From the IMG/VR virus record IMGVR_UViG_3300038429_000331, positions 1 to 50,827 of that record: a stretch of DNA of 50,827 nt; one strand, given 5' to 3'. Shown here piece by piece: positions 1 to 50,827 of the stretch; position 1 is the stretch's first letter; every line of letters starts with the position of its first letter. The notes below the pieces were generated by a model, which was given only the letters and a program-made list of their open reading frames with translations, was not told the origin of the DNA and ran no database searches. This stretch comes from a virus (Duplodnaviria; Caudoviricetes). A program made the position numbers and the translations under genes.

Positions 1-180
1 GTTCGCCCACTCCGCGAGCGCATCGATCGCGGCCAGCGTGAGTCCTGTCCATTTCAACTGTGCTGCGATAGGGAGAATGGACTTATACCAACTGGCGGGC
101 ATGACATTCGTCGGGAGCGGCGCCGCGGTGTCGAATTCTCCCGCGGCAGGGTTGAAGACGTAGGGTGCATTGCTCGGCGT
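1..180. repeat. Terminal direct repeat (circular assembly overlap), copy 1
   Basis: 1-180 is identical to 50648-50827 except G128 vs T50775. A minus-strand ORF reads through the junction. Confidence 0.95.
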
Positions 181-708
181 GGGAAAGTTCGCGTCGTCGA
201 ACCCGATCGTCATGTTGCCGATCGTGAGCGTGATGGAGTTCGAGTCGCTCTCGTTAACCACGGGGTAGGTCAACAGCACCATCTTGGAGGCCGTCACGCT
301 GTTGATCAGGGTCGTGTAGTTGTTCGACGCGCTTCCGCTGATGATGAGCCACTGGCCGGCCACGAATCCCGCCGCGATGAAGTTGCCCCCGGCCGTGTTC
401 ACCGAGTTGTCGGAGGCAAAGAACGTGAGGTCGGTCCGGGTGTAGGACGTCTGCGGGATGTTCGCGTCGGTGAACTCGATCAGATTCGTCTCGAAGAAGA
501 TGGATCCGACCAGCGGCCGGGGGAACGCGCAGAGCAGCCCTACAAAGTTTAGGGTGCCGTCCACGTCCTGCGCCGTCGCGATGGAGAGGTTCGCCCAGTA
601 ATTCGTGAGCGTGAGCTCTGCGTCGCGCGACGCCTTAATGGCATTCGCGATGCACTGGATCACTGCGCCGGAGAACTGGAAGAAGAGATTGGGATTGCTG
701 ACGATCAC
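1..708 (-). CDS. Baseplate wedge protein (DUF2612-like position), 5' part; continues across the origin into 50647-50489 (288 aa total)
   Basis: GTG at 708 overlaps the baseplate-J stop (GTGA). The frame MIVSNPNLFFQFSGAVIQ... is open to base 1 and joins the 50489..50749 ORF. It lies between baseplate J and the tail fibre. Confidence 0.75.
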   Translation of the reverse strand, partial: MIVSNPNLFFQFSGAVIQCIANAIKASRDAELTLTNYWANLSIATAQDVDGTLNFVGLLCAFPRPLVGSIFFETNLIEFTDANIPQTSYTRTDLTFFASDNSVNTAGGNFIAAGFVAGQWLIISGSASNNYTTLINSVTASKMVLLTYPVVNESDSNSITLTIGNMTIGFDDANFPTPSNAPYVFNPAAGEFDTAAPLPTNVMPASWYKSILPIAAQLKWTGLTLAAIDALAEWAN

Positions 709-2375
709 GGCCCTGCAACCACCGCGACGTTCGCAGCCGCGATCTGCGGCATTGAGTCGCCGTTCACCGCCGCCTCGTTCCCCCACGTCCCCGTGGTCAG
801 CGTGATGGAGTTTGAGTCGCTCTCGTTGACGAGCGTGACGATGCTGAGGGTCATCACCGTCGCGGTCAGGACGGTGATGTAGCCTCCGACGAAGTTGTTG
901 GAAGCGCTCCCGGTCACCTTGACGAACTGGCCGACCGCGAACCCGTTCGTGAGGAAGTTGCCGGCCGCCGTCGTGATCGTGTTCCCCGCCGAAGCGAAGG
1001 TAAGGTCGGTGCGCACGTACGTGGTCCCCATCATGGTGCTCACCTGGCTCGCGGTAATCGCTGCATATGCGAAACCTGCGAGGGTTTGGTCAGACATCGC
1101 AGCCGTCACCGGCTGCCCAATGCCGAGCAGCATCGCGCTCACCGCCGCCTGGACGGCCGACGCGGCGCCGGTCTGCACCGGCTGGTTCGGGTCGTACTTC
1201 ACCTGGACGTAGACCTGCTGGAAGGGAGCCACCCGGTAGTAGACCGGGAAGATCTGGCCGCCGAGGGACACGAATGCCTGGGCGGGAAGGAGGGTCAGCG
1301 TGTCGGAGGCGCCCGACGCCTCCGTGACGATGGTGACCTGGCTGACGATGATCTTGTTTGCGGTGACGCTCGTGATGTAACCGCCCGTGAAGTTGTTCGA
1401 CGCGCTGCCCGTTACTCCGATGAACTGTCCCACGGCGAATCCCGCCGTGACGAAGTTGCCGGCCACGGTGTTGATCGAGTTGTCCGCCGGGGCGAAGCTG
1501 ATGTCGGTCCGGGTGTACGCCGTCGTCCCGAATGGGAGGGTCGGGGCATTCATCGCGGCAGCGTAGGCCGCGGCGATGGCTGCCCCCGTGTTGTCCGCCC
1601 CCACGATGAGGAGGTAGGCGGTGCGCGCCGGTATCGACGTCCCGCCGGTGAGAACCAGCGCCGCGGTCGGCGAAGGGTTGAAGTAGATGCGCGACGCGGT
1701 GATCCCCTGGATGTTCTGCAGTCCGAGGGAGGCGCCGTTCAGGCCGACGTTCACGACGTTGCCCGAGAGGATCCTCTGGCGCAGCTGCGGGTAGGTCTCC
1801 AGGTTGCGGCCGATGATGGAGGCCGCCGGGTTGGTGACTGCCGTCACGTGGGGGATGCTCGTGGTGAAGGAGGTCAGGAGGCCGGGGGCGACGGCGATCG
1901 GTCCGATGACGTTCGCCTGGGCGAGGATGTTGACCGTCCCGCTAGCCGGAACCGTCGCGGTAGCGAGGGTCACGAAGTTGCAGATGGATCCGTACGCGGC
2001 CGCCGTCCCTGCCGGGACCGTCGCCCCGGTCGAATCTGCCGTCACCTGGAGGACCACGAGGGAGTACTGACCCGAGATGAGCGACGTGCCGATGATCGAG
2101 AGGATCTCCTGGAGCTGCTGCGTGGAGCACTGCGAGATCGAGAACATCTGCGCCGCGGCGAGGAGCGTCTGGTCGTCGCCCGCGCGCATGGCCCCGATCG
2201 CGAGGCACAGGATCCAAATGGCATTGCTGGCGATGGGCTGGAGCACCATCGCGTTCCCCTGGGAGTCGAGGACGCCGTTGGCGGAAAGCTGAGCGTTGAT
2301 GTCGACGAGCAGCTGGTTGGTGTGCTGGGCGGCGGTCTTCGGGGTCCACGTCCCGGCGTTGTAGACGAACGGCAT
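705..2375 (-). CDS. Baseplate J-like (gp47/JayE-type) wedge protein with two inserted ~75-aa beta-rich repeats
   Basis: Contains GATVPAGT...GPIAVAPG...VTNPAASIIGRNLETYPQLRQRI, typical of baseplate J; synteny fits. Confidence 0.85.
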   Translation of the reverse strand: MPFVYNAGTWTPKTAAQHTNQLLVDINAQLSANGVLDSQGNAMVLQPIASNAIWILCLAIGAMRAGDDQTLLAAAQMFSISQCSTQQLQEILSIIGTSLISGQYSLVVLQVTADSTGATVPAGTAAAYGSICNFVTLATATVPASGTVNILAQANVIGPIAVAPGLLTSFTTSIPHVTAVTNPAASIIGRNLETYPQLRQRILSGNVVNVGLNGASLGLQNIQGITASRIYFNPSPTAALVLTGGTSIPARTAYLLIVGADNTGAAIAAAYAAAMNAPTLPFGTTAYTRTDISFAPADNSINTVAGNFVTAGFAVGQFIGVTGSASNNFTGGYITSVTANKIIVSQVTIVTEASGASDTLTLLPAQAFVSLGGQIFPVYYRVAPFQQVYVQVKYDPNQPVQTGAASAVQAAVSAMLLGIGQPVTAAMSDQTLAGFAYAAITASQVSTMMGTTYVRTDLTFASAGNTITTAAGNFLTNGFAVGQFVKVTGSASNNFVGGYITVLTATVMTLSIVTLVNESDSNSITLTTGTWGNEAAVNGDSMPQIAAANVAVVAGP

Positions 2376-2386
2376 CGCTTACCCCC

Positions 2387-2743
2387 TCATCCTGGATTCA
2401 CCACGACGGTCGGCGGCACGGGTGTCGGGATGACCTGCAGACCGTGCGACGCGATGGCGTAGTTCGGATAGAAGTCGGACCGCCCCACCGATGCGAGGAA
2501 CGCCCGTAGCTGGGCGTCGAGAGTCCCGAACGCCACGGTTCCCGTGAGGAAGCCGAGGTAGTCGCACCCCGCGGCCGGGTTCTGAGGGCACATGCCGAGC
2601 TGCATCCCGCAGGCGACGCTCGCCTCCTGAGTGTTCTCCAGCGGACCGCTGATTATGGGAACGATGTTCGCCCCCACGCCCGGCACCACGAACACGTCCC
2701 AGGTGGGAGGAGTGCCGCCCTCGCCTTGCATCTGCATGTCCAT
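2387..2743 (-). CDS. Putative baseplate wedge / sheath initiator (gp25/gp46-like position)
   Basis: 118-aa ORF between the spike and baseplate J; function from synteny only. Confidence 0.55.
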   Translation of the reverse strand: MDMQMQGEGGTPPTWDVFVVPGVGANIVPIISGPLENTQEASVACGMQLGMCPQNPAAGCDYLGFLTGTVAFGTLDAQLRAFLASVGRSDFYPNYAIASHGLQVIPTPVPPTVVVNPG

Positions 2744-2747
2744 CGCC

Positions 2748-3377
2748 TCAGCCCCCCACCTTCACTTTGGCGCTCTGCGCGCTGCTGATGTTGAGCGCGA
2801 GCGCGCCGAGGCTCCCGCCGCTCCCCCCCTGACATCCGGCGGCCACCGCGGCCTTGAGCGCGGTGAGGAACGTCTGCAGCGCCGTGTTCAGGTTCTCGTA
2901 CAGGGTCATGGAGTATGTCGACCCCGCGAGCTGGAGCACGCCCCCCGTGACCCTGATGACGAACGCCGCAGCGCTGTTGTACGGGCCCAGGGGGACTGCC
3001 TTCAGCGTCTCCTGCGTGTAGTGCAGGGGGACGTCTGTCGGCGCGGGCTGCGGTGCCACCACCGTCTTGACGAAGTCGCGGAGGCCCACCAGGAGGACGG
3101 GATCTCCCACGCTGACGTCCCATTCGAACGACATCCCGCCGCCACCGCCGGGGAACAGGAGCTCGACGCCCTTCGTCAGCGTCGTCGGCATTTGCTGGCC
3201 GTAGACCTTCGGTTGGACGGAGTGGTTCACATCCACCGTCGCGGGGGGCGAGCCGTAGACCGCCGCGACCGTCCCGAAGTCCGCGAAGAAGAATTCCGCG
3301 ATGATGCTTTTGATCACGTCGCGATCCGTGGTGCTGTGGTTCTCGAGGAGCTTTCCGAGCTTGTCGGACGCGGTCAT
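2748..3377 (-). CDS. Baseplate central spike (Gp138/gpV-like OB-fold N-terminus)
   Basis: Start reassigned to ATG 3377 (MTASDKLG), overlapping the upstream stop. Contains VELLFPGGGGGMSFEWDVSVGDPVLLVGLRD. Confidence 0.75.
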   Translation of the reverse strand: MTASDKLGKLLENHSTTDRDVIKSIIAEFFFADFGTVAAVYGSPPATVDVNHSVQPKVYGQQMPTTLTKGVELLFPGGGGGMSFEWDVSVGDPVLLVGLRDFVKTVVAPQPAPTDVPLHYTQETLKAVPLGPYNSAAAFVIRVTGGVLQLAGSTYSMTLYENLNTALQTFLTALKAAVAAGCQGGSGGSLGALALNISSAQSAKVKVGG

Positions 3378-4273
3378 TGGACGTTCGCCTCCGCCGCAGA
3401 AGCCTGCGGCTGATTGACCGTGATCATCACCGCCTGGTTCTCGTCGGTGTCCGTCGCTAACGCGAAGTCGATGCGGATCACCTGGAAGGTCGTCCCCGCC
3501 GGCCCCCCGAGCGCCCCGGAGATGTCCTGGCGGAAGTAACGCGGGTCGGCGAACACGGTGTCGCCCGGGCGGATGGTGGGGATCCACGGGCCGTAGAAGT
3601 CGACTCCGCGCGCGGAGTGCCGCGCGTTGCCGAGATATTTCAGCGTGTAGGTGACGCCCGTCCCCTGGTCGCCGCGGTAGCAGAGGAGGTTGTCGCCGAA
3701 TGGCACGATGCGCAGCCCCACGTACTGCGTCGCAGCGTCATACGCCCAGAAGAGATCGACGAGCTTGTCGACGAGGCCCTTCGCGTCGCGGTTCCAGTTA
3801 ACGGCGATCGGCAGCGTGAACGGGGTGGCGTAGTACTGGAGGCTCAGCCCGAGGATGCCCGCGACATCGGCAAGCACACTCTGGAGAGACGATCCGGCGG
3901 GGTAGTTGCGCGTGATCGGCGTCGTCAGCCACGCCTCGGGGTCTCCGACGATGAGCTGGAAGACGGTGATCTTGTCAGGGCCCGGCTGCTCGGTGAAGGC
4001 GTTCCACACGGTCCCGCTGATCGTGCTGTGCAGGTACCCTGCGTAGCCCGCCTGGATTCGGATCTTCGCGTAGTTCGTCAGGGGCACGCTGGTCTCGAAG
4101 TTCCAAACGCGGAGCTCGATATTCATCGGCTGAGAGGCCGAGACGAACGTCCCGCTGATGCGGATCCCGGGCTTCCGCCCCGCAGGCGGGGTGGCGACCT
4201 GCGCGAGGACGTTCCCGTTCGCGTCGTAGAACGTGAGCTGAACCTGCTTGTCGAAGAGCGGGAGCGTCGCCAC
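3374..4273 (-). CDS. Baseplate hub protein
   Basis: Motifs IELRVWN, IRIQAGY and PWIPTIRPGD; lies upstream of the spike. Confidence 0.75.
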   Translation of the reverse strand: MATLPLFDKQVQLTFYDANGNVLAQVATPPAGRKPGIRISGTFVSASQPMNIELRVWNFETSVPLTNYAKIRIQAGYAGYLHSTISGTVWNAFTEQPGPDKITVFQLIVGDPEAWLTTPITRNYPAGSSLQSVLADVAGILGLSLQYYATPFTLPIAVNWNRDAKGLVDKLVDLFWAYDAATQYVGLRIVPFGDNLLCYRGDQGTGVTYTLKYLGNARHSARGVDFYGPWIPTIRPGDTVFADPRYFRQDISGALGGPAGTTFQVIRIDFALATDTDENQAVMITVNQPQASAAEANVQ

Positions 4274-4274
4274 G

Positions 4275-4580
4275 CTACGGCCCCCAGTCCAGCAGCAGCA
4301 GCGCGGAGTTGAAGATGTCCGGCTGACCGAACGCCGCGAGCGGGGAGACCCACACGAGGCCGAAGTCGGTGTAGCCCGTCCAGTTGATGACGCCCGGGAT
4401 GCACCCGAAGAGCCGCACCTCCCCCGACGGGAGCGTCGCCCACCCGATCCACTGCGAGCCCGTCCACATGAGGTTGAGCTGCCATGCGCCGTCCTGATTC
4501 TTCGTCTCGAACTGGAAGTTGACGGCCGAGGTGTCTCCCTGAGCGATGTTGACCAGGCAGATCGTTTTGATGGGCCTCAT
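4275..4580 (-). CDS. Small baseplate (plug-type) protein
   Basis: 101 aa, aromatic beta-rich (WQLNLMWTGSQW); synteny between Dit-like and hub genes. Confidence 0.6.
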   Translation of the reverse strand: MRPIKTICLVNIAQGDTSAVNFQFETKNQDGAWQLNLMWTGSQWIGWATLPSGEVRLFGCIPGVINWTGYTDFGLVWVSPLAAFGQPDIFNSALLLLDWGP

Positions 4581-5254
4581 CCGAAGCTCACTCCCGGGAT
4601 CGCCGCGAGGCTCACTCCCGATGCGCTCGAGGGCGCCTGGATGGCGTTCTCAGTCGTGCCCAGGTCCTCGGGCGTCCCGTACGCCGTTCCGTCGGCCGGA
4701 GAGGCGGCGGCCGTCACGGGGTTCACGACGACGCCATTCGCCCCCACCACCTGGACGTTTAGCTCCACGAGGTGCAGCCGCACGAGGATCGCATTCTCCT
4801 CGTCAGGGGTGGGCTCATACTCGAAGCGCTGGACGACGATCTGCCAGAGCTTCTGGAATTTGTCGAAGAAGCCGACCTGCTGGCGGCTCATGTAGGCGTT
4901 GTCCAGAGCGGCGAGCATCATCCCGATCGACGGCATGAACCGCGAGGTGATCTCAAACGGCAGCCCCCCGACGTGGGCCTCGATCTCCCACTCGTGAGGG
5001 CCGGGCGCGACGTTGTCCGTGGCGTTCTGCTTCCCTTGGTTGAGGTTGATGACGACGCGCCGCGAGACGGCCGACTCGCCGTAGCACCTGTAGTGGTGGC
5101 AGCTCAGGGGCACGGGGGTCGTGATCGGGACCGGATCCGTCACCGATCCATTCGGGGGCACCGGGCACACGAGGACGGGCTTCAGGACATACTGCTTGAT
5201 GAGCGTGATCGCGTAGGCGGAGTTGGACGCGAGGAGGCTGATGATGTTCGCCAT
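4577..5254 (-). CDS. Dit-like / tail tube initiator baseplate protein
   Basis: Start reassigned to ATG 5254 (MANIISLL), overlapping the TMP stop. Contains a TDNVAPGP.EW.IE motif; directly follows the tape measure gene. Confidence 0.65.
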   Translation of the reverse strand: MANIISLLASNSAYAITLIKQYVLKPVLVCPVPPNGSVTDPVPITTPVPLSCHHYRCYGESAVSRRVVINLNQGKQNATDNVAPGPHEWEIEAHVGGLPFEITSRFMPSIGMMLAALDNAYMSRQQVGFFDKFQKLWQIVVQRFEYEPTPDEENAILVRLHLVELNVQVVGANGVVVNPVTAAASPADGTAYGTPEDLGTTENAIQAPSSASGVSLAAIPGVSFG

Positions 5255-6396
5255 CAGCGCGCCCCGCTGTTGAAGGACCGCTGCGCGACGTCGCTGAGGC
5301 CCTGCCCCGTGGCCTTGACGCCCGCGCTCGTCTTGTCCTCGATGGTGATCTTCACGGTGCCGCCGCCGTACAACTCGCGGGGGACGAGGCCCCGCAGGAC
5401 GTCCGGAACGGCCGTCGACCTCCTTGGGCTGGGGATGAGGGGATTGCTGTTGTTCGCCCAGTCCTGGATGCTCTTCGGGAGCATCTTCGCCATAGTCTCG
5501 CCGAAGTCGCTCAGCTTCGAGGGGTCGAACTTCCCGTGAAAGAGCTTGTCGATAAAGGTTACGATGTCGATCATCCCGTGGATGAAGCCGAGCACGCCGG
5601 AGGTCATCGTGCCGAACACCGCCGCGAGGTCCTTGATCGTCTGGATGATGTCGGCCTTGTCCTTCTTCATGAAGTCGTTGAACCCCTGGAGGGCGGGCTG
5701 CGCGTCCTGCAGGAAGCTCATCGCGAAGAGCGCCTCCGACTCCTTCACCGTCGCGTTGAAGAGCCCGAGGTCCATCTGCGGGCCGATCGCCCCCCGGATC
5801 TCCCCCTGCGTCGTCATGATCGACCCGCCCGCCCGGGCGAGCATTCCGGCCGTGTTCGCTCCGAGGTAGTTCTCGGCGGTGACGAGCCGGTTGCCCGTCG
5901 TGCCGAGCAGAGAGTCCAGCGCGTTCCGAACCCGCGCCTCGCCGACCTTGTCGCCCTTCCCCTGGTACTGGCGGATGAGCTTCGCCGCGTTGTCGAGCAG
6001 CTGGGTGGCAAGCTGCGTCGGCGGGACGCCCTGCCATTTCGACACGCCGAGGATCCCCATCATGTCGATGAACTTCTGGTTGTCCGGCGTGATTCCCCGC
6101 CCGAGGTTGGCGGTGATGTCCATCAGCCCCTTGAGGGAGCTCGCCATCTCGTCGGCGCTCCCCCCGACCATGTCCGCCATGATCTGCCACTGCTTAAGCT
6201 CGATCGTGCTGATGCCGATCTGCGCAGAGGTCGTGTTGAGTATCGCCTGCTGCTCGTTGATCTTCCCCATCGCGGCGAGAAGCTGCATCATCCCTTCGCC
6301 GACCTTGAGCAGCGCGAACCCCTTGAGGATCCCTGCGATGTTCGACAGCGCGCCAGCGCCCTTGGCGAACGAGGCGTCGTCGGTCTGCATGCGCAA
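5254..6396 (-). CDS. Tape measure protein (short, ~380 aa; true start uncertain, possibly 6417 or 6426)
   Basis: Ala/Gly/Met-rich helical protein (SAQIGISTIELKQWQIMADMVGGSADEM) downstream of the tail chaperone. Confidence 0.8.
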   Translation of the reverse strand: MRMQTDDASFAKGAGALSNIAGILKGFALLKVGEGMMQLLAAMGKINEQQAILNTTSAQIGISTIELKQWQIMADMVGGSADEMASSLKGLMDITANLGRGITPDNQKFIDMMGILGVSKWQGVPPTQLATQLLDNAAKLIRQYQGKGDKVGEARVRNALDSLLGTTGNRLVTAENYLGANTAGMLARAGGSIMTTQGEIRGAIGPQMDLGLFNATVKESEALFAMSFLQDAQPALQGFNDFMKKDKADIIQTIKDLAAVFGTMTSGVLGFIHGMIDIVTFIDKLFHGKFDPSKLSDFGETMAKMLPKSIQDWANNSNPLIPSPRRSTAVPDVLRGLVPRELYGGGTVKITIEDKTSAGVKATGQGLSDVAQRSFNSGAR

Positions 6397-6413
6397 TGAG
6401 GCCCAGAACCCCC

Positions 6414-7226
6414 CTATGTCTTCGATGGGGATAGCCCTCTTCTTTTGGCGAGAGAGTCAGCAATTTTCCGTTTGGACTCCTCTGAATGATGTTGACCGAG
6501 CATAGGATGGACTCTCCCGTGCCAGAGCCCGACTCCTTTGTGGGCCTCGGCGATCTTCCTCCTTGTTTCTTCAGAATGATGCTTGCCAAACATCGGATGA
6601 TTCTCTCCGGAGAACCTTCCTTTTCGGGTCTCTGATAGTTTTCGCCTGGCCTGCTCGGACATGGGCTTTCCTTTATTCCATGCCACCTGGAGACCTTTCT
6701 TTCCCTTGTTCCAGGGACCTCGTCCATTGAAACTGCCTTTGTTCTTTTTCCCGGTCTCTCGGCAGGCCTCAATAGTGGCCTTCGAAGCCGGCACTCCGAA
6801 ATGAGGAGCGAGCGGTCCGCTACGGCCATACATCGGTTGCTTCTCGGGAGGAAGCCCTTTATTCCACGGGACCCTGCCGCGGTGGGATGATATCTTGCGC
6901 CGCGTTTCCTCGCTGACAGTGAATTGCTGGCCTCCTCCGGTCGTGAGGTTGTATCCCGCCGGCGCGAACGTCCCGAGTTCTCGGATGAAGAAGGCTTCCC
7001 ACTCATTGAGCAGTCCCCGAGGAACGCCGTCGATTGTCGTGAACACGAAATCGTCTATGCCATGCTTGGCGATTGCTCTGCCGAACAGGAAACTGTTCTT
7101 AGAACCCCGCTTCACCTGCAGGACGTGGGCTCTGATCCGTCCCTTGAATGACATGACAGTCTGGCCGATATAGGACTTCCCGGAGGCCCTCGAGGTCGCA
7201 ATGTAGATCAGGCCATTTTCCGCCAC
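6414..7226 (-). CDS. Free-standing GIY-YIG homing endonuclease with NUMOD3 repeats
   Basis: GLIYIATSRASGKSYIGQT, E..FI...GYNLTTGG, and repeated H.EETRRKI / PWNKG motifs. More AT-rich than its flanks. Confidence 0.92.
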   Translation of the reverse strand: MAENGLIYIATSRASGKSYIGQTVMSFKGRIRAHVLQVKRGSKNSFLFGRAIAKHGIDDFVFTTIDGVPRGLLNEWEAFFIRELGTFAPAGYNLTTGGGQQFTVSEETRRKISSHRGRVPWNKGLPPEKQPMYGRSGPLAPHFGVPASKATIEACRETGKKNKGSFNGRGPWNKGKKGLQVAWNKGKPMSEQARRKLSETRKGRFSGENHPMFGKHHSEETRRKIAEAHKGVGLWHGRVHPMLGQHHSEESKRKIADSLAKRRGLSPSKT

Positions 7227-7229
7227 GGA

Positions 7230-7445
7230 TCACTTCTCCCACGCGAGATTGAGGATCTCCCGCAGCGCGTTGTCTGCGCGGATCCCGTCGAAGAGGTCCT
7301 CCCAGTTCCGCGGCTCCCGCCGGTAGGCCCCGACGAAGCGGTAGTAGAAGAGCGTCATCGGCCCTACCTTCTTGGCGATGTCCCTGGCCCGAGGATCCCC
7401 GCCGCCGGAGGCCGGGCGCTTGTCTGCGGCGGCACGGATTTTCCC
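7230..7445 (-). CDS. Tail assembly chaperone -1 frameshift extension (lambda GT-like)
   Basis: Slippery heptamer G GGA AAA at 7445-7439. The -1 frame reads GKIRAAADK...LFYYRFVGAYRREPRNWEDLFDGI to the stop at 7230. Confidence 0.75.
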   Translation of the reverse strand, partial: GKIRAAADKRPASGGGDPRARDIAKKVGPMTLFYYRFVGAYRREPRNWEDLFDGIRADNALREILNLAWEK

Positions 7446-7906
7446 ATGATGCCCGAGATGCAGACGTCGATGAGGCGCGTGAGTGCCGGAGGGTTGTCCT
7501 TGAGCTCGGGGAAGAGGTCGAACGTCTGGTCGACCTTCGTGAGGATGAACCCAGCCCCCACCTGCACGTCCCCATAGAAGACCAGCACCTTTTTCCCCAT
7601 GACCGCCATCTTGGTGATCTGCATCTTGCGGTCCCAGGGCATTCCGCCCCACGTCGACGCCTCGTCAAGGGCGCGGCAGACCTCCTCGACGGGGACGTCG
7701 TTCATCGATCCGGGGGTCCCGTCTGCGTTGGTGACTTCGACCTCCCAGAGGTCCATCCAGTTGAAATCGACTGCGCCGGCGCCCTTGCAGGCCCCGCAGG
7801 GCTTGCCGCTGATCTTCCCGCTGCCGCTACAGGCCGGGCACGGCTTCTTCCCCGCCGCCCGGATCTTCTCGTTCGTCTCTTTGATGAATGCCGACCCGTA
7901 TCTCAT
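7364..7906 (-). CDS. Tail assembly chaperone with CxxCxGxG zinc-finger insert
   Basis: Lies between the tail tube and TMP; contains the slippery site and CPACSGSG/CGACKGAG; AAGGAG RBS. Confidence 0.75.
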   Translation of the reverse strand: MRYGSAFIKETNEKIRAAGKKPCPACSGSGKISGKPCGACKGAGAVDFNWMDLWEVEVTNADGTPGSMNDVPVEEVCRALDEASTWGGMPWDRKMQITKMAVMGKKVLVFYGDVQVGAGFILTKVDQTFDLFPELKDNPPALTRLIDVCISGIMGKSVPPQTSARPPAAGILGPGTSPRR

Positions 7907-7947
7907 GCGCCTCTCCTTTTACGCCGAGACCCCGGAAGGTTCCGGTC

Positions 7948-8427
7948 CTACGCTTCGGTGAACGCCAGGTAGTGCCACTCCACGCGGTAGTCGGGGATGT
8001 CGTTGCCCGCGATCGCGATATCGTCGCACCGCTTGCACACGACACCCGTGAAGTTCTTGTAGTGCGTCACGCCGTTCTGGCCCCAGGAGATCCGGAGGAT
8101 CCCTCCGGCGTTGTCGCCGATCTGCTTCATGAGATGCGAGATCGCCACGATGTCGCCGAGCGCGGGGTTCCACGTGGTCGGGACCGCCGTCCAGCGGAGC
8201 GTCCCTGCCGAGATCGTGTTCGTCAGCGCGATCGCCAGCCCTCCGATGAGGGCGACGAGCTTTGCGCTGTCCATGAGCTGCTCGCCGCGCACGACCTCGC
8301 TGTCGAGCTTGAACCCGACGAGCGGAATGCTGACGCCGCCGAGGACGAGTGGGTGGTTCAGGACCGCCTGGAAGTCCCCTACGGTCTGGACTTGAGAGAA
8401 TCCCGGAGGGAGTGGAGTTCCTGCCAT
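7948..8427 (-). CDS. Tail tube protein
   Basis: 159 aa, immediately downstream of the sheath; beta-rich; GGAGG RBS. Confidence 0.75.
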   Translation of the reverse strand: MAGTPLPPGFSQVQTVGDFQAVLNHPLVLGGVSIPLVGFKLDSEVVRGEQLMDSAKLVALIGGLAIALTNTISAGTLRWTAVPTTWNPALGDIVAISHLMKQIGDNAGGILRISWGQNGVTHYKNFTGVVCKRCDDIAIAGNDIPDYRVEWHYLAFTEA

Positions 8428-8437
8428 GTCGAGCCTC

Positions 8438-9844
8438 CTATGCGGCGATCGTCAGCGTGCCGTAGATGTTCACGCTGCGGACGTTGTCGAGATATTGCGC
8501 GGCCCACGCGTTCGGAACGATGATTGCCCTTCCCGACGCGGGGGGCAGCTGGGAGAAGGGCGGCGCCGTGATGATCGGCCCCTGCGCGCTCGACGGGGGG
8601 ACCTGGCCGTTCGGGAGCACGGTCGGGGCCCCGAGCCGGAGGATCCCCGCGAAGAGCGTCAGCTGCGCCTGCAGGATCGTGAGGATCACCTGGTAGGTGA
8701 GGTTGTTCTTGAACCCGAGCTGCGCGCTGGACGTGAGGTACGTGGTGGTGTTGATCGCCGCCACCGTGTCGATGTAGTTCTTGATCCAGTTCGCGCCGAG
8801 GTTCGCGCCGAGCGGCGTCGACCACCCGAGGCCGGATGCCCCACCCTCCAGGGCGACGTTGCCCGTCCCGTTGCCGAGGGTGGAGAAGAACGCCACGCCG
8901 AGCGTGACGCAGTTCGCCGCCTGCACTGCTGTGAGGTTCGCTCCCGCGGTTCCGCTGGCCGTCCACCCGCTGATCGCCACCCAGTCGAGCTTGTTGCCGA
9001 CGTAGGTCCCGGTGTTGTTGAGCTGCGCCAGCGTCGCGCCGAGCTGGACGAGCGCCCCGTTCTGCGTGGTCGAGGGGTGATAGACGATCGGGACGTCGAT
9101 GTCGAAGGTGAGCGTGAGCGGAACCGCCGAGCCGTTCGCCGACGCGTTCGTGCTCATCACGAGGGCCGTCGACGAGGTGAAGGTGATGATCGTCGCGCCC
9201 GCCGGGATCCCGGCTCCCGCTATGCCCGCGCCGACCCACCCGGGGTTGCATTCGCCGCTGTCGCCGGCGATGGCCGTGATGTTCGGACTCCCCGAAGTCG
9301 TGGTCCCCGTCACTCCGGTGATCTGGGCTCCGATGAACTGATCGGCCTCGTTATCGGCGGTGTTCGTCAGAATGTTCGTGTCGTTCGACCCGTAGAAGTA
9401 CTGCGAGAGCGGGTCGGCGATGCAGAGGCGCGCGAGCTGCACGTTGTTGTCGATATTGTTGACCGCCGTGCTGCCGATCGCCGTCTTGAAGTACGCGCGC
9501 TCGTCGAAGGTCACATAGTCGGCCGCGAGGTTCAGCGGCGTGATGAGCCCTGCCACTCCCGTCACGACGATGAGCTCCACGTACGCCTGGCTGCCCGACT
9601 GGTAGAAGCCCTGCAGCCACGTCTTGAGAAGTCCCTGCGTGATCTGCGCGTAGTTCGAGTAGCTGACCTCGGTGAGCGTGTCGGCCGCCGGCACATTGCC
9701 CGCGGTGAAGTAGGTCGCCGCGTCCGTCGAGCAGATGAAGATCGCCACCTTGCCGTAGTTCAGACCTGGCACGACGGTGACCTGCACGGTCGTCACGAAG
9801 GCGATGTACTTCTGAGTAAGGCTGTTCAAGAAGTCAAAGGCCAT
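8438..9844 (-). CDS. Tail sheath protein (DUF3383-like) with inserted beta domain
   Basis: 468 aa after the terminator gene. C-terminus W.A.YLDNVRSVNIYGTLTI and GANWIKNYID are sheath-like. Confidence 0.75.
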   Translation of the reverse strand: MAFDFLNSLTQKYIAFVTTVQVTVVPGLNYGKVAIFICSTDAATYFTAGNVPAADTLTEVSYSNYAQITQGLLKTWLQGFYQSGSQAYVELIVVTGVAGLITPLNLAADYVTFDERAYFKTAIGSTAVNNIDNNVQLARLCIADPLSQYFYGSNDTNILTNTADNEADQFIGAQITGVTGTTTSGSPNITAIAGDSGECNPGWVGAGIAGAGIPAGATIITFTSSTALVMSTNASANGSAVPLTLTFDIDVPIVYHPSTTQNGALVQLGATLAQLNNTGTYVGNKLDWVAISGWTASGTAGANLTAVQAANCVTLGVAFFSTLGNGTGNVALEGGASGLGWSTPLGANLGANWIKNYIDTVAAINTTTYLTSSAQLGFKNNLTYQVILTILQAQLTLFAGILRLGAPTVLPNGQVPPSSAQGPIITAPPFSQLPPASGRAIIVPNAWAAQYLDNVRSVNIYGTLTIAA

Positions 9845-9859
9845 TTAGGCACCCTCCCC

Positions 9860-10417
9860 TTACGTTCCGGCGATCACGCCCTGGAGCGTGGCTCCCGTGA
9901 GGTAGTCCTGTCCCGTTGGGATCTCGCCCGCGTAGATGACGCGCAGCGCCACGTTGTACGACTTGACGGTGTTCTCTCCCTCTTGGAGGAAGTCCGTCGC
10001 CCGCACCCGCCCGGAGCTCGCGCAGACCCGGCCGTCGACGAGGGCGAACTGCGCCTGCGCGAGCGCGTTGTTCGTCCACTGTCCAATGCTGGAGGCGAGC
10101 GCCATCGCGTTCGTCCCGACGAACTGGAGGACGAGGTTCGCGATCTTGTGCTGCACGCTCCAGTTGTTCGGTGGCGTCGCGCCATCTTGTACGTAGTGCG
10201 CGATGTCCAGCGGCGTCTCGTCCTCGAGGGCGAACGCGCACCAGGTCTGCGGCCTCTGGCTCCCCGGCAGCACCGCCATCAGGAGCGCCGCGCTGTCCTG
10301 CGGGTTCCACCAGTTTCCTTGCTTCGGAACCACATATGCCTGCGGAAGGTTCAGGATCGCCGCAAACATCCCGGCGAGCGTTGTTTCGTTGAGGACAATC
10401 ATTGCGCCGACGCTCAT
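9860..10417 (-). CDS. Neck / tail terminator protein
   Basis: Contains VVPKQGNWWNPQ and LVLQFVG; directly upstream of the sheath. Confidence 0.65.
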   Translation of the reverse strand: MSVGAMIVLNETTLAGMFAAILNLPQAYVVPKQGNWWNPQDSAALLMAVLPGSQRPQTWCAFALEDETPLDIAHYVQDGATPPNNWSVQHKIANLVLQFVGTNAMALASSIGQWTNNALAQAQFALVDGRVCASSGRVRATDFLQEGENTVKSYNVALRVIYAGEIPTGQDYLTGATLQGVIAGT

Positions 10418-10809
10418 GCGAAGTCTCCGGTCCCGACGCTCCCGGGAGAGGTCGGGTCGAGCGTCACGTTGCCGTCATCACCCTCGACCTTGATGAGGCC
10501 GTAAACGGTGAAGCCTCCCTCGTGCTGCCAATCGTTGTCCTTGCCAATCCGGTAGACCATGTTCTGCTTGAGGTCGCGGATGAACCACCCCGTCGTGAGG
10601 ATCTTGCGCGTCCAGAACTTCATCTCGCGGATGGTGACGAGGGTGCCCTGGCTGTTCTTCGTGCGCCGCTCGACGCACTGGAGGATGCCGGTCACCGTCG
10701 AGTACCCGCCTGGGGCGCCAGGGCCCGCGTCGTATCCTGAAAGCGCCTGGTAGTAGGGCACCCGGACGAAGTCCCCCGCGAATGCCGTGAGCACGCTGCC
10801 GTAGCTCAC
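10414..10809 (-). CDS. Head closure / neck protein
   Basis: Start reassigned to GTG 10809 (MSYGSVLT), overlapping the upstream stop. Contains VYRIGKDNDWQHEGGF; synteny fits. Confidence 0.6.
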   Translation of the reverse strand: MSYGSVLTAFAGDFVRVPYYQALSGYDAGPGAPGGYSTVTGILQCVERRTKNSQGTLVTIREMKFWTRKILTTGWFIRDLKQNMVYRIGKDNDWQHEGGFTVYGLIKVEGDDGNVTLDPTSPGSVGTGDFA

Positions 10810-11321
10810 TCCGCGGCCTCCATCGAGTCCTGCTGGAGCTCCGGCACCCTCGTCTCGGGCGCCTGGCCGATCTGATAGGTCGTGGCGTCGATCAGCGCCC
10901 CGGTGTCGATCAGCGGGGTGTCCTTGCCGCCCTTCGCCCGGATCGTCGCAGGCGCGTTCGGCAGCATTGTCTTGTAGTAGTCCCCGCGGACGAACTCCTG
11001 CACCGCACCGACCGCCGTGGTGGCGACCCGGAGCCGGAGGGATTCGACATTCTCGCGCTTCGCCTTCTCCGCGAGGTAGAGTTTCATCGCCTTGCGGATC
11101 TCGCCCATGCCCGCCCCGAGCCCCTGCAGCAGGAATGGCCGCGCGACGATCGTCGCCGTGCCGTCGTGCAGCCACTCAGCGAGCTGCGCAGCGTCCTGGC
11201 CGCCCGGAAGTTCCATCCCCGACGGGAACCCGATGAAGATCTCGTCCCCCCGCGCCATGCGCCGGATCGCCCGCACGTCGACCTTCCCCCCGCCACCTCC
11301 GGTGATCTCGAAGGCGCTCAT
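10806..11321 (-). CDS. Neck protein (virion morphogenesis / HK97 gp10-like)
   Basis: Start ATG 11321 (MSAFEIT). Contains LHDGTATIVARPFL and PNAPATIRAKGGKDTPLIDTG. Confidence 0.8.
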   Translation of the reverse strand: MSAFEITGGGGGKVDVRAIRRMARGDEIFIGFPSGMELPGGQDAAQLAEWLHDGTATIVARPFLLQGLGAGMGEIRKAMKLYLAEKAKRENVESLRLRVATTAVGAVQEFVRGDYYKTMLPNAPATIRAKGGKDTPLIDTGALIDATTYQIGQAPETRVPELQQDSMEAAE

Positions 11322-11887
11322 GTCTGCGGCCACCCGGGGAAGACGAGCGGGACCTGGAGCGCGAGCGCGTTGTTCGGCTGAGCCTGCGCGATGATCATGC
11401 GCTCGGGGGCGCTCATGAACAGATGCGCGGCCTTGATTCCGAAAGCGTTGCTCTCGAGCTGCTTCATCCCCGCCTGCAGGCCCATGTCCTTCCGCGTGAC
11501 GGACACCCCGCCGATGCTCTTTGAGGTCAGCGGCATGCCACCGTCGCCCTGCACGCCGCTTGCCTGCTCGGGGAGCATGTCGGTGAGCCACCACGCCACG
11601 AGGTACGCCTCGAGGTTGAACTGCTTCTGAGCCTGGAGCGTCGCGGAGTCGTTCTGCCAGAGCTGGAAAATCCCGGCCCACTCGACCTCGATCAGGGCGC
11701 AGGCGTAATCGACCATCGGTGCGGCGCCCACCTCGTTGTACAACCCGGGGAAGAACTGCGCGTACGGGAACGAGGCGTGGTTCATGTTCGCCCCGACGCT
11801 CGCGGGCGTCTGGATGGCGAACGGCCACACGCCGGACGTCCACTGGTTCTGCATCCAGACGCCCCGCGGCCAGAACGAGGGGGTCAT
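11318..11887 (-). CDS. Head-tail adaptor (DUF4054-like)
   Basis: Contains YLVAWWLTD, LTSKSIGGVSVT and LESNAFG. Confidence 0.75.
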   Translation of the reverse strand: MTPSFWPRGVWMQNQWTSGVWPFAIQTPASVGANMNHASFPYAQFFPGLYNEVGAAPMVDYACALIEVEWAGIFQLWQNDSATLQAQKQFNLEAYLVAWWLTDMLPEQASGVQGDGGMPLTSKSIGGVSVTRKDMGLQAGMKQLESNAFGIKAAHLFMSAPERMIIAQAQPNNALALQVPLVFPGWPQT

Positions 11888-12490
11888 TTACGTCACGTCC
11901 ACCGCGAGCGTGGTGCGGTTACCGTTCTGGTCGACCGTGAGCAGGACGCGGTTCTTGACGTTGGCCTGGTCGCGCATCGCGGGCTGTTGCGTCGCGCCGC
12001 CGTTCGACAGGCCGACGAGGTAGCTGATCAGCAGCCGCATGACGCCCTGGAGGTTCAGCGTCCCGCTGACATAGGCTGCGGCGGTCTCAAAGGGGCTCGT
12101 GATGTACCCATAGGCGTCTCCCGACTGCGGGACGTCGCCTGTGATCGTGAGCTGCACCTGGAAGGGCTGCGCTCCCGTCCCGAGGACGGAGAGCTCTACG
12201 AAGTCGGGACCGGAGGCGAACATCGCGTTCGGGAGGTCGAGGCGGTAGAGCCCCGGCATATGCGTGCTGTCCAGCTCATACCACCCGCCCGAGCTGTAGA
12301 CGGCATTCACGGAGCCGAGCGCTGAGAGCGCGATCGACTGCGGGGTGGCGCCCTGCGCCAGGTAGTAGGCGGTGATCGACCCGAAGGCGAGGCCTGTGAC
12401 GGGAGCCCCGGTGGTGGTGGCCACCAGCCGGACGATGATCGAAACGGAAGTGGACCCCGCGATGACCCCGCCGTCGTGAAACTTGCTCAC
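11888..12490 (-). CDS. Putative virion structural / decoration protein
   Basis: Ig-like beta segment GGWYELDSTHMPGLYRLDLP; lies between the capsid and adaptor genes. Confidence 0.55.
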   Translation of the reverse strand: MSKFHDGGVIAGSTSVSIIVRLVATTTGAPVTGLAFGSITAYYLAQGATPQSIALSALGSVNAVYSSGGWYELDSTHMPGLYRLDLPNAMFASGPDFVELSVLGTGAQPFQVQLTITGDVPQSGDAYGYITSPFETAAAYVSGTLNLQGVMRLLISYLVGLSNGGATQQPAMRDQANVKNRVLLTVDQNGNRTTLAVDVT

Positions 12491-12494
12491 GCTG

Positions 12495-13301
12495 CTACCC
12501 TAAGTCCAGCGACGCGCTGATGATCGCCGCGGCGACCGCCGGGGTGATCCACATGACGACGTCCGTCCCTGGCGAGAGGGAATCCCCGTGGTCCTTGAGA
12601 TCGATGAAGGGGAGGAGGGCTCCCGCCGGGAGATAGCGGTCGAACCACACCGCAGGCTGCCCGTCCCAGTTCGGCGAGTTGTCATTGACCCTGCTCTGCT
12701 GAACGATCTGGAAGCGGCACGCCTGTGCGGCGACAGCGAGCGAGAGCATGCGCATGAACATCTTCCCGCCGCGCGCCCCGGAGGTGGGGGCGGGGACGGT
12801 GAAGAACCCGCTGTACGCCGAGAACTGGCCGGCGAGCATCTGGAGGATCCCCGACGTCACCGTGCCGGGAGCGCCCGTCACGAAGGCGCCCGTGCCCGTC
12901 GCGACCAGGGCAACGTTGCCGTCGACCTTCAGGTCTGCCCCGAACGTCGTCGCGGAGATCGCGAACACCGACGTCCAGAAGTCCGCCGTCGTCTGCACGG
13001 TCTGACCGAGCATCGAGTAATTCTTGACTTGCGGAACACCAAGCGGCCCGAGCCCATACATCCAGAACGTCCGGAGGCCGGTGCCCGCCGCGGTGTCGAG
13101 CGCGCTTGTGCTCGCGTAATCGACCTTCACGCCCGTCGCCCACGCGCCCATGAACGCCGAGGGGAGCTGCGTTACGCCGGAGACGATCAGGCCGAGCTCG
13201 TTGCATATCTGAGGAGTCGTCCCGAGCACCGCGCCCGAGTACCCCTTGATCGCCGCGAGGCCCGAGAGACCGCCCTGGCCAAGGACGTTGTTCAGGAACA
13301 T
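12495..13301 (-). CDS. Putative virion structural protein
   Basis: 268 aa, Gly/Ala/Thr-rich beta protein in the head-neck region; good codon pattern. Confidence 0.55.
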   Translation of the reverse strand: MFLNNVLGQGGLSGLAAIKGYSGAVLGTTPQICNELGLIVSGVTQLPSAFMGAWATGVKVDYASTSALDTAAGTGLRTFWMYGLGPLGVPQVKNYSMLGQTVQTTADFWTSVFAISATTFGADLKVDGNVALVATGTGAFVTGAPGTVTSGILQMLAGQFSAYSGFFTVPAPTSGARGGKMFMRMLSLAVAAQACRFQIVQQSRVNDNSPNWDGQPAVWFDRYLPAGALLPFIDLKDHGDSLSPGTDVVMWITPAVAAAIISASLDLG

Positions 13302-13304
13302 CGC

Positions 13305-13775
13305 TTACTCTTCCGTGTCCGCATCCTCGTCTTCGGATCCCTCGCCGGGTTCCTTCGGAGTGTCCTTCCTCTTCCCCTTGCCTTTCTCGGAGGGGATGAG
13401 AGACTTGAGCCGCTCGATCTCCTGCTGTGCCTCTTCGAGATCCTGCGTCTTCTCGGCGAGCCGGATGGAGTCGTTCTTCGCCGACTCGGGCATCTTGTCG
13501 TGATACACGTAGTCGCCCTTCGCCATGAGGTCGCGGAACGCCGGCGACGCTTCCAGGCGCTCGATCTCCGCGGGGCCGACCATGATGATCATGTTGCGCT
13601 CGGCCTCGGGCAGGAAGACTTCTGGCAGGATGACCGGCTTTCCCTGTTTGTCGAGGACGGCGTTCGTGAGCTTGCCCTTCTCGTCGTACTCGGGCGCCCC
13701 CTCCGTCTTCGTGACCTGAGCGAAGCGCATTCCGAAGCGGTGCTTGCACTGGAGGAACTTGTTCGCCATACCCAT
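13305..13775 (-). CDS. Hypothetical protein downstream of capsid (charged, coiled-coil C-terminus)
   Basis: AAAGGAG RBS; 156-aa ORF. Confidence 0.7.
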   Translation of the reverse strand: MGMANKFLQCKHRFGMRFAQVTKTEGAPEYDEKGKLTNAVLDKQGKPVILPEVFLPEAERNMIIMVGPAEIERLEASPAFRDLMAKGDYVYHDKMPESAKNDSIRLAEKTQDLEEAQQEIERLKSLIPSEKGKGKRKDTPKEPGEGSEDEDADTEE

Positions 13776-13795
13776 GCTCTCCTTTATGGGTAAGT

Positions 13796-13822
13796 GGGGG
13801 CGACACTCGCGCGTTCGCCCCC
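13796..13822 (-). promoter_or_regulatory. GC-rich hairpin after the capsid gene (mRNA stabiliser or weak terminator)
   Basis: GGGGGCGA-N11-TCGCCCCC perfect 8-bp stem; no clear U-tract. Confidence 0.45.
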
Positions 13823-13839
13823 GCCCATGCTATCGAACG

Positions 13840-15297
13840 TTAGGTGCTCGTCGACTGCTGCCCGAATCCGTGGTACGCGGCAACTGCCGCAGGCACCGGC
13901 GCGTAGATCCCCGAATACCGGCGCAGGAACTTGTACTCGCTCTGGTACCCGGCGGGGATCACGGGGTAGGCGAATTCCTTCAGCGGCATGCCCGCGAGCA
14001 CGAGGCCCTGCATCTTCTCGTCGGGTCCCGCCTTCACGCGGGGCGCGAGCAGGATCGTGTAGTCATAGGTCTGCGGGTTGAAGGGGTTCGAGAAGATACC
14101 CGTGGTGCCCGTGGTGATCGTCGCGGCGAGCATCGGATCGGCGAGGAACGTGATCTTCGGGTCCTTGCCGTCCTTCATCTTCCCGCCCGCGAAGTTCTGC
14201 GCCCACGCGGCTGCGGCCGTCATCGGGTTGTAGATCTGGCTGTACGGCCACGCGTTGATCAGGTTGTACGCCTTCGGGCTCATGAGCACGATGACCTCTT
14301 CCCACTTGTTGAAGCCCTGGGTGAGGAACGGCTCGAGGATCCCGATGAGCCCCGTGTACATGAGCGAACCGACGCTCGCTCCTGCGGCGACCGCGAGGCC
14401 GTTCATGCTCGTCCCGCCGTACGCGGTGACCGCATTGACGCCCAGCAGGCCCTGGAGGTAGGTGTCCGTCGCGCCGCCGTAGATCATGAGGTAGTCGGTG
14501 AGCAGCTGCAGCGCATAGGCCGCGTACTGCTGCTTGATCGCGATGCCCTGGCTCCCGAACGGGGAGCTCGATACCTCGGAGCGCTTCAGCTCTTCCAGTC
14601 CGAGGGAGTAGCTCGCCGTCAAGTTCATGACGATGGCGGTCATCAGGCCGCTCTGGACGTCGATGTTTTTCACGAGCGTGTTGGACGGCGCGCCCGACAT
14701 TTCGAACGAGCCCCATCCCGCGTAGTCCATCATCATGAGGTTCATGACGGTGCCCCACGGGTTGGTCCCTGTCTCGATCTCCACCGCCTCCTCGACCTTG
14801 CTCCAGAGCAGGGGGGCGCGGTAGATCTGCGGGAACCAGTTGATGTTCCACGGCGAGAGGTATTGCGGCGTCAGCATGTCGGGGGCGGCGTCCAGGACGG
14901 CCTGGTCGCGCACGTACCCGCGCACGACGTCAGCGGACTTCACGCCCACGATATCGTACTTCCCCGTGGAGCGGTTGAGCACCGGCCGCCACGTGACCGC
15001 CTTCGGGTCCTTCTTCGCGAGGGCTTCGAGCTCGTCCTTCACGATGACCTGCCCGATGTGCGGGTTCTTCGGGACGTAGAGCCCGTTGATCCACTTCCCC
15101 GGATCCCTCTGCCGCGAGTCGCCGACGTAGAGGGGAGTGTCCTCCGCGTGCGGCGGCGTCATGTACTCGGGGTCGTTGGAGGGCCCCATCTCGATCTTGC
15201 AGTTCGCGAGCGCCTGGCGCAGGCCCGAGTTCTTCTCGACGAAGTTCTCGAACATGTACTTGATCGGGCGCAGCGGTTCGGAGCACTTGATTTGCAC
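13840..15297 (-). CDS. Major capsid protein (DUF2184-type HK97 fold) with N-terminal extension
   Basis: Start reassigned to GTG 15297 behind GGGAGGGG. Contains LQGLLGVNAV, VLMSPKAYN and RYSGIYAPVPAAV; follows the protease and cement genes. Confidence 0.85.
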   Translation of the reverse strand: MQIKCSEPLRPIKYMFENFVEKNSGLRQALANCKIEMGPSNDPEYMTPPHAEDTPLYVGDSRQRDPGKWINGLYVPKNPHIGQVIVKDELEALAKKDPKAVTWRPVLNRSTGKYDIVGVKSADVVRGYVRDQAVLDAAPDMLTPQYLSPWNINWFPQIYRAPLLWSKVEEAVEIETGTNPWGTVMNLMMMDYAGWGSFEMSGAPSNTLVKNIDVQSGLMTAIVMNLTASYSLGLEELKRSEVSSSPFGSQGIAIKQQYAAYALQLLTDYLMIYGGATDTYLQGLLGVNAVTAYGGTSMNGLAVAAGASVGSLMYTGLIGILEPFLTQGFNKWEEVIVLMSPKAYNLINAWPYSQIYNPMTAAAAWAQNFAGGKMKDGKDPKITFLADPMLAATITTGTTGIFSNPFNPQTYDYTILLAPRVKAGPDEKMQGLVLAGMPLKEFAYPVIPAGYQSEYKFLRRYSGIYAPVPAAVAAYHGFGQQSTST

Positions 15298-15314
15298 GGT
15301 TTTCCCCCTCCCTA

Positions 15315-15866
15315 TTACGACGCGATGGTGAAGAAGTCGATGATCGTATCGCCGGTGTCGGGGTCTTTCCCGACGACCGTCGCGTTGAGCTGCGTCCACC
15401 CGGCGGGAACGCTGTTCGCCGCGGGGAGGAACTGGATGAGCCCCGTCTGGTTGTTGGCGACCACGCGGCACCCGGGCACGGGGTCGATCGCGTTCGCCAC
15501 CGTCTTCGCGTACGACGCGTACAGCAGGCCCCCTTCGACGACGACGGTCGCCGGAATCCCGTTGAACAGCCAGGTGGCCTTCGCCGGTTCCTGCTGAGAG
15601 ACGGAGGGCTCGAAGAGCAGGGGCCCGACGTACACGTCGTTCGTGGTATCGGGGAGCCCCGCGAACAGTTCGCTCGGGACGGATGTGGCGGCCGCCTTGT
15701 TGATGCTCATCATCGCCCCGAAGATCGCGTTGCCCTGCGTGTTGCTCGGGCTGATGAATCCACCTCGTGTGAAGCCGTGCCACACGCTGCCCTCGAACGC
15801 GGCCTTCCGTCCGTTGATGAGGATCGCGCCCTTGAACTCGACCGCCAGAGTCATGTTGGACTGCAT
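15315..15866 (-). CDS. Capsid cement / decoration protein
   Basis: 183 aa between protease and capsid genes; AGGAGG RBS. Confidence 0.7.
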   Translation of the reverse strand: MQSNMTLAVEFKGAILINGRKAAFEGSVWHGFTRGGFISPSNTQGNAIFGAMMSINKAAATSVPSELFAGLPDTTNDVYVGPLLFEPSVSQQEPAKATWLFNGIPATVVVEGGLLYASYAKTVANAIDPVPGCRVVANNQTGLIQFLPAANSVPAGWTQLNATVVGKDPDTGDTIIDFFTIAS

Positions 15867-15868
15867 TT

Positions 15869-17647
15869 TCAGCCCCTCCTATTTACTTCCGCGAACGCTG
15901 CGCGGAGCCCTATTGGCTTGTCCGGGCTAGCGCCCGTGTCTACGTGTGCCGTCGCCGAAGGCATCGCGTCCTGCGTTGCCCTGGCGTCTGATGTGCTTAC
16001 CGTTTTCGGGGGCTCCCCTGCCCCCTTCGCCCCAGCGCTCGCAGCTTCCGCTGCGCCCGCAGGAGTCCCCTGCGCGGCCGGATTGACGGCCGGCGTAGCG
16101 GTGTCCCCCTTCGGGACCGCGGCCGGAGCGCCGGTCGGGCTTGCGGGCGTAGGCGTTGCAGCCATGGCGGGCGCCGCAGTCGGGGAGGCTGCGGGCTTTG
16201 CTGCCGTCGCCTGCTTCTGGATGTCCGCCTTCATCGCATCGAGGAACGCGAACAGCCCGTCGGCCCACACCTGGGGCGGGGACCCCGGCTGAGGCATCGC
16301 GAACGCGGGAGCCGCCGCCGGTGCAGCCGGTGCCGCCGGAGCGGCGGGGGCTGCGCCAGCAGGAGCTGCGGGAGTTGCGGGCGCGGTGCCGGCAGGTGCC
16401 GCTGCAGGAGCCGCGGGAGCGTTCGCCGGCCCGGGCTCATCGGTCGTGACGCCCTTTTGACCAATGTCGGGCGCCGCGCCCTTGGTACCGTCGCTGTCCG
16501 CGGTGACCTTCCCCGACCCCTTGCAGGTCGGGCAGTCGTCGTCTTTCACTTTCCCCGTGCCGTCGCATGTGCCGCAGTCTTTCATCTTGGCCCCCGCGTC
16601 TTTCGACAGCACCTTGTCGAGGAGCTTCCCGCTCCCGTTGCATGCCTCGCAGGACGACCCCCGGTAGTTGCCCGTTCCATCGCAGAAGTGGCAGGGTATC
16701 ATGGCGGCGCCCGTCTCGTGCTCCGTCTCGGCGTCGGAGGTGACCTTCTTGTCGATCTTCTCGATAAGCGAGCAGATGATGTTTTTCATCTGGAAGAGCT
16801 CGTCGTTCTTGAGGTCCTTCATGAGCTTCATGTCGCTCATGTACTTCTCGATCAGCGATCGCTCGTCGCCGGAGGGGAGGTCGTCGATGAGCTTCACGAG
16901 CTCGTCGATCTTCTTCGCGACCTCCTCATCGGTGAGGGTCGCCCGCGTGTCGATGAGGTTGTAGAGGCCCTGATCGAACCCGTTCTCGTATGCCTTGTTG
17001 ACGTCGGGGGCCATTGGCCCCATCGAGTCTTTCACGAGCCCTTTCGCCACGGCGAAGATGCGGATGCGTGCCTGGCGCAGGAGCCCGCTCACCATATGCT
17101 TCTTCACGTTGACCTCTCCGTGGTCGAGGATCGCCGCCGACGGGCCGCCTCGACCTCGCGGGACCATCGACACGTGGTTCACGTCGCTGATGCTCTGCAT
17201 CACGGCGTGGTAGGGCTGGCCGCGATACTGGCCGAGCTTCCACGCGAACATCGCTCCGTACCCGGGGCTGATTTCCTTCACGCCCCGGTTGTATTCGTCG
17301 ATCGCGAGGATATCCTTGAGATTGACCTCCGCGGCGACGCCAACCTCTCCCTCGTCCTCCAGCCAGTCCATCGTCGCGTGGTCGCCGGTCCAGCCGACGG
17401 CGTAGTCGCGGAAGCTGTCGCGGGTGACGAGCTCCGGGGGGTGCTTGACGGTGAGCGGCGTCCGGTCGAACTTGCCCGCGGCTACGGCCGCGGCGAGGAC
17501 GGGGGCGGGGCGCAGGACGTTGTAGAGGTCGAGCTTCGGGAAGTCGGCGGGCGGATCGGCGAGGCCCGAGTCCTTGAGCTGCTTGAGGGTGTACGGGTAG
17601 ATCCCGGACCTGGCGAGAATGGCATGTTTCAGCAGACCATCAGCCAT
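15869..17647 (-). CDS. Prohead protease / scaffold (DUF2213-type) with CxxCxGxG repeats and Ala/Pro-rich tail
   Basis: Contains ARSGIYPY, PLTVKHP, KEISPGY and NHVSMVPRGRGGP. Confidence 0.88.
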   Translation of the reverse strand: MADGLLKHAILARSGIYPYTLKQLKDSGLADPPADFPKLDLYNVLRPAPVLAAAVAAGKFDRTPLTVKHPPELVTRDSFRDYAVGWTGDHATMDWLEDEGEVGVAAEVNLKDILAIDEYNRGVKEISPGYGAMFAWKLGQYRGQPYHAVMQSISDVNHVSMVPRGRGGPSAAILDHGEVNVKKHMVSGLLRQARIRIFAVAKGLVKDSMGPMAPDVNKAYENGFDQGLYNLIDTRATLTDEEVAKKIDELVKLIDDLPSGDERSLIEKYMSDMKLMKDLKNDELFQMKNIICSLIEKIDKKVTSDAETEHETGAAMIPCHFCDGTGNYRGSSCEACNGSGKLLDKVLSKDAGAKMKDCGTCDGTGKVKDDDCPTCKGSGKVTADSDGTKGAAPDIGQKGVTTDEPGPANAPAAPAAAPAGTAPATPAAPAGAAPAAPAAPAAPAAAPAFAMPQPGSPPQVWADGLFAFLDAMKADIQKQATAAKPAASPTAAPAMAATPTPASPTGAPAAVPKGDTATPAVNPAAQGTPAGAAEAASAGAKGAGEPPKTVSTSDARATQDAMPSATAHVDTGASPDKPIGLRAAFAEVNRRG

Positions 17648-17706
17648 ATGGCCTGATGTATAACGGTGGTCAACTCAGTTTGTGCAATAAATCGTGTGTT
17701 ACAAAA

Positions 17707-17898
17707 TCAGCCGCCATTGAGGCTGGCGTCGTTCGCGCAGTTGTGAATTGCGTACCGGATAACCTCTGAAGGGGTCTCTCCGATGCCGGCACTGATAAGA
17801 TCGTCGATGCGCTTCATGTCCTCATCGTTCATTCTGACGGGGACATAGATCGTCCGCTTCCCCTTCCACCGTCCGTCATTACCGCGCGGTTGCCTCAC
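17707..17898 (-). CDS. Ribbon-helix-helix (CopG/Arc-like) DNA-binding protein
   Basis: GTG 17898 overlaps the upstream stop. IYVPVRMNDEDMKRIDDLISAG...SEVIRYAI matches the RHH pattern. Confidence 0.75.
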   Translation of the reverse strand: MRQPRGNDGRWKGKRTIYVPVRMNDEDMKRIDDLISAGIGETPSEVIRYAIHNCANDASLNGG

Positions 17899-18533
17899 AC
17901 CGCCTCCGCGAACCCGTGGGCGTGGAGCCAGTCGCGGGCGCGGTTCTCGCAGGGGTTGGCGACGTAATCGTGCCCGTCGTCGTAGCTCATCTTGAGCCAC
18001 TTCATCGCCCACCGTTCCGTGACCTCGTGGACGCAGACCACGAGGAAGGTCGCCGCCGAGAGGAGGTTATGCAAACAGACTTCGTCCTCGAGGCACCAGC
18101 CGGTAGCGCGGTACATCGGTTCTCTCGCAGCCCAGCCGTTCATCCCCATCGTGAAGTCGGGGCAGCCCAGGCCGCCGTCCTTCACCTGTTTGCGGACGAC
18201 GTCGCCATTGACGGTGAAGACTTTCACGACCTCGCCGCCGAAGGTAATATTGAATTGCCAGCGTTTCTCCAGCACCTGGTCGATGTCTGCGATCGCCTGG
18301 CGCACGACCTGCGCGTTCGCCTGTTCGGACTCGCGCGTGATCTGCCATGCGATCGCTGCGATGACGGGATCGAGCTTGCCGGCGAGACCGCTCCTCGACT
18401 CGTCCGCAAGCTCCTCGGCAGTATCCCTCATGATCGCATCGGGAGCGAGGGTTACCGCCTTCTGAGCGACGGCAATCCTGACTGCCAATTGCGCGATTGA
18501 AGAGCCGACGGCGTCGGCCGCCAGATTGCTCAT
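17895..18533 (-). CDS. Hypothetical protein with metal-binding HExxE...H motif
   Basis: Start ATG 18533 (MSNLAAD); contains VHEVTERWAMKWLKMSYDDGHDYVAN. Confidence 0.6.
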   Translation of the reverse strand: MSNLAADAVGSSIAQLAVRIAVAQKAVTLAPDAIMRDTAEELADESRSGLAGKLDPVIAAIAWQITRESEQANAQVVRQAIADIDQVLEKRWQFNITFGGEVVKVFTVNGDVVRKQVKDGGLGCPDFTMGMNGWAAREPMYRATGWCLEDEVCLHNLLSAATFLVVCVHEVTERWAMKWLKMSYDDGHDYVANPCENRARDWLHAHGFAEAV

Positions 18534-18724
18534 TTGCGCCTCCCTCCCCGAACCGACCGCTGCGTCGGCGGGCATGTGGACTTCACCGTGATCCTCGAGA
18601 GGATTGCGGCCCTCACCCACTCAGCTGATGCAAGCGCCACAACGATAGCCAGGTCGAATAGCTGGGAGTCGAATATCCACTGTGCACTGTTCCAGCAATA
18701 CCGCGGCTGCTTGTAAAACTTCAC
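18530..18724 (-). CDS. Hypothetical protein
   Basis: GTG 18724 overlaps the upstream stop (MKFYKQPRYC); coupled on both ends. Confidence 0.5.
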   Translation of the reverse strand: MKFYKQPRYCWNSAQWIFDSQLFDLAIVVALASAEWVRAAILSRITVKSTCPPTQRSVRGGRRK

Positions 18725-19290
18725 GCTTCCTCCGGCTTCACCATCACCCAGGACGAATCGGGGAACACCTGCGGAAGTCTCCCGTGGAAGAACTGGTCGA
18801 CCGCCTCCGCGACGTCCGTCCACGCGAAGTAGTTCGGCATGTGATCGTGGCCCCCGATGCAGCGGCCCGGCCGAACCTTCGGCCACCACAGGGAGAGGTC
18901 CCGCATGACGGAGATCATGTCGTGCATGGCGTCAACGTAGACGAAGTCGAGTGATAGATCGGGGACTTCTTTCGCCGCCTCCCGGGAGGTGCACTTGTGC
19001 TTCGTGACGTTCTTCAGCGGCCGCGTCCTCTGGTCGAAATCCTTCTCCACCCAGGCGGCGTCGTGCACTCCGAACATCGTGAGGTCGCTCCACGGGTCGA
19101 CGCAGTGGACTTCCGAGAAGCTCCGCGCGAACACTTCCGCGCTCTCCCCCGCATAACTCCCGATCTCGTACATCCGCCACCCTGGCCGCACGTCCAGCCA
19201 CGCGACCATCGCCTCCAGGCCCTTGAGGATCGCGGGGCCGAGCCTCTCGGGATCCCGCATCAGGTCGTAGCGCCTCGTCTCTGCGCTCAT
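18721..19290 (-). CDS. Class I SAM-dependent methyltransferase (Methyltransf_24-like)
   Basis: Start ATG 19290. Motifs YEIGSYAGES, VDPW, DFVYVDAMH and WWPKVRPG.IGGHD. Confidence 0.88.
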   Translation of the reverse strand: MSAETRRYDLMRDPERLGPAILKGLEAMVAWLDVRPGWRMYEIGSYAGESAEVFARSFSEVHCVDPWSDLTMFGVHDAAWVEKDFDQRTRPLKNVTKHKCTSREAAKEVPDLSLDFVYVDAMHDMISVMRDLSLWWPKVRPGRCIGGHDHMPNYFAWTDVAEAVDQFFHGRLPQVFPDSSWVMVKPEEA

Positions 19291-20081
19291 GATGGCAACC
19301 ACGCGAGCTGCAGCATGCTCTTCGGGACGTTCCACCCCGGGTAGTATTTCTCCTCCTCCGCGCGCTCCGCGTCGGTCATGCCCTCCAGCGGGACGTGCTT
19401 GCGGAACTCCCGCGAGCCCATCACCGTCTTGAACATTGCCTCCCACTTTCCGCGCGAGGTCTCGTGGTCGTACTGGTGGAAATAGTACTTGCTGCCGATC
19501 ATCTCCAGGTTGTACTTCTGCATCATCCCCATGACCCCGACTGCTTTCAGGCCGTAGCGGGCGATGTTGCGCGATAGCGTGTAGTCGTCGATCAGGTGGT
19601 CGGGCCTCATCTTGAGGTTAAACTCGTTGGCGATCGGGTGGATGCGCTTCACCGCCTCCTCGAGCGTGATGTCCAGCGGGTGCCAGAGGTCGAGGCACGA
19701 GCCGGGCGCGATCGCGAACCAGTTCGGCGATCCGATCATTCGGCCGTCGCGGAGGAAGTATTCGTCCATCGACCAGCGGATCGGCGCGAGGTCAAACCCG
19801 TAATGGCAGATATGGTACGGCGGGATGAACGCCGTCCAGTCGGGCGTGTCGGGGTGCACCAGGGCGTCGGCGTCCAGGTACTCGACCCAGTCGTAGCCCC
19901 GGCCGAGCTCGTAGATCTGGAGCTTCTCGTAGACGACCGGCCAGTCGGGGTACTTGCGCTCGGTGATTTCGCAGAACTCCGCGCCGATCTTCCAGGCGTA
20001 GTACCGCAAGAACGGGTAGCTGACCTTGCAGAGGTCTGGCTCGTAGTTGTCGATATTCAGCGTGAACAGCACTTTCCTCAC
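19287..20081 (-). CDS. GT-A fold glycosyltransferase (nucleotide-diphospho-sugar transferase)
   Basis: YAWKIGAEF, YEKLQIYEL and YDWVEYLDADALV (DxD motif). Confidence 0.8.
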   Translation of the reverse strand: MRKVLFTLNIDNYEPDLCKVSYPFLRYYAWKIGAEFCEITERKYPDWPVVYEKLQIYELGRGYDWVEYLDADALVHPDTPDWTAFIPPYHICHYGFDLAPIRWSMDEYFLRDGRMIGSPNWFAIAPGSCLDLWHPLDITLEEAVKRIHPIANEFNLKMRPDHLIDDYTLSRNIARYGLKAVGVMGMMQKYNLEMIGSKYYFHQYDHETSRGKWEAMFKTVMGSREFRKHVPLEGMTDAERAEEEKYYPGWNVPKSMLQLAWLPS

Positions 20082-20320
20082 AAAACATATCCTCCCCCGT
20101 CTGCCGGCCGCGCGACGCTGAGCTCCGCTCCCGCCGTCAGGATGATCACCCGGTTGTGGGGGAACATCTGCTGGAGCATGCCGCTCACCTGCTCGAGCTG
20201 CTTGTCCCTCACCGACGGCGGTTCGGCCGCGAGCTTCAGGATCACCACGTCGCCGGGTTTGACCTCCGCGACCTGGATCTTCTCGATGTCGATCTCCTTC
20301 GTACCGTCGACGAGCCTCAC
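20078..20320 (-). CDS. Hypothetical protein
   Basis: 80-aa ORF coupled to neighbours by GTGA overlaps. Confidence 0.65.
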   Translation of the reverse strand: MRLVDGTKEIDIEKIQVAEVKPGDVVILKLAAEPPSVRDKQLEQVSGMLQQMFPHNRVIILTAGAELSVARPADGGGYVL

Positions 20321-20697
20321 CCGCGAACCCTCGCGCCCGGAGGCGGGATGATGAGCCCCGATCTGCTCGGCGGCTCCGGCATCGGGGGATTCTCCATCAT
20401 CTCCTTCGGCATCCAGTCAATCCGCGTGTTGATCATCGGGACCATCGGCTGGCCGTTCACGCGGATTGATGTGGTCGTCTCGACGACGACTGGGACGCAG
20501 TTGAACTTCAGGCAGACCCTCGTGACCTCGGAGTCACACTTCTCGCGGCGCACCTGCTGGTCGGGCGCCATGAGGACCGGCGGCCCTTCCTTCGCGCCTT
20601 CGGTCATCTTCTTGAACTGCTCCTCCCAACTTTCGGGAGCCTTCTCCTCGGGCGACCCGTCACTGCCGGGCGGGACCTCCGTCTTCTCTTCTGACAT
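20317..20697 (-). CDS. Hypothetical protein
   Basis: 126 aa; AAGGAG RBS. Confidence 0.65.
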   Translation of the reverse strand: MSEEKTEVPPGSDGSPEEKAPESWEEQFKKMTEGAKEGPPVLMAPDQQVRREKCDSEVTRVCLKFNCVPVVVETTTSIRVNGQPMVPMINTRIDWMPKEMMENPPMPEPPSRSGLIIPPPGARVRG

Positions 20698-20713
20698 GAC
20701 TCTTCTCTCCTTT

Positions 20714-20887
20714 TCAGTTCTCGGACAAACGAACTTCTGGAAACTCCAGAAAGACCGTCACCACGTCATCCTCGGACCGGACCTCTATGAGCCGGATATT
20801 CGCGTTCAGCACGATGTAGCGCATCGTGTCGTCGAGCCACGCGCAGCGCGTCTCCAGCGTCCCTCCCTTGACCTTCACCGCCGTCAC
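20714..20887 (-). CDS. Hypothetical protein
   Basis: GTG 20887 overlaps the methyltransferase stop (MTAVKVKGG). Confidence 0.55.
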   Translation of the reverse strand: MTAVKVKGGTLETRCAWLDDTMRYIVLNANIRLIEVRSEDDVVTVFLEFPEVRLSEN

Positions 20888-21432
20888 GCGTAGCGCTCTT
20901 TTTTCTTCCAGCCGATCTTCCAGGACGTGTCGGGGTACAAGATGATCTGACCCCGCGGGAAGAACATCCGCACGGCCCGCGCGACCCCCGTCCACTCGAA
21001 GTCGTCGGGGAGGAAGTCATGCCCTCCGATCTCTCCCCCCACCCGCACCTTCGGCCACCAGGCGGCGAGATCGCTCATGACGGCGGACATCGTGTGATCC
21101 GCATCGATGTAGACGAAGTCCAGAGATCGGTCCGGCACCGACTGGGCGACGAACACCGAGCGGCCCTTGTGCTTGATGATGTTCAAGAGCGGCGAGGCCC
21201 TGCGGTCGAACTCCGCTTCCACCTCGTCGTCTCCGGGGACATGATGCGTGGAGCCTTCCCACGGATCGACGCAGTGAACCTCGTCGAAGTGGGCGGCGAA
21301 CATCTCGGCGCTTTCTCCGGCGTAGCTCCCGATCTCGTACATAACACCGCCTGGCAGGGAGGCAATCATCTCCATCAGCCCCGAGCGGATCTCCGGCCCC
21401 CGCACGGCCGGATCCCTCATCAGGTCGATCAC
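20884..21432 (-). CDS. Class I SAM-dependent methyltransferase (Methyltransf_24-like), paralogue of 18721-19290
   Basis: Start GTG 21432 (MIDLMRDP). Motifs YEIGSYAGES, VDPW, DFVYIDADH and WWPKVR.GG.IGGHD. Confidence 0.88.
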   Translation of the reverse strand: MIDLMRDPAVRGPEIRSGLMEMIASLPGGVMYEIGSYAGESAEMFAAHFDEVHCVDPWEGSTHHVPGDDEVEAEFDRRASPLLNIIKHKGRSVFVAQSVPDRSLDFVYIDADHTMSAVMSDLAAWWPKVRVGGEIGGHDFLPDDFEWTGVARAVRMFFPRGQIILYPDTSWKIGWKKKERYA

Positions 21433-21440
21433 CGCCGGCC

Positions 21441-21629
21441 TCAGCTCCAGAATATCGTGACGACGAGGAACGGCTCGCCTGATTGGGGATTCTGTCCCGA
21501 GCAGCTGCCCTGCGAACTCACCGTTGGCGCGCCGCCCGACTTGCCGGTCGCAAGAAAAGTGTTCACGCTCGCCTGGAGCGCCTCGAAGCCCATTGCCCAA
21601 TCAGTCCCGACAAACACTGTGCAGTTCAT
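21441..21629 (-). CDS. Hypothetical protein
   Basis: 62 aa; GGGGAG RBS. Confidence 0.55.
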   Translation of the reverse strand: MNCTVFVGTDWAMGFEALQASVNTFLATGKSGGAPTVSSQGSCSGQNPQSGEPFLVVTIFWS

Positions 21630-21639
21630 AACTCCCCCT

Positions 21640-22533
21640 TCACGCCACCAGGCGTGTTTTTTGCTCGGCGGTGAGCTCGTACCTCGGCACGAACCCGCAC
21701 CGGCAGTTGTAGTCTTTCCACCGCGGGTCCGCTTCCAGTCCCGCGCGCGTGTAGATCATCCTCCCCCATCCCTCGGGTGCATTGCGGTGTGACGGCCGCA
21801 CCTTGATGTCGTTCGAGTTAAACACCTCGACGTAGGGCGCTTCGGCCGCCTCGAAGCTCGCCAACGTCATCGACCTCTCGAATCTGGAGAACTGGTCGCG
21901 GGCGAAGAACCGGGCGCGCCGCGCGCTCGTCTCCTTCATCTCGTCGACCAGGTCCTTGACCTCCAGCTTCTCCGCGCGCCCCTCCGCCCAGTCGATGAGG
22001 CGCAGCAGGAAGCTCGCCTTGAGGTCGTCCTGCTCCCCGAGCACGCGCTCCACCGCTCCGTCGAGATACAGGCGCCGCAGGCCGTCGAGCTTGTCCGCGA
22101 ACACCGCGTCCTTGTCGAGCGACAGCTGCAGGAGGATCCCCCGGATCCGGGGAGCGCCGCTCTCGAGAAGACGTGCCAGCCACGCGCGCTGCGCGGCTAC
22201 CAGTTGAGTATTGAGGCGGACCCGTAGCGCTTTGGCGTCCGGACCTCGAGCTCCGACGAGCTCCGCGAGCTCGCGGACCAAGTCCTCGGACGCCCGGTCC
22301 TGGACGATCGTGCCCTCCCCCGCGTAGCGGTAGCCGTACTTCTTTCCGATCTCCACCGCAGCTTTCACTAGGCCTTCGAAAAGCTCCTCGTGCGCGATCT
22401 CGATCGATCTGGCCAGTTTATTTTCGAGCGGCAGAGGGATGCGCACGTAGTATTTGAACGTGGAGGCCTTCCGTTCCTTCTCCGCGGCGTCCATGAGCTT
22501 CACTGCTTCGCGAACTATCGAGATCGTTGTCAC
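21640..22533 (-). CDS. Minor head protein (Mu gpF / SPP1 gp7 family)
   Basis: Motifs RARFFARDQ, DIKVRPSH and YNCRCGFVP; start GTG 22533. Confidence 0.88.
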   Translation of the reverse strand: MTTISIVREAVKLMDAAEKERKASTFKYYVRIPLPLENKLARSIEIAHEELFEGLVKAAVEIGKKYGYRYAGEGTIVQDRASEDLVRELAELVGARGPDAKALRVRLNTQLVAAQRAWLARLLESGAPRIRGILLQLSLDKDAVFADKLDGLRRLYLDGAVERVLGEQDDLKASFLLRLIDWAEGRAEKLEVKDLVDEMKETSARRARFFARDQFSRFERSMTLASFEAAEAPYVEVFNSNDIKVRPSHRNAPEGWGRMIYTRAGLEADPRWKDYNCRCGFVPRYELTAEQKTRLVA

Positions 22534-22628
22534 TTCCTGTGTGCCGTCGTCCAATCGCTTTCGATCCAGAAGACCATCGCGGCGATCAAGCCCAGACAGG
22601 CGAGGGCCAGTACTGCCAGCAAGATCAC
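22530..22628 (-). CDS. Small membrane protein (32 aa, not in ORF track)
   Basis: MILLAVLALACLGLIAAMVFWIESDWTTAHRK; start and stop overlap both neighbours. Confidence 0.55.
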   Translation of the reverse strand: MILLAVLALACLGLIAAMVFWIESDWTTAHRK

Positions 22629-22777
22629 GGCGTCTCTTCTTTGCGGTCCTTCTTCCTTCCGCGCGGTGGCCTTCTCCCGAGGAGAAAGCCGGCGATGAAT
22701 ACCGCGATCGCCATCGTGATCAGGACCAGGCCGATCGTCAGCATTTCGCCGAAATCCATTGCCATCGGTCCACCCAT
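22625..22777 (-). CDS. Small membrane protein
   Basis: One TM helix LTIGLVLITMAIAVFIAGFLL plus a basic tail; GGAGG upstream. Confidence 0.55.
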   Translation of the reverse strand: MGGPMAMDFGEMLTIGLVLITMAIAVFIAGFLLGRRPPRGRKKDRKEETP

Positions 22778-22791
22778 TCTCCTACCCCTCC

Positions 22792-23442
22792 CTACTGAAT
22801 CGTGTAGACCTTCGGTCCGATGTGGCCGAGCTTGATGGCCGTGTCCACGAAGATCTTCCCGCCGAGAGCGCGCCACGCCTGGCAGAAGAAGACATCCTCG
22901 GAGATCATCTGGCCGTCGAACTTGTATGCGAAGACCCCGCGCAGATGCGTGCCCTCATCTGTGTATGGATGCGCCCGGGCCCAGAGCATCGTCAGCGCTT
23001 CCTTCGATGCGCGCAGAAATCCAGTTCCGCACCAGTCCACCTTCAGCAGTCCGGTCTCGTTCGGCTTCTCACCATTTCGCTGGCCATAGACCCCTACCGT
23101 CTGCTCCACGCGCTTTCGGTAAAGGCCGCCCACCACGGCGCCTGCGCCGTTCTTTTCTGGAGGACCTCCTGCGTTCTGAAGGTCGTAGGCGAGCAACCTC
23201 GCGAGATGACCAGGAGCCCACGCCATGTCGCTGTCAATGAACACCAGGTCCGTCACATCTTTGATGTCTTCGATGCATAACTTCACCAGGCGATTGCGCG
23301 CGTTGGCCAAGTCCCCGGTCAGGAACACGGGAATGAGCTCGATGTCGTGGAGCTCCTTGATCGAACGGATGAGGCAGTCGACGTACCGGAAATCCAGGAA
23401 TTCCCCGCCATGAATCGGTGTCCCGATGATGACCTTCTTCAC
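22792..23442 (-). CDS. GT-A fold glycosyltransferase-like protein
   Basis: IIGTPIHGG, ARNRLV, LVFIDSDMAW, GTGFLR, SEDVFFC.AWR..GGKIFVD...LGHIG. Confidence 0.82.
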   Translation of the reverse strand: MKKVIIGTPIHGGEFLDFRYVDCLIRSIKELHDIELIPVFLTGDLANARNRLVKLCIEDIKDVTDLVFIDSDMAWAPGHLARLLAYDLQNAGGPPEKNGAGAVVGGLYRKRVEQTVGVYGQRNGEKPNETGLLKVDWCGTGFLRASKEALTMLWARAHPYTDEGTHLRGVFAYKFDGQMISEDVFFCQAWRALGGKIFVDTAIKLGHIGPKVYTIQ

Positions 23443-23690
23443 CTACCCCTCCTCAGCAGCCTCTCCACTGCTGGATTGATCTGGCCTCCATCGGGCCAGC
23501 TTCCGCTGTAATCGATCGGGTCCAGGATCGTGTGCCGTGGCTGCGCCTGCTTACGGATCCTGCCGAGCGCGTCCATGAGGCGCTTCTTCGCCTTCACGCG
23601 GCGCAGGGCCGCGGCCTTCCGGCGGTTCGTCCCGCTCGAGACATAGACCATCTCGGAGACGTCTCCCACCTTGACCGTTCTCAATATCAT
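23439..23690 (-). CDS. Hypothetical basic protein
   Basis: ATG 23690 (MILRTVKV) with GGAGG RBS; overlaps the upstream stop. Confidence 0.6.
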   Translation of the reverse strand: MILRTVKVGDVSEMVYVSSGTNRRKAAALRRVKAKKRLMDALGRIRKQAQPRHTILDPIDYSGSWPDGGQINPAVERLLRRGR

Positions 23691-23929
23691 CCGATCCTCC
23701 TGACGGTGTACTTGAAGTTGAGTTTGCCTTGCCGCTGCAGGTGCCGGTATGCCCTCGGCGAGAAGTACGCGATCGTCGGGGGCTCCGAGAAGATAGGGCT
23801 CGTCTTGCGTAGCCACTCCCCGAAGTTGAAACGCTTCGCCTCGAGCTCCATCTGGCGCTGGGCGCGATAGTTCACGGAGACCCACCACATCACGATCCGC
23901 CAGTAGCGCCAGCCATGCCACTTCGTCAC
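23687..23929 (-). CDS. Hypothetical protein
   Basis: GTG 23929 (MTKWHGWRYW) with GGAGG RBS; overlaps the portal stop. Confidence 0.55.
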   Translation of the reverse strand: MTKWHGWRYWRIVMWWVSVNYRAQRQMELEAKRFNFGEWLRKTSPIFSEPPTIAYFSPRAYRHLQRQGKLNFKYTVRRIG

Positions 23930-25704
23930 GCGGCCTCCTGGAGCATGATCTGCTGGATGCGCAACGCCGCCTCGGGGTACATCCGCATGAGCTCGCGCAT
24001 ACCGCCGCCGGGCGTCTGGAGCGCCTCGGGCGAGTACACGGCCGCGACCGAATTGATCTGCGTCATGACGTCGGCCGGGATCTCCACGTTCGGGAAGAAG
24101 AGCTTCGTCAGCGGCACCGCGGCGCCCAGGGGCACGCCCGCCTGGACCGCCGTCTGGAGGCACGTCATGAACTTCGTCCCGCTGTCGGCCAGCTCCTTCG
24201 GCGTCTGCATGATCGGGACCTCGAACAGGACATTGAGCGTATGCAGCTTCTTCAGGATGGGAACGCCCGCAGCGTCGACGTAGTCCGGGCCGAACACCGA
24301 GAGGGCGAGCATCCGCACCATCGGCGCAAGCTGCGGCTTTACCTGTATCGAGACGAGTTTCACCGCCTCGCTCTGCTTCAGGAGCACGTCCTCCTTGTTG
24401 TCGCTGAATCCCGTCGGCTGCGTGTGGAAGATCACGCTCTCGGGGATGCTGCACGACCCCGCGACGTGCTGACGCGAGACGATCACGAGGTCGTTGAACC
24501 CCTCGTAGTGCCGCTCGATGACCTTGAGCTCGCCGAACATGCTCATCGCCCGCGGCTGCGCCATGCTCCAGGAGTCGAGCGCCGCCTGCGTGTTCGACAT
24601 GAACTGTTGCGCCTGGTTGATGCCGTCCTGCGCGACGATCGAGTCCATCGGGATCGAATGCATCAGCAGGCTCATCTGCTGCGCCATGATCGGTATCGAG
24701 GCGATGATGATCTCGTAGGCCTTCAGCGGTTTGATCCAGCCCTCGAAGTCTGGCGTCGTCCAGCCGATCTGCCGGATCGCGTCCCAGTACGGGAGCATCT
24801 TCGGGCGAACCACCGCGCCGCGCGCCGTCGCGACGCGCACCCCGCCGATCGGCACGTAGATCGACCGCGGGTAAAGGTAGTCGCGTGCGGTGACGTCGTA
24901 GTTCGGCACGAGGACACAGTTCCAGCGGTCGGCGTTCGCGAAGTGGTCGATGCAGTCCTTGTCGATGAGGCGCCGCCCCTGGTCGTCCCGGTACGCGAGC
25001 ATTTCTGGGAGGTCCATGCCCGTCGTATAGGCGTTGTCGAGCTTGAGCGCGGGGTACGCGAACGCGCCTCCGAAGACGAGGCCGTCGCGCAGCACATTCG
25101 TGTACGCCTCGCCCACGTTCAGGAGCTCTCCGCCCTCCTTGAGCGCCTTGATCTCGTCAGGCGTCCAGCCGCTCCCCTCGTAGGTGTACCCGTTCAAGAG
25201 GACGCCCTTCGCCTTCTTGTCGATGATGACCTGAGGGATGCCGCCGCTGGAGTAGAACGCGCTCGCCTGGTTCGGGTCCATGATGACGGGCGAGTTCATG
25301 TAGTTGTACTGCCCGGGGTCGACCGACGTGCCCATGCCGGTGATTGGGTTGAAGATCGAATCTTTGACGAAAGAGTCCTTCACGATCTTGCGGAACGTCG
25401 TGATGAGATGCGCGGCATTCGCGACGCTGTCGCGGACGAGCTTCGCCGGGTCGAGCATCATGCCCCGGTGGAGCTCCTTCGGCGTGATCCAGTCGATGCC
25501 GTCGCGGATGTGGTTGTACTGGACGTGCTCCCAGAGCTGGTCCCGGATCTGAACGAGGTCGTCGGCCTTGTGGTCGATCGGGTCCTTGTCCGAGTCGGCG
25601 ACGTACTGCCTATTGCCCGCCCTCCCTGCGATCACCGTGAAGACGTCCTTCACCCACCCCGTCCCCTTCTCCGCCAGCTCCTGGAAACCGCCGAATCTTC
25701 CCAT
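23926..25704 (-). CDS. Portal protein (DUF1073-type)
   Basis: Start ATG 25704 (MGRFGGF) after GGGAGG. Contains YSSGGIPQVIIDKK, GLVFGGA and IPESVIFHTQPTGFS; follows TerL. Confidence 0.88.
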   Translation of the reverse strand: MGRFGGFQELAEKGTGWVKDVFTVIAGRAGNRQYVADSDKDPIDHKADDLVQIRDQLWEHVQYNHIRDGIDWITPKELHRGMMLDPAKLVRDSVANAAHLITTFRKIVKDSFVKDSIFNPITGMGTSVDPGQYNYMNSPVIMDPNQASAFYSSGGIPQVIIDKKAKGVLLNGYTYEGSGWTPDEIKALKEGGELLNVGEAYTNVLRDGLVFGGAFAYPALKLDNAYTTGMDLPEMLAYRDDQGRRLIDKDCIDHFANADRWNCVLVPNYDVTARDYLYPRSIYVPIGGVRVATARGAVVRPKMLPYWDAIRQIGWTTPDFEGWIKPLKAYEIIIASIPIMAQQMSLLMHSIPMDSIVAQDGINQAQQFMSNTQAALDSWSMAQPRAMSMFGELKVIERHYEGFNDLVIVSRQHVAGSCSIPESVIFHTQPTGFSDNKEDVLLKQSEAVKLVSIQVKPQLAPMVRMLALSVFGPDYVDAAGVPILKKLHTLNVLFEVPIMQTPKELADSGTKFMTCLQTAVQAGVPLGAAVPLTKLFFPNVEIPADVMTQINSVAAVYSPEALQTPGGGMRELMRMYPEAALRIQQIMLQEAA

Positions 25705-26113
25705 TCTTCCCTCCCGCCTTCTGCATCGCCCGCACCGCCGCGAGCACCGCCGCCTGATCCTGAACGGGCGCCGCCGGCCCGAGCACCTTCTCCACGTCCG
25801 CCTGCGCGCGGTTCTCCTGCGCGATGTATTCTGCGGTGAGCCCGTGGTGCGTAATGACGTCCTCTGCAGCACGGAGCTTCACCAGCATATTCGCGAGGAA
25901 GTTCACCGTGCCCGTCGCGTGGAGCTCCACCTGGGCCCGCGTGAGCCCCGGCGGGCAGTACTTGTGGCCGCCTACCGCCATGTGGCAGCGCAGCCCATAC
26001 TGGAGTGCGTTCCAGTCGTCCATGATCTTCTGCGCCGACGATGGCGGCGTGGCCGTCTCGACGCTCAGTGAAATGCGCAGAGTCGATGCGAGGAACTTCT
26101 TCCACCAGGTCAT
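25610..26113 (-). CDS. Hypothetical protein between TerL and portal
   Basis: ATG 26113 (MTWWKKFL) overlaps the TerL stop; AAGGAG RBS. Confidence 0.6.
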   Translation of the reverse strand: MTWWKKFLASTLRISLSVETATPPSSAQKIMDDWNALQYGLRCHMAVGGHKYCPPGLTRAQVELHATGTVNFLANMLVKLRAAEDVITHHGLTAEYIAQENRAQADVEKVLGPAAPVQDQAAVLAAVRAMQKAGGKNGKIRRFPGAGGEGDGVGEGRLHGDRREGGQ

Positions 26114-27546
26114 CGGATCTCTCCTTCTCCGGGATTTGGCAAGTTGAATATCGCCCGCGACCCGGGCAGGCTGAACACCTGCACCGCCTTGAGAGTCGGC
26201 TTCTTCTTTTGCGCAGCGCGCCCCATGAGCGTCGTCTGGTAGATATCGGCGAAGTCCGGATCCCACGCGACGATCTTCCAGATGACGTACTCGAGGCCGT
26301 CGCAATAGTGGCTCGGGTCGTTCTCGCCCTGGCGCTTCACAGGCTCGCCCGCCTCGTTGTATTGCCGCACCTTCAGCGCCATCGCGAGCTCGCTGAGCTC
26401 GGGAAAGAGGTGCAGCAGCCCCATCTCGAAGAGCTTGTTGATGACGAAAATCCGGTCGACGACGTGCGGGTTGACTTTGCTCGTGCGGAGCTGGATGCGC
26501 GCCTCGGCGATCTCTTGCTTGTAGCCGGCGAGGATCTCGTTGCCCGTGGCGTCTGGGTACCATTCGATCTCGCTCGCGGGGAAGTCGTTGCGCATGAGTT
26601 TCGGCCCGTGGCCGATCTGACCGAAGCTCCACGTCTTCACGACGAACAGCGTCGGCCTCAGTTCTCCATCCGACCCGGGCCAGGAGCGCTTGATGATCGC
26701 ACTCCCGCGCGAGTACCCAGCGTTGAGGTCCTGGCCGACGCGCACAAGATCCGACGGTTGCGGCTCGAACGGCCGCTCCTTGAACCGGTTCTTGCTCTCG
26801 TCATAGCCGTAGTAGACGCGCCCGGTCGTGAGGTTGACGAATCTTCCTTCGAGGAATGCGAGCCGTTCATTGGGCGTGTACAGACGATTCCAGCGCTCGA
26901 AGACCACGCGCGAAAGAATGCCGGCGCGCACGGCAGTGATCGACTCTCCGCGAATGATCATATGGGGCTCTCTCTTTTCCTTCAGGTCGGTCACGATCTG
27001 AAAGAGGCCCTTATATCCCTGGGCCGTTGAGGAGAAAAAGAAGAATGGTTGTCTCCCATCAGGGAAAACCCGACGCGTGCGCTCGTGGATCGCCTTGAAA
27101 GAATCGATACACTTCTCGAATGGCAACTCATCGGGTTCGTCCCAGATGAAGGCATGGTAGTTGTAGCCGTAGATCAGGTCCGGCTCGTCGGTTGCGATGC
27201 ACATGAACTTCATCTTGTCGACCGTGATGATGCCGGTGCGAATATTCCAGTCGTACGGAATCCCGAAGCTGTTGAAGAGCAGGAATAGATCATTCAGCAG
27301 GGTCTTTTCCAGGAAGATGCGGGTCGGGCCACCAATACCGATGACAACCTCTTCCGCGTGGTAGCGGCGGACCAGGTTGATCGCGCAACCGCAGTCGAGG
27401 TAGGTTTTCCCCGAACTATAGCCCGCGACAAGCAGGAAGTAGTCAATCCCTGTCAGCTGCTTGTTCCACGGCGCGTTGATCATCTGCGCCTGATGGCGGA
27501 TGAGCGTCAGGTTAGGCTGTGGGCGTGTTGCTACTTCAGCTGCCAT
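26110..27546 (-). CDS. terL: Terminase large subunit
   Basis: Walker A-like AGYSSGKT, Walker B FIWDEPDE, motif III SSTAQG, and nuclease motifs VGQDLNAG and PSHYCDGLEY. Confidence 0.92.
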   Translation of the reverse strand: MAAEVATRPQPNLTLIRHQAQMINAPWNKQLTGIDYFLLVAGYSSGKTYLDCGCAINLVRRYHAEEVVIGIGGPTRIFLEKTLLNDLFLLFNSFGIPYDWNIRTGIITVDKMKFMCIATDEPDLIYGYNYHAFIWDEPDELPFEKCIDSFKAIHERTRRVFPDGRQPFFFFSSTAQGYKGLFQIVTDLKEKREPHMIIRGESITAVRAGILSRVVFERWNRLYTPNERLAFLEGRFVNLTTGRVYYGYDESKNRFKERPFEPQPSDLVRVGQDLNAGYSRGSAIIKRSWPGSDGELRPTLFVVKTWSFGQIGHGPKLMRNDFPASEIEWYPDATGNEILAGYKQEIAEARIQLRTSKVNPHVVDRIFVINKLFEMGLLHLFPELSELAMALKVRQYNEAGEPVKRQGENDPSHYCDGLEYVIWKIVAWDPDFADIYQTTLMGRAAQKKKPTLKAVQVFSLPGSRAIFNLPNPGEGEIR

Positions 27547-27547
27547 C

Positions 27548-28084
27548 TCAGTCTCCGCTCCCGCCATGGAAGTCTGCGATGATCTTCTCTGAATCACCGC
27601 GGTTGATCGTCACGTTGTCAGCCCCGAGCAGGTCCGGCTGCTCGACCTCCGGCGCCAGCCCAATATTGAGGTCCACTGCCGGCATGATCTTCACCGTCTG
27701 CGCGGGTGCTCCCACACCCCATTCCATTATCGCTCGCCCCGCGGCCACGTTGCCCTTCATGAATAAGTTCCAGAATTGAGAGAACGCCGCGATTATCACC
27801 GGTGTCGGCTCTATTCCCTTTTTTCGAGATTCGATCGTCAGCGCCAGGACCTCGCTGAACGTCTTGTGAACCTCAACGACGCCGTTATGTCCGAGATTTT
27901 TGTTCAAAGGATTGCCGCTCTGCCCGGGTTTCCACGGCGGTCGAAGGTTCGCAAGACTTTTCGGTGACGGCTTCTTCGGGCCGTGGCCGAGCTTGGGCTT
28001 CCTGAACACGGACCGTCCCTTGTCTCGCCTCGGCTTTGAGTTGTGGCCGCCCTTTTTTCTCCCGGGCTTACCAGGACCTGCCAA
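27548..28084 (-). CDS. terS: Terminase small subunit
   Basis: SLANLRPPWKPGQSGNP motif; directly upstream of TerL. Confidence 0.8.
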   Translation of the reverse strand: MAGPGKPGRKKGGHNSKPRRDKGRSVFRKPKLGHGPKKPSPKSLANLRPPWKPGQSGNPLNKNLGHNGVVEVHKTFSEVLALTIESRKKGIEPTPVIIAAFSQFWNLFMKGNVAAGRAIMEWGVGAPAQTVKIMPAVDLNIGLAPEVEQPDLLGADNVTINRGDSEKIIADFHGGSGD

Positions 28085-28138
28085 TATCCCCTCCCGGTGT
28101 CGGATTAAGACGGTGAGCCGTCCCAGATTGCAAGAGCA

Positions 28139-28513
28139 TCACGCGCTCGCCCCGATGTGCGGAAACTTCTCCAGGACGTCGCGCGCATTGAAATGGCCAT
28201 GGTTTTCCGAATTCTTTAAGGCCTTGATCGTTTCGCTTTTCGTTTTTGGTCCTATCCAAAGTTTCAATTTCCTTATGTATTGGAAAAGTGCGTGCGCCAT
28301 TGCATGATGATTTGGACAAAGAAGAATTATGTTATCCTCTTCAAGACTCCCACCCGCATGAACTGGAACAATGTGATGTGCGCAAATAGGGTTTTTCTTG
28401 AATATCTTTTCGGAAGGATTCCAACCGCATACCTCGCATTTGCGAGGCCTTGATCGTTTAACTTGATTGACAATATTATTTCTGGTATTAGAATTGTGCG
28501 GCCTCATATTCAT
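28139..28513 (-). CDS. HNH endonuclease (AT-rich)
   Basis: CEVCG...AHHIVPVHAGG...NIILLCPNHH. Confidence 0.9.
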   Translation of the reverse strand: MNMRPHNSNTRNNIVNQVKRSRPRKCEVCGWNPSEKIFKKNPICAHHIVPVHAGGSLEEDNIILLCPNHHAMAHALFQYIRKLKLWIGPKTKSETIKALKNSENHGHFNARDVLEKFPHIGASA

Positions 28514-28544
28514 GTCTTTCTCCTTTTTGCAGGCGTGTGCAAAC

Positions 28545-28760
28545 TCAATGGTCCTTTCGCCCCGGCGGCTTACGACGTAGCGATTTGATTCCTGCCCAAT
28601 CCATAAGCACTTTCATCCTCTTCGGATCATCCTCAAAGACTTTGGAAAATCGCAGCACTTTATCGATGATAGCGCGTCGTTTCTTCGGACTCATTTTGGT
28701 CCAGATCGTATTAAAGGCCTTGGCAATAGAGATGTTCTTGTTCTGTCGCCCCATCTTCAC
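28545..28760 (-). CDS. Hypothetical basic protein (AT-rich)
   Basis: 71 aa; GTGA-coupled to the VRR-NUC gene. Confidence 0.55.
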   Translation of the reverse strand: MKMGRQNKNISIAKAFNTIWTKMSPKKRRAIIDKVLRFSKVFEDDPKRMKVLMDWAGIKSLRRKPPGRKDH

Positions 28761-29083
28761 ACCCCCGCGGCGATCACGTCATCGACGGACCGCGCCACGA
28801 TCACCACGACCAGGCGCCGGTGGAGCTCGCGCATGAAGTCCTCCTGCACCTGGCTCACGATCCCGTCGGCGCCTTTCACCTCGATGGCGATCATCCTGCC
28901 GTCGTGGCGCGCCCCGATTATGTCCGGCATACCCGGGACGACCGGCTTGTTCCTGGGCCCGTGCGTCGGCCAGGCGAAGATTCCCCGCAGCTTGAGGTAG
29001 CGCAGGATGTCGCGCTCGATTTGCGCCTCGTCCTGGGCGACCAGATCCCGCGGCTTCCAGTGAACGGGGAATGAGCGCCTCAC
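28757..29083 (-). CDS. VRR-NUC domain nuclease (Holliday junction resolvase-like)
   Basis: EAQIERDI, PGMPDIIG, IAIEVKG.DG.VS..Q..F. Confidence 0.9.
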   Translation of the reverse strand: MRRSFPVHWKPRDLVAQDEAQIERDILRYLKLRGIFAWPTHGPRNKPVVPGMPDIIGARHDGRMIAIEVKGADGIVSQVQEDFMRELHRRLVVVIVARSVDDVIAAGV

Positions 29084-29229
29084 GCCGTTCCCCTGGTGCG
29101 CGCCGGCGGTTGGTATGACACCGGCGCGCGGCGATCTGTAGGGCGGTGATTCGCTACACCTTCATCCGCGTCGCTCCTTTTCCTGGACCTTTCGGGCACG
29201 CCAACGGCGGCCATTTGCTTGCAATTCAT
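29080..29229 (-). CDS. Hypothetical protein
   Basis: ATG 29229 overlaps the PolX stop; fills the gap. Confidence 0.4.
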   Translation of the reverse strand: MNCKQMAAVGVPERSRKRSDADEGVANHRPTDRRAPVSYQPPARTRGTA

Positions 29230-29795
29230 CCGCGCTGCTCCGGAGCGAAATACGGCAGGCCGACGAAATCGAACACATCTCGCTCGCACTCGACGAGCGA
29301 TTCCTGGCCATTGTCCAGCGCCGTGAATCCCGAGCCGTATGGATGCCACTTCCAGCCGATGCGCTTCGCCTCGCCGGCGATCCGTGCGTTCAGCTCTGCT
29401 GGCCCGGTGCGGCAGACGAGATAGTTGAACCAGTTCTCAGGAGTGGCCGCGAACAGGTCCACGGGGATCCCGCTGGCAACGTGGCGCATGAGCTTATTGA
29501 GCGGGCCGAAGGTTTCCGCGCCTTTCGAATTGAGGCGGCGGGAGAGAATGCCAATGGTCTCCATTTCCAGGATGCGCCTGTCGGCGAGATTGACATCCTC
29601 GGCGAACATCAGGCCGAAGGTGGTATCCATGTCGATCCGCGGGATGTAGACGATCTCGATGTCCCCGACGTCCGCCTTCTTGCGCCGGAGCGAACCCGCG
29701 ATCTCGATGCGCTCACAACACGGCTGCAGAGCATAGACGATTTCCTCGGCGACCTGGCGAGCCACGACATGGGGGTAGCGTTTTTCGCCGCTCAT
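29226..29795 (-). CDS. Minimal family X DNA polymerase / Pol-beta nucleotidyltransferase
   Basis: ATG 29795. Motifs IAGSLRRKKADVGDIEIV, IPVDLF, RTGPAELN and ERDVFDFVGLPY. Confidence 0.85.
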   Translation of the reverse strand: MSGEKRYPHVVARQVAEEIVYALQPCCERIEIAGSLRRKKADVGDIEIVYIPRIDMDTTFGLMFAEDVNLADRRILEMETIGILSRRLNSKGAETFGPLNKLMRHVASGIPVDLFAATPENWFNYLVCRTGPAELNARIAGEAKRIGWKWHPYGSGFTALDNGQESLVECERDVFDFVGLPYFAPEQRG

Positions 29796-30025
29796 CCGAT
29801 GCGCTCCTGCTCGCGGTGGAAGATCTTGCTCAGCCGCGACGACTGCTTGAGCGAGAGGTCTATGTCGGCATCTACCAGCGTCTTGATGCTGTCGAGGAAG
29901 CCGGCTTCCCACTCGTTCAGGTAGCGGCCGTGTTCCCAGAGGAACGCGACGTGATGCTTCCAGCGCCGGCGCGTCTCGTCGGACACGAGCTCGGCGGCGG
30001 GGAAGAGCGTGGGCTGCTGACTCAC
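29792..30025 (-). CDS. Hypothetical protein
   Basis: 77 aa (LNEWEAGFLDSI...LSLKQ); coupled to neighbours. Confidence 0.65.
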   Translation of the reverse strand: MSQQPTLFPAAELVSDETRRRWKHHVAFLWEHGRYLNEWEAGFLDSIKTLVDADIDLSLKQSSRLSKIFHREQERIG

Positions 30026-31185
30026 GACGGAACCTCCGGGAAATCGTCCACGAACTCTTCAGCGGCAGCCGCGGGCGATTCAGCCGGCGCCGGCAAGCCG
30101 AGCAGCTTTCGCTCGTCGTCATCCAGCTTCATGCCGTGCTCGTGCTTGAACTTTGCAGCCTTCAGCGCCGCAGCTGCGACTTCCTCCGGTGTGGCAGCGT
30201 CCCGTTCCGCGCGCATCTCCTCGGTCGTCGGCGTGTGGTAGCCGTTGTCGGTCGCGGGCTTTGAAGGCGCGCCGTTCTCCCGCCACTTCGCGATCCAGTT
30301 CCATTCAAGGATCCCCTTCACGAACCAGGTCGACGGCTGCTTCCCCTTGCGCGCCTTCCCAATCGCGTAGGCGACAAATGCTTCGTCGGCAGAGCTGGCG
30401 ATCATCTTCGAGGCGCAGGCTTCGAAGTCAGTCAAAGTGAGGTGGAGTCCGGCGGCGGCGAGTTCGGTTTTAAGGCGGTCAGAGAAAGGAGCGGCGGCGG
30501 GAGGCTCTCCGGCCGGTACCGGGATCGGTTGGCTTTTTTGTGCGCCAGAGTTTTCCGGTTCCGGCCCGCCTCCTCTACCTTCTCTACCTCCTCTTCCTAG
30601 TTGCCCGGAAAACCCCTTTTTCCGGCCGGAATCCGGTTGGATAATATGGTTTTCCAGTTGGATTCCAGCCGGAATACTGCCTTTTCCAGATGGATTCCCA
30701 CCGGAAAAAGGGGTTTTCCGGTCTGCATCTGTGGAGTCACCACCGGAAAACTCGGTTCCAGGCTGCTTATCCGGCTGGATTCCATCTGGAATAGGCCCAC
30801 CACTGGATTTCCTGCTGCGATCATGTTCCCTAGCCTTGCGCACCGAGTCGAGTTCTTCCTGGCATCGATCAGTCCAGATGATCCCGTTGTCGTTGTTGAG
30901 GAGGTCACAGATTTCGCGGTTAGAGAGGAAGGCAACAAACTCCCGGAGATCCTGAATCGAAAGGTCCAGTTTTTTGGCGACGTCGGCCTCGATGCCGGCT
31001 TTCGTGAGATCCAGCCGGCAAGCCGCAGCTTCTCCGATCATGCAGTTCAGCGCCCAGAACTTTGCCTCCATGGCCCAGCCCTTTTCCCCTCCGTAGTGCG
31101 CATGCAACGCCGAGAATTTCCAGTTTCTGGGAGCGTTCACGTCGTGCGAAAAGAAGAGGATGCTGTCCTTCAGAGGTCTTCCCAT
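30022..31185 (-). CDS. Replication initiator (Lin1244/Lin1753, DUF4373-like N-terminus)
   Basis: MGRPLKDSILFFSHDVNA...KF.AL...YG; low-complexity linker carrying repeats; GGAG RBS before ATG 31185. Confidence 0.75.
   Translation of the reverse strand: MGRPLKDSILFFSHDVNAPRNWKFSALHAHYGGEKGWAMEAKFWALNCMIGEAAACRLDLTKAGIEADVAKKLDLSIQDLREFVAFLSNREICDLLNNDNGIIWTDRCQEELDSVRKAREHDRSRKSSGGPIPDGIQPDKQPGTEFSGGDSTDADRKTPFSGGNPSGKGSIPAGIQLENHIIQPDSGRKKGFSGQLGRGGREGRGGGPEPENSGAQKSQPIPVPAGEPPAAAPFSDRLKTELAAAGLHLTLTDFEACASKMIASSADEAFVAYAIGKARKGKQPSTWFVKGILEWNWIAKWRENGAPSKPATDNGYHTPTTEEMRAERDAATPEEVAAAALKAAKFKHEHGMKLDDDERKLLGLPAPAESPAAAAEEFVDDFPEVPS
30604..30791. repeat. Imperfect palindromic repeats inside the initiator gene; candidate origin iterons
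   Basis: Four ~23-bp copies: TTCCGGCCGGAATCCGGTTGGAT, TTCCAGTTGGATTCCAGCCGGAA, TTCCAGATGGATTCCCACCGGAA and ATCCGGCTGGATTCCATCTGGAA, plus extra CCGGAAAA copies. Confidence 0.6.
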
Positions 31186-31186
31186 T

Positions 31187-31354
31187 TCAGTCTCCATTAC
31201 ACTCGTCTATGTCGGGACGGGTCACACTCTGCATGCGCCCGCACGCGGGGCACTGCACGATCTCGCGGCATCCCTCCGGCGTGCGCTCGGTCTTGATTAC
31301 GTGCGCACGCTGGAGCTCCCAGGTGATGCCGCATTTCGGATTCCCGCAGGTCAC
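31187..31354 (-). CDS. Zinc-ribbon microprotein (55 aa, not in ORF track)
   Basis: MTCGNPKC...VQCPACG; GTGA-coupled. Confidence 0.65.
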   Translation of the reverse strand: MTCGNPKCGITWELQRAHVIKTERTPEGCREIVQCPACGRMQSVTRPDIDECNGD

Positions 31355-31497
31355 TTCTTCACCCGTGGCAGGATCTCTTGCGCGATCTTCTCAGCTGCAG
31401 CGTCGATCGCGTCCGCCAGATAATCAGGATCCTCGAGCTTGCGCCGCAGCTCAGCCAGTCTGGCAGGGTGGAGCAGCTGCTCTTTGCTGCGCTTCAT
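31351..31497 (-). CDS. FlgM C-terminal-like microprotein (48 aa, not in ORF track)
   Basis: MKRSKEQLLHPARLAELRRKLEDPDYLADAIDAAAEKIAQEILPRVKK; ATGA and GTGA overlaps with both neighbours. Confidence 0.6.
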   Translation of the reverse strand: MKRSKEQLLHPARLAELRRKLEDPDYLADAIDAAAEKIAQEILPRVKK

Positions 31498-32192
31498 GCG
31501 CCGTCCTTCGCCAGGGCGCGCAGTGCGCGGATGACTCTGCCCTTCACGTGACTGGAGGCGCAGACTACGATGACGTTCGGTCCGTTCGCGTCGATGATTT
31601 CGAACCCCTTCGTGGGTGTCCGGTCTCCTCGGTGGAACGTGCTGGTGCGGCCGTTAACCTTGCGCTTCTTCCCGTGCAGCTCGATCTTCGATTTCAACTC
31701 GCGCAGCTCGTCCCCTGTCATTGCGCGCAGGTGATCCTTCTTCAGGCCCTGCCCGGCCAGCCACTGGAAAGTGCGGAGCATCGAGCGGTGATAGGACAGG
31801 TACCCCGGCTTCCTGCCAAGCAGCCGGTCTATCTGCTGATCGTTGAGCTCGGGCCGGCGTTTCTTGATCTCGTCCGCAGCGGCCACGATTTCATCGTCCG
31901 TGAGCTGCTTGCGAACGATGTTCTCCTGCAGCTTGAGCAGTGGGATGTCCGACTCGCTGATGTTCTCCAGGATGTGTGCGGCGATCGTGGCCTCGTTGTT
32001 CATCTGGGCAACGCGGTAGCGTCGGTGTCCCCAGACCAGTTCGAAGCGCTCCCCGCGCGGGTACACGCCGATCGGCTGCAGCTGACCGTGCTTCGAGGTG
32101 CTCTCGATGAGCTCGCCCAGCTCGTCGTCGGTGTCGAAGCGCACGTTCTTGGTGATGAAGATCTTGTCCAGGAAGATCTCGCGGACCTTCAC
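31494..32192 (-). CDS. ParB/Srx-like N-terminal domain protein
   Basis: ELIES..KHGQLQPIGV, LVWGHRRYR, LQENIVRKQL. Confidence 0.85.
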   Translation of the reverse strand: MKVREIFLDKIFITKNVRFDTDDELGELIESTSKHGQLQPIGVYPRGERFELVWGHRRYRVAQMNNEATIAAHILENISESDIPLLKLQENIVRKQLTDDEIVAAADEIKKRRPELNDQQIDRLLGRKPGYLSYHRSMLRTFQWLAGQGLKKDHLRAMTGDELRELKSKIELHGKKRKVNGRTSTFHRGDRTPTKGFEIIDANGPNVIVVCASSHVKGRVIRALRALAKDGA

Positions 32193-32524
32193 CTGGCGTC
32201 TCCCTGCGGCTGTCGCTGGTGCTCATTCACCAGGTGGACACCGGGGTTCAGACGATTGCGGCGAAGGAAGGGCTTGACAGGAACGTCGTCCACCGCGGCG
32301 CGCCGGCGGATCTCGCTGAGGCTGCCGTAGTAGACCTCGTTCACCTGCAGCATCCGGACCAGGTCCTGTCTGACCCCGAGCTCGCGCAGTCGCTTCAGCT
32401 TCCGGCGCATTCCCATGATCGCAGCTTTCGTCCGGTGCAGTCGCCAGACCAGGTATGCCGCGGTGTTGTGAGGGTTGTAGATGAGAAACTCTGCGATCTC
32501 CTGCTTCGACCATGCGCGCTTCAC
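32189..32524 (-). CDS. Hypothetical protein (Myb/SANT-like start)
   Basis: GTG 32524 (MKRAWSKQEIAEFL...LHRTKAAI) with GGGAGG RBS. Confidence 0.55.
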   Translation of the reverse strand: MKRAWSKQEIAEFLIYNPHNTAAYLVWRLHRTKAAIMGMRRKLKRLRELGVRQDLVRMLQVNEVYYGSLSEIRRRAAVDDVPVKPFLRRNRLNPGVHLVNEHQRQPQGDAR

Positions 32525-33075
32525 GCCCCGCCTCCCATGATCGCGCGCACATACTGCACGCTCTCCGGTTGCCAGTCCCCGAACTTGCTTGGATTGAGCC
32601 AGTGCCCGAGACCTCCGTCGTACGCCATGAGCGCCACGCGCCAGGATCCGGTGCGCTCGTGCAGGTCGGCTAGATAGTGCAGGCCGATGCGAATTGCCGT
32701 CTCCGGGTCGAACGGGTCGAAAAGCTTTCCGCCGTTGTAGAGGATCGCGAACAGGCCAAGATTCACCGGCATGATCTGCGCCAACCCCTGCGCCCCGGCC
32801 CAGGAGACCGCATGCGGATTCCACACCCCCGATGTGGGCTGACCGACGCTCTCCTGGCCGAACAGGCGGCAGGCGATCCACACCGGTACGCCGGTCTGGT
32901 AGCAGTAGTGCAGGACGAAGGCAGCGAAGCGCATGTCCAGCGCGTACGGCCTCTCGGCAGGCGCGTCCTCATGGAGCGCCGCTGGCGCGACAAATGCGTC
33001 AACTGGTGGCAGGCAGAAACTCGAAAGAGAAATCGCGACGGCGAGAAAGAGCATCAGCACGCCGGCCGTCTTCAA
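32521..33075 (-). CDS. Soluble lytic transglycosylase (SLT) with N-terminal signal/anchor
   Basis: QES, AVSWAGAQGLAQIMP, YLADL, ALMAYDGG, ESVQYV. Confidence 0.88.
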   Translation of the reverse strand: MKTAGVLMLFLAVAISLSSFCLPPVDAFVAPAALHEDAPAERPYALDMRFAAFVLHYCYQTGVPVWIACRLFGQESVGQPTSGVWNPHAVSWAGAQGLAQIMPVNLGLFAILYNGGKLFDPFDPETAIRIGLHYLADLHERTGSWRVALMAYDGGLGHWLNPSKFGDWQPESVQYVRAIMGGGA

Positions 33076-33191
33076 TCGCGGTATCCGATTTCGGACATGT
33101 CGCCAGCCGCATGATCAATCTTGCGCCGGCGACAGAGAAGCCAGCTGGCCGCTGCAAAGACAACGATCGCAAGAAGAACTGCCCATACCAT
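33072..33191 (-). CDS. Small membrane protein (39 aa, not in ORF track)
   Basis: MVWAVLLAIVVFAAASWLLCRRRK...; GGGGAGG RBS; stop overlaps the SLT start. Confidence 0.6.
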   Translation of the reverse strand: MVWAVLLAIVVFAAASWLLCRRRKIDHAAGDMSEIGYRD

Positions 33192-33298
33192 TGTCCCCTC
33201 CCCTTCAAAGAGTCACGGCATCACCAACAGGCACTCTGGCCATCCCGCCCTCCACGATGCTCTGCATTCCGTGGCATCCCACCGTGCCGTGACTCCTT

Positions 33299-33326
33299 CA
33301 AGAAATCGGGAGAAGGCGCTCCCGAT
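33299..33326 (-). terminator. Intrinsic terminator-like hairpin in the early operon
   Basis: ATCGGGAG/CTCCCGAT 8-bp stem followed on the minus strand by TTCTT. Confidence 0.5.
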
Positions 33327-33389
33327 CGCTGCGTGCCGCCGAAACTGCGCTCCGCCCTTCTCGTGCCGGCTTATCCCCCGGCGGGGATC

Positions 33390-33842
33390 TCAGCTCAAAC
33401 GCAGGGTCGACATCGGCTCGAGCTTCAGCTCCAGCTGAGCCCGTTCGCCGCCGTCGACGTAGCTCAGCGCCAGGCGCTCGAGCTCTACCAGGTCCAGCGT
33501 GCATTGCGCGCCGAAGCTGGTCGTGTGCGGGCTGTTGATGCAAAGTGGTGCATCCTGGTGCTCGAGCTCGCGCAGGCCGGTAATTACGAGGCCCGTTCCG
33601 TCATCACCGATCGTGCGTGTGATGCCGATGATCGTGAGCTCGTCGATCCAGTCCGCCGGGAGCTCCGCGATCGCAACCAGGTGCTTCGCCATGCGGCCGA
33701 ATTGATTGATCAGCGCGGCGGATGGTTTCTCGGTGCTCTCCAGGGTGATGACGTCGAGCCCTCCGTCCTTGCGCTTGACGTCGTACTTCACGAGGACCTC
33801 AACTCGGTCCCGATCGCATTTGAACTTCAGCAGGCGTCTCAT
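33390..33842 (-). CDS. Hypothetical protein
   Basis: ATG 33842 (MRRLLKFK) with GGAGG RBS; contains LCINSPH and LSYVDGGERAQLEL. Confidence 0.7.
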   Translation of the reverse strand: MRRLLKFKCDRDRVEVLVKYDVKRKDGGLDVITLESTEKPSAALINQFGRMAKHLVAIAELPADWIDELTIIGITRTIGDDGTGLVITGLRELEHQDAPLCINSPHTTSFGAQCTLDLVELERLALSYVDGGERAQLELKLEPMSTLRLS

Positions 33843-35332
33843 TCGGAGGCCTCCTCGAGCACGTCGATGTATTCGGGATCCTTCTGCTTCTCCTGAGCTT
33901 TCAGCAGCGCAGAGGCCGCCTTGCGGGCATCTTTCAGGTCGACGCGGCATATCTTCGCTGCCGCCATGAGCAGCTCGCCTTTTCTCCCCCAGTAACGGGT
34001 TTCGATGTCCCCCGCGATCGTCATCTTCACCAACATGACGAATAGTCCCTTGCGGTCCATCCCGCGGATCCGCTTCTCGACCATGGCTCCCCGCTCCCAT
34101 TGCTCGATCTTGGCTAGTTCATACGACCCCTCACCGTGCTCGGCGAGGTCCAGGACGACCAGCCGAAGTAGTTCGATATCGAGATCCCTCTGCTTCGCGA
34201 CAGCTTCGACCGTCTTTCCGTAGATGATGCATCGGAAAGCCGCATTCAACTTGTGCTTCTGCTCCTCCTTCTCTCGCTGCGCCTTTTCCTTGGCGGCGGA
34301 GATCTGCGGAAGTGCGTGTGAATTGCCATTGCCGCGCACCTTGCCGTAGGTCATGCGCCCGATGCCCTCGCCGGCGACGATCAGGACCTTTTTGGCGCCG
34401 CGATCGTCCTTCTTGCATTCGTTCCAGTCATACGATCCGAGCGCGCCCTTCGGCTTGCCGCCGCCGCTCCAGCCCTTCTCGACCTCGAGGTGAGGGACGT
34501 CCTTCAGCTGTTCTCGTAGCTGATTGAGAAGGGCGGTCTGCTTCTTGGAGAAACAGGCGCGGTCGGTGCAGTAGTCCTTCTTGCCGTCTTTGCTGACGTC
34601 TGCAAAAAGCGCCGGCTGGAATCCTGCTCGTTTCGGACAGAGCTTGCAGGATCCCGCTGAGGGCACGAGGGTTTCGTCGTCCAGCTTCCAGCAGGCCTTC
34701 GAGAGCTCCATGAGGATGGAACGGTGGATCCAGGAATCCAGATCACGCACCGGAATAATCGACCCGTCGCCCCACCGATTGGTGATCCCGTTCTTCAAAA
34801 TTTCCTGCTGCTGCTTTGGCGCCAGACGAGCGATCAGGATCGCGTGCCCCGCGGTGATTTTATCCTTCACGAAGAGATCCCGGGCCTCCGGGACCAGGTC
34901 GAGAAGCTTCAACCGCTGGTAGATGTAGCTGGCCGACTTCCCGACTTCCTTCGCAATCTGCTCGATATCGTAGCCGGCCTTGTCGATGAGCCGCGCGAAT
35001 CCATCCGCCTCATCAAGGGGGTGGACGTCCTCCCGCTGCAGGTTCTCGATCGTCTGGATCTTGAGGACCTGCAGGTCGTCGAGCTCGCGCACGATCGTAG
35101 GGATCTCTGCCAGGCCTGCGAGCTTTGCGGCCCTCCAGCGTCGTTCGCCAGCGACGAGCTCGAAGTCGCCGTTCATCAGTTGCTTGCGCACGATAATCGG
35201 CTGCTGCACACCGACTTCTTTGATCGAGTCCGCGAGCTGCTGGAGCTTCACGGGATCGAAGCCGCCCACGCGGCGGTTGTCTGGATGTGGGATGATCTTC
35301 TCGAGAGAGAGCTGCTGTACTTGCTCGCTCAT
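33839..35332 (-). CDS. ParB/RepB/Spo0J family protein (long, Cys-containing C-terminal region)
   Basis: ATG 35332. Motifs LADSIKEVGVQQPIIVR, LVAGERRWRAA and IENLQREDVHPLDEA, plus an HTH. Confidence 0.9.
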   Translation of the reverse strand: MSEQVQQLSLEKIIPHPDNRRVGGFDPVKLQQLADSIKEVGVQQPIIVRKQLMNGDFELVAGERRWRAAKLAGLAEIPTIVRELDDLQVLKIQTIENLQREDVHPLDEADGFARLIDKAGYDIEQIAKEVGKSASYIYQRLKLLDLVPEARDLFVKDKITAGHAILIARLAPKQQQEILKNGITNRWGDGSIIPVRDLDSWIHRSILMELSKACWKLDDETLVPSAGSCKLCPKRAGFQPALFADVSKDGKKDYCTDRACFSKKQTALLNQLREQLKDVPHLEVEKGWSGGGKPKGALGSYDWNECKKDDRGAKKVLIVAGEGIGRMTYGKVRGNGNSHALPQISAAKEKAQREKEEQKHKLNAAFRCIIYGKTVEAVAKQRDLDIELLRLVVLDLAEHGEGSYELAKIEQWERGAMVEKRIRGMDRKGLFVMLVKMTIAGDIETRYWGRKGELLMAAAKICRVDLKDARKAASALLKAQEKQKDPEYIDVLEEASE

Positions 35333-35345
35333 GATGTTCTCCTTT

Positions 35346-37034
35346 TCATGCGAAGAGCTCCTCGCTCGCGCGGAGCTCGCCCCTTCCGAGGACCTCAACG
35401 AGCTGCCGTGAGCGAAGGCGCTGGATGTAGGTATCGCGACTCGAGCGCTTGTACCCGGTCGATTCCTCGAGGGCTTCGCGAGCGATCGCCCCAGGGTAAG
35501 CCTCAATAAGGTGGGCGAAGATCTTGCGCTCGCCCTCCGGGAGCCGGCTCAGCCAGTGGGCTCGCAGTTCTGCCCCGGTGGCCATCGGCTCGAAGTCAGG
35601 CCCGAGCGCAGCAATGCCTTCTGCGGTTGCCGTGATCGTCGCCCCGACCTGGATGTATCCGCGGGACTGCAGGCGCTGCAGGTACGTATCTCGAGAGCTC
35701 CGCTTGTACCCGGTGAGCACCGTGATCTGCTCGCGGGTGGCTCGTCCCGAATATTGCGCGCAGATGGTCAGGATCGCCTTCTCGCCTGGCGCCAGACGGC
35801 CCTCTGGAGTCTCGGTGGCCCGAGCAGACTGGATCCGAGGCGGTCTGGACGGAAGTGGCACAGGAACCGGCCGGCTGGACGCCTGGACAGGACCTGGCAG
35901 AAGATTTCCGTTGAGCAAGGGAAGGACTTTGTTGAGGTCATCGATTACGCGGCTGATGGCCACCCAGAGCTGTTTCGAGGTCGCCTGCACGGCCTTCTGT
36001 GCCGCCGCATACCCCTGGGCCTGCCCATCCTTGAGTGCCCGTTGCAAGGCCCCGGGATCCTCCGCCGCGGCCGCTGGCTTCTTCGCGAGCTCGGCCTCCA
36101 GCTTAAAGATCTTCCGCTTGAGCTCTCGGGGATCCTCCGCCTTCGCCCGCTCGATCGTGGCCGCCATGCGCTCCTGGAGGATCTTCAGGTCGACCTGAGC
36201 GAGCTTCTTCGGCTCGATCTTCCTCTGCCCTGGCTCAGGCGTCGCGCTGGAGTTGAACGTCTCGCGCTCCCGGACGTGCACGCGCTTGAATAGATCTAGC
36301 CAGCCGGCGGACATGATCCAAGCGTCGCCCAGGGGAAGTGTCGCGAGAGTCTCAGTCACCTGCTCGAGCTGCTTCTCGGTGGCGTGGACTTTCATCCATT
36401 CAAGGATCGGGGCGCGGTCCCGGGGGTGCGCCGTACGCAGTGCGACCAGAACCTCCATCTGGGTCAGAACGTCCTTGTTGAGAACGGCCGATCGCTGGGT
36501 AACGAGCGTGCATCCCAGGCCACGGATCCGTCCGCGCCGCACGATCTCATCGATGGCGCCGAGCATTCTCATTTCATCCGGCCTCGGCTTCTGCGGGCAG
36601 AAGGCGTCCGCCTCATCCATGATCAGGTGAAGCGGGTTGCGGTTCTTGCGGTAAAGCTCCTCGGCGAAGTCGGCAACGAAGCGGCGCATGGCGGACTTCG
36701 AGAAAAGCGACAGATCGATCACCAGCTGCGGCGCCTCGTCCGCCAGGAGCGCGGCGATCACCTTGCCGGCGGCTTCCTCGAGCGGCACGTCCCCGTGGTC
36801 CCCGCCGAGGATCGTTACCGGGTAGCCGACGCCCTTCCCATCCGCGCTGGCCCTCAGCCCCCACCAGGCGCCGGTCGGGTCGAGGACCGCAAACGGCAGG
36901 CTGGCCTTCGAGAACTCCTCCGCGAGCACGGACGCCGTGTACGTCTTGCCGACCCCACGCATTGCCAGGATGGCGAACGTCTGGGTCACGGCCTTCAGGG
37001 GCAGGGAAAGGCCGGTGGCGATATGCAGGGTCAC
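35346..37034 (-). CDS. HerA/FtsK-like (DUF87) ATPase with two C-terminal winged-helix repeats
   Basis: Walker A RGVGKT, VLDPTGAW, Walker B IMDEAD, RGRIRGLG...TQR; TGYKRSSRDTY repeated twice. Confidence 0.85.
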   Translation of the reverse strand: MTLHIATGLSLPLKAVTQTFAILAMRGVGKTYTASVLAEEFSKASLPFAVLDPTGAWWGLRASADGKGVGYPVTILGGDHGDVPLEEAAGKVIAALLADEAPQLVIDLSLFSKSAMRRFVADFAEELYRKNRNPLHLIMDEADAFCPQKPRPDEMRMLGAIDEIVRRGRIRGLGCTLVTQRSAVLNKDVLTQMEVLVALRTAHPRDRAPILEWMKVHATEKQLEQVTETLATLPLGDAWIMSAGWLDLFKRVHVRERETFNSSATPEPGQRKIEPKKLAQVDLKILQERMAATIERAKAEDPRELKRKIFKLEAELAKKPAAAAEDPGALQRALKDGQAQGYAAAQKAVQATSKQLWVAISRVIDDLNKVLPLLNGNLLPGPVQASSRPVPVPLPSRPPRIQSARATETPEGRLAPGEKAILTICAQYSGRATREQITVLTGYKRSSRDTYLQRLQSRGYIQVGATITATAEGIAALGPDFEPMATGAELRAHWLSRLPEGERKIFAHLIEAYPGAIAREALEESTGYKRSSRDTYIQRLRSRQLVEVLGRGELRASEELFA

Positions 37035-40000
37035 GCCGCGGTCCTCTTCATCTCGATCTTCTGCCCGATCGCCTCCTGGACCTCGGGCGAGTGCGTGATC
37101 ACGATCGTGTTTCTGCGCCCGCTCTCCTGATGCGCGGCCTCGAGCATCGTGAAGTACTTCTGGCGGGATTCAGGATCCAGCGCGCCATCCGCCTCGTCAG
37201 CGAACACAGTGAGGAACCGGATCCCTGTCGTGCGATCGCGGATAATGGCGAATGCGTCGAAAAGTGCACGGTAGATCCATACGCGCTCACCGCCGCTGAG
37301 CGTCTCGATCGGCTGCTCAGTCAGGAGCTCGTTGTCGATCACGATGATTGAGAAATCCTCGATCTGACGGGTTTTTGCGCCTTTGCCAGCAATGCGCGTC
37401 GTGCGGAATTCCACGGAGAACCGTGAGCCGTAAGCAGATGAGAGCATTCTGTTCGTGACTTCCGCGATCGAAGGCCCGAGTGCATCCAGCTCGAGCGCCT
37501 GGATCCCGTCGGGCCCGCAGGCCTGCTCGAGGTAGCGCCACTCCGCGGCCTCGGCCTCCGTCTTCGCCAGTGAGGTCCTCAGCTGCTCAAGCTCGCACTT
37601 CTGCTTTGCGATTGCCTCGAGCTGTTTCAGCGCGGCCTCCAGCTTCGCCGCGGCGGTCGCACGCTCCTCCTTGGCCGCGGTATAGGCCGTCCGAGCGGCC
37701 TCGTATTGCTTCAGAGCTTCGGCGTGGGCCGGCCGGATTTTCGGATCCAGCTGGGCGCGGAGGTCCTCGGCCTTCCGCGATAGAGCAGCTGCGTCGCCTT
37801 CCAGCGCGGCGATCTGGACGTTGAGCCTGTCGATCTCCTGCTCGGCTTTCGCCGCGGTCTCAAGCGTCGCCCGGGCCGTGACGACATCGATCTGTCGTAG
37901 TACCGTACGGATCCTCGTGAGCTCTGTCTCGTCGGCCTCTGGCAGCTTCGGTGGCGTCGGATTCGCCGGGTCCTTGATCACGATGAGCTCGGCCTCTTTG
38001 GCCATGATCTGATTGCCGAGAGTGTGGATCTTCTTCCTGATCGCCTTCAGCTGCGCGTCCTTCTCTGCGCGGCCCGCGTTGAGATCCTTGTGCCAGTGCT
38101 CTTTCCCGGCTCCGCACTCGGGGCATTCGTCGGTCAGCGGCTGCGCGAGCTCCTCCTGGAGAGTCTCGCCCTGGGAAAGAAGAACTCGGTGATCGCCCTC
38201 CAGGCGCGCCTTCTCCGTGCGGATCCTGGTGCGCTGCACTTCGAGTCCTTTGACATCAGCTGCATGAGCCTTGAGCGTGTCTCCATACTCAGCGCTGAAT
38301 CGGGCTCGCTCGGCATTGATCGCTGAAAGCCGCTCATTCTCGGCGCCCTCCTGTTCCTTCAGTTTCGCGTGACGATCGACATCGGCCTGCGCCTGGTCGC
38401 GCTGTGAAAGGGATACCTGGTAGCCCTTGATCGCCCTCTGTGCGGCCTGTACCTGGCTGAGCTTCTTCTGCGCATCATCCGCCGCGGCAGCGATGTCCTT
38501 TCCGATCTGATCCTGTTGGGCGACGTCCTTCGCGAGCTGCTCGACCTCCGCCTTCAGCTGCTTGCCCTGCTCTACTGCCTTCCCAATCGCGACGTCGGCT
38601 TCGTACACGTCGACGTCCGCCTGGAACTTCGATGCCTGAACGTTCGGCTCTTCCGCGACCAGCCGCTCCATGAGAGTGATCTGACCGCGGCCGACTGTGA
38701 CCTGGCTCTCCAGCGCAACAGCCCGCGCCTTCGCGCTCTCGCTGTAGGCCTGGATGTAGTCCAGCCCGGCGAGCTCGCGGAAGATGGCCTTCTTCTCGCC
38801 CTTCGTGGCGTCCGACAGATCCGGGTTGCTCTTTGTTGGCCGCTGGCTGACAAACGCGGACCGGAGGAACAGTGGGAGGCTGCCGATCAGCTTCTCGATG
38901 GCAGTCTCATATTCCTCTTTCCTCCCGTTCGTGAGCGGGATCCAGCCGAGACAGAGCTCGGCGGGACGGTCCGGCGGATCGCCGTGGAACAGGTGGTACT
39001 TCACGCTGCCGCTGGTGTTCGCGCCGTCGATCTCAATGAGCGCTCGGTATTCGGTCCCGGTGCGCTCGTCCACGAACCAGAGCTCCCGCGCCGAATCGCG
39101 AAGCCGGAAATGATCCTGCAGCTTGCCGTCGCGCGTGAGCATGCAGGGGTATGGGTGCATGTTCTCGATGAGCGTGGACTTACCGGCGCCGTTGGCCCCG
39201 ATGAGCGCGATGAGTCCCGGATCCTTCTTGTCCAGATCGATGTCGATCTCGTCCTGGCGGAGGCCCTTCCAAATCCCTACGGCCCCCCGGAGGCGCAGGC
39301 GGCGCAAGCGGAAGTGCATGCCCGCGGCCGCGCCCCGCTCCTCTGCCTCGCGTTCCAATACTGCTGCCTTCAGCTCGACGGAGGTCGGAACGTTGTAGCC
39401 CTGGCCGCTCGCTTCGGCGTAGATTGAGAGTTTCTCTGCCAGCCGATGCTTCTCCGTGATCTCCGCCGCGCGCACGGTCTCCGTCGGAATGAGGTCCACC
39501 GTCACGCGGGAGCCGGGAAGCGCGCCTGCCAGCAAGTAGGAATTGAGGTAGGACATAGTATCGATCTTCGCGGCCTCCTCCTTCGTCGCTCGATAGCAGA
39601 CCCACGCTTGCACGCCTTCAACATCGCCGGCCGGCTCGGGCCAAGGGAGGGAGAACTTCACGCGCCGCGGATGCGGGAACGGAATGCGCTCAACTTTCGG
39701 CGGAATCCCGGGGCCTTCGAGCGTGACCAAGTTGCAGCCGCATGTTCCCAGGTGGCCCCAGTCGGTGTGGTAGGCAGGCCCAGGGTAATAGGCTTCGAGG
39801 CCGTCGATCTTCTGCTCAAGGTGGACATGGCCAAGAGCCGCATAATCAAATCCCGCGAGTTGGAGATCCTCGCGCCCGATGCCGTCTGCGGAGACGGTGC
39901 GATTCTGGAGCGTAGAACCCTGAACCGATCCGTGGAAAAGGAGAATCGCAGGAAATTCAGGCTGGGCTGCGCGCATGGCACCAAAACTCAGCAGAATAGA

Positions 40001-40447
40001 TCGAACACTTTCTGAGAGTTTCCGATTTGATTCGTCTGCGCTGAGATCCTGCTCGCCAGCAAGGAGCCATTCTTTTCCTGCTTCCGGCATTCCGAAGAAC
40101 ATGATTCCAGCGACAACCTGAGCATCATCGGGGCGCAGATTGATGAAGCGATGCCCCGCTTCCAACTCGCACAGAACGTCATACGCCCCTGGTACGTCGT
40201 GAGTGACGGTGCCCTCGATCGACAGGATTGGGGCGACTTCGAGCATGCGCTGAATCACGTTCACGAGCCGCGGGAATCCCGCACTATGTGAATTCTGAAC
40301 GCCGCGGTCAAAGAGATCTCCCGCGAACGCCCAGGCGTCGATCTGCTCGCGCGTTCCTACTTCCAGTGCACATTCAAGACTGGCGATCGCGAGATCTTGA
40401 TTCTCTTTCGAGAAATGCACGTCTGCAAGGTGAATCATTTTTTTCAT
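37031..40447 (-). CDS. Fused SbcD (Mre11-like phosphoesterase) - SbcC (Rad50-like ABC ATPase)
   Basis: N-terminal ADVH, AGDLFD and ALGHVH; then GANGAGKS, coiled coil with CPEC zinc hook, LSGGE, DEADGALD and ITH, all in one frame. Confidence 0.93.
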   Translation of the reverse strand: MKKMIHLADVHFSKENQDLAIASLECALEVGTREQIDAWAFAGDLFDRGVQNSHSAGFPRLVNVIQRMLEVAPILSIEGTVTHDVPGAYDVLCELEAGHRFINLRPDDAQVVAGIMFFGMPEAGKEWLLAGEQDLSADESNRKLSESVRSILLSFGAMRAAQPEFPAILLFHGSVQGSTLQNRTVSADGIGREDLQLAGFDYAALGHVHLEQKIDGLEAYYPGPAYHTDWGHLGTCGCNLVTLEGPGIPPKVERIPFPHPRRVKFSLPWPEPAGDVEGVQAWVCYRATKEEAAKIDTMSYLNSYLLAGALPGSRVTVDLIPTETVRAAEITEKHRLAEKLSIYAEASGQGYNVPTSVELKAAVLEREAEERGAAAGMHFRLRRLRLRGAVGIWKGLRQDEIDIDLDKKDPGLIALIGANGAGKSTLIENMHPYPCMLTRDGKLQDHFRLRDSARELWFVDERTGTEYRALIEIDGANTSGSVKYHLFHGDPPDRPAELCLGWIPLTNGRKEEYETAIEKLIGSLPLFLRSAFVSQRPTKSNPDLSDATKGEKKAIFRELAGLDYIQAYSESAKARAVALESQVTVGRGQITLMERLVAEEPNVQASKFQADVDVYEADVAIGKAVEQGKQLKAEVEQLAKDVAQQDQIGKDIAAAADDAQKKLSQVQAAQRAIKGYQVSLSQRDQAQADVDRHAKLKEQEGAENERLSAINAERARFSAEYGDTLKAHAADVKGLEVQRTRIRTEKARLEGDHRVLLSQGETLQEELAQPLTDECPECGAGKEHWHKDLNAGRAEKDAQLKAIRKKIHTLGNQIMAKEAELIVIKDPANPTPPKLPEADETELTRIRTVLRQIDVVTARATLETAAKAEQEIDRLNVQIAALEGDAAALSRKAEDLRAQLDPKIRPAHAEALKQYEAARTAYTAAKEERATAAAKLEAALKQLEAIAKQKCELEQLRTSLAKTEAEAAEWRYLEQACGPDGIQALELDALGPSIAEVTNRMLSSAYGSRFSVEFRTTRIAGKGAKTRQIEDFSIIVIDNELLTEQPIETLSGGERVWIYRALFDAFAIIRDRTTGIRFLTVFADEADGALDPESRQKYFTMLEAAHQESGRRNTIVITHSPEVQEAIGQKIEMKRTAA

Positions 40448-40929
40448 GATGCTGCCTGCCTTTCGTTGCTGTGCAGGCGCGTATGGCACCGATCACAGAG
40501 AATGAGCAGGTTGGATGGATCATGATTCGGTCTGGCGCTGGTGCGTCCCATGCCGTCGATATGATGGACCGTCAGTTCGCGACCGAAGGTAGCCTTATGC
40601 TCGGCGTTGCTTATGCCGCAGTGAGTGCATCCGTCACGTTCTCTCCGCTCGATTACTTCAGGATGAGCTCCGAAGTGGTACTTCTGTTGGTAGCGCCTGA
40701 TGTACTCGCGCGACTTCTGGAGATTTTTCCTCCAATACCATTTCGAATAACATTTCTCACAGAGGCCGTGGCCAGTGATGATTCCAACCGTTCCGCATCC
40801 AGAGCAGGCCCTTATCTTTTCGGGCTTCATGGGGATGCCTTGTTCCCGTCTCTGCCGTCTCTTGTAGCAGCGCAGACAGAGATCCTTAAAATCAATTTCT
40901 CTTTCGTTACAATCCATGCAGAGCTTCAT
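40444..40929 (-). CDS. HNH endonuclease with Cys-rich N-terminus
   Basis: CTHCG, LTVHHIDG, NLLILCDRCHTRLH. Confidence 0.88.
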   Translation of the reverse strand: MKLCMDCNEREIDFKDLCLRCYKRRQRREQGIPMKPEKIRACSGCGTVGIITGHGLCEKCYSKWYWRKNLQKSREYIRRYQQKYHFGAHPEVIERRERDGCTHCGISNAEHKATFGRELTVHHIDGMGRTSARPNHDPSNLLILCDRCHTRLHSNERQAAS

Positions 40930-41186
40930 CTGAGCGCCTCCACGTCGTCGTCGCTGACGAGCTCGACCGCCATGCGCGAGAGCGGCTGCGGGGTCTCGAA
41001 GGGGATCTCGTCGATCGCCGCTTCCGCCGCGGCCTCCGCGATGCGTTCGAGACTCGGCGCACTCAGGAGCTTCTTGATATCGGCACCGTTGCCCTGAACG
41101 AGGACGGAGTGAACGTCAAAGCCGTTTGCGTGCTTGATGCCACCTACCGTGAAAGCAACCCCTTCCAAGTGAAAATAGACTGTCAT
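40926..41186 (-). CDS. Hypothetical protein
   Basis: ATG 41186 (MTVYFHLEG) overlaps the upstream stop. Confidence 0.6.
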   Translation of the reverse strand: MTVYFHLEGVAFTVGGIKHANGFDVHSVLVQGNGADIKKLLSAPSLERIAEAAAEAAIDEIPFETPQPLSRMAVELVSDDDVEALR

Positions 41187-42166
41187 GCGGCACCGCCTTT
41201 CGGCGCGTTCTTCTGCAGCCACGCTTCGAAGCGGTCGATGGCACTGTTGATCTCCTCGATTGTCGCGTCCTTCTTCGCCACCAGGTCTTCGAGCAGCTTC
41301 GTCGCCTTGGCGGAGCCGCTGATCTTTTCCCGGTAGCTCTCCATCATTTCGCGCGCGGCCTGAAGCGGCGTCTTCTCGGGTGCCGGGGGAGCATCGTCGA
41401 AGTCGTCGAGAGGGAGCTCTCCCTCCGCATGCGCGGGCCCCGGGATCCTCTCGCCGTTCTCGTCGTACGTGCGCTGGATCTGCTTCGGAGGCCCGAACAC
41501 GGTCTCCGTCGCACCCAGGGCGTGGCTGATCACAGCGTCGCGCATCGTCGGATCGGTCATGATACCGTTCACGTTGCGGTCGATGCGGAGGATTTTCATC
41601 CCGCGCATGAGCTCCTGCGGAGTCTTGAAGCTGCGCGCGATCTTCGCCAGCTTGTGAATAAGCGCATGCTGAAATCCGGTCACCGCACGCTGCTCGCCAA
41701 ACTTCGCGGTTTCAAGCACGTGCTTGCGCTTGGCATTGTCGGTGCTGTACTTGCCTTCGGTGTCACTGAGAAAATCCAGCTCGGCGCGCTGCTCGGCGTC
41801 AAACTCATAACTGGCAGTCTCTCGAAGCATCGAGCCGTCAGGCTGCCGTTTTTCACCTGCTCCTGAGCAGACGTAGACATACTTGCTACGTTTGCTCGTC
41901 GTCTGTTCCGTGATCGTGATCCCGGCCTTTTCCCTGATCAGGTTGACGAGCTGCGGTTTTGCCATGATGCCGACCTTCGGGATTGGCGGGTAGAAATCGT
42001 CAACTGTCGGTTTGATGATGCTGACGACCGGAATGAACAGCGCCGCGGTCTCCAGGTCCTCGGGTCGCACGTAGGAAATACAGTTCGGCTCGGAATTGAG
42101 GATCGCCAGCGCCCTGGCCTTCGCTTCCGCCTGTATCTTGGCGGGCACGTTTTCTGTAGAATCCAT
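41183..42166 (-). CDS. Hypothetical protein, possible single-strand annealing / recombination protein
   Basis: ATG 42166 with AAGGAG RBS; 327 aa; upstream of the SbcDC fusion. Function from position only. Confidence 0.55.
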   Translation of the reverse strand: MDSTENVPAKIQAEAKARALAILNSEPNCISYVRPEDLETAALFIPVVSIIKPTVDDFYPPIPKVGIMAKPQLVNLIREKAGITITEQTTSKRSKYVYVCSGAGEKRQPDGSMLRETASYEFDAEQRAELDFLSDTEGKYSTDNAKRKHVLETAKFGEQRAVTGFQHALIHKLAKIARSFKTPQELMRGMKILRIDRNVNGIMTDPTMRDAVISHALGATETVFGPPKQIQRTYDENGERIPGPAHAEGELPLDDFDDAPPAPEKTPLQAAREMMESYREKISGSAKATKLLEDLVAKKDATIEEINSAIDRFEAWLQKNAPKGGAA

Positions 42167-42202
42167 ATCTCGGCTCCTTCTTCCCCTCGCGGGGAGTGCT
42201 TG

Positions 42203-42248
42203 AAAAAACCGGGTCGGCGGGGTGAGTTGACAGCTTCCCGCCGCCCGG
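42203..42248 (-). terminator. Intrinsic terminator
   Basis: CCGGG-CGGCGGG / CCCGCCG-CCCGG stem followed by TTTTTT on the minus strand. Confidence 0.75.
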
Positions 42249-42306
42249 CAGGAGCCGAACACGCGCTGCTGTCGTAGCGCGCACTCGGCTCCGATTGCCA
42301 AGACCT

Positions 42307-42624
42307 TTACGCGGGACCTGCCTCCTTTGGTGCTTCGGCCGCATTGATGCCGGCCGCGGGATTCGGCGTCGCGATCGGAACGGAGGTCGAAACGATCTTT
42401 ACCGTCGCCTGCCCTGTCCCGTCGGGGTTGAAGTGGCCCTGGCTCTCGACGTGGATGCCGAGTTCGCTCTTGACGTCGGTGAACAGCTTGGAGATCTCCG
42501 TCACCACGGCCTTCTCTCCGGCTGCCACGGCGCGGTGCAACGCACTGGCCTCCTTTGCGATGTCCTTCTCGATTGAGGCAGCGACGTTTTCTGCCTTCCC
42601 GATCAAATTCCGATACCAGCTCAT
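42307..42624 (-). CDS. Hypothetical protein
   Basis: 105 aa; GAGGAGG RBS. Confidence 0.65.
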   Translation of the reverse strand: MSWYRNLIGKAENVAASIEKDIAKEASALHRAVAAGEKAVVTEISKLFTDVKSELGIHVESQGHFNPDGTGQATVKIVSTSVPIATPNPAAGINAAEAPKEAGPA

Positions 42625-42887
42625 TCAAACCTCCTCGAACGATTTTTCGCGCCGGCCAACAGCCGGCCCTCCCGGTTTCCTCCCAGCTTGATTTGGTCAT
42701 CCACGGCTTTCTTGATCTCAGCCTGCATCCAGCAGGTGAGCTCGTCAGTCACGTCCACCGCGGCGCGTAGAATGCGAATCACCTGCGCGTCTTTCGCTGC
42801 AGCGCGAGCAGGAAATACACGCACAAGGACGTCATATCCAGCACCGCCCACACTCACACGCATGGAGCGAAAGTGCGGCTTCTTCAT
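42621..42887 (-). CDS. Hypothetical protein
   Basis: 88 aa; coupled to neighbours. Confidence 0.6.
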   Translation of the reverse strand: MKKPHFRSMRVSVGGAGYDVLVRVFPARAAAKDAQVIRILRAAVDVTDELTCWMQAEIKKAVDDQIKLGGNREGRLLAGAKNRSRRFE

Positions 42888-43096
42888 GCCGGCCGTCCCT
42901 CAGGATTGCCCCCAGACCGCGGGGCGGGGGCCTCGCCCCTACCCCGGTGATGAGCGCCGTATCTATTGACCTCCATCTCCCTGAAGACGCAGTAGCGAGC
43001 AAAGTCGCTGACGTGCTTCCAGCGCCGCTTCTTGGCGACGTAGGCTTCCAGGGATGCGCGCTCCTCGGCAGTTACTCTGAAACGAACTTCGCTCAT
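42884..43096 (-). CDS. Ribbon-helix-helix DNA-binding protein
   Basis: VRFRVTAEERASLEAYV...HVSDFARYCV. Confidence 0.75.
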   Translation of the reverse strand: MSEVRFRVTAEERASLEAYVAKKRRWKHVSDFARYCVFREMEVNRYGAHHRGRGEAPAPRSGGNPEGRPA

Positions 43097-44073
43097 GCCG
43101 GTGACCTCCCGAGAATCGCAACATCCGATCCACCCTGTTCGACAGCCAAGAATTTCCCGTCGCCGTAGGTAATTGCTGTCCAGAAATTCTCCGATGGCAG
43201 GTTATCGAGATACCAATGCACCCCATCAGCAGATACAGCCGCCGTGCTGGTCGGCTGGCTGTTCGTCTCGCAGGAGACGACGACAAACTCGCCACCTCCC
43301 GCAGTGATAGCCTGCCAACACGTCACGCCTGGAAGCTGCACCAGCGTCCAATCGACTCCATTCGGCGATACCGCGGCGGAAGAACTCTCCTCTGAAATTG
43401 CTACGAACTCTCCATCGCCAAACGTCACCGATTCCCAACAGAGGACGGCGGGCATCTTTTCTATTTGCCAATGGATTCCGTCTATTGACGTCACCGCGGC
43501 ATCAGAGTTTCTGGCAGGGGCCGTCCCCTGGGCGACAGCGACAAACTTGCCATCACCGCACGTGACCGATTGCCACTCTGCAGCCTTAGGTAGTTTCTCC
43601 AAAGTCCAGTGCTGCCCGTCGGGAGAGGTTGATATGAGATCGTTCGCACTTCCGCCACCAGAGAAGGCAACGAACAATCCATCGCCATAGGTGATCGAGT
43701 ACCAATCCGCAGCCGCGCCCAGGTCAGCTGTCGACCAGGTCTTTCCGTCGACAGACCAGATCGCGATTGAGCTCCCGTACGCGATCGCGACGAATCTACT
43801 GTCGCCGAATGTCACAGCCTCCCAGGCTTCTACCGGGACGCTGTATGAGGTCCACGCGACTCCATCGCTCGAAACGTGGTCGAGAGATCCATCCCATTCG
43901 AGCGTGACAAAGATCCCGTTTCCGTAGGTGACGCTCTCGCAAGAGACCTGAGATAGCGAGGAAGGCTGCCAACTGCTCGACTGGGGAATCACTGGATTCT
44001 GAACCGTTGGCGCGGCGACGCTGCAGCCGATTGTCAGGATCAGAATCCCCAGGAGCAGAAGGACCTTCTTCAT
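43093..44073 (-). CDS. Lipoprotein with repeated beta-propeller-like blades
   Basis: MKKVLLLLGILILTIG-C lipobox; about seven repeats of W.SVT(Y/F)GDG.FVA...S.DG..W; lower GC than flanks. Confidence 0.8.
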   Translation of the reverse strand: MKKVLLLLGILILTIGCSVAAPTVQNPVIPQSSSWQPSSLSQVSCESVTYGNGIFVTLEWDGSLDHVSSDGVAWTSYSVPVEAWEAVTFGDSRFVAIAYGSSIAIWSVDGKTWSTADLGAAADWYSITYGDGLFVAFSGGGSANDLISTSPDGQHWTLEKLPKAAEWQSVTCGDGKFVAVAQGTAPARNSDAAVTSIDGIHWQIEKMPAVLCWESVTFGDGEFVAISEESSSAAVSPNGVDWTLVQLPGVTCWQAITAGGGEFVVVSCETNSQPTSTAAVSADGVHWYLDNLPSENFWTAITYGDGKFLAVEQGGSDVAILGRSPA

Positions 44074-44324
44074 GCAGGCCTCACAGAACGGCCAGGGCGA
44101 GGGCGGGGTGCCCCGCCCTGGTCCGGGATCTCGATCACAGCCTCACGGGTATTGCGCCGCGCGTACTCTTGAGCCTGGGCCTTGGTGACGCGGTAGCCAG
44201 CGCCGACACGGATGCAGCCGAGGCGCTTCGCGGCGATCTCGCGGTACAACGTCTTCGCTGAAACGCGGAAGCATTCAGCAACTTCGGGAACGGTGTTGAT
44301 GTCGGCGAGCTGCTCGAGGGTCAC
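44070..44324 (-). CDS. xis: Excisionase-like HTH protein
   Basis: TVPEVAECFRVSAKTLYREI...LGCIRVGAGYRV. Confidence 0.75.
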   Translation of the reverse strand: MTLEQLADINTVPEVAECFRVSAKTLYREIAAKRLGCIRVGAGYRVTKAQAQEYARRNTREAVIEIPDQGGAPRPRPGRSVRPA

Positions 44325-44512
44325 GCAGATACCGCCTTTCGCTTTTCCTCGCGATCCAGCTTCTCCAGGATTGCCAGACGAGCGAATCCGCCCTGGGTCT
44401 GCTCGTTGCCATCGCAGAAATCCAGGAAGTGCTGCAGTTCGTTGCCCTTGAACGGAACCCTCAAGAGCTTTCCCTTGACTCTGTCCGCTTGCGGTCTTTT
44501 TATCCTGTTCAC
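44321..44512 (-). CDS. Small RHH-like regulator, first gene of the leftward operon (Cro/Arc role)
   Basis: LLRVPFKGNELQHFLDFC...GGFARLAILEKL; GTG start lies 7 nt after the -10 box. Confidence 0.65.
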   Translation of the reverse strand: MNRIKRPQADRVKGKLLRVPFKGNELQHFLDFCDGNEQTQGGFARLAILEKLDREEKRKAVSA

Positions 44513-44518
44513 GATTAG

Positions 44519-44547
44519 ATTATGTCCTGATACGGACTATTTGTCAA
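44519..44547 (-). promoter_or_regulatory. Leftward sigma70-type promoter
   Basis: TTGACA (44547-44542), 17-nt spacer, CATAAT (44524-44519). An inverted repeat GTCC-N6-GGAC spans 44524-44537. Confidence 0.8.
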
Positions 44548-44567
44548 GCAACTTTTATATTTTTTTG

Positions 44568-44596
44568 TTGCGTTATGGTTTTCTTGTCAGTATAAT
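44568..44596 (+). promoter_or_regulatory. Rightward sigma70-type promoter
   Basis: TTGCGT, 17-nt spacer, TATAAT; T-rich UP-like element upstream. Confidence 0.75.
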
Positions 44597-44631
44597 GAGT
44601 TATTGAATCCTGGGAGGGGGCGGAGAAGCGT

Positions 44632-44733
44632 TTGCACAGGTTTCTCGAAAGCCTCGACAGGGTTCTTGACGAACGAGAAGAACGTCGGCCTTGGCTCGCA
44701 AAGACATCAGGCGTTCCGCTTAGAGTCCGGTGA
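44632..44733 (+). pseudogene. Truncated XRE/CI-like HTH repressor fragment (33 aa)
   Basis: GGAG RBS then TTG: LHRFLESLDRVLDEREERRPWLAKTSGVPLRVR*. Resembles HTH helices 1-2 and stops just before the att core. Confidence 0.55.
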
Positions 44734-44735
44734 TC

Positions 44736-44785
44736 GCGGTGGCTGTTAACCACTAGGTCGCTGGTTCGAGTCCGGCCGGGGGAGC
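44736..44785 (+). other. attP core = 3' half of tRNA-Asn(GTT)
   Basis: Anticodon arm GGTGG-CT-GTT-AA-CCACT, variable loop AGGTC, T arm GCTGG-TTCGAGT-CCGGC, acceptor 3' strand CGGGGGA-G. No matching 5' strand or D stem; adjacent to the integrase. Confidence 0.85.
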
Positions 44786-44816
44786 GAAAAGAATGACGGC
44801 GAAAAGAAATAGAGAG

Positions 44817-44841
44817 AGGCTCCTGGAGAGGGAGCCTTTTT
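44817..44841 (+). terminator. Intrinsic terminator downstream of the att core
   Basis: AGGCTCC-N7-GGAGCCT-TTTT. Confidence 0.75.
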
Positions 44842-44849
44842 CATGCCCG

Positions 44850-44882
44850 ATGGATCGCAAATGGATTGCAGACGTTTGCAAA
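44850..44882 (+). repeat. Three tandem 11-bp imperfect repeats; candidate integrase arm-type sites
   Basis: ATGGATCGCAA / ATGGATTGCAG / ACGTTTGCAAA. Similar copies at 44628-44638 and 44691-44701. Confidence 0.5.
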
Positions 44883-44896
44883 TCCGGGAGTGAACC

Positions 44897-46178
44897 ATGA
44901 CGTACCCCAAGCCGTTCAAACGTCCCGGGCGCAAGACCTACTCCTTCATGTATGCGGATCCCGATGGGACCCGCCGTCTGGTTTCGACGGGCTGTGAGAG
45001 ACGCAGCGACGCCGACGACTTCGTGCGCAACTACGTTGACGCGCGAAGCTCGCGCAGCGGAAACATCACGTTCGGAGAGTACCAGGTCCCGTTCTACAAA
45101 CCTGACATCTGCCCCCACGTCCAGCGGCTCCGCGATTCCAGACGTTCAATCGGGTTGACGCACATCGTGAAATGCCGGCAGTGGCTCGATCGTTGGATCG
45201 TCCCGGACAAGCTCTTCATGGCGAGGCCGATGAACAGGATCACCCGCGGAGATCTCCTGGAGCTCCGCGGCCGAGTGCGGGCCCGCGTGAAGGTGGATTC
45301 GAAGCGGATCCGCGGGGACGGGATGAACACCGTGAACAAGGCCATGAGCGCGGTCTTCACCGTTTTTGCCGAGGCCGCCTTCCGCCAACACATCCCGGCA
45401 AACCCCGCGGCCGATATCGGGAATGTGCTCTATGATCTTGAAGAGCGTGAGGTCCTCTCCCTCGAGGAGCTCGAGCAGCTCTTCGCGAAGCCATGGGAAA
45501 GCCGGCTCGCGTTCGATGTATTCCGCTTTGCCGAGCTCACCGGTATGCGCTGCAGCGAGATCCTATCCATAGTGCCTTCTGCCCAGCTGCGCGGCGACGT
45601 CCTGCAGGTGGATACCGCATTCAAGGGAAAGGAGCGCGGGAAGCCGAAGTGGGGAAAGACCAGAACGATAGTGCTCTGTGCGGCCGCGCTCGAGATCCTT
45701 TCCCGCCGCCCGGGCGGTTTCCGATACGAGGATGGACGACGTTTGGGTGAGACCTGGTGGCGCGACGGCAGAATTGAATTACACTATAAATGTCTTAGAG
45801 GACGAATTGTGTCTCTATTTGCACTTGAAATGTAATAAATAGGAGCGTTCATATGGATAGTGTGGCAGCCAGCACTTCGCAACAGGTCTCGAGGATCGGG
45901 AGCTCAAGCTCGGGAATCGTATTCTCACGCCGCACTGCCTCCGGCATTCTTTGAACACGCACCTGTTGGACGCCGGCGTGGATCCGCTGAAGGTCCAGCT
46001 CTATCTGTGGGGCAAGACCGCCGACGACGCCGAGCAAGGAAAGACAAGCAGGTTGACGAAGACGCAGGCGATCTACACCCACCTTCTCGATCGAATGACA
46101 GAGCCGGTGGCTCAGGCAATCGAAAAACTCTACAAAGCGGGGAAGGGCATGTCCGAGAAGGCCTCAGGGACCGCATAA
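44897..46178 (+). pseudogene. int: Tyrosine integrase interrupted by a ~100-nt insertion
   Basis: N-part (to about 45763) has LTGMRCSEI and a K-containing PKWGKTR. The C-part in another frame has HCLRHSLNT and the catalytic Tyr in TQAIYTH. Confidence 0.9.
45764..45869. other. AT-rich structured insertion in the integrase
   Basis: Core 45772-45863 is 29/92 G+C. It is flanked by GGCAG direct repeats (45767, 45864) and has an internal inverted repeat ACACTAT/ATAGTGT. Confidence 0.85.
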
Positions 46179-46182
46179 CCGC

Positions 46183-46218
46183 GGCGCGCCCCCGCCCCAT
46201 ATCCGGGAGCGCGCCTTT
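46183..46218 (+). terminator. Hairpin between the convergent integrase and lysis genes
   Basis: GGCGCGC...GCGCGCC followed by TTT. Confidence 0.5.
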
Positions 46219-46850
46219 CAAAACTTGTGGAAGAGATCTCCGCCCAGCTTTATCACGAAAGCAGCGCCCGCACCGATCCCCGCGCCCGCGGCTGCGGACA
46301 CGGCATCCTTCCCCGCCGCAGCTCCGCCGATCGCTCCTGCCGCGGCGCCGACGGCTGCCCAGGTCGTGTAATCAGTCAGTACCCGGTGCGCTCGCTCCTG
46401 CGCCAGCTGCTGGTTGAGCAGCTGCTGTGCTGATTCCGAGGCTTTGACATAGTCGCTGAATGTCGCTGATTCCTTTGTCTGCGCTGCCTGCAATGATTCG
46501 TATGCGCTCTGCGTCTGTTGTCGCGCTGCTTCCGAGACTGCCAAGTCCGATTTGGATTTGTCCGATATCGACTTGTTCTCGTCCAAGAGCCGAGCTGAGG
46601 TCGCTTGCAAGTTTGCTATTTGCTGCGGCCATGTCTGCAAGTCCGAGCCGAGCAGCGCCGAGAGCTCTTTGACTGTCAGCAGCTGCTTCAATGAATCCAG
46701 TATCAGCGACTGCTGCAGCGGCGTTAGCTGCGGCGAGCTGCTTTGCGATTGGGCTGAAAGGCCGGGCAAGCACCAGGTAGCAAAGAAAAGCGCCAGCAAG
46801 AGCGCCGGCCACCACGAGGATGGCCGGCAGAAGGAGCTTGCGCACCTCAC
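46218..46850 (-). CDS. Spanin-like protein: signal peptide, coiled coil, C-terminal glycine zipper
   Basis: GTG 46850 overlaps the holin stop. Contains PALLLALFFATWCLPGLSAQ, a Q/S/A-rich coil and AVGAAAGAIGGAAAG. Confidence 0.6.
   Translation of the reverse strand: MRCASSFCRPSSWWPALLLALFFATWCLPGLSAQSQSSSPQLTPLQQSLILDSLKQLLTVKELSALLGSDLQTWPQQIANLQATSARLLDENKSISDKSKSDLAVSEAARQQTQSAYESLQAAQTKESATFSDYVKASESAQQLLNQQLAQERAHRVLTDYTTWAAVGAAAGAIGGAAAGKDAVSAAAGAGIGAGAAFVIKLGGDLFHKF
46372..46845 (-). CDS. i-spanin-like protein nested in another frame of 46218-46850
   Basis: MRKLLLPAILVVAGALAGAFLCYLVL TM helix followed by an Ala-rich coil; last gene position in the lysis cassette. Confidence 0.55.
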   Translation of the reverse strand: MRKLLLPAILVVAGALAGAFLCYLVLARPFSPIAKQLAAANAAAAVADTGFIEAAADSQRALGAARLGLADMAAANSKLASDLSSALGREQVDIGQIQIGLGSLGSSATTDAERIRIIAGSADKGISDIQRLCQSLGISTAAAQPAAGAGASAPGTD

Positions 46851-47203
46851 GGCCCGGCCTTCGCCGGAGCCGCGGAAGCAGTAGGCTCGGCCGGTGCCGC
46901 AGGTGCCGGGAGCCCCAGGGCGTTTCTTATCCATCCGATCAGCGTCTGCCAGAGAAGCTCATAGCCGAGCTGCCCGACGGCCCATGCGAGCACACCGATC
47001 GTCAGGAACACCACGACCACTGCCGGCAAGAAAACGTACCCTGCCGCGAAGATGAAGTACAGCGCGAAGGCGCTGACTGCCCAGACCCACGTGGGCGCCT
47101 TTTTGAACAGGCCTTTCAGGTGCTGCACCACGCCGAGCACCGCGAAGGCCACTAGGACGATGACCAGGACGGCGACCGTCCTTCCTGCAATTGTGATGTC
47201 CAT
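46847..47203 (-). CDS. Holin-like membrane protein (3 TM)
   Basis: Three hydrophobic segments; GGGAGG RBS; follows the endolysin. Confidence 0.7.
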   Translation of the reverse strand: MDITIAGRTVAVLVIVLVAFAVLGVVQHLKGLFKKAPTWVWAVSAFALYFIFAAGYVFLPAVVVVFLTIGVLAWAVGQLGYELLWQTLIGWIRNALGLPAPAAPAEPTASAAPAKAGP

Positions 47204-47238
47204 GACATCCCTCCCAGTTTAACGCCCTTCGGCGATGA

Positions 47239-47826
47239 TCACGAAACCATTCGGCTCTTCACGTCCTGACGGAATGTGTCGACCAGGGCCGGCTGACTCG
47301 TCCAGAGCCGCGGGCAGTCCTTCCAGCCGACCACCTGGTGGTGCGTGGCCAGGTCAACGAGGGGATCCAGCTGCAAACGTCGGCAGATGTCCGCGGCGAG
47401 TTCGCCCGCGGCGTCCAGCGTCTGAACGGTGAAAGTTCCCGGGGCGTCGATCGGCTCCATCTCAATGCCCAGTGTGCAGATGTTCGGGCCGATACTCTGC
47501 GGGTCGTCGATGTGAACACCGAACTTTGCTCGCGCCCAGTCGGTGTAGATCTTTCCGCTCGCCGGATCGACCTGGTTGCTTCCTACGTGGTAAGCGACCT
47601 CGCTCTCGGGGATGCAGCGGATGATCGATCCGTCCATATCGATGATGTAGTGCGCAGAGCCGTAGCCGGTGGTGCCGTTCTTTCGGTCCTCGAAATACTG
47701 GCGAGTTTCGATGGCGCGCTGCCGGGGGACCGCGGTCCAATGCATGATCAACGCAAGCGCGGAATGCAGTGGTGTCCCCGGTCTCGAAAACGTGTTGATC
47801 GTGAGAAGGTTCTCGGTGATGTTCAT
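47239..47826 (-). CDS. Endolysin, N-acetylmuramoyl-L-alanine amidase (Amidase_2)
   Basis: IMHWTA, SAHYIID.DG, AYHVG, LGIEM, THHQVVGWKDCP. Confidence 0.92.
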   Translation of the reverse strand: MNITENLLTINTFSRPGTPLHSALALIMHWTAVPRQRAIETRQYFEDRKNGTTGYGSAHYIIDMDGSIIRCIPESEVAYHVGSNQVDPASGKIYTDWARAKFGVHIDDPQSIGPNICTLGIEMEPIDAPGTFTVQTLDAAGELAADICRRLQLDPLVDLATHHQVVGWKDCPRLWTSQPALVDTFRQDVKSRMVS

Positions 47827-47952
47827 GATGATCCTCCTAAGAGAAGTTCAACTCCTCCGGACGTTACGATCAGAAAGAGCGGGAGCCGCACAAAAGGAGA
47901 GGAAAAGCGGCCCCGCCCCGACGGCAACGCCGTCTTCATCTCATCGCCACTT

Positions 47953-48267
47953 TCATTCGCCGCTGCCGATCAGCAGCTCGACGAATACTTCGATCGCGTC
48001 GCCAGCGCCGCGCCACGTAAACCCGTGCGAGAACCCGTTGATCATCCGCGACCCGAGGTCCTCCTTCTTCTTTGCGCCCTTCTTCCGGAGTTCGGTCCGG
48101 GCCACGATGCCGATCGCCACCAGGGACCCAACGGCGCTCGCCGCGATGAATGTCGTCCAGTTCTTCCGCCGGTGGTGCGACGCGGCGTAGACGTTCGCGA
48201 GCACTGCGCCGGCCGCAGTCGCCAGGAAGACGACTGCCACTGTAGTGATTGACCGGACCCACTCCAT
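47953..48267 (-). CDS. Small membrane protein (holin-like, 2 TM)
   Basis: ATG 48267 (MEWVRSITTVAVVFLA); two hydrophobic segments. Confidence 0.55.
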   Translation of the reverse strand: MEWVRSITTVAVVFLATAAGAVLANVYAASHHRRKNWTTFIAASAVGSLVAIGIVARTELRKKGAKKKEDLGSRMINGFSHGFTWRGAGDAIEVFVELLIGSGE

Positions 48268-48821
48268 TATTTCAGCCATGGCACTGTGATGTGGAACACC
48301 TTCAGGAGCTCCTGCAGCCCGATGAGCGCCGCGAGGAACCCGCTGTACTTCACGACCGATAGCGCCCACTTCCCGCCTCTGCTCTCTAATGCGACGATGC
48401 GCGGTTCAAGTTGCTTCGTGTGGTATTCGATGTGCTCCCGCAGCGAGTCGTGGGCGTTCTTGAGGTCCTTGTTCGTCGAGACGACCAAGCCGTCCAGAAG
48501 CACCGCCGTCTTGGTCAACAGTTCGGACGTCTTCTGCTGACGGCTCTCGTAGCCCTCGATCCGGTGCTCGACGTCGGTCTGTCGCCGGAGAATGGCGGTG
48601 TCCATTTCGATCTTCTGCTGCACGAGAGCGTGGATTTCGTCGAGCTTCTTGTCCGTGTGTCTCCGCTGTTCGTCGCGCGCCTCGCCCTGTTGGCTGATGA
48701 ACTGATCCAGGCGGACGAAGCGGTCTTCGTCGTGCTTGTGCAGGAGCTCGATCTCGCGGCCGAATTGATCGTGCTCCGCGCGCCGCCTGGCGTGCTCTTC
48801 CATCTCTTCTTTCGTGGGCAT
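48267..48821 (-). CDS. Coiled-coil protein with C-terminal TM helix
   Basis: Charged coil, then WALSVVKYSGFLAALIGL; lies between tail fibre and lysis genes. Confidence 0.65.
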   Translation of the reverse strand: MPTKEEMEEHARRRAEHDQFGREIELLHKHDEDRFVRLDQFISQQGEARDEQRRHTDKKLDEIHALVQQKIEMDTAILRRQTDVEHRIEGYESRQQKTSELLTKTAVLLDGLVVSTNKDLKNAHDSLREHIEYHTKQLEPRIVALESRGGKWALSVVKYSGFLAALIGLQELLKVFHITVPWLK

Positions 48822-48822
48822 G

Positions 48823-50478
48823 TCACACTCCTGGAATCACCTGCAGGTCGAGGACTGTTGTGGAGAGAGCTTGTCCGATCTTGGCCTCACCTACGACTAT
48901 CGTGAGGTTCCCGTTGTCGTCGATTCCATACTGGACTCCCTGCGTGAGGCCGCTGAGGCCACTGACAGCCCCCGCCCGCTGAACTGTGCCGAGAGTGTCA
49001 ACCGCCACACCGAGTATCGTGTTGCGGCGACGCTGTGTCACAACCTGCGCCTGGCTCAACGTCCCGCCGCCCTGGACCATGATGATAGTCCCGAAGCCGG
49101 GTAATGCGCAGGCTCCTCCCTGCGCTTGGGTTGTATAGCCCTTCGTGACAAGCTCGTCACCATAATCCCACTCAGCTTGGTCGCTCGCCGAGCCGCCCTT
49201 CCGCTTCATGACGATTGTCTTCTGCCAATAGTTGCCGTCCGCTCCTAACACGTTGGCACTGAACAGGAACACCCCATTCGCCCTATCTATAGGCTTCAAG
49301 ATGACTTCATAAGAGTTGGGAAGGAGGGAAAGCTGCTTGGGTGCGAGTATTGGAAGTGCAAGCGTCCCTGCGGCTGTTCTCCTGAAAGAAAAGAGATAGG
49401 GAACATATATACTGGCGCCGTAGAGGATCGCGTTTGAGAACCCAAACCATGTATCCTTCGGGCCTTCCTCGACAAACCAGCCTCCAATATTCGCACTTGT
49501 AATCAGCCCATCGAAAAACGCGACCGCTCCAATAGCCGTTCCTGACAGAGTGAAGTAATTGATCTGGATGTAAGCGCCCGCGGTATCGTCGGCAGAAATT
49601 GCTATCAAGTCGGCATTGAGGCTGACAGTCAAACCAAGATGGGAGTTTGCGTTTAATCCCGTATAAAGCGTTGCGGCAGTGAAGACCACCGGTGTATTGA
49701 TGACCGGGGTGTTGGTGTTGGCGGAGCTGATGACAGCTACATAACCAGTATTATTCGCCGTCAGGTAGGCGATAACTACATTCGATGATCCGGGGACCGG
49801 ATAGGCAGTGCAACGTGCCGCTGCCGCTACGCCGTTGACTGCTGCGTTTACCGTGATGGCTGTCCCTGCGATCGTTAGGGAAACAACAGAAAGTTGCGTA
49901 TATGAAGCGCCTGTCAAATTGTAGACAATAAGAACGTGCGTGCTGTCCGAGGCAGAGATGTCGAAATCGGAGAGCGTAGTTGTTGAGGTTTTGACGGCTT
50001 GCGGCGTTCCGAACGTAATCGACAGGTCGAAGGGATTGATCGTCGCAACGACCGCGCTGAGATTCAGGCCAACGGCGTAAACGATGACTGCCGTCGTCGC
50101 GGTAAGTGGGGCGACACGTGCACAGACGACTGTGCTTCCGCTCGCCAGCACAGCGCTGTTCGTGCGCTTCGCCTTGCGGATCGTGCCGTCGTAGTTCAGC
50201 TCCACGACATCACCGATGGCCGGCGTATAGCCGGTCGTCGGGGTGTACACCTCTCTAGAAGCGAGCACTGGAATTGCCGCCGCGAGCTGGTTATCTACCG
50301 CGCTGTTCTGCGAGATTCCCGCCGCCGTGAGGACGTTGTTGAATTCCGTCGTCAGGTGGTAGAGGATCCAGTTCCAGTACTGAGAAGCGAGCGTGTTCCC
50401 TGGCACCACGCCGCTCGAGTAGAAGGCTCCGGGGATCGCGATCTTCGACCCGCCGCTTGCGTATTGTGTGGGGATCAT
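48823..50478 (-). CDS. Tail fibre / receptor-binding protein
   Basis: N-terminal baseplate anchor PG..L.SQYWNW...EFNNVLTAAGI.......QLAAAI; beta-rich, lower-GC middle; AAGGAG RBS. Confidence 0.82.
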   Translation of the reverse strand: MIPTQYASGGSKIAIPGAFYSSGVVPGNTLASQYWNWILYHLTTEFNNVLTAAGISQNSAVDNQLAAAIPVLASREVYTPTTGYTPAIGDVVELNYDGTIRKAKRTNSAVLASGSTVVCARVAPLTATTAVIVYAVGLNLSAVVATINPFDLSITFGTPQAVKTSTTTLSDFDISASDSTHVLIVYNLTGASYTQLSVVSLTIAGTAITVNAAVNGVAAAARCTAYPVPGSSNVVIAYLTANNTGYVAVISSANTNTPVINTPVVFTAATLYTGLNANSHLGLTVSLNADLIAISADDTAGAYIQINYFTLSGTAIGAVAFFDGLITSANIGGWFVEEGPKDTWFGFSNAILYGASIYVPYLFSFRRTAAGTLALPILAPKQLSLLPNSYEVILKPIDRANGVFLFSANVLGADGNYWQKTIVMKRKGGSASDQAEWDYGDELVTKGYTTQAQGGACALPGFGTIIMVQGGGTLSQAQVVTQRRRNTILGVAVDTLGTVQRAGAVSGLSGLTQGVQYGIDDNGNLTIVVGEAKIGQALSTTVLDLQVIPGV

Positions 50479-50488
50479 ACTCTCTCCT

Positions 50489-50827
50489 TCACGGCTGCTG
50501 CGCCGTCACCTGCGGCGCCGTCTGGTACTGAGTGAAAAGCATGTTGATCGCGGTCAGCGCCCTCTCGTCGATCGGCGTCTTGAACGTGACGAGGATGTCC
50601 TGGTAGGCATTGAACGAGATCGTGTAGCCCGTCCCTGCGCCGTTCGTGTTCGCCCACTCCGCGAGCGCATCGATCGCGGCCAGCGTGAGTCCTGTCCATT
50701 TCAACTGTGCTGCGATAGGGAGAATGGACTTATACCAACTGGCGGGCATGACATTCGTCGGGAGCGGCGCCGCGTTGTCGAATTCTCCCGCGGCAGGGTT
50801 GAAGACGTAGGGTGCATTGCTCGGCGT
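50489..50827 (-). CDS. 3' part of the origin-spanning baseplate wedge protein (joins 708-1)
   Basis: Same frame across the terminal repeat; ends ...YQTAPQVTAQQP*. Confidence 0.75.
   Translation of the reverse strand, partial: TPSNAPYVFNPAAGEFDNAAPLPTNVMPASWYKSILPIAAQLKWTGLTLAAIDALAEWANTNGAGTGYTISFNAYQDILVTFKTPIDERALTAINMLFTQYQTAPQVTAQQP
50648..50827. repeat. Terminal direct repeat (circular assembly overlap), copy 2
   Basis: Matches 1-180 with one mismatch. Confidence 0.95.

Follow-up and report, generated by a model that had tools for sequence, protein, structure and literature searches.

The window, i.e. the whole stretch of 50,827 nt that was analysed, is the IMG/VR virus record IMGVR_UViG_3300038429_000331 (Caudoviricetes). 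It carries a lysogeny module in which the integrase gene, the only one of the record, is interrupted. The features of this locus are the following.

44070..44324, minus strand: excisionase-like helix-turn-helix gene of the same lysogeny module (PF12728 HTH_17, 33.9 bits, cut-off 27)
44738..44786, plus strand: attP core, matching Spirochaetota tRNA-Asn genes without a difference over their 3' part, from the anticodon stem to the 3' end
44897-46178, plus strand: tyrosine integrase gene, interrupted
44897..45763, plus strand: integrase N-terminal piece, 289 codons ending in GETWWR, with the box-I Arg (TGMRCSE) and the beta-hairpin Lys region (GKPKWGKTR)
45764..45869, plus strand: insertion of 106 nt, consisting of GACGGCAG, a 92-nt AT-rich core and GGCAGC
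45870..46178, plus strand: integrase C-terminal piece, 102 codons and stop, from QHF onwards, with HCLRH (His-x-x-Arg), LWG and IYTH (Tyr nucleophile)

The attP core occurs once in the record, and phage genes flank it on both sides, namely the excisionase-like, an SbcC-like and a ParB-like gene on the left and an endolysin gene on the right. With a single attP and phage genes on either side, the record is thus the unintegrated form of the phage. The excisionase-like gene also matches phrog_66, ‘excisionase and transcriptional regulator’. Side-by-side comparison by eye showed that attP is identical to tRNA-Asn over about 49 nt and that the 5' half is unrelated. ARAGORN calls a tRNA-Asn at 44714-44785, whose 5' half is unlike the host tRNA and whose Rfam score is 19.1 bits against a cut-off of 29. 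A 37-nt exact word of attP was found in 10 genome contigs, nine of them from Spirochaetia, Spirochaetota or Spirochaetaceae MAGs and one labelled Coriobacteriaceae. In 5 of 10 of these tRNA-Asn loci, the distance from the tRNA end to the start of a homologous integrase is about 100-140 nt, as it is here. This attP ties the phage group to peat Spirochaetia.

In the case of the integrase gene, the open reading frame 44897..45835 ends in ...GETWWRDGRIELHYKCLRGRIVSLFALEM and is terminated by TAA TAA. The frame from 45861/45864 reads (C)GSQHFATGL...HCLRH...IYTH... up to the stop at 46178. Both frames agree with the original prediction, in which the integrase was described as running into AT-rich DNA and stopping at 45835, with the motifs HCLRH and YTH intact in another frame. 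The N-terminal piece is 58-59% identical to the intact integrases P0002-P0004 and collinear with them in alignments. The catalytic Arg, Lys, His-x-x-Arg, His/Trp and Tyr are all in the DNA, but not in one polypeptide: TGMRCSE and KWGKTR lie in the N-terminal piece, HCLRH, LWG and IYTH in the C-terminal piece, and the frame-breaking insert with two stops lies between them. The roles of these residues are those that we take to hold throughout the family, together with the alignments of the homologues, and LTPHSLRHS of P0002 aligned with the HxxR of PDB 4a8e, an XerC-like recombinase. In the profile search, the C-terminal piece reached 22.5 bits with PF00589 (19.8 bits in a six-frame search; cut-off 27.1) and the N-terminal piece gave no match, whereas the intact homologue P0002 (58% identical) scored 51.4 bits. 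The assignment of the pieces to the family is therefore based on their homology to members. No second recombinase was detected, the whole record having one PF00589 locus and no resolvase.

The extent of the insert could be defined by the homologues. The codons on either side of the break are CGC for Arg (45761-45763) and CAG for Gln (45870-45872), and in the alignments GETWWR is followed directly by QHF in 19 of 19 homologues, with zero residues at the break. These homologues are four of the six proteins from a protein-cluster search and 15 of the 19 homologous ORFs. Excluded were P0005, a 270-aa fragment that ends before the break site, the ORFs L033, L035 and L043, the matches of which also end before it, and L034, a fragment (229 aa) of a match that contains an internal stop. 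Two deletions had been put forward earlier, and the homologue alignment chose between them: removal of 106 nt is backed by all 19 homologues and gives, as calculated before, 289 + 102 = 391 aa, whereas removal of 97 nt from GGCAG to GGCAG leaves an extra Asp-Gly-Ser (394 aa). The 106-nt boundary can slide by at most 2 nt to the left because of a shared GC.

The 92-nt core (45772-45863) contains 29 G+C, the count first reported, compared to 62.3% G+C for the record. Of all other 92-nt windows of the record, only an intergenic one (44516-44607) is lower, and the insert stands out as a separate block at whose borders the composition changes sharply. Read in the integrase frame, the insert contributes 23 foreign codons, after which TAA TAA follows (45833-45838). 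The following sequence elements, which had been pointed out, are present. The direct repeats GGCAG at 45767 and 45864 are both inside the inserted DNA, as judged from the homologue alignment, and a terminal 5-nt direct repeat arises in 6.4% of end-shuffles, so that GGCAG is weak evidence. The inverted pair ACACTAT/ATAGTGT starts 18 nt inside the left end of the insert (10 nt into the core) and ends 6 nt short of the right end, on the last base of the core; a further pair is CTATTT/AAATAG. An AGGAG-N7-ATG lies at 45841-45855, with TAATAA upstream, and its ATG (45853) is in a third frame, i.e. that of neither integrase piece; AGGAG-N5-9-ATG appears in 1.5% of insert shuffles. The idea of a ‘portable promoter’ was dropped, since a promoter scan of the insert gave no sigma-70-like site.

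That the insert is real DNA is shown by several runs assembled independently of one another. In the runs X1, X5 and X7, separately assembled contigs run across both junctions, and in X6 a contig crosses the left junction, in each case with 0 differences. In detail, a single X1 contig spans all 1201 nt, a 1531-nt contig of X5 covers 45510-46400, and X7 has two contigs, one per junction; X5, X6 and X7 are not flagged as possible sources of the record. Sampled words of the record were found to 100% in four runs and to at least half in 12 of 24 runs, and runs X19-X24 contained a share of 0.05-0.12 of these words. The identical allele, with zero differences, occurs in runs dated 2018 and 2020. The option of a sequencing or assembly chimera, raised by the original prediction only and without support here, is refuted by these contigs; furthermore, the sequence re-enters the same gene at an exact codon boundary. 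We give it a negligible chance.

Insert-free DNA was looked for in the same material. No insert-free joint or indel was present in the contigs of the four runs compared; a minority insert-free form would have escaped here, given that rare variants are lost from contigs and that the depth was no more than 2-8. Likewise, 5.8 billion protein clusters held no insert-free allele, the next-best integrase being 58-59% identical, so the damaged allele is the only one known. The viral-contig and genome-contig collections held no close relative of this integrase, and there is consequently no empty-site allele closer than 58%. No RNA data sets were listed among the runs with words of the record.

These observations bear on the possibility that the insert is removed from DNA or RNA, which would turn the integrase on in part of the genomes or transcripts. 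Removal could proceed by recombination between the GGCAG repeats, or by cut-and-ligate splicing guided by the flank helix GAGACCUG/CAGGUCUC. Apart from the direct repeats at the insert ends, its attraction lies in the coding flanks, where a perfect 8-bp inverted repeat brackets the site and the predicted fold with flanks closes the insert by an exon-exon helix. Such a flank repeat appears in 0.95% of shuffles. However, the missing insert-free joints, contigs and protein alleles speak against removal and leave the proposed excisable switch without support. Site-specific and homologous recombination systems use far more than five bases of homology, and we know of no bacterial mRNA splicing of the cut-and-ligate kind.

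Folding is a further argument against removal. The insert had been called structured, and this did not hold, as it folds no better than its shuffles: the minimum free energy of the insert was -16.3 kcal/mol, that of the shuffles -19.6 on average (z +1.10), and 175 of 200 shuffles fold as well or better. For the insert with flanks z was +0.41, for the minus strand -1.32, and for four local pieces of 51-61 nt +0.57 to +1.12. Rfam 15, used with permissive filters and E<=10 on 44500-46400, gave 4 matches, none overlapping 45764-45869. Thus, the insert matched no RNA family described in Rfam 15, be it a group I/II intron or a small self-cleaving ribozyme, and the proposed micro-intron is left with neither a family nor a fold above chance. 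Altogether we consider removal of the insert, by whichever route, to be extremely improbable.

Another explanation is that the insert is one member of a new family of mobile elements, non-autonomous and very small, and landed in the integrase by chance, its mover being a transposase or nuclease encoded elsewhere. MITEs and other small bacterial repeats are about 100 nt long, AT-rich and have short direct repeats at their ends, and the insert resembles them in all three respects. Its sharp composition borders would suit such an element, as would the GGCAG repeat at both ends, the reappearance of the left target (GTGGCGC) in imperfect form at the right end (GTGGCAGC, by eye), and the rare flank inverted repeat, which none of 15 homologous genes shares, their longest being 6 nt. 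The record also has a low-G+C HNH endonuclease gene (28139-28513), its only HNH gene, 17 kb from the insert. In contrast to MITEs and small bacterial repeats, however, the insert has no terminal inverted repeats (by eye). In the case of a MITE-like target-site duplication, GGCAG does occur twice, but the shuffle frequency given above is not significant and both copies are part of the inserted DNA.

No second copy was found in any of the collections searched, 406 Spirochaetota genomes among them. In the record itself there was the self-match only, and five candidate host genomes gave only 18-19-nt matches (E 0.9-6). Among 401 Spirochaetota genomes, 60 had a match at E<=0.1 per genome, where about 40 are expected by chance; the best had E 0.001 and none spans more than 40 of the 106 nt. 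Matches of 27 nt recur in these genomes, and they were rejected as element copies because the two inspected (L016, L023) are AT-rich intergenic DNA. The phage collection returned 27-nt matches (E 4) and the plasmid collection a best match of 43 nt (E 0.3). The latter concerns four places in plasmid DNA of Deinococcus sp. QL22 (81% identity), which is at chance level and was kept as a lead only. Three exact 20-22-mers had 0 matches in seven scans of viral, genome and metagenome collections, scans blind to copies with a divergence above a few percent. The insert is therefore unique within everything searched, and no donor of the fragment was found in these collections. The original suggestion of a tiny mobile element thus gained no support, nor did the check for copies or an RNA family return any. 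We regard this explanation as unlikely, and the notion of a first copy of a new hairpin-targeting micro-element is unsupported.

A translational explanation was weighed as well. In a programmed bypass, peptidyl-tRNA-Gly would leave GGC 45767-45769, slide over 97 nt and re-pair with GGC 45864-45866. The product would be a 394-aa integrase (...WWRDGSQHF...), and the process might serve to regulate lysogeny. The codons for take-off and landing are identical and correctly framed, no GGC or GGU lies between them (by eye), the gap is AU-rich with in-frame stops and an internal AGGAG, and the C-terminal frame is intact. A GGA (45855-45857) is followed by 6 nt and then the landing GGC 45864. This agrees with the mini-SD triplets of gene 60-type cassettes, for which a spacing of 5-7 nt before the landing codon is reported (bioRxiv 10.1101/2022.08.31.505936). 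By a rough estimate such a spacing has a chance occurrence of nearly 1 in 5. Phage bypass set off by a rare codon instead of a stop has also been described (bioRxiv 10.1101/2022.08.31.505936; PMC10732093).

The T4 gene 60-type cassette (Manning and Atkins, bioRxiv 10.1101/2022.08.31.505936) shares with our locus a non-coding AU-rich block inside a phage gene, matched Gly codons, in-frame stops, an SD-like element and GGA 6 nt upstream. Gaps of this type are reported to measure about 20-50 nt and to lie in a MobA homing-endonuclease element within a topoisomerase gene. Here, on the contrary, the gene is an integrase, there is no MobA-type neighbour or other adjacent homing-endonuclease gene, and no homologous cassette was found. 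With 97 nt, the gap has roughly double the length of that in T4 (50 nt) and is far longer than those of the other reported cases (10-20 nt). No take-off stem-loop is predicted (45750-45800 and 45755-45815 have -5.6 and -7.7 kcal/mol, z +0.96 and +1.12), and the strong SD (AGGAG) lies 18 nt from the landing codon instead of 5-7. The candidate take-off codon is, as had been stated at the outset, not followed by a stop as in gene 60. The next codon is AGA, which is not starved by the codon usage of the record, where it makes up 36 of 11,704 codons (3.1 per 1000; 35 genes) and is used three times in the N-terminal piece itself.

A second comparison is with the terminase of Streptomyces phage phiHau3, where UUA inserts of about 10 nt are reported to start with the very rare UUA and are proposed to couple expression to the host state (PMC10732093). 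Both cases concern short inserts that break the frame of a phage gene which is essential or bears on life-style, in phages whose hosts are high in G+C, but ours has 97-106 nt and its sole UUA in the integrase frame (45779-45781) comes three codons past GGC and not adjacent to it. TTA accounts for 9 of 11,704 codons in the record.

Finally, the GGC-to-GGC product would interrupt a conserved stretch by Asp-Gly-Ser, three residues beyond every homologue, as 19 of 19 homologues lack any residue there, and no second example that would show conservation was found. The bypass raised in the original prediction is thus unsupported, and we hold it to be very improbable. If it were true, its 97 nt would far exceed every bypass known, no integrase would have shown one before, and lysogeny would depend on the translational state of the host. 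The features reminiscent of a bypass cassette (the matched GGC pair, the AU-rich gap, the in-frame stops and GGA) were counted against reading the locus as a dead gene.

Among the options listed originally, the evidence favours a recent dead insertion. We consider it probable that a captured foreign fragment truncated the integrase before HxxR and the Tyr nucleophile and left an integration-defective phage. According to this explanation, 106 nt of unrelated AT-rich DNA entered the sole integrase gene between the Arg and Gln codons. The fragment resembles a gene junction of another genome, with an ORF end, TAA TAA, AGGAG, 7 nt and ATG, and may have been joined in by end-joining or template switching at a break. 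Translation now stops after the 23 foreign codons, and the 312-residue product keeps the DNA-binding parts, the box-I Arg and the Lys hairpin and lacks His-x-x-Arg, Trp/His and the tyrosine nucleophile. Because of this loss the product presumably cannot cut and rejoin DNA.

There is no route for reading through, given the two in-frame stops, the TAG at 45858-45860 that closes the C-terminal frame upstream, the third-frame ATG 45853 and the late TTG 45951. The downstream piece has no start of its own, its first in-frame start being this TTG, past HxxR. The idea of a split protein was dropped for the same missing start, and a frameshift from ATG 45853 into the integrase frame was dropped as no slippery heptamer was seen by eye. 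The 102 downstream codons are still open with every catalytic motif kept, and GC3 is alike in both pieces (C-terminal 0.748, N-terminal 0.785). This indicates that the event is recent or that the C-terminal piece is still in use. The unexplained 8-bp inverted repeat of the flanks and the fragment source, which was not found, were also counted against the dead-gene reading, as were the unchanged allele of 2018 and 2020, the damaged allele being the only one known, and the minority forms that contigs would miss.

The interrupted integrase has counterparts in the insertion-inactivated int pseudogenes of defective or ex-temperate phages. They share a single int beside attP and an excisionase-like gene, and extra DNA that shifts the frame, brings stops and severs the catalytic half. 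In our case, however, the interrupter is neither an IS element nor a recognisable repeat, has only 106 nt, is unique and differs strongly in composition, and the gene is not otherwise decayed. Judged by the large terminase (57% identity), the closest relative in IMG/VR is a complete genome with terminal repeats, and it had no PF00589 match, the controls being positive in 14 of 14 genomes, which implies that the integrase is dispensable in this lineage.

Altogether, the truncation suggests that the phage can no longer integrate at the tRNA-Asn attB in peat Spirochaetia and that it may persist unintegrated, as a lytic or episomal phage. If this explanation is true, the event is an ordinary gene loss, and wide interest would attach only to the unlikely bypass or micro-element readings. 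It would nevertheless mean that a phage which software labels as ‘temperate’ by its integrase pieces, excisionase and attP probably cannot integrate, and that such an integration-defective phage has stayed unchanged in peat across several sampling years. It would also mean that small unique foreign insertions can be real and fixed in uncultured phage populations, and not assembly noise.

Two separate frames carry the integrase. ORF 44897..45835 encodes its N-terminal part up to GETWWR (the N piece), continues into DGRIELHYKCLRGRIVSLFALEM and stops at TAA TAA. A second frame (the C piece) reads (C)GSQHFATGL...LTPHCLRHSLNTHLL...LYLWG...AIYTH... to a stop at 46176-46178, and is closed upstream by a TAG at 45858-45860. 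The 92 nt between two GGCAG copies hold 29 G+C, the second lowest count among all 92-nt windows of the record. The split frames and the low-G+C core are thus present as originally predicted, and the small repeats listed with them were all found in the insert region.

The exact boundary of the insert was obtained from homologues. When the N piece was compared with 5.8 billion protein clusters, 6 proteins were obtained from 2,418 candidates. One of these, P0001, is the window's own truncated ORF (100% identical, insert-encoded tail included), four are full-length integrases of 367-412 aa at 58, 58, 59 and 39% identity, and P0005, a 270-aa fragment, was left out of the alignments because it ends before the break site. 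Additionally, 301 genomes of the candidate host's class gave 22 matches in 20 genomes (30-42% identity), from which 19 ORFs were extracted and the 15 reaching past the break site were used. In the alignments, the N piece ends at the ...TWWR column and the adjoining column opens the C piece (QHF / KxF), with no residue between them in 19 of 19 homologues. The insert therefore spans 106 nt, 45764-45869, and its boundary can slide leftwards by at most 2 bases, both ends being preceded by GC. The original prediction had offered 106 nt or 97 nt, the latter by removal between the GGCAG repeats; only the former agrees with the homologues. Removing 97 nt would leave Asp-Gly-Ser in a conserved stretch that is empty in every homologue, thus both GGCAG copies are part of the inserted DNA. 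When the 12-nt insert ends are shuffled, 6.4% of shuffles share a 5-nt repeat. The coding flanks contain an 8-bp perfect inverted repeat, GAGACCTG/CAGGTCTC (45749-45756 with 45883-45890), which brackets the insertion site; shuffles yield one in 0.95% of cases, and 15 of 15 homologous genes lack it, their longest such repeat being 6 nt.

Regarding the possibility of an assembly chimera, 24 runs were found to contain part of 45400-46200, all of them peat, wetland, freshwater, sediment or soil metagenomes. Of the words sampled from this region, 12 runs contain half or more and four contain all. Contigs of four runs (X1, X5, X6 and X7) were compared with the region; no RNA run was among the listed runs. 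In X1, the possible source of the record, a single contig spans all 1,201 nt with 0 differences, and in X5 a 1,531-nt contig spans 45510-46400, also with 0 differences. Two contigs of X7 bridge the left and the right junction, and one of X6 bridges the left junction, stopping 1 nt beyond the insert. Several samples, each assembled separately, thus contain the insert as real DNA, which rules out a chimera. Samples carrying it date from 2018 and 2020, and the insert-bearing allele is the only one known, identical across the samples compared. No joints, indels, other letters or insert-free alleles were reported in the contigs of these four runs, at depths of only 2-8; a minority insert-free form could be missed there because of these depths and because contigs drop rare variants.

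A tiny mobile element had also been considered, and copies of the insert in other genes or genomes were sought. None was found in the record, phage, plasmid, host or Spirochaetota searches. In detail, the record gave only the self-match, the phage collection only 27-nt matches (E 4), and five candidate host genomes only 18-19-nt matches (E 0.9-6); the nearest IMG/VR relative gave no match. Three exact 20-22-mers of the insert had 0 matches in three viral, two genome and two metagenome scans, which may skip records nearly identical to the window. Of 401 Spirochaetota genomes, 60 matched at E<=0.1 per genome versus about 40 by chance; the best match had E 0.001, and none covered over 40 of the insert's 106 nt. 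At least seven of these genomes (G279, G135, G128, G170, G079, G156 and G114) carry a 27-nt AT-rich word (insert positions 50-77, 89%), mostly at two places each. The two copies examined (L016, L023) are intergenic, within AT-rich DNA. This word may represent a regulatory sequence conserved among those low-G+C genomes. In the case of the plasmid collection, a 43-nt, 81% match (E 0.3) was found at four places on three Deinococcus sp. QL22 replicons; as the score is at chance level, it is a mere lead to a donor type. A low-G+C patch repeated at all four places (among them plasmid NZ_CP097151.1, locus L044, 2501-2540) resembles insert positions 55-97. At the site examined (H4), the match takes in the Shine-Dalgarno site and the ATG GAT AG start with which an unannotated 79-aa ORF begins.

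The insert had further been described as structured. Its plus-strand RNA fold is weaker than the shuffle mean (z +1.10; equalled or surpassed by 175 of 200 shuffles), and neither the insert with flanks (z +0.41), the minus strand (z -1.32) nor four local pieces (z +0.57 to +1.12) fold better than shuffles to any extent that bears out this description. Rfam 15 with permissive filters gave no match to a known RNA within the insert, and a consensus scan detected no promoter-like site there.

Three observations favour something more than a dead gene: the C piece shows no damage and has a GC3 (0.748) similar to that of the N piece (0.785), the insert-bearing allele is the only one known and is unchanged across samples, and the 8-bp inverted repeat brackets the site. 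In a bypass reading, a ribosome would pass from GGC to GGC over a 97-nt gap. The insert was compared with features that Manning and Atkins derived from dozens of gene 60-type cassettes (bioRxiv 10.1101/2022.08.31.505936), whose gaps are 20-50 nt. Matched take-off and landing codons, an AU-rich gap, in-frame stops within it and a GGA triplet that precedes the landing codon by 6 nt are shared with such cassettes. However, the gap is far longer, no stop or starved codon follows take-off (AGA makes up 36 of 11,704 codons and is used three times in the N piece), local folds show no take-off stem-loop, no homing-endonuclease gene adjoins, and the product would keep three extra residues relative to 19 of 19 homologues, so that the homologous protein is not restored. 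The phiHau3 terminase (PMC10732093) shows that bypass set off by a rare codon is plausible in principle for phages of high-G+C hosts, but there about 10 nt are crossed compared with 97 here. Altogether, we regard translational bypass as very improbable.

The record is linear, 50,827 nt long, 100% complete (CheckV) and has 62.3% G+C. PHROG and Pfam scans of 20 larger ORFs identify a tailed phage:

Several ORFs: baseplate wedge and hub, tape measure, head protease, portal and large terminase (PHROG/Pfam)
28139-28513, minus: HNH endonuclease (PF01844, 34.7 bits)
33839-35506, minus: ParB-like protein, left of the lysogeny module (phrog_4715, E 2e-42)
37031-40489, minus: SbcC-like nuclease, 1,152 aa, left of the lysogeny module (phrog_77, E 5e-41)
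44070-44324, minus: excisionase-like HTH_17 protein (PHROG/Pfam scan)
47239-47826, minus: amidase endolysin (PHROG/Pfam scan)

The integrase is on the plus strand and nearly all other genes are on the minus strand. No second PF00589 locus and no resolvase were found in the record. The HNH gene lies within a patch of about 35-45% G+C (island ~28200-28760) just upstream of the terminase genes, the sole other strongly low-G+C coding stretch besides the insert. The lowest-G+C stretch of the record (44516-44607, intergenic, 27/92 G+C) lies between the excisionase-side genes and attP; its minus strand carries TTGACA-17-CATAAT, a strong promoter-like site.

The tRNA-Asn called by ARAGORN at 44714-44785 reaches only 19.1 bits in Rfam versus a cut-off of 29. 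A 37-nt word from its 3' part matches 10 genome contigs exactly; the titles of nine name Spirochaetia, Spirochaetota or Spirochaetaceae MAGs, several of them of peat or fen origin, and one is labelled Coriobacteriaceae. Side by side, about 49 nt (44738-44786), anticodon stem through 3' end, are identical to Spirochaetota tRNA-Asn, and the window's 5' half bears no relation to the host tRNA. Such a half-tRNA with a foreign 5' half is the usual look of an attP that rebuilds the tRNA upon integration. Judged by sequence, the call is a half-tRNA and the phage attP, not a working tRNA gene. Five of the ten host loci have a homologous integrase that begins 100-140 nt from the tRNA end, and the window shows this spacing too. 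The attP core occurs once and phage genes flank both sides; the window is therefore the unintegrated form. The Coriobacteriaceae-labelled MAG contig (L008) begins with a Spirochaetota-type tRNA-Asn 3' half at 20-56, preceded by unrelated sequence and followed by an integrase (179-967, 32% identical); it resembles a further attP or a prophage end and may have been binned to the wrong genome. The nearest relative by large terminase (G661, the IMG/VR record behind locus L046; 57% identity), complete at 53,979 nt and with terminal repeats, lacks a tyrosine integrase in a search that detected one in 14 of 14 control genomes. The group as a whole thus does not share the lysogeny module.

As a mechanism, the ribosome would read 23 foreign codons in the insert and then stop. 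The 312-aa product would lack His-x-x-Arg, Trp/His and the Tyr nucleophile, all in the C piece, where HxxR was placed by alignment of the homologue P0002 to the solved XerC-like recombinase 4a8e. The C piece cannot start alone because its frame opens only at 45861 and its first start, TTG 45951, is past HxxR; the ATG behind AGGAG is in the third frame. A tyrosine recombinase without these C-terminal catalytic residues cannot carry out strand exchange, and we infer that the phage cannot integrate. Loss of integration fits the attP-form record and the integrase-less nearest complete relative. Speculatively, the ParB-like gene could serve episomal maintenance, leaving room for episomal carriage.

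Concerning origin, the 3' part of the insert reads TAA TAA AT AGGAG CGTTCAT ATG (AGGAG-N5-9-ATG occurs in 1.5% of insert shuffles) and looks like the end of one gene with the ribosome site and start of the next. Given this gene-junction look, the insert is read as a piece captured from a lower-G+C genome, which may have been joined in at a break or via template switching; its donor was not found in the collections searched. Overall, we consider it probable that a real, unique and fixed 106-nt insertion inactivated the sole integrase of this peat Spirochaetia phage. Inactivating insertion is a known kind of event, of which this allele would be a new instance.
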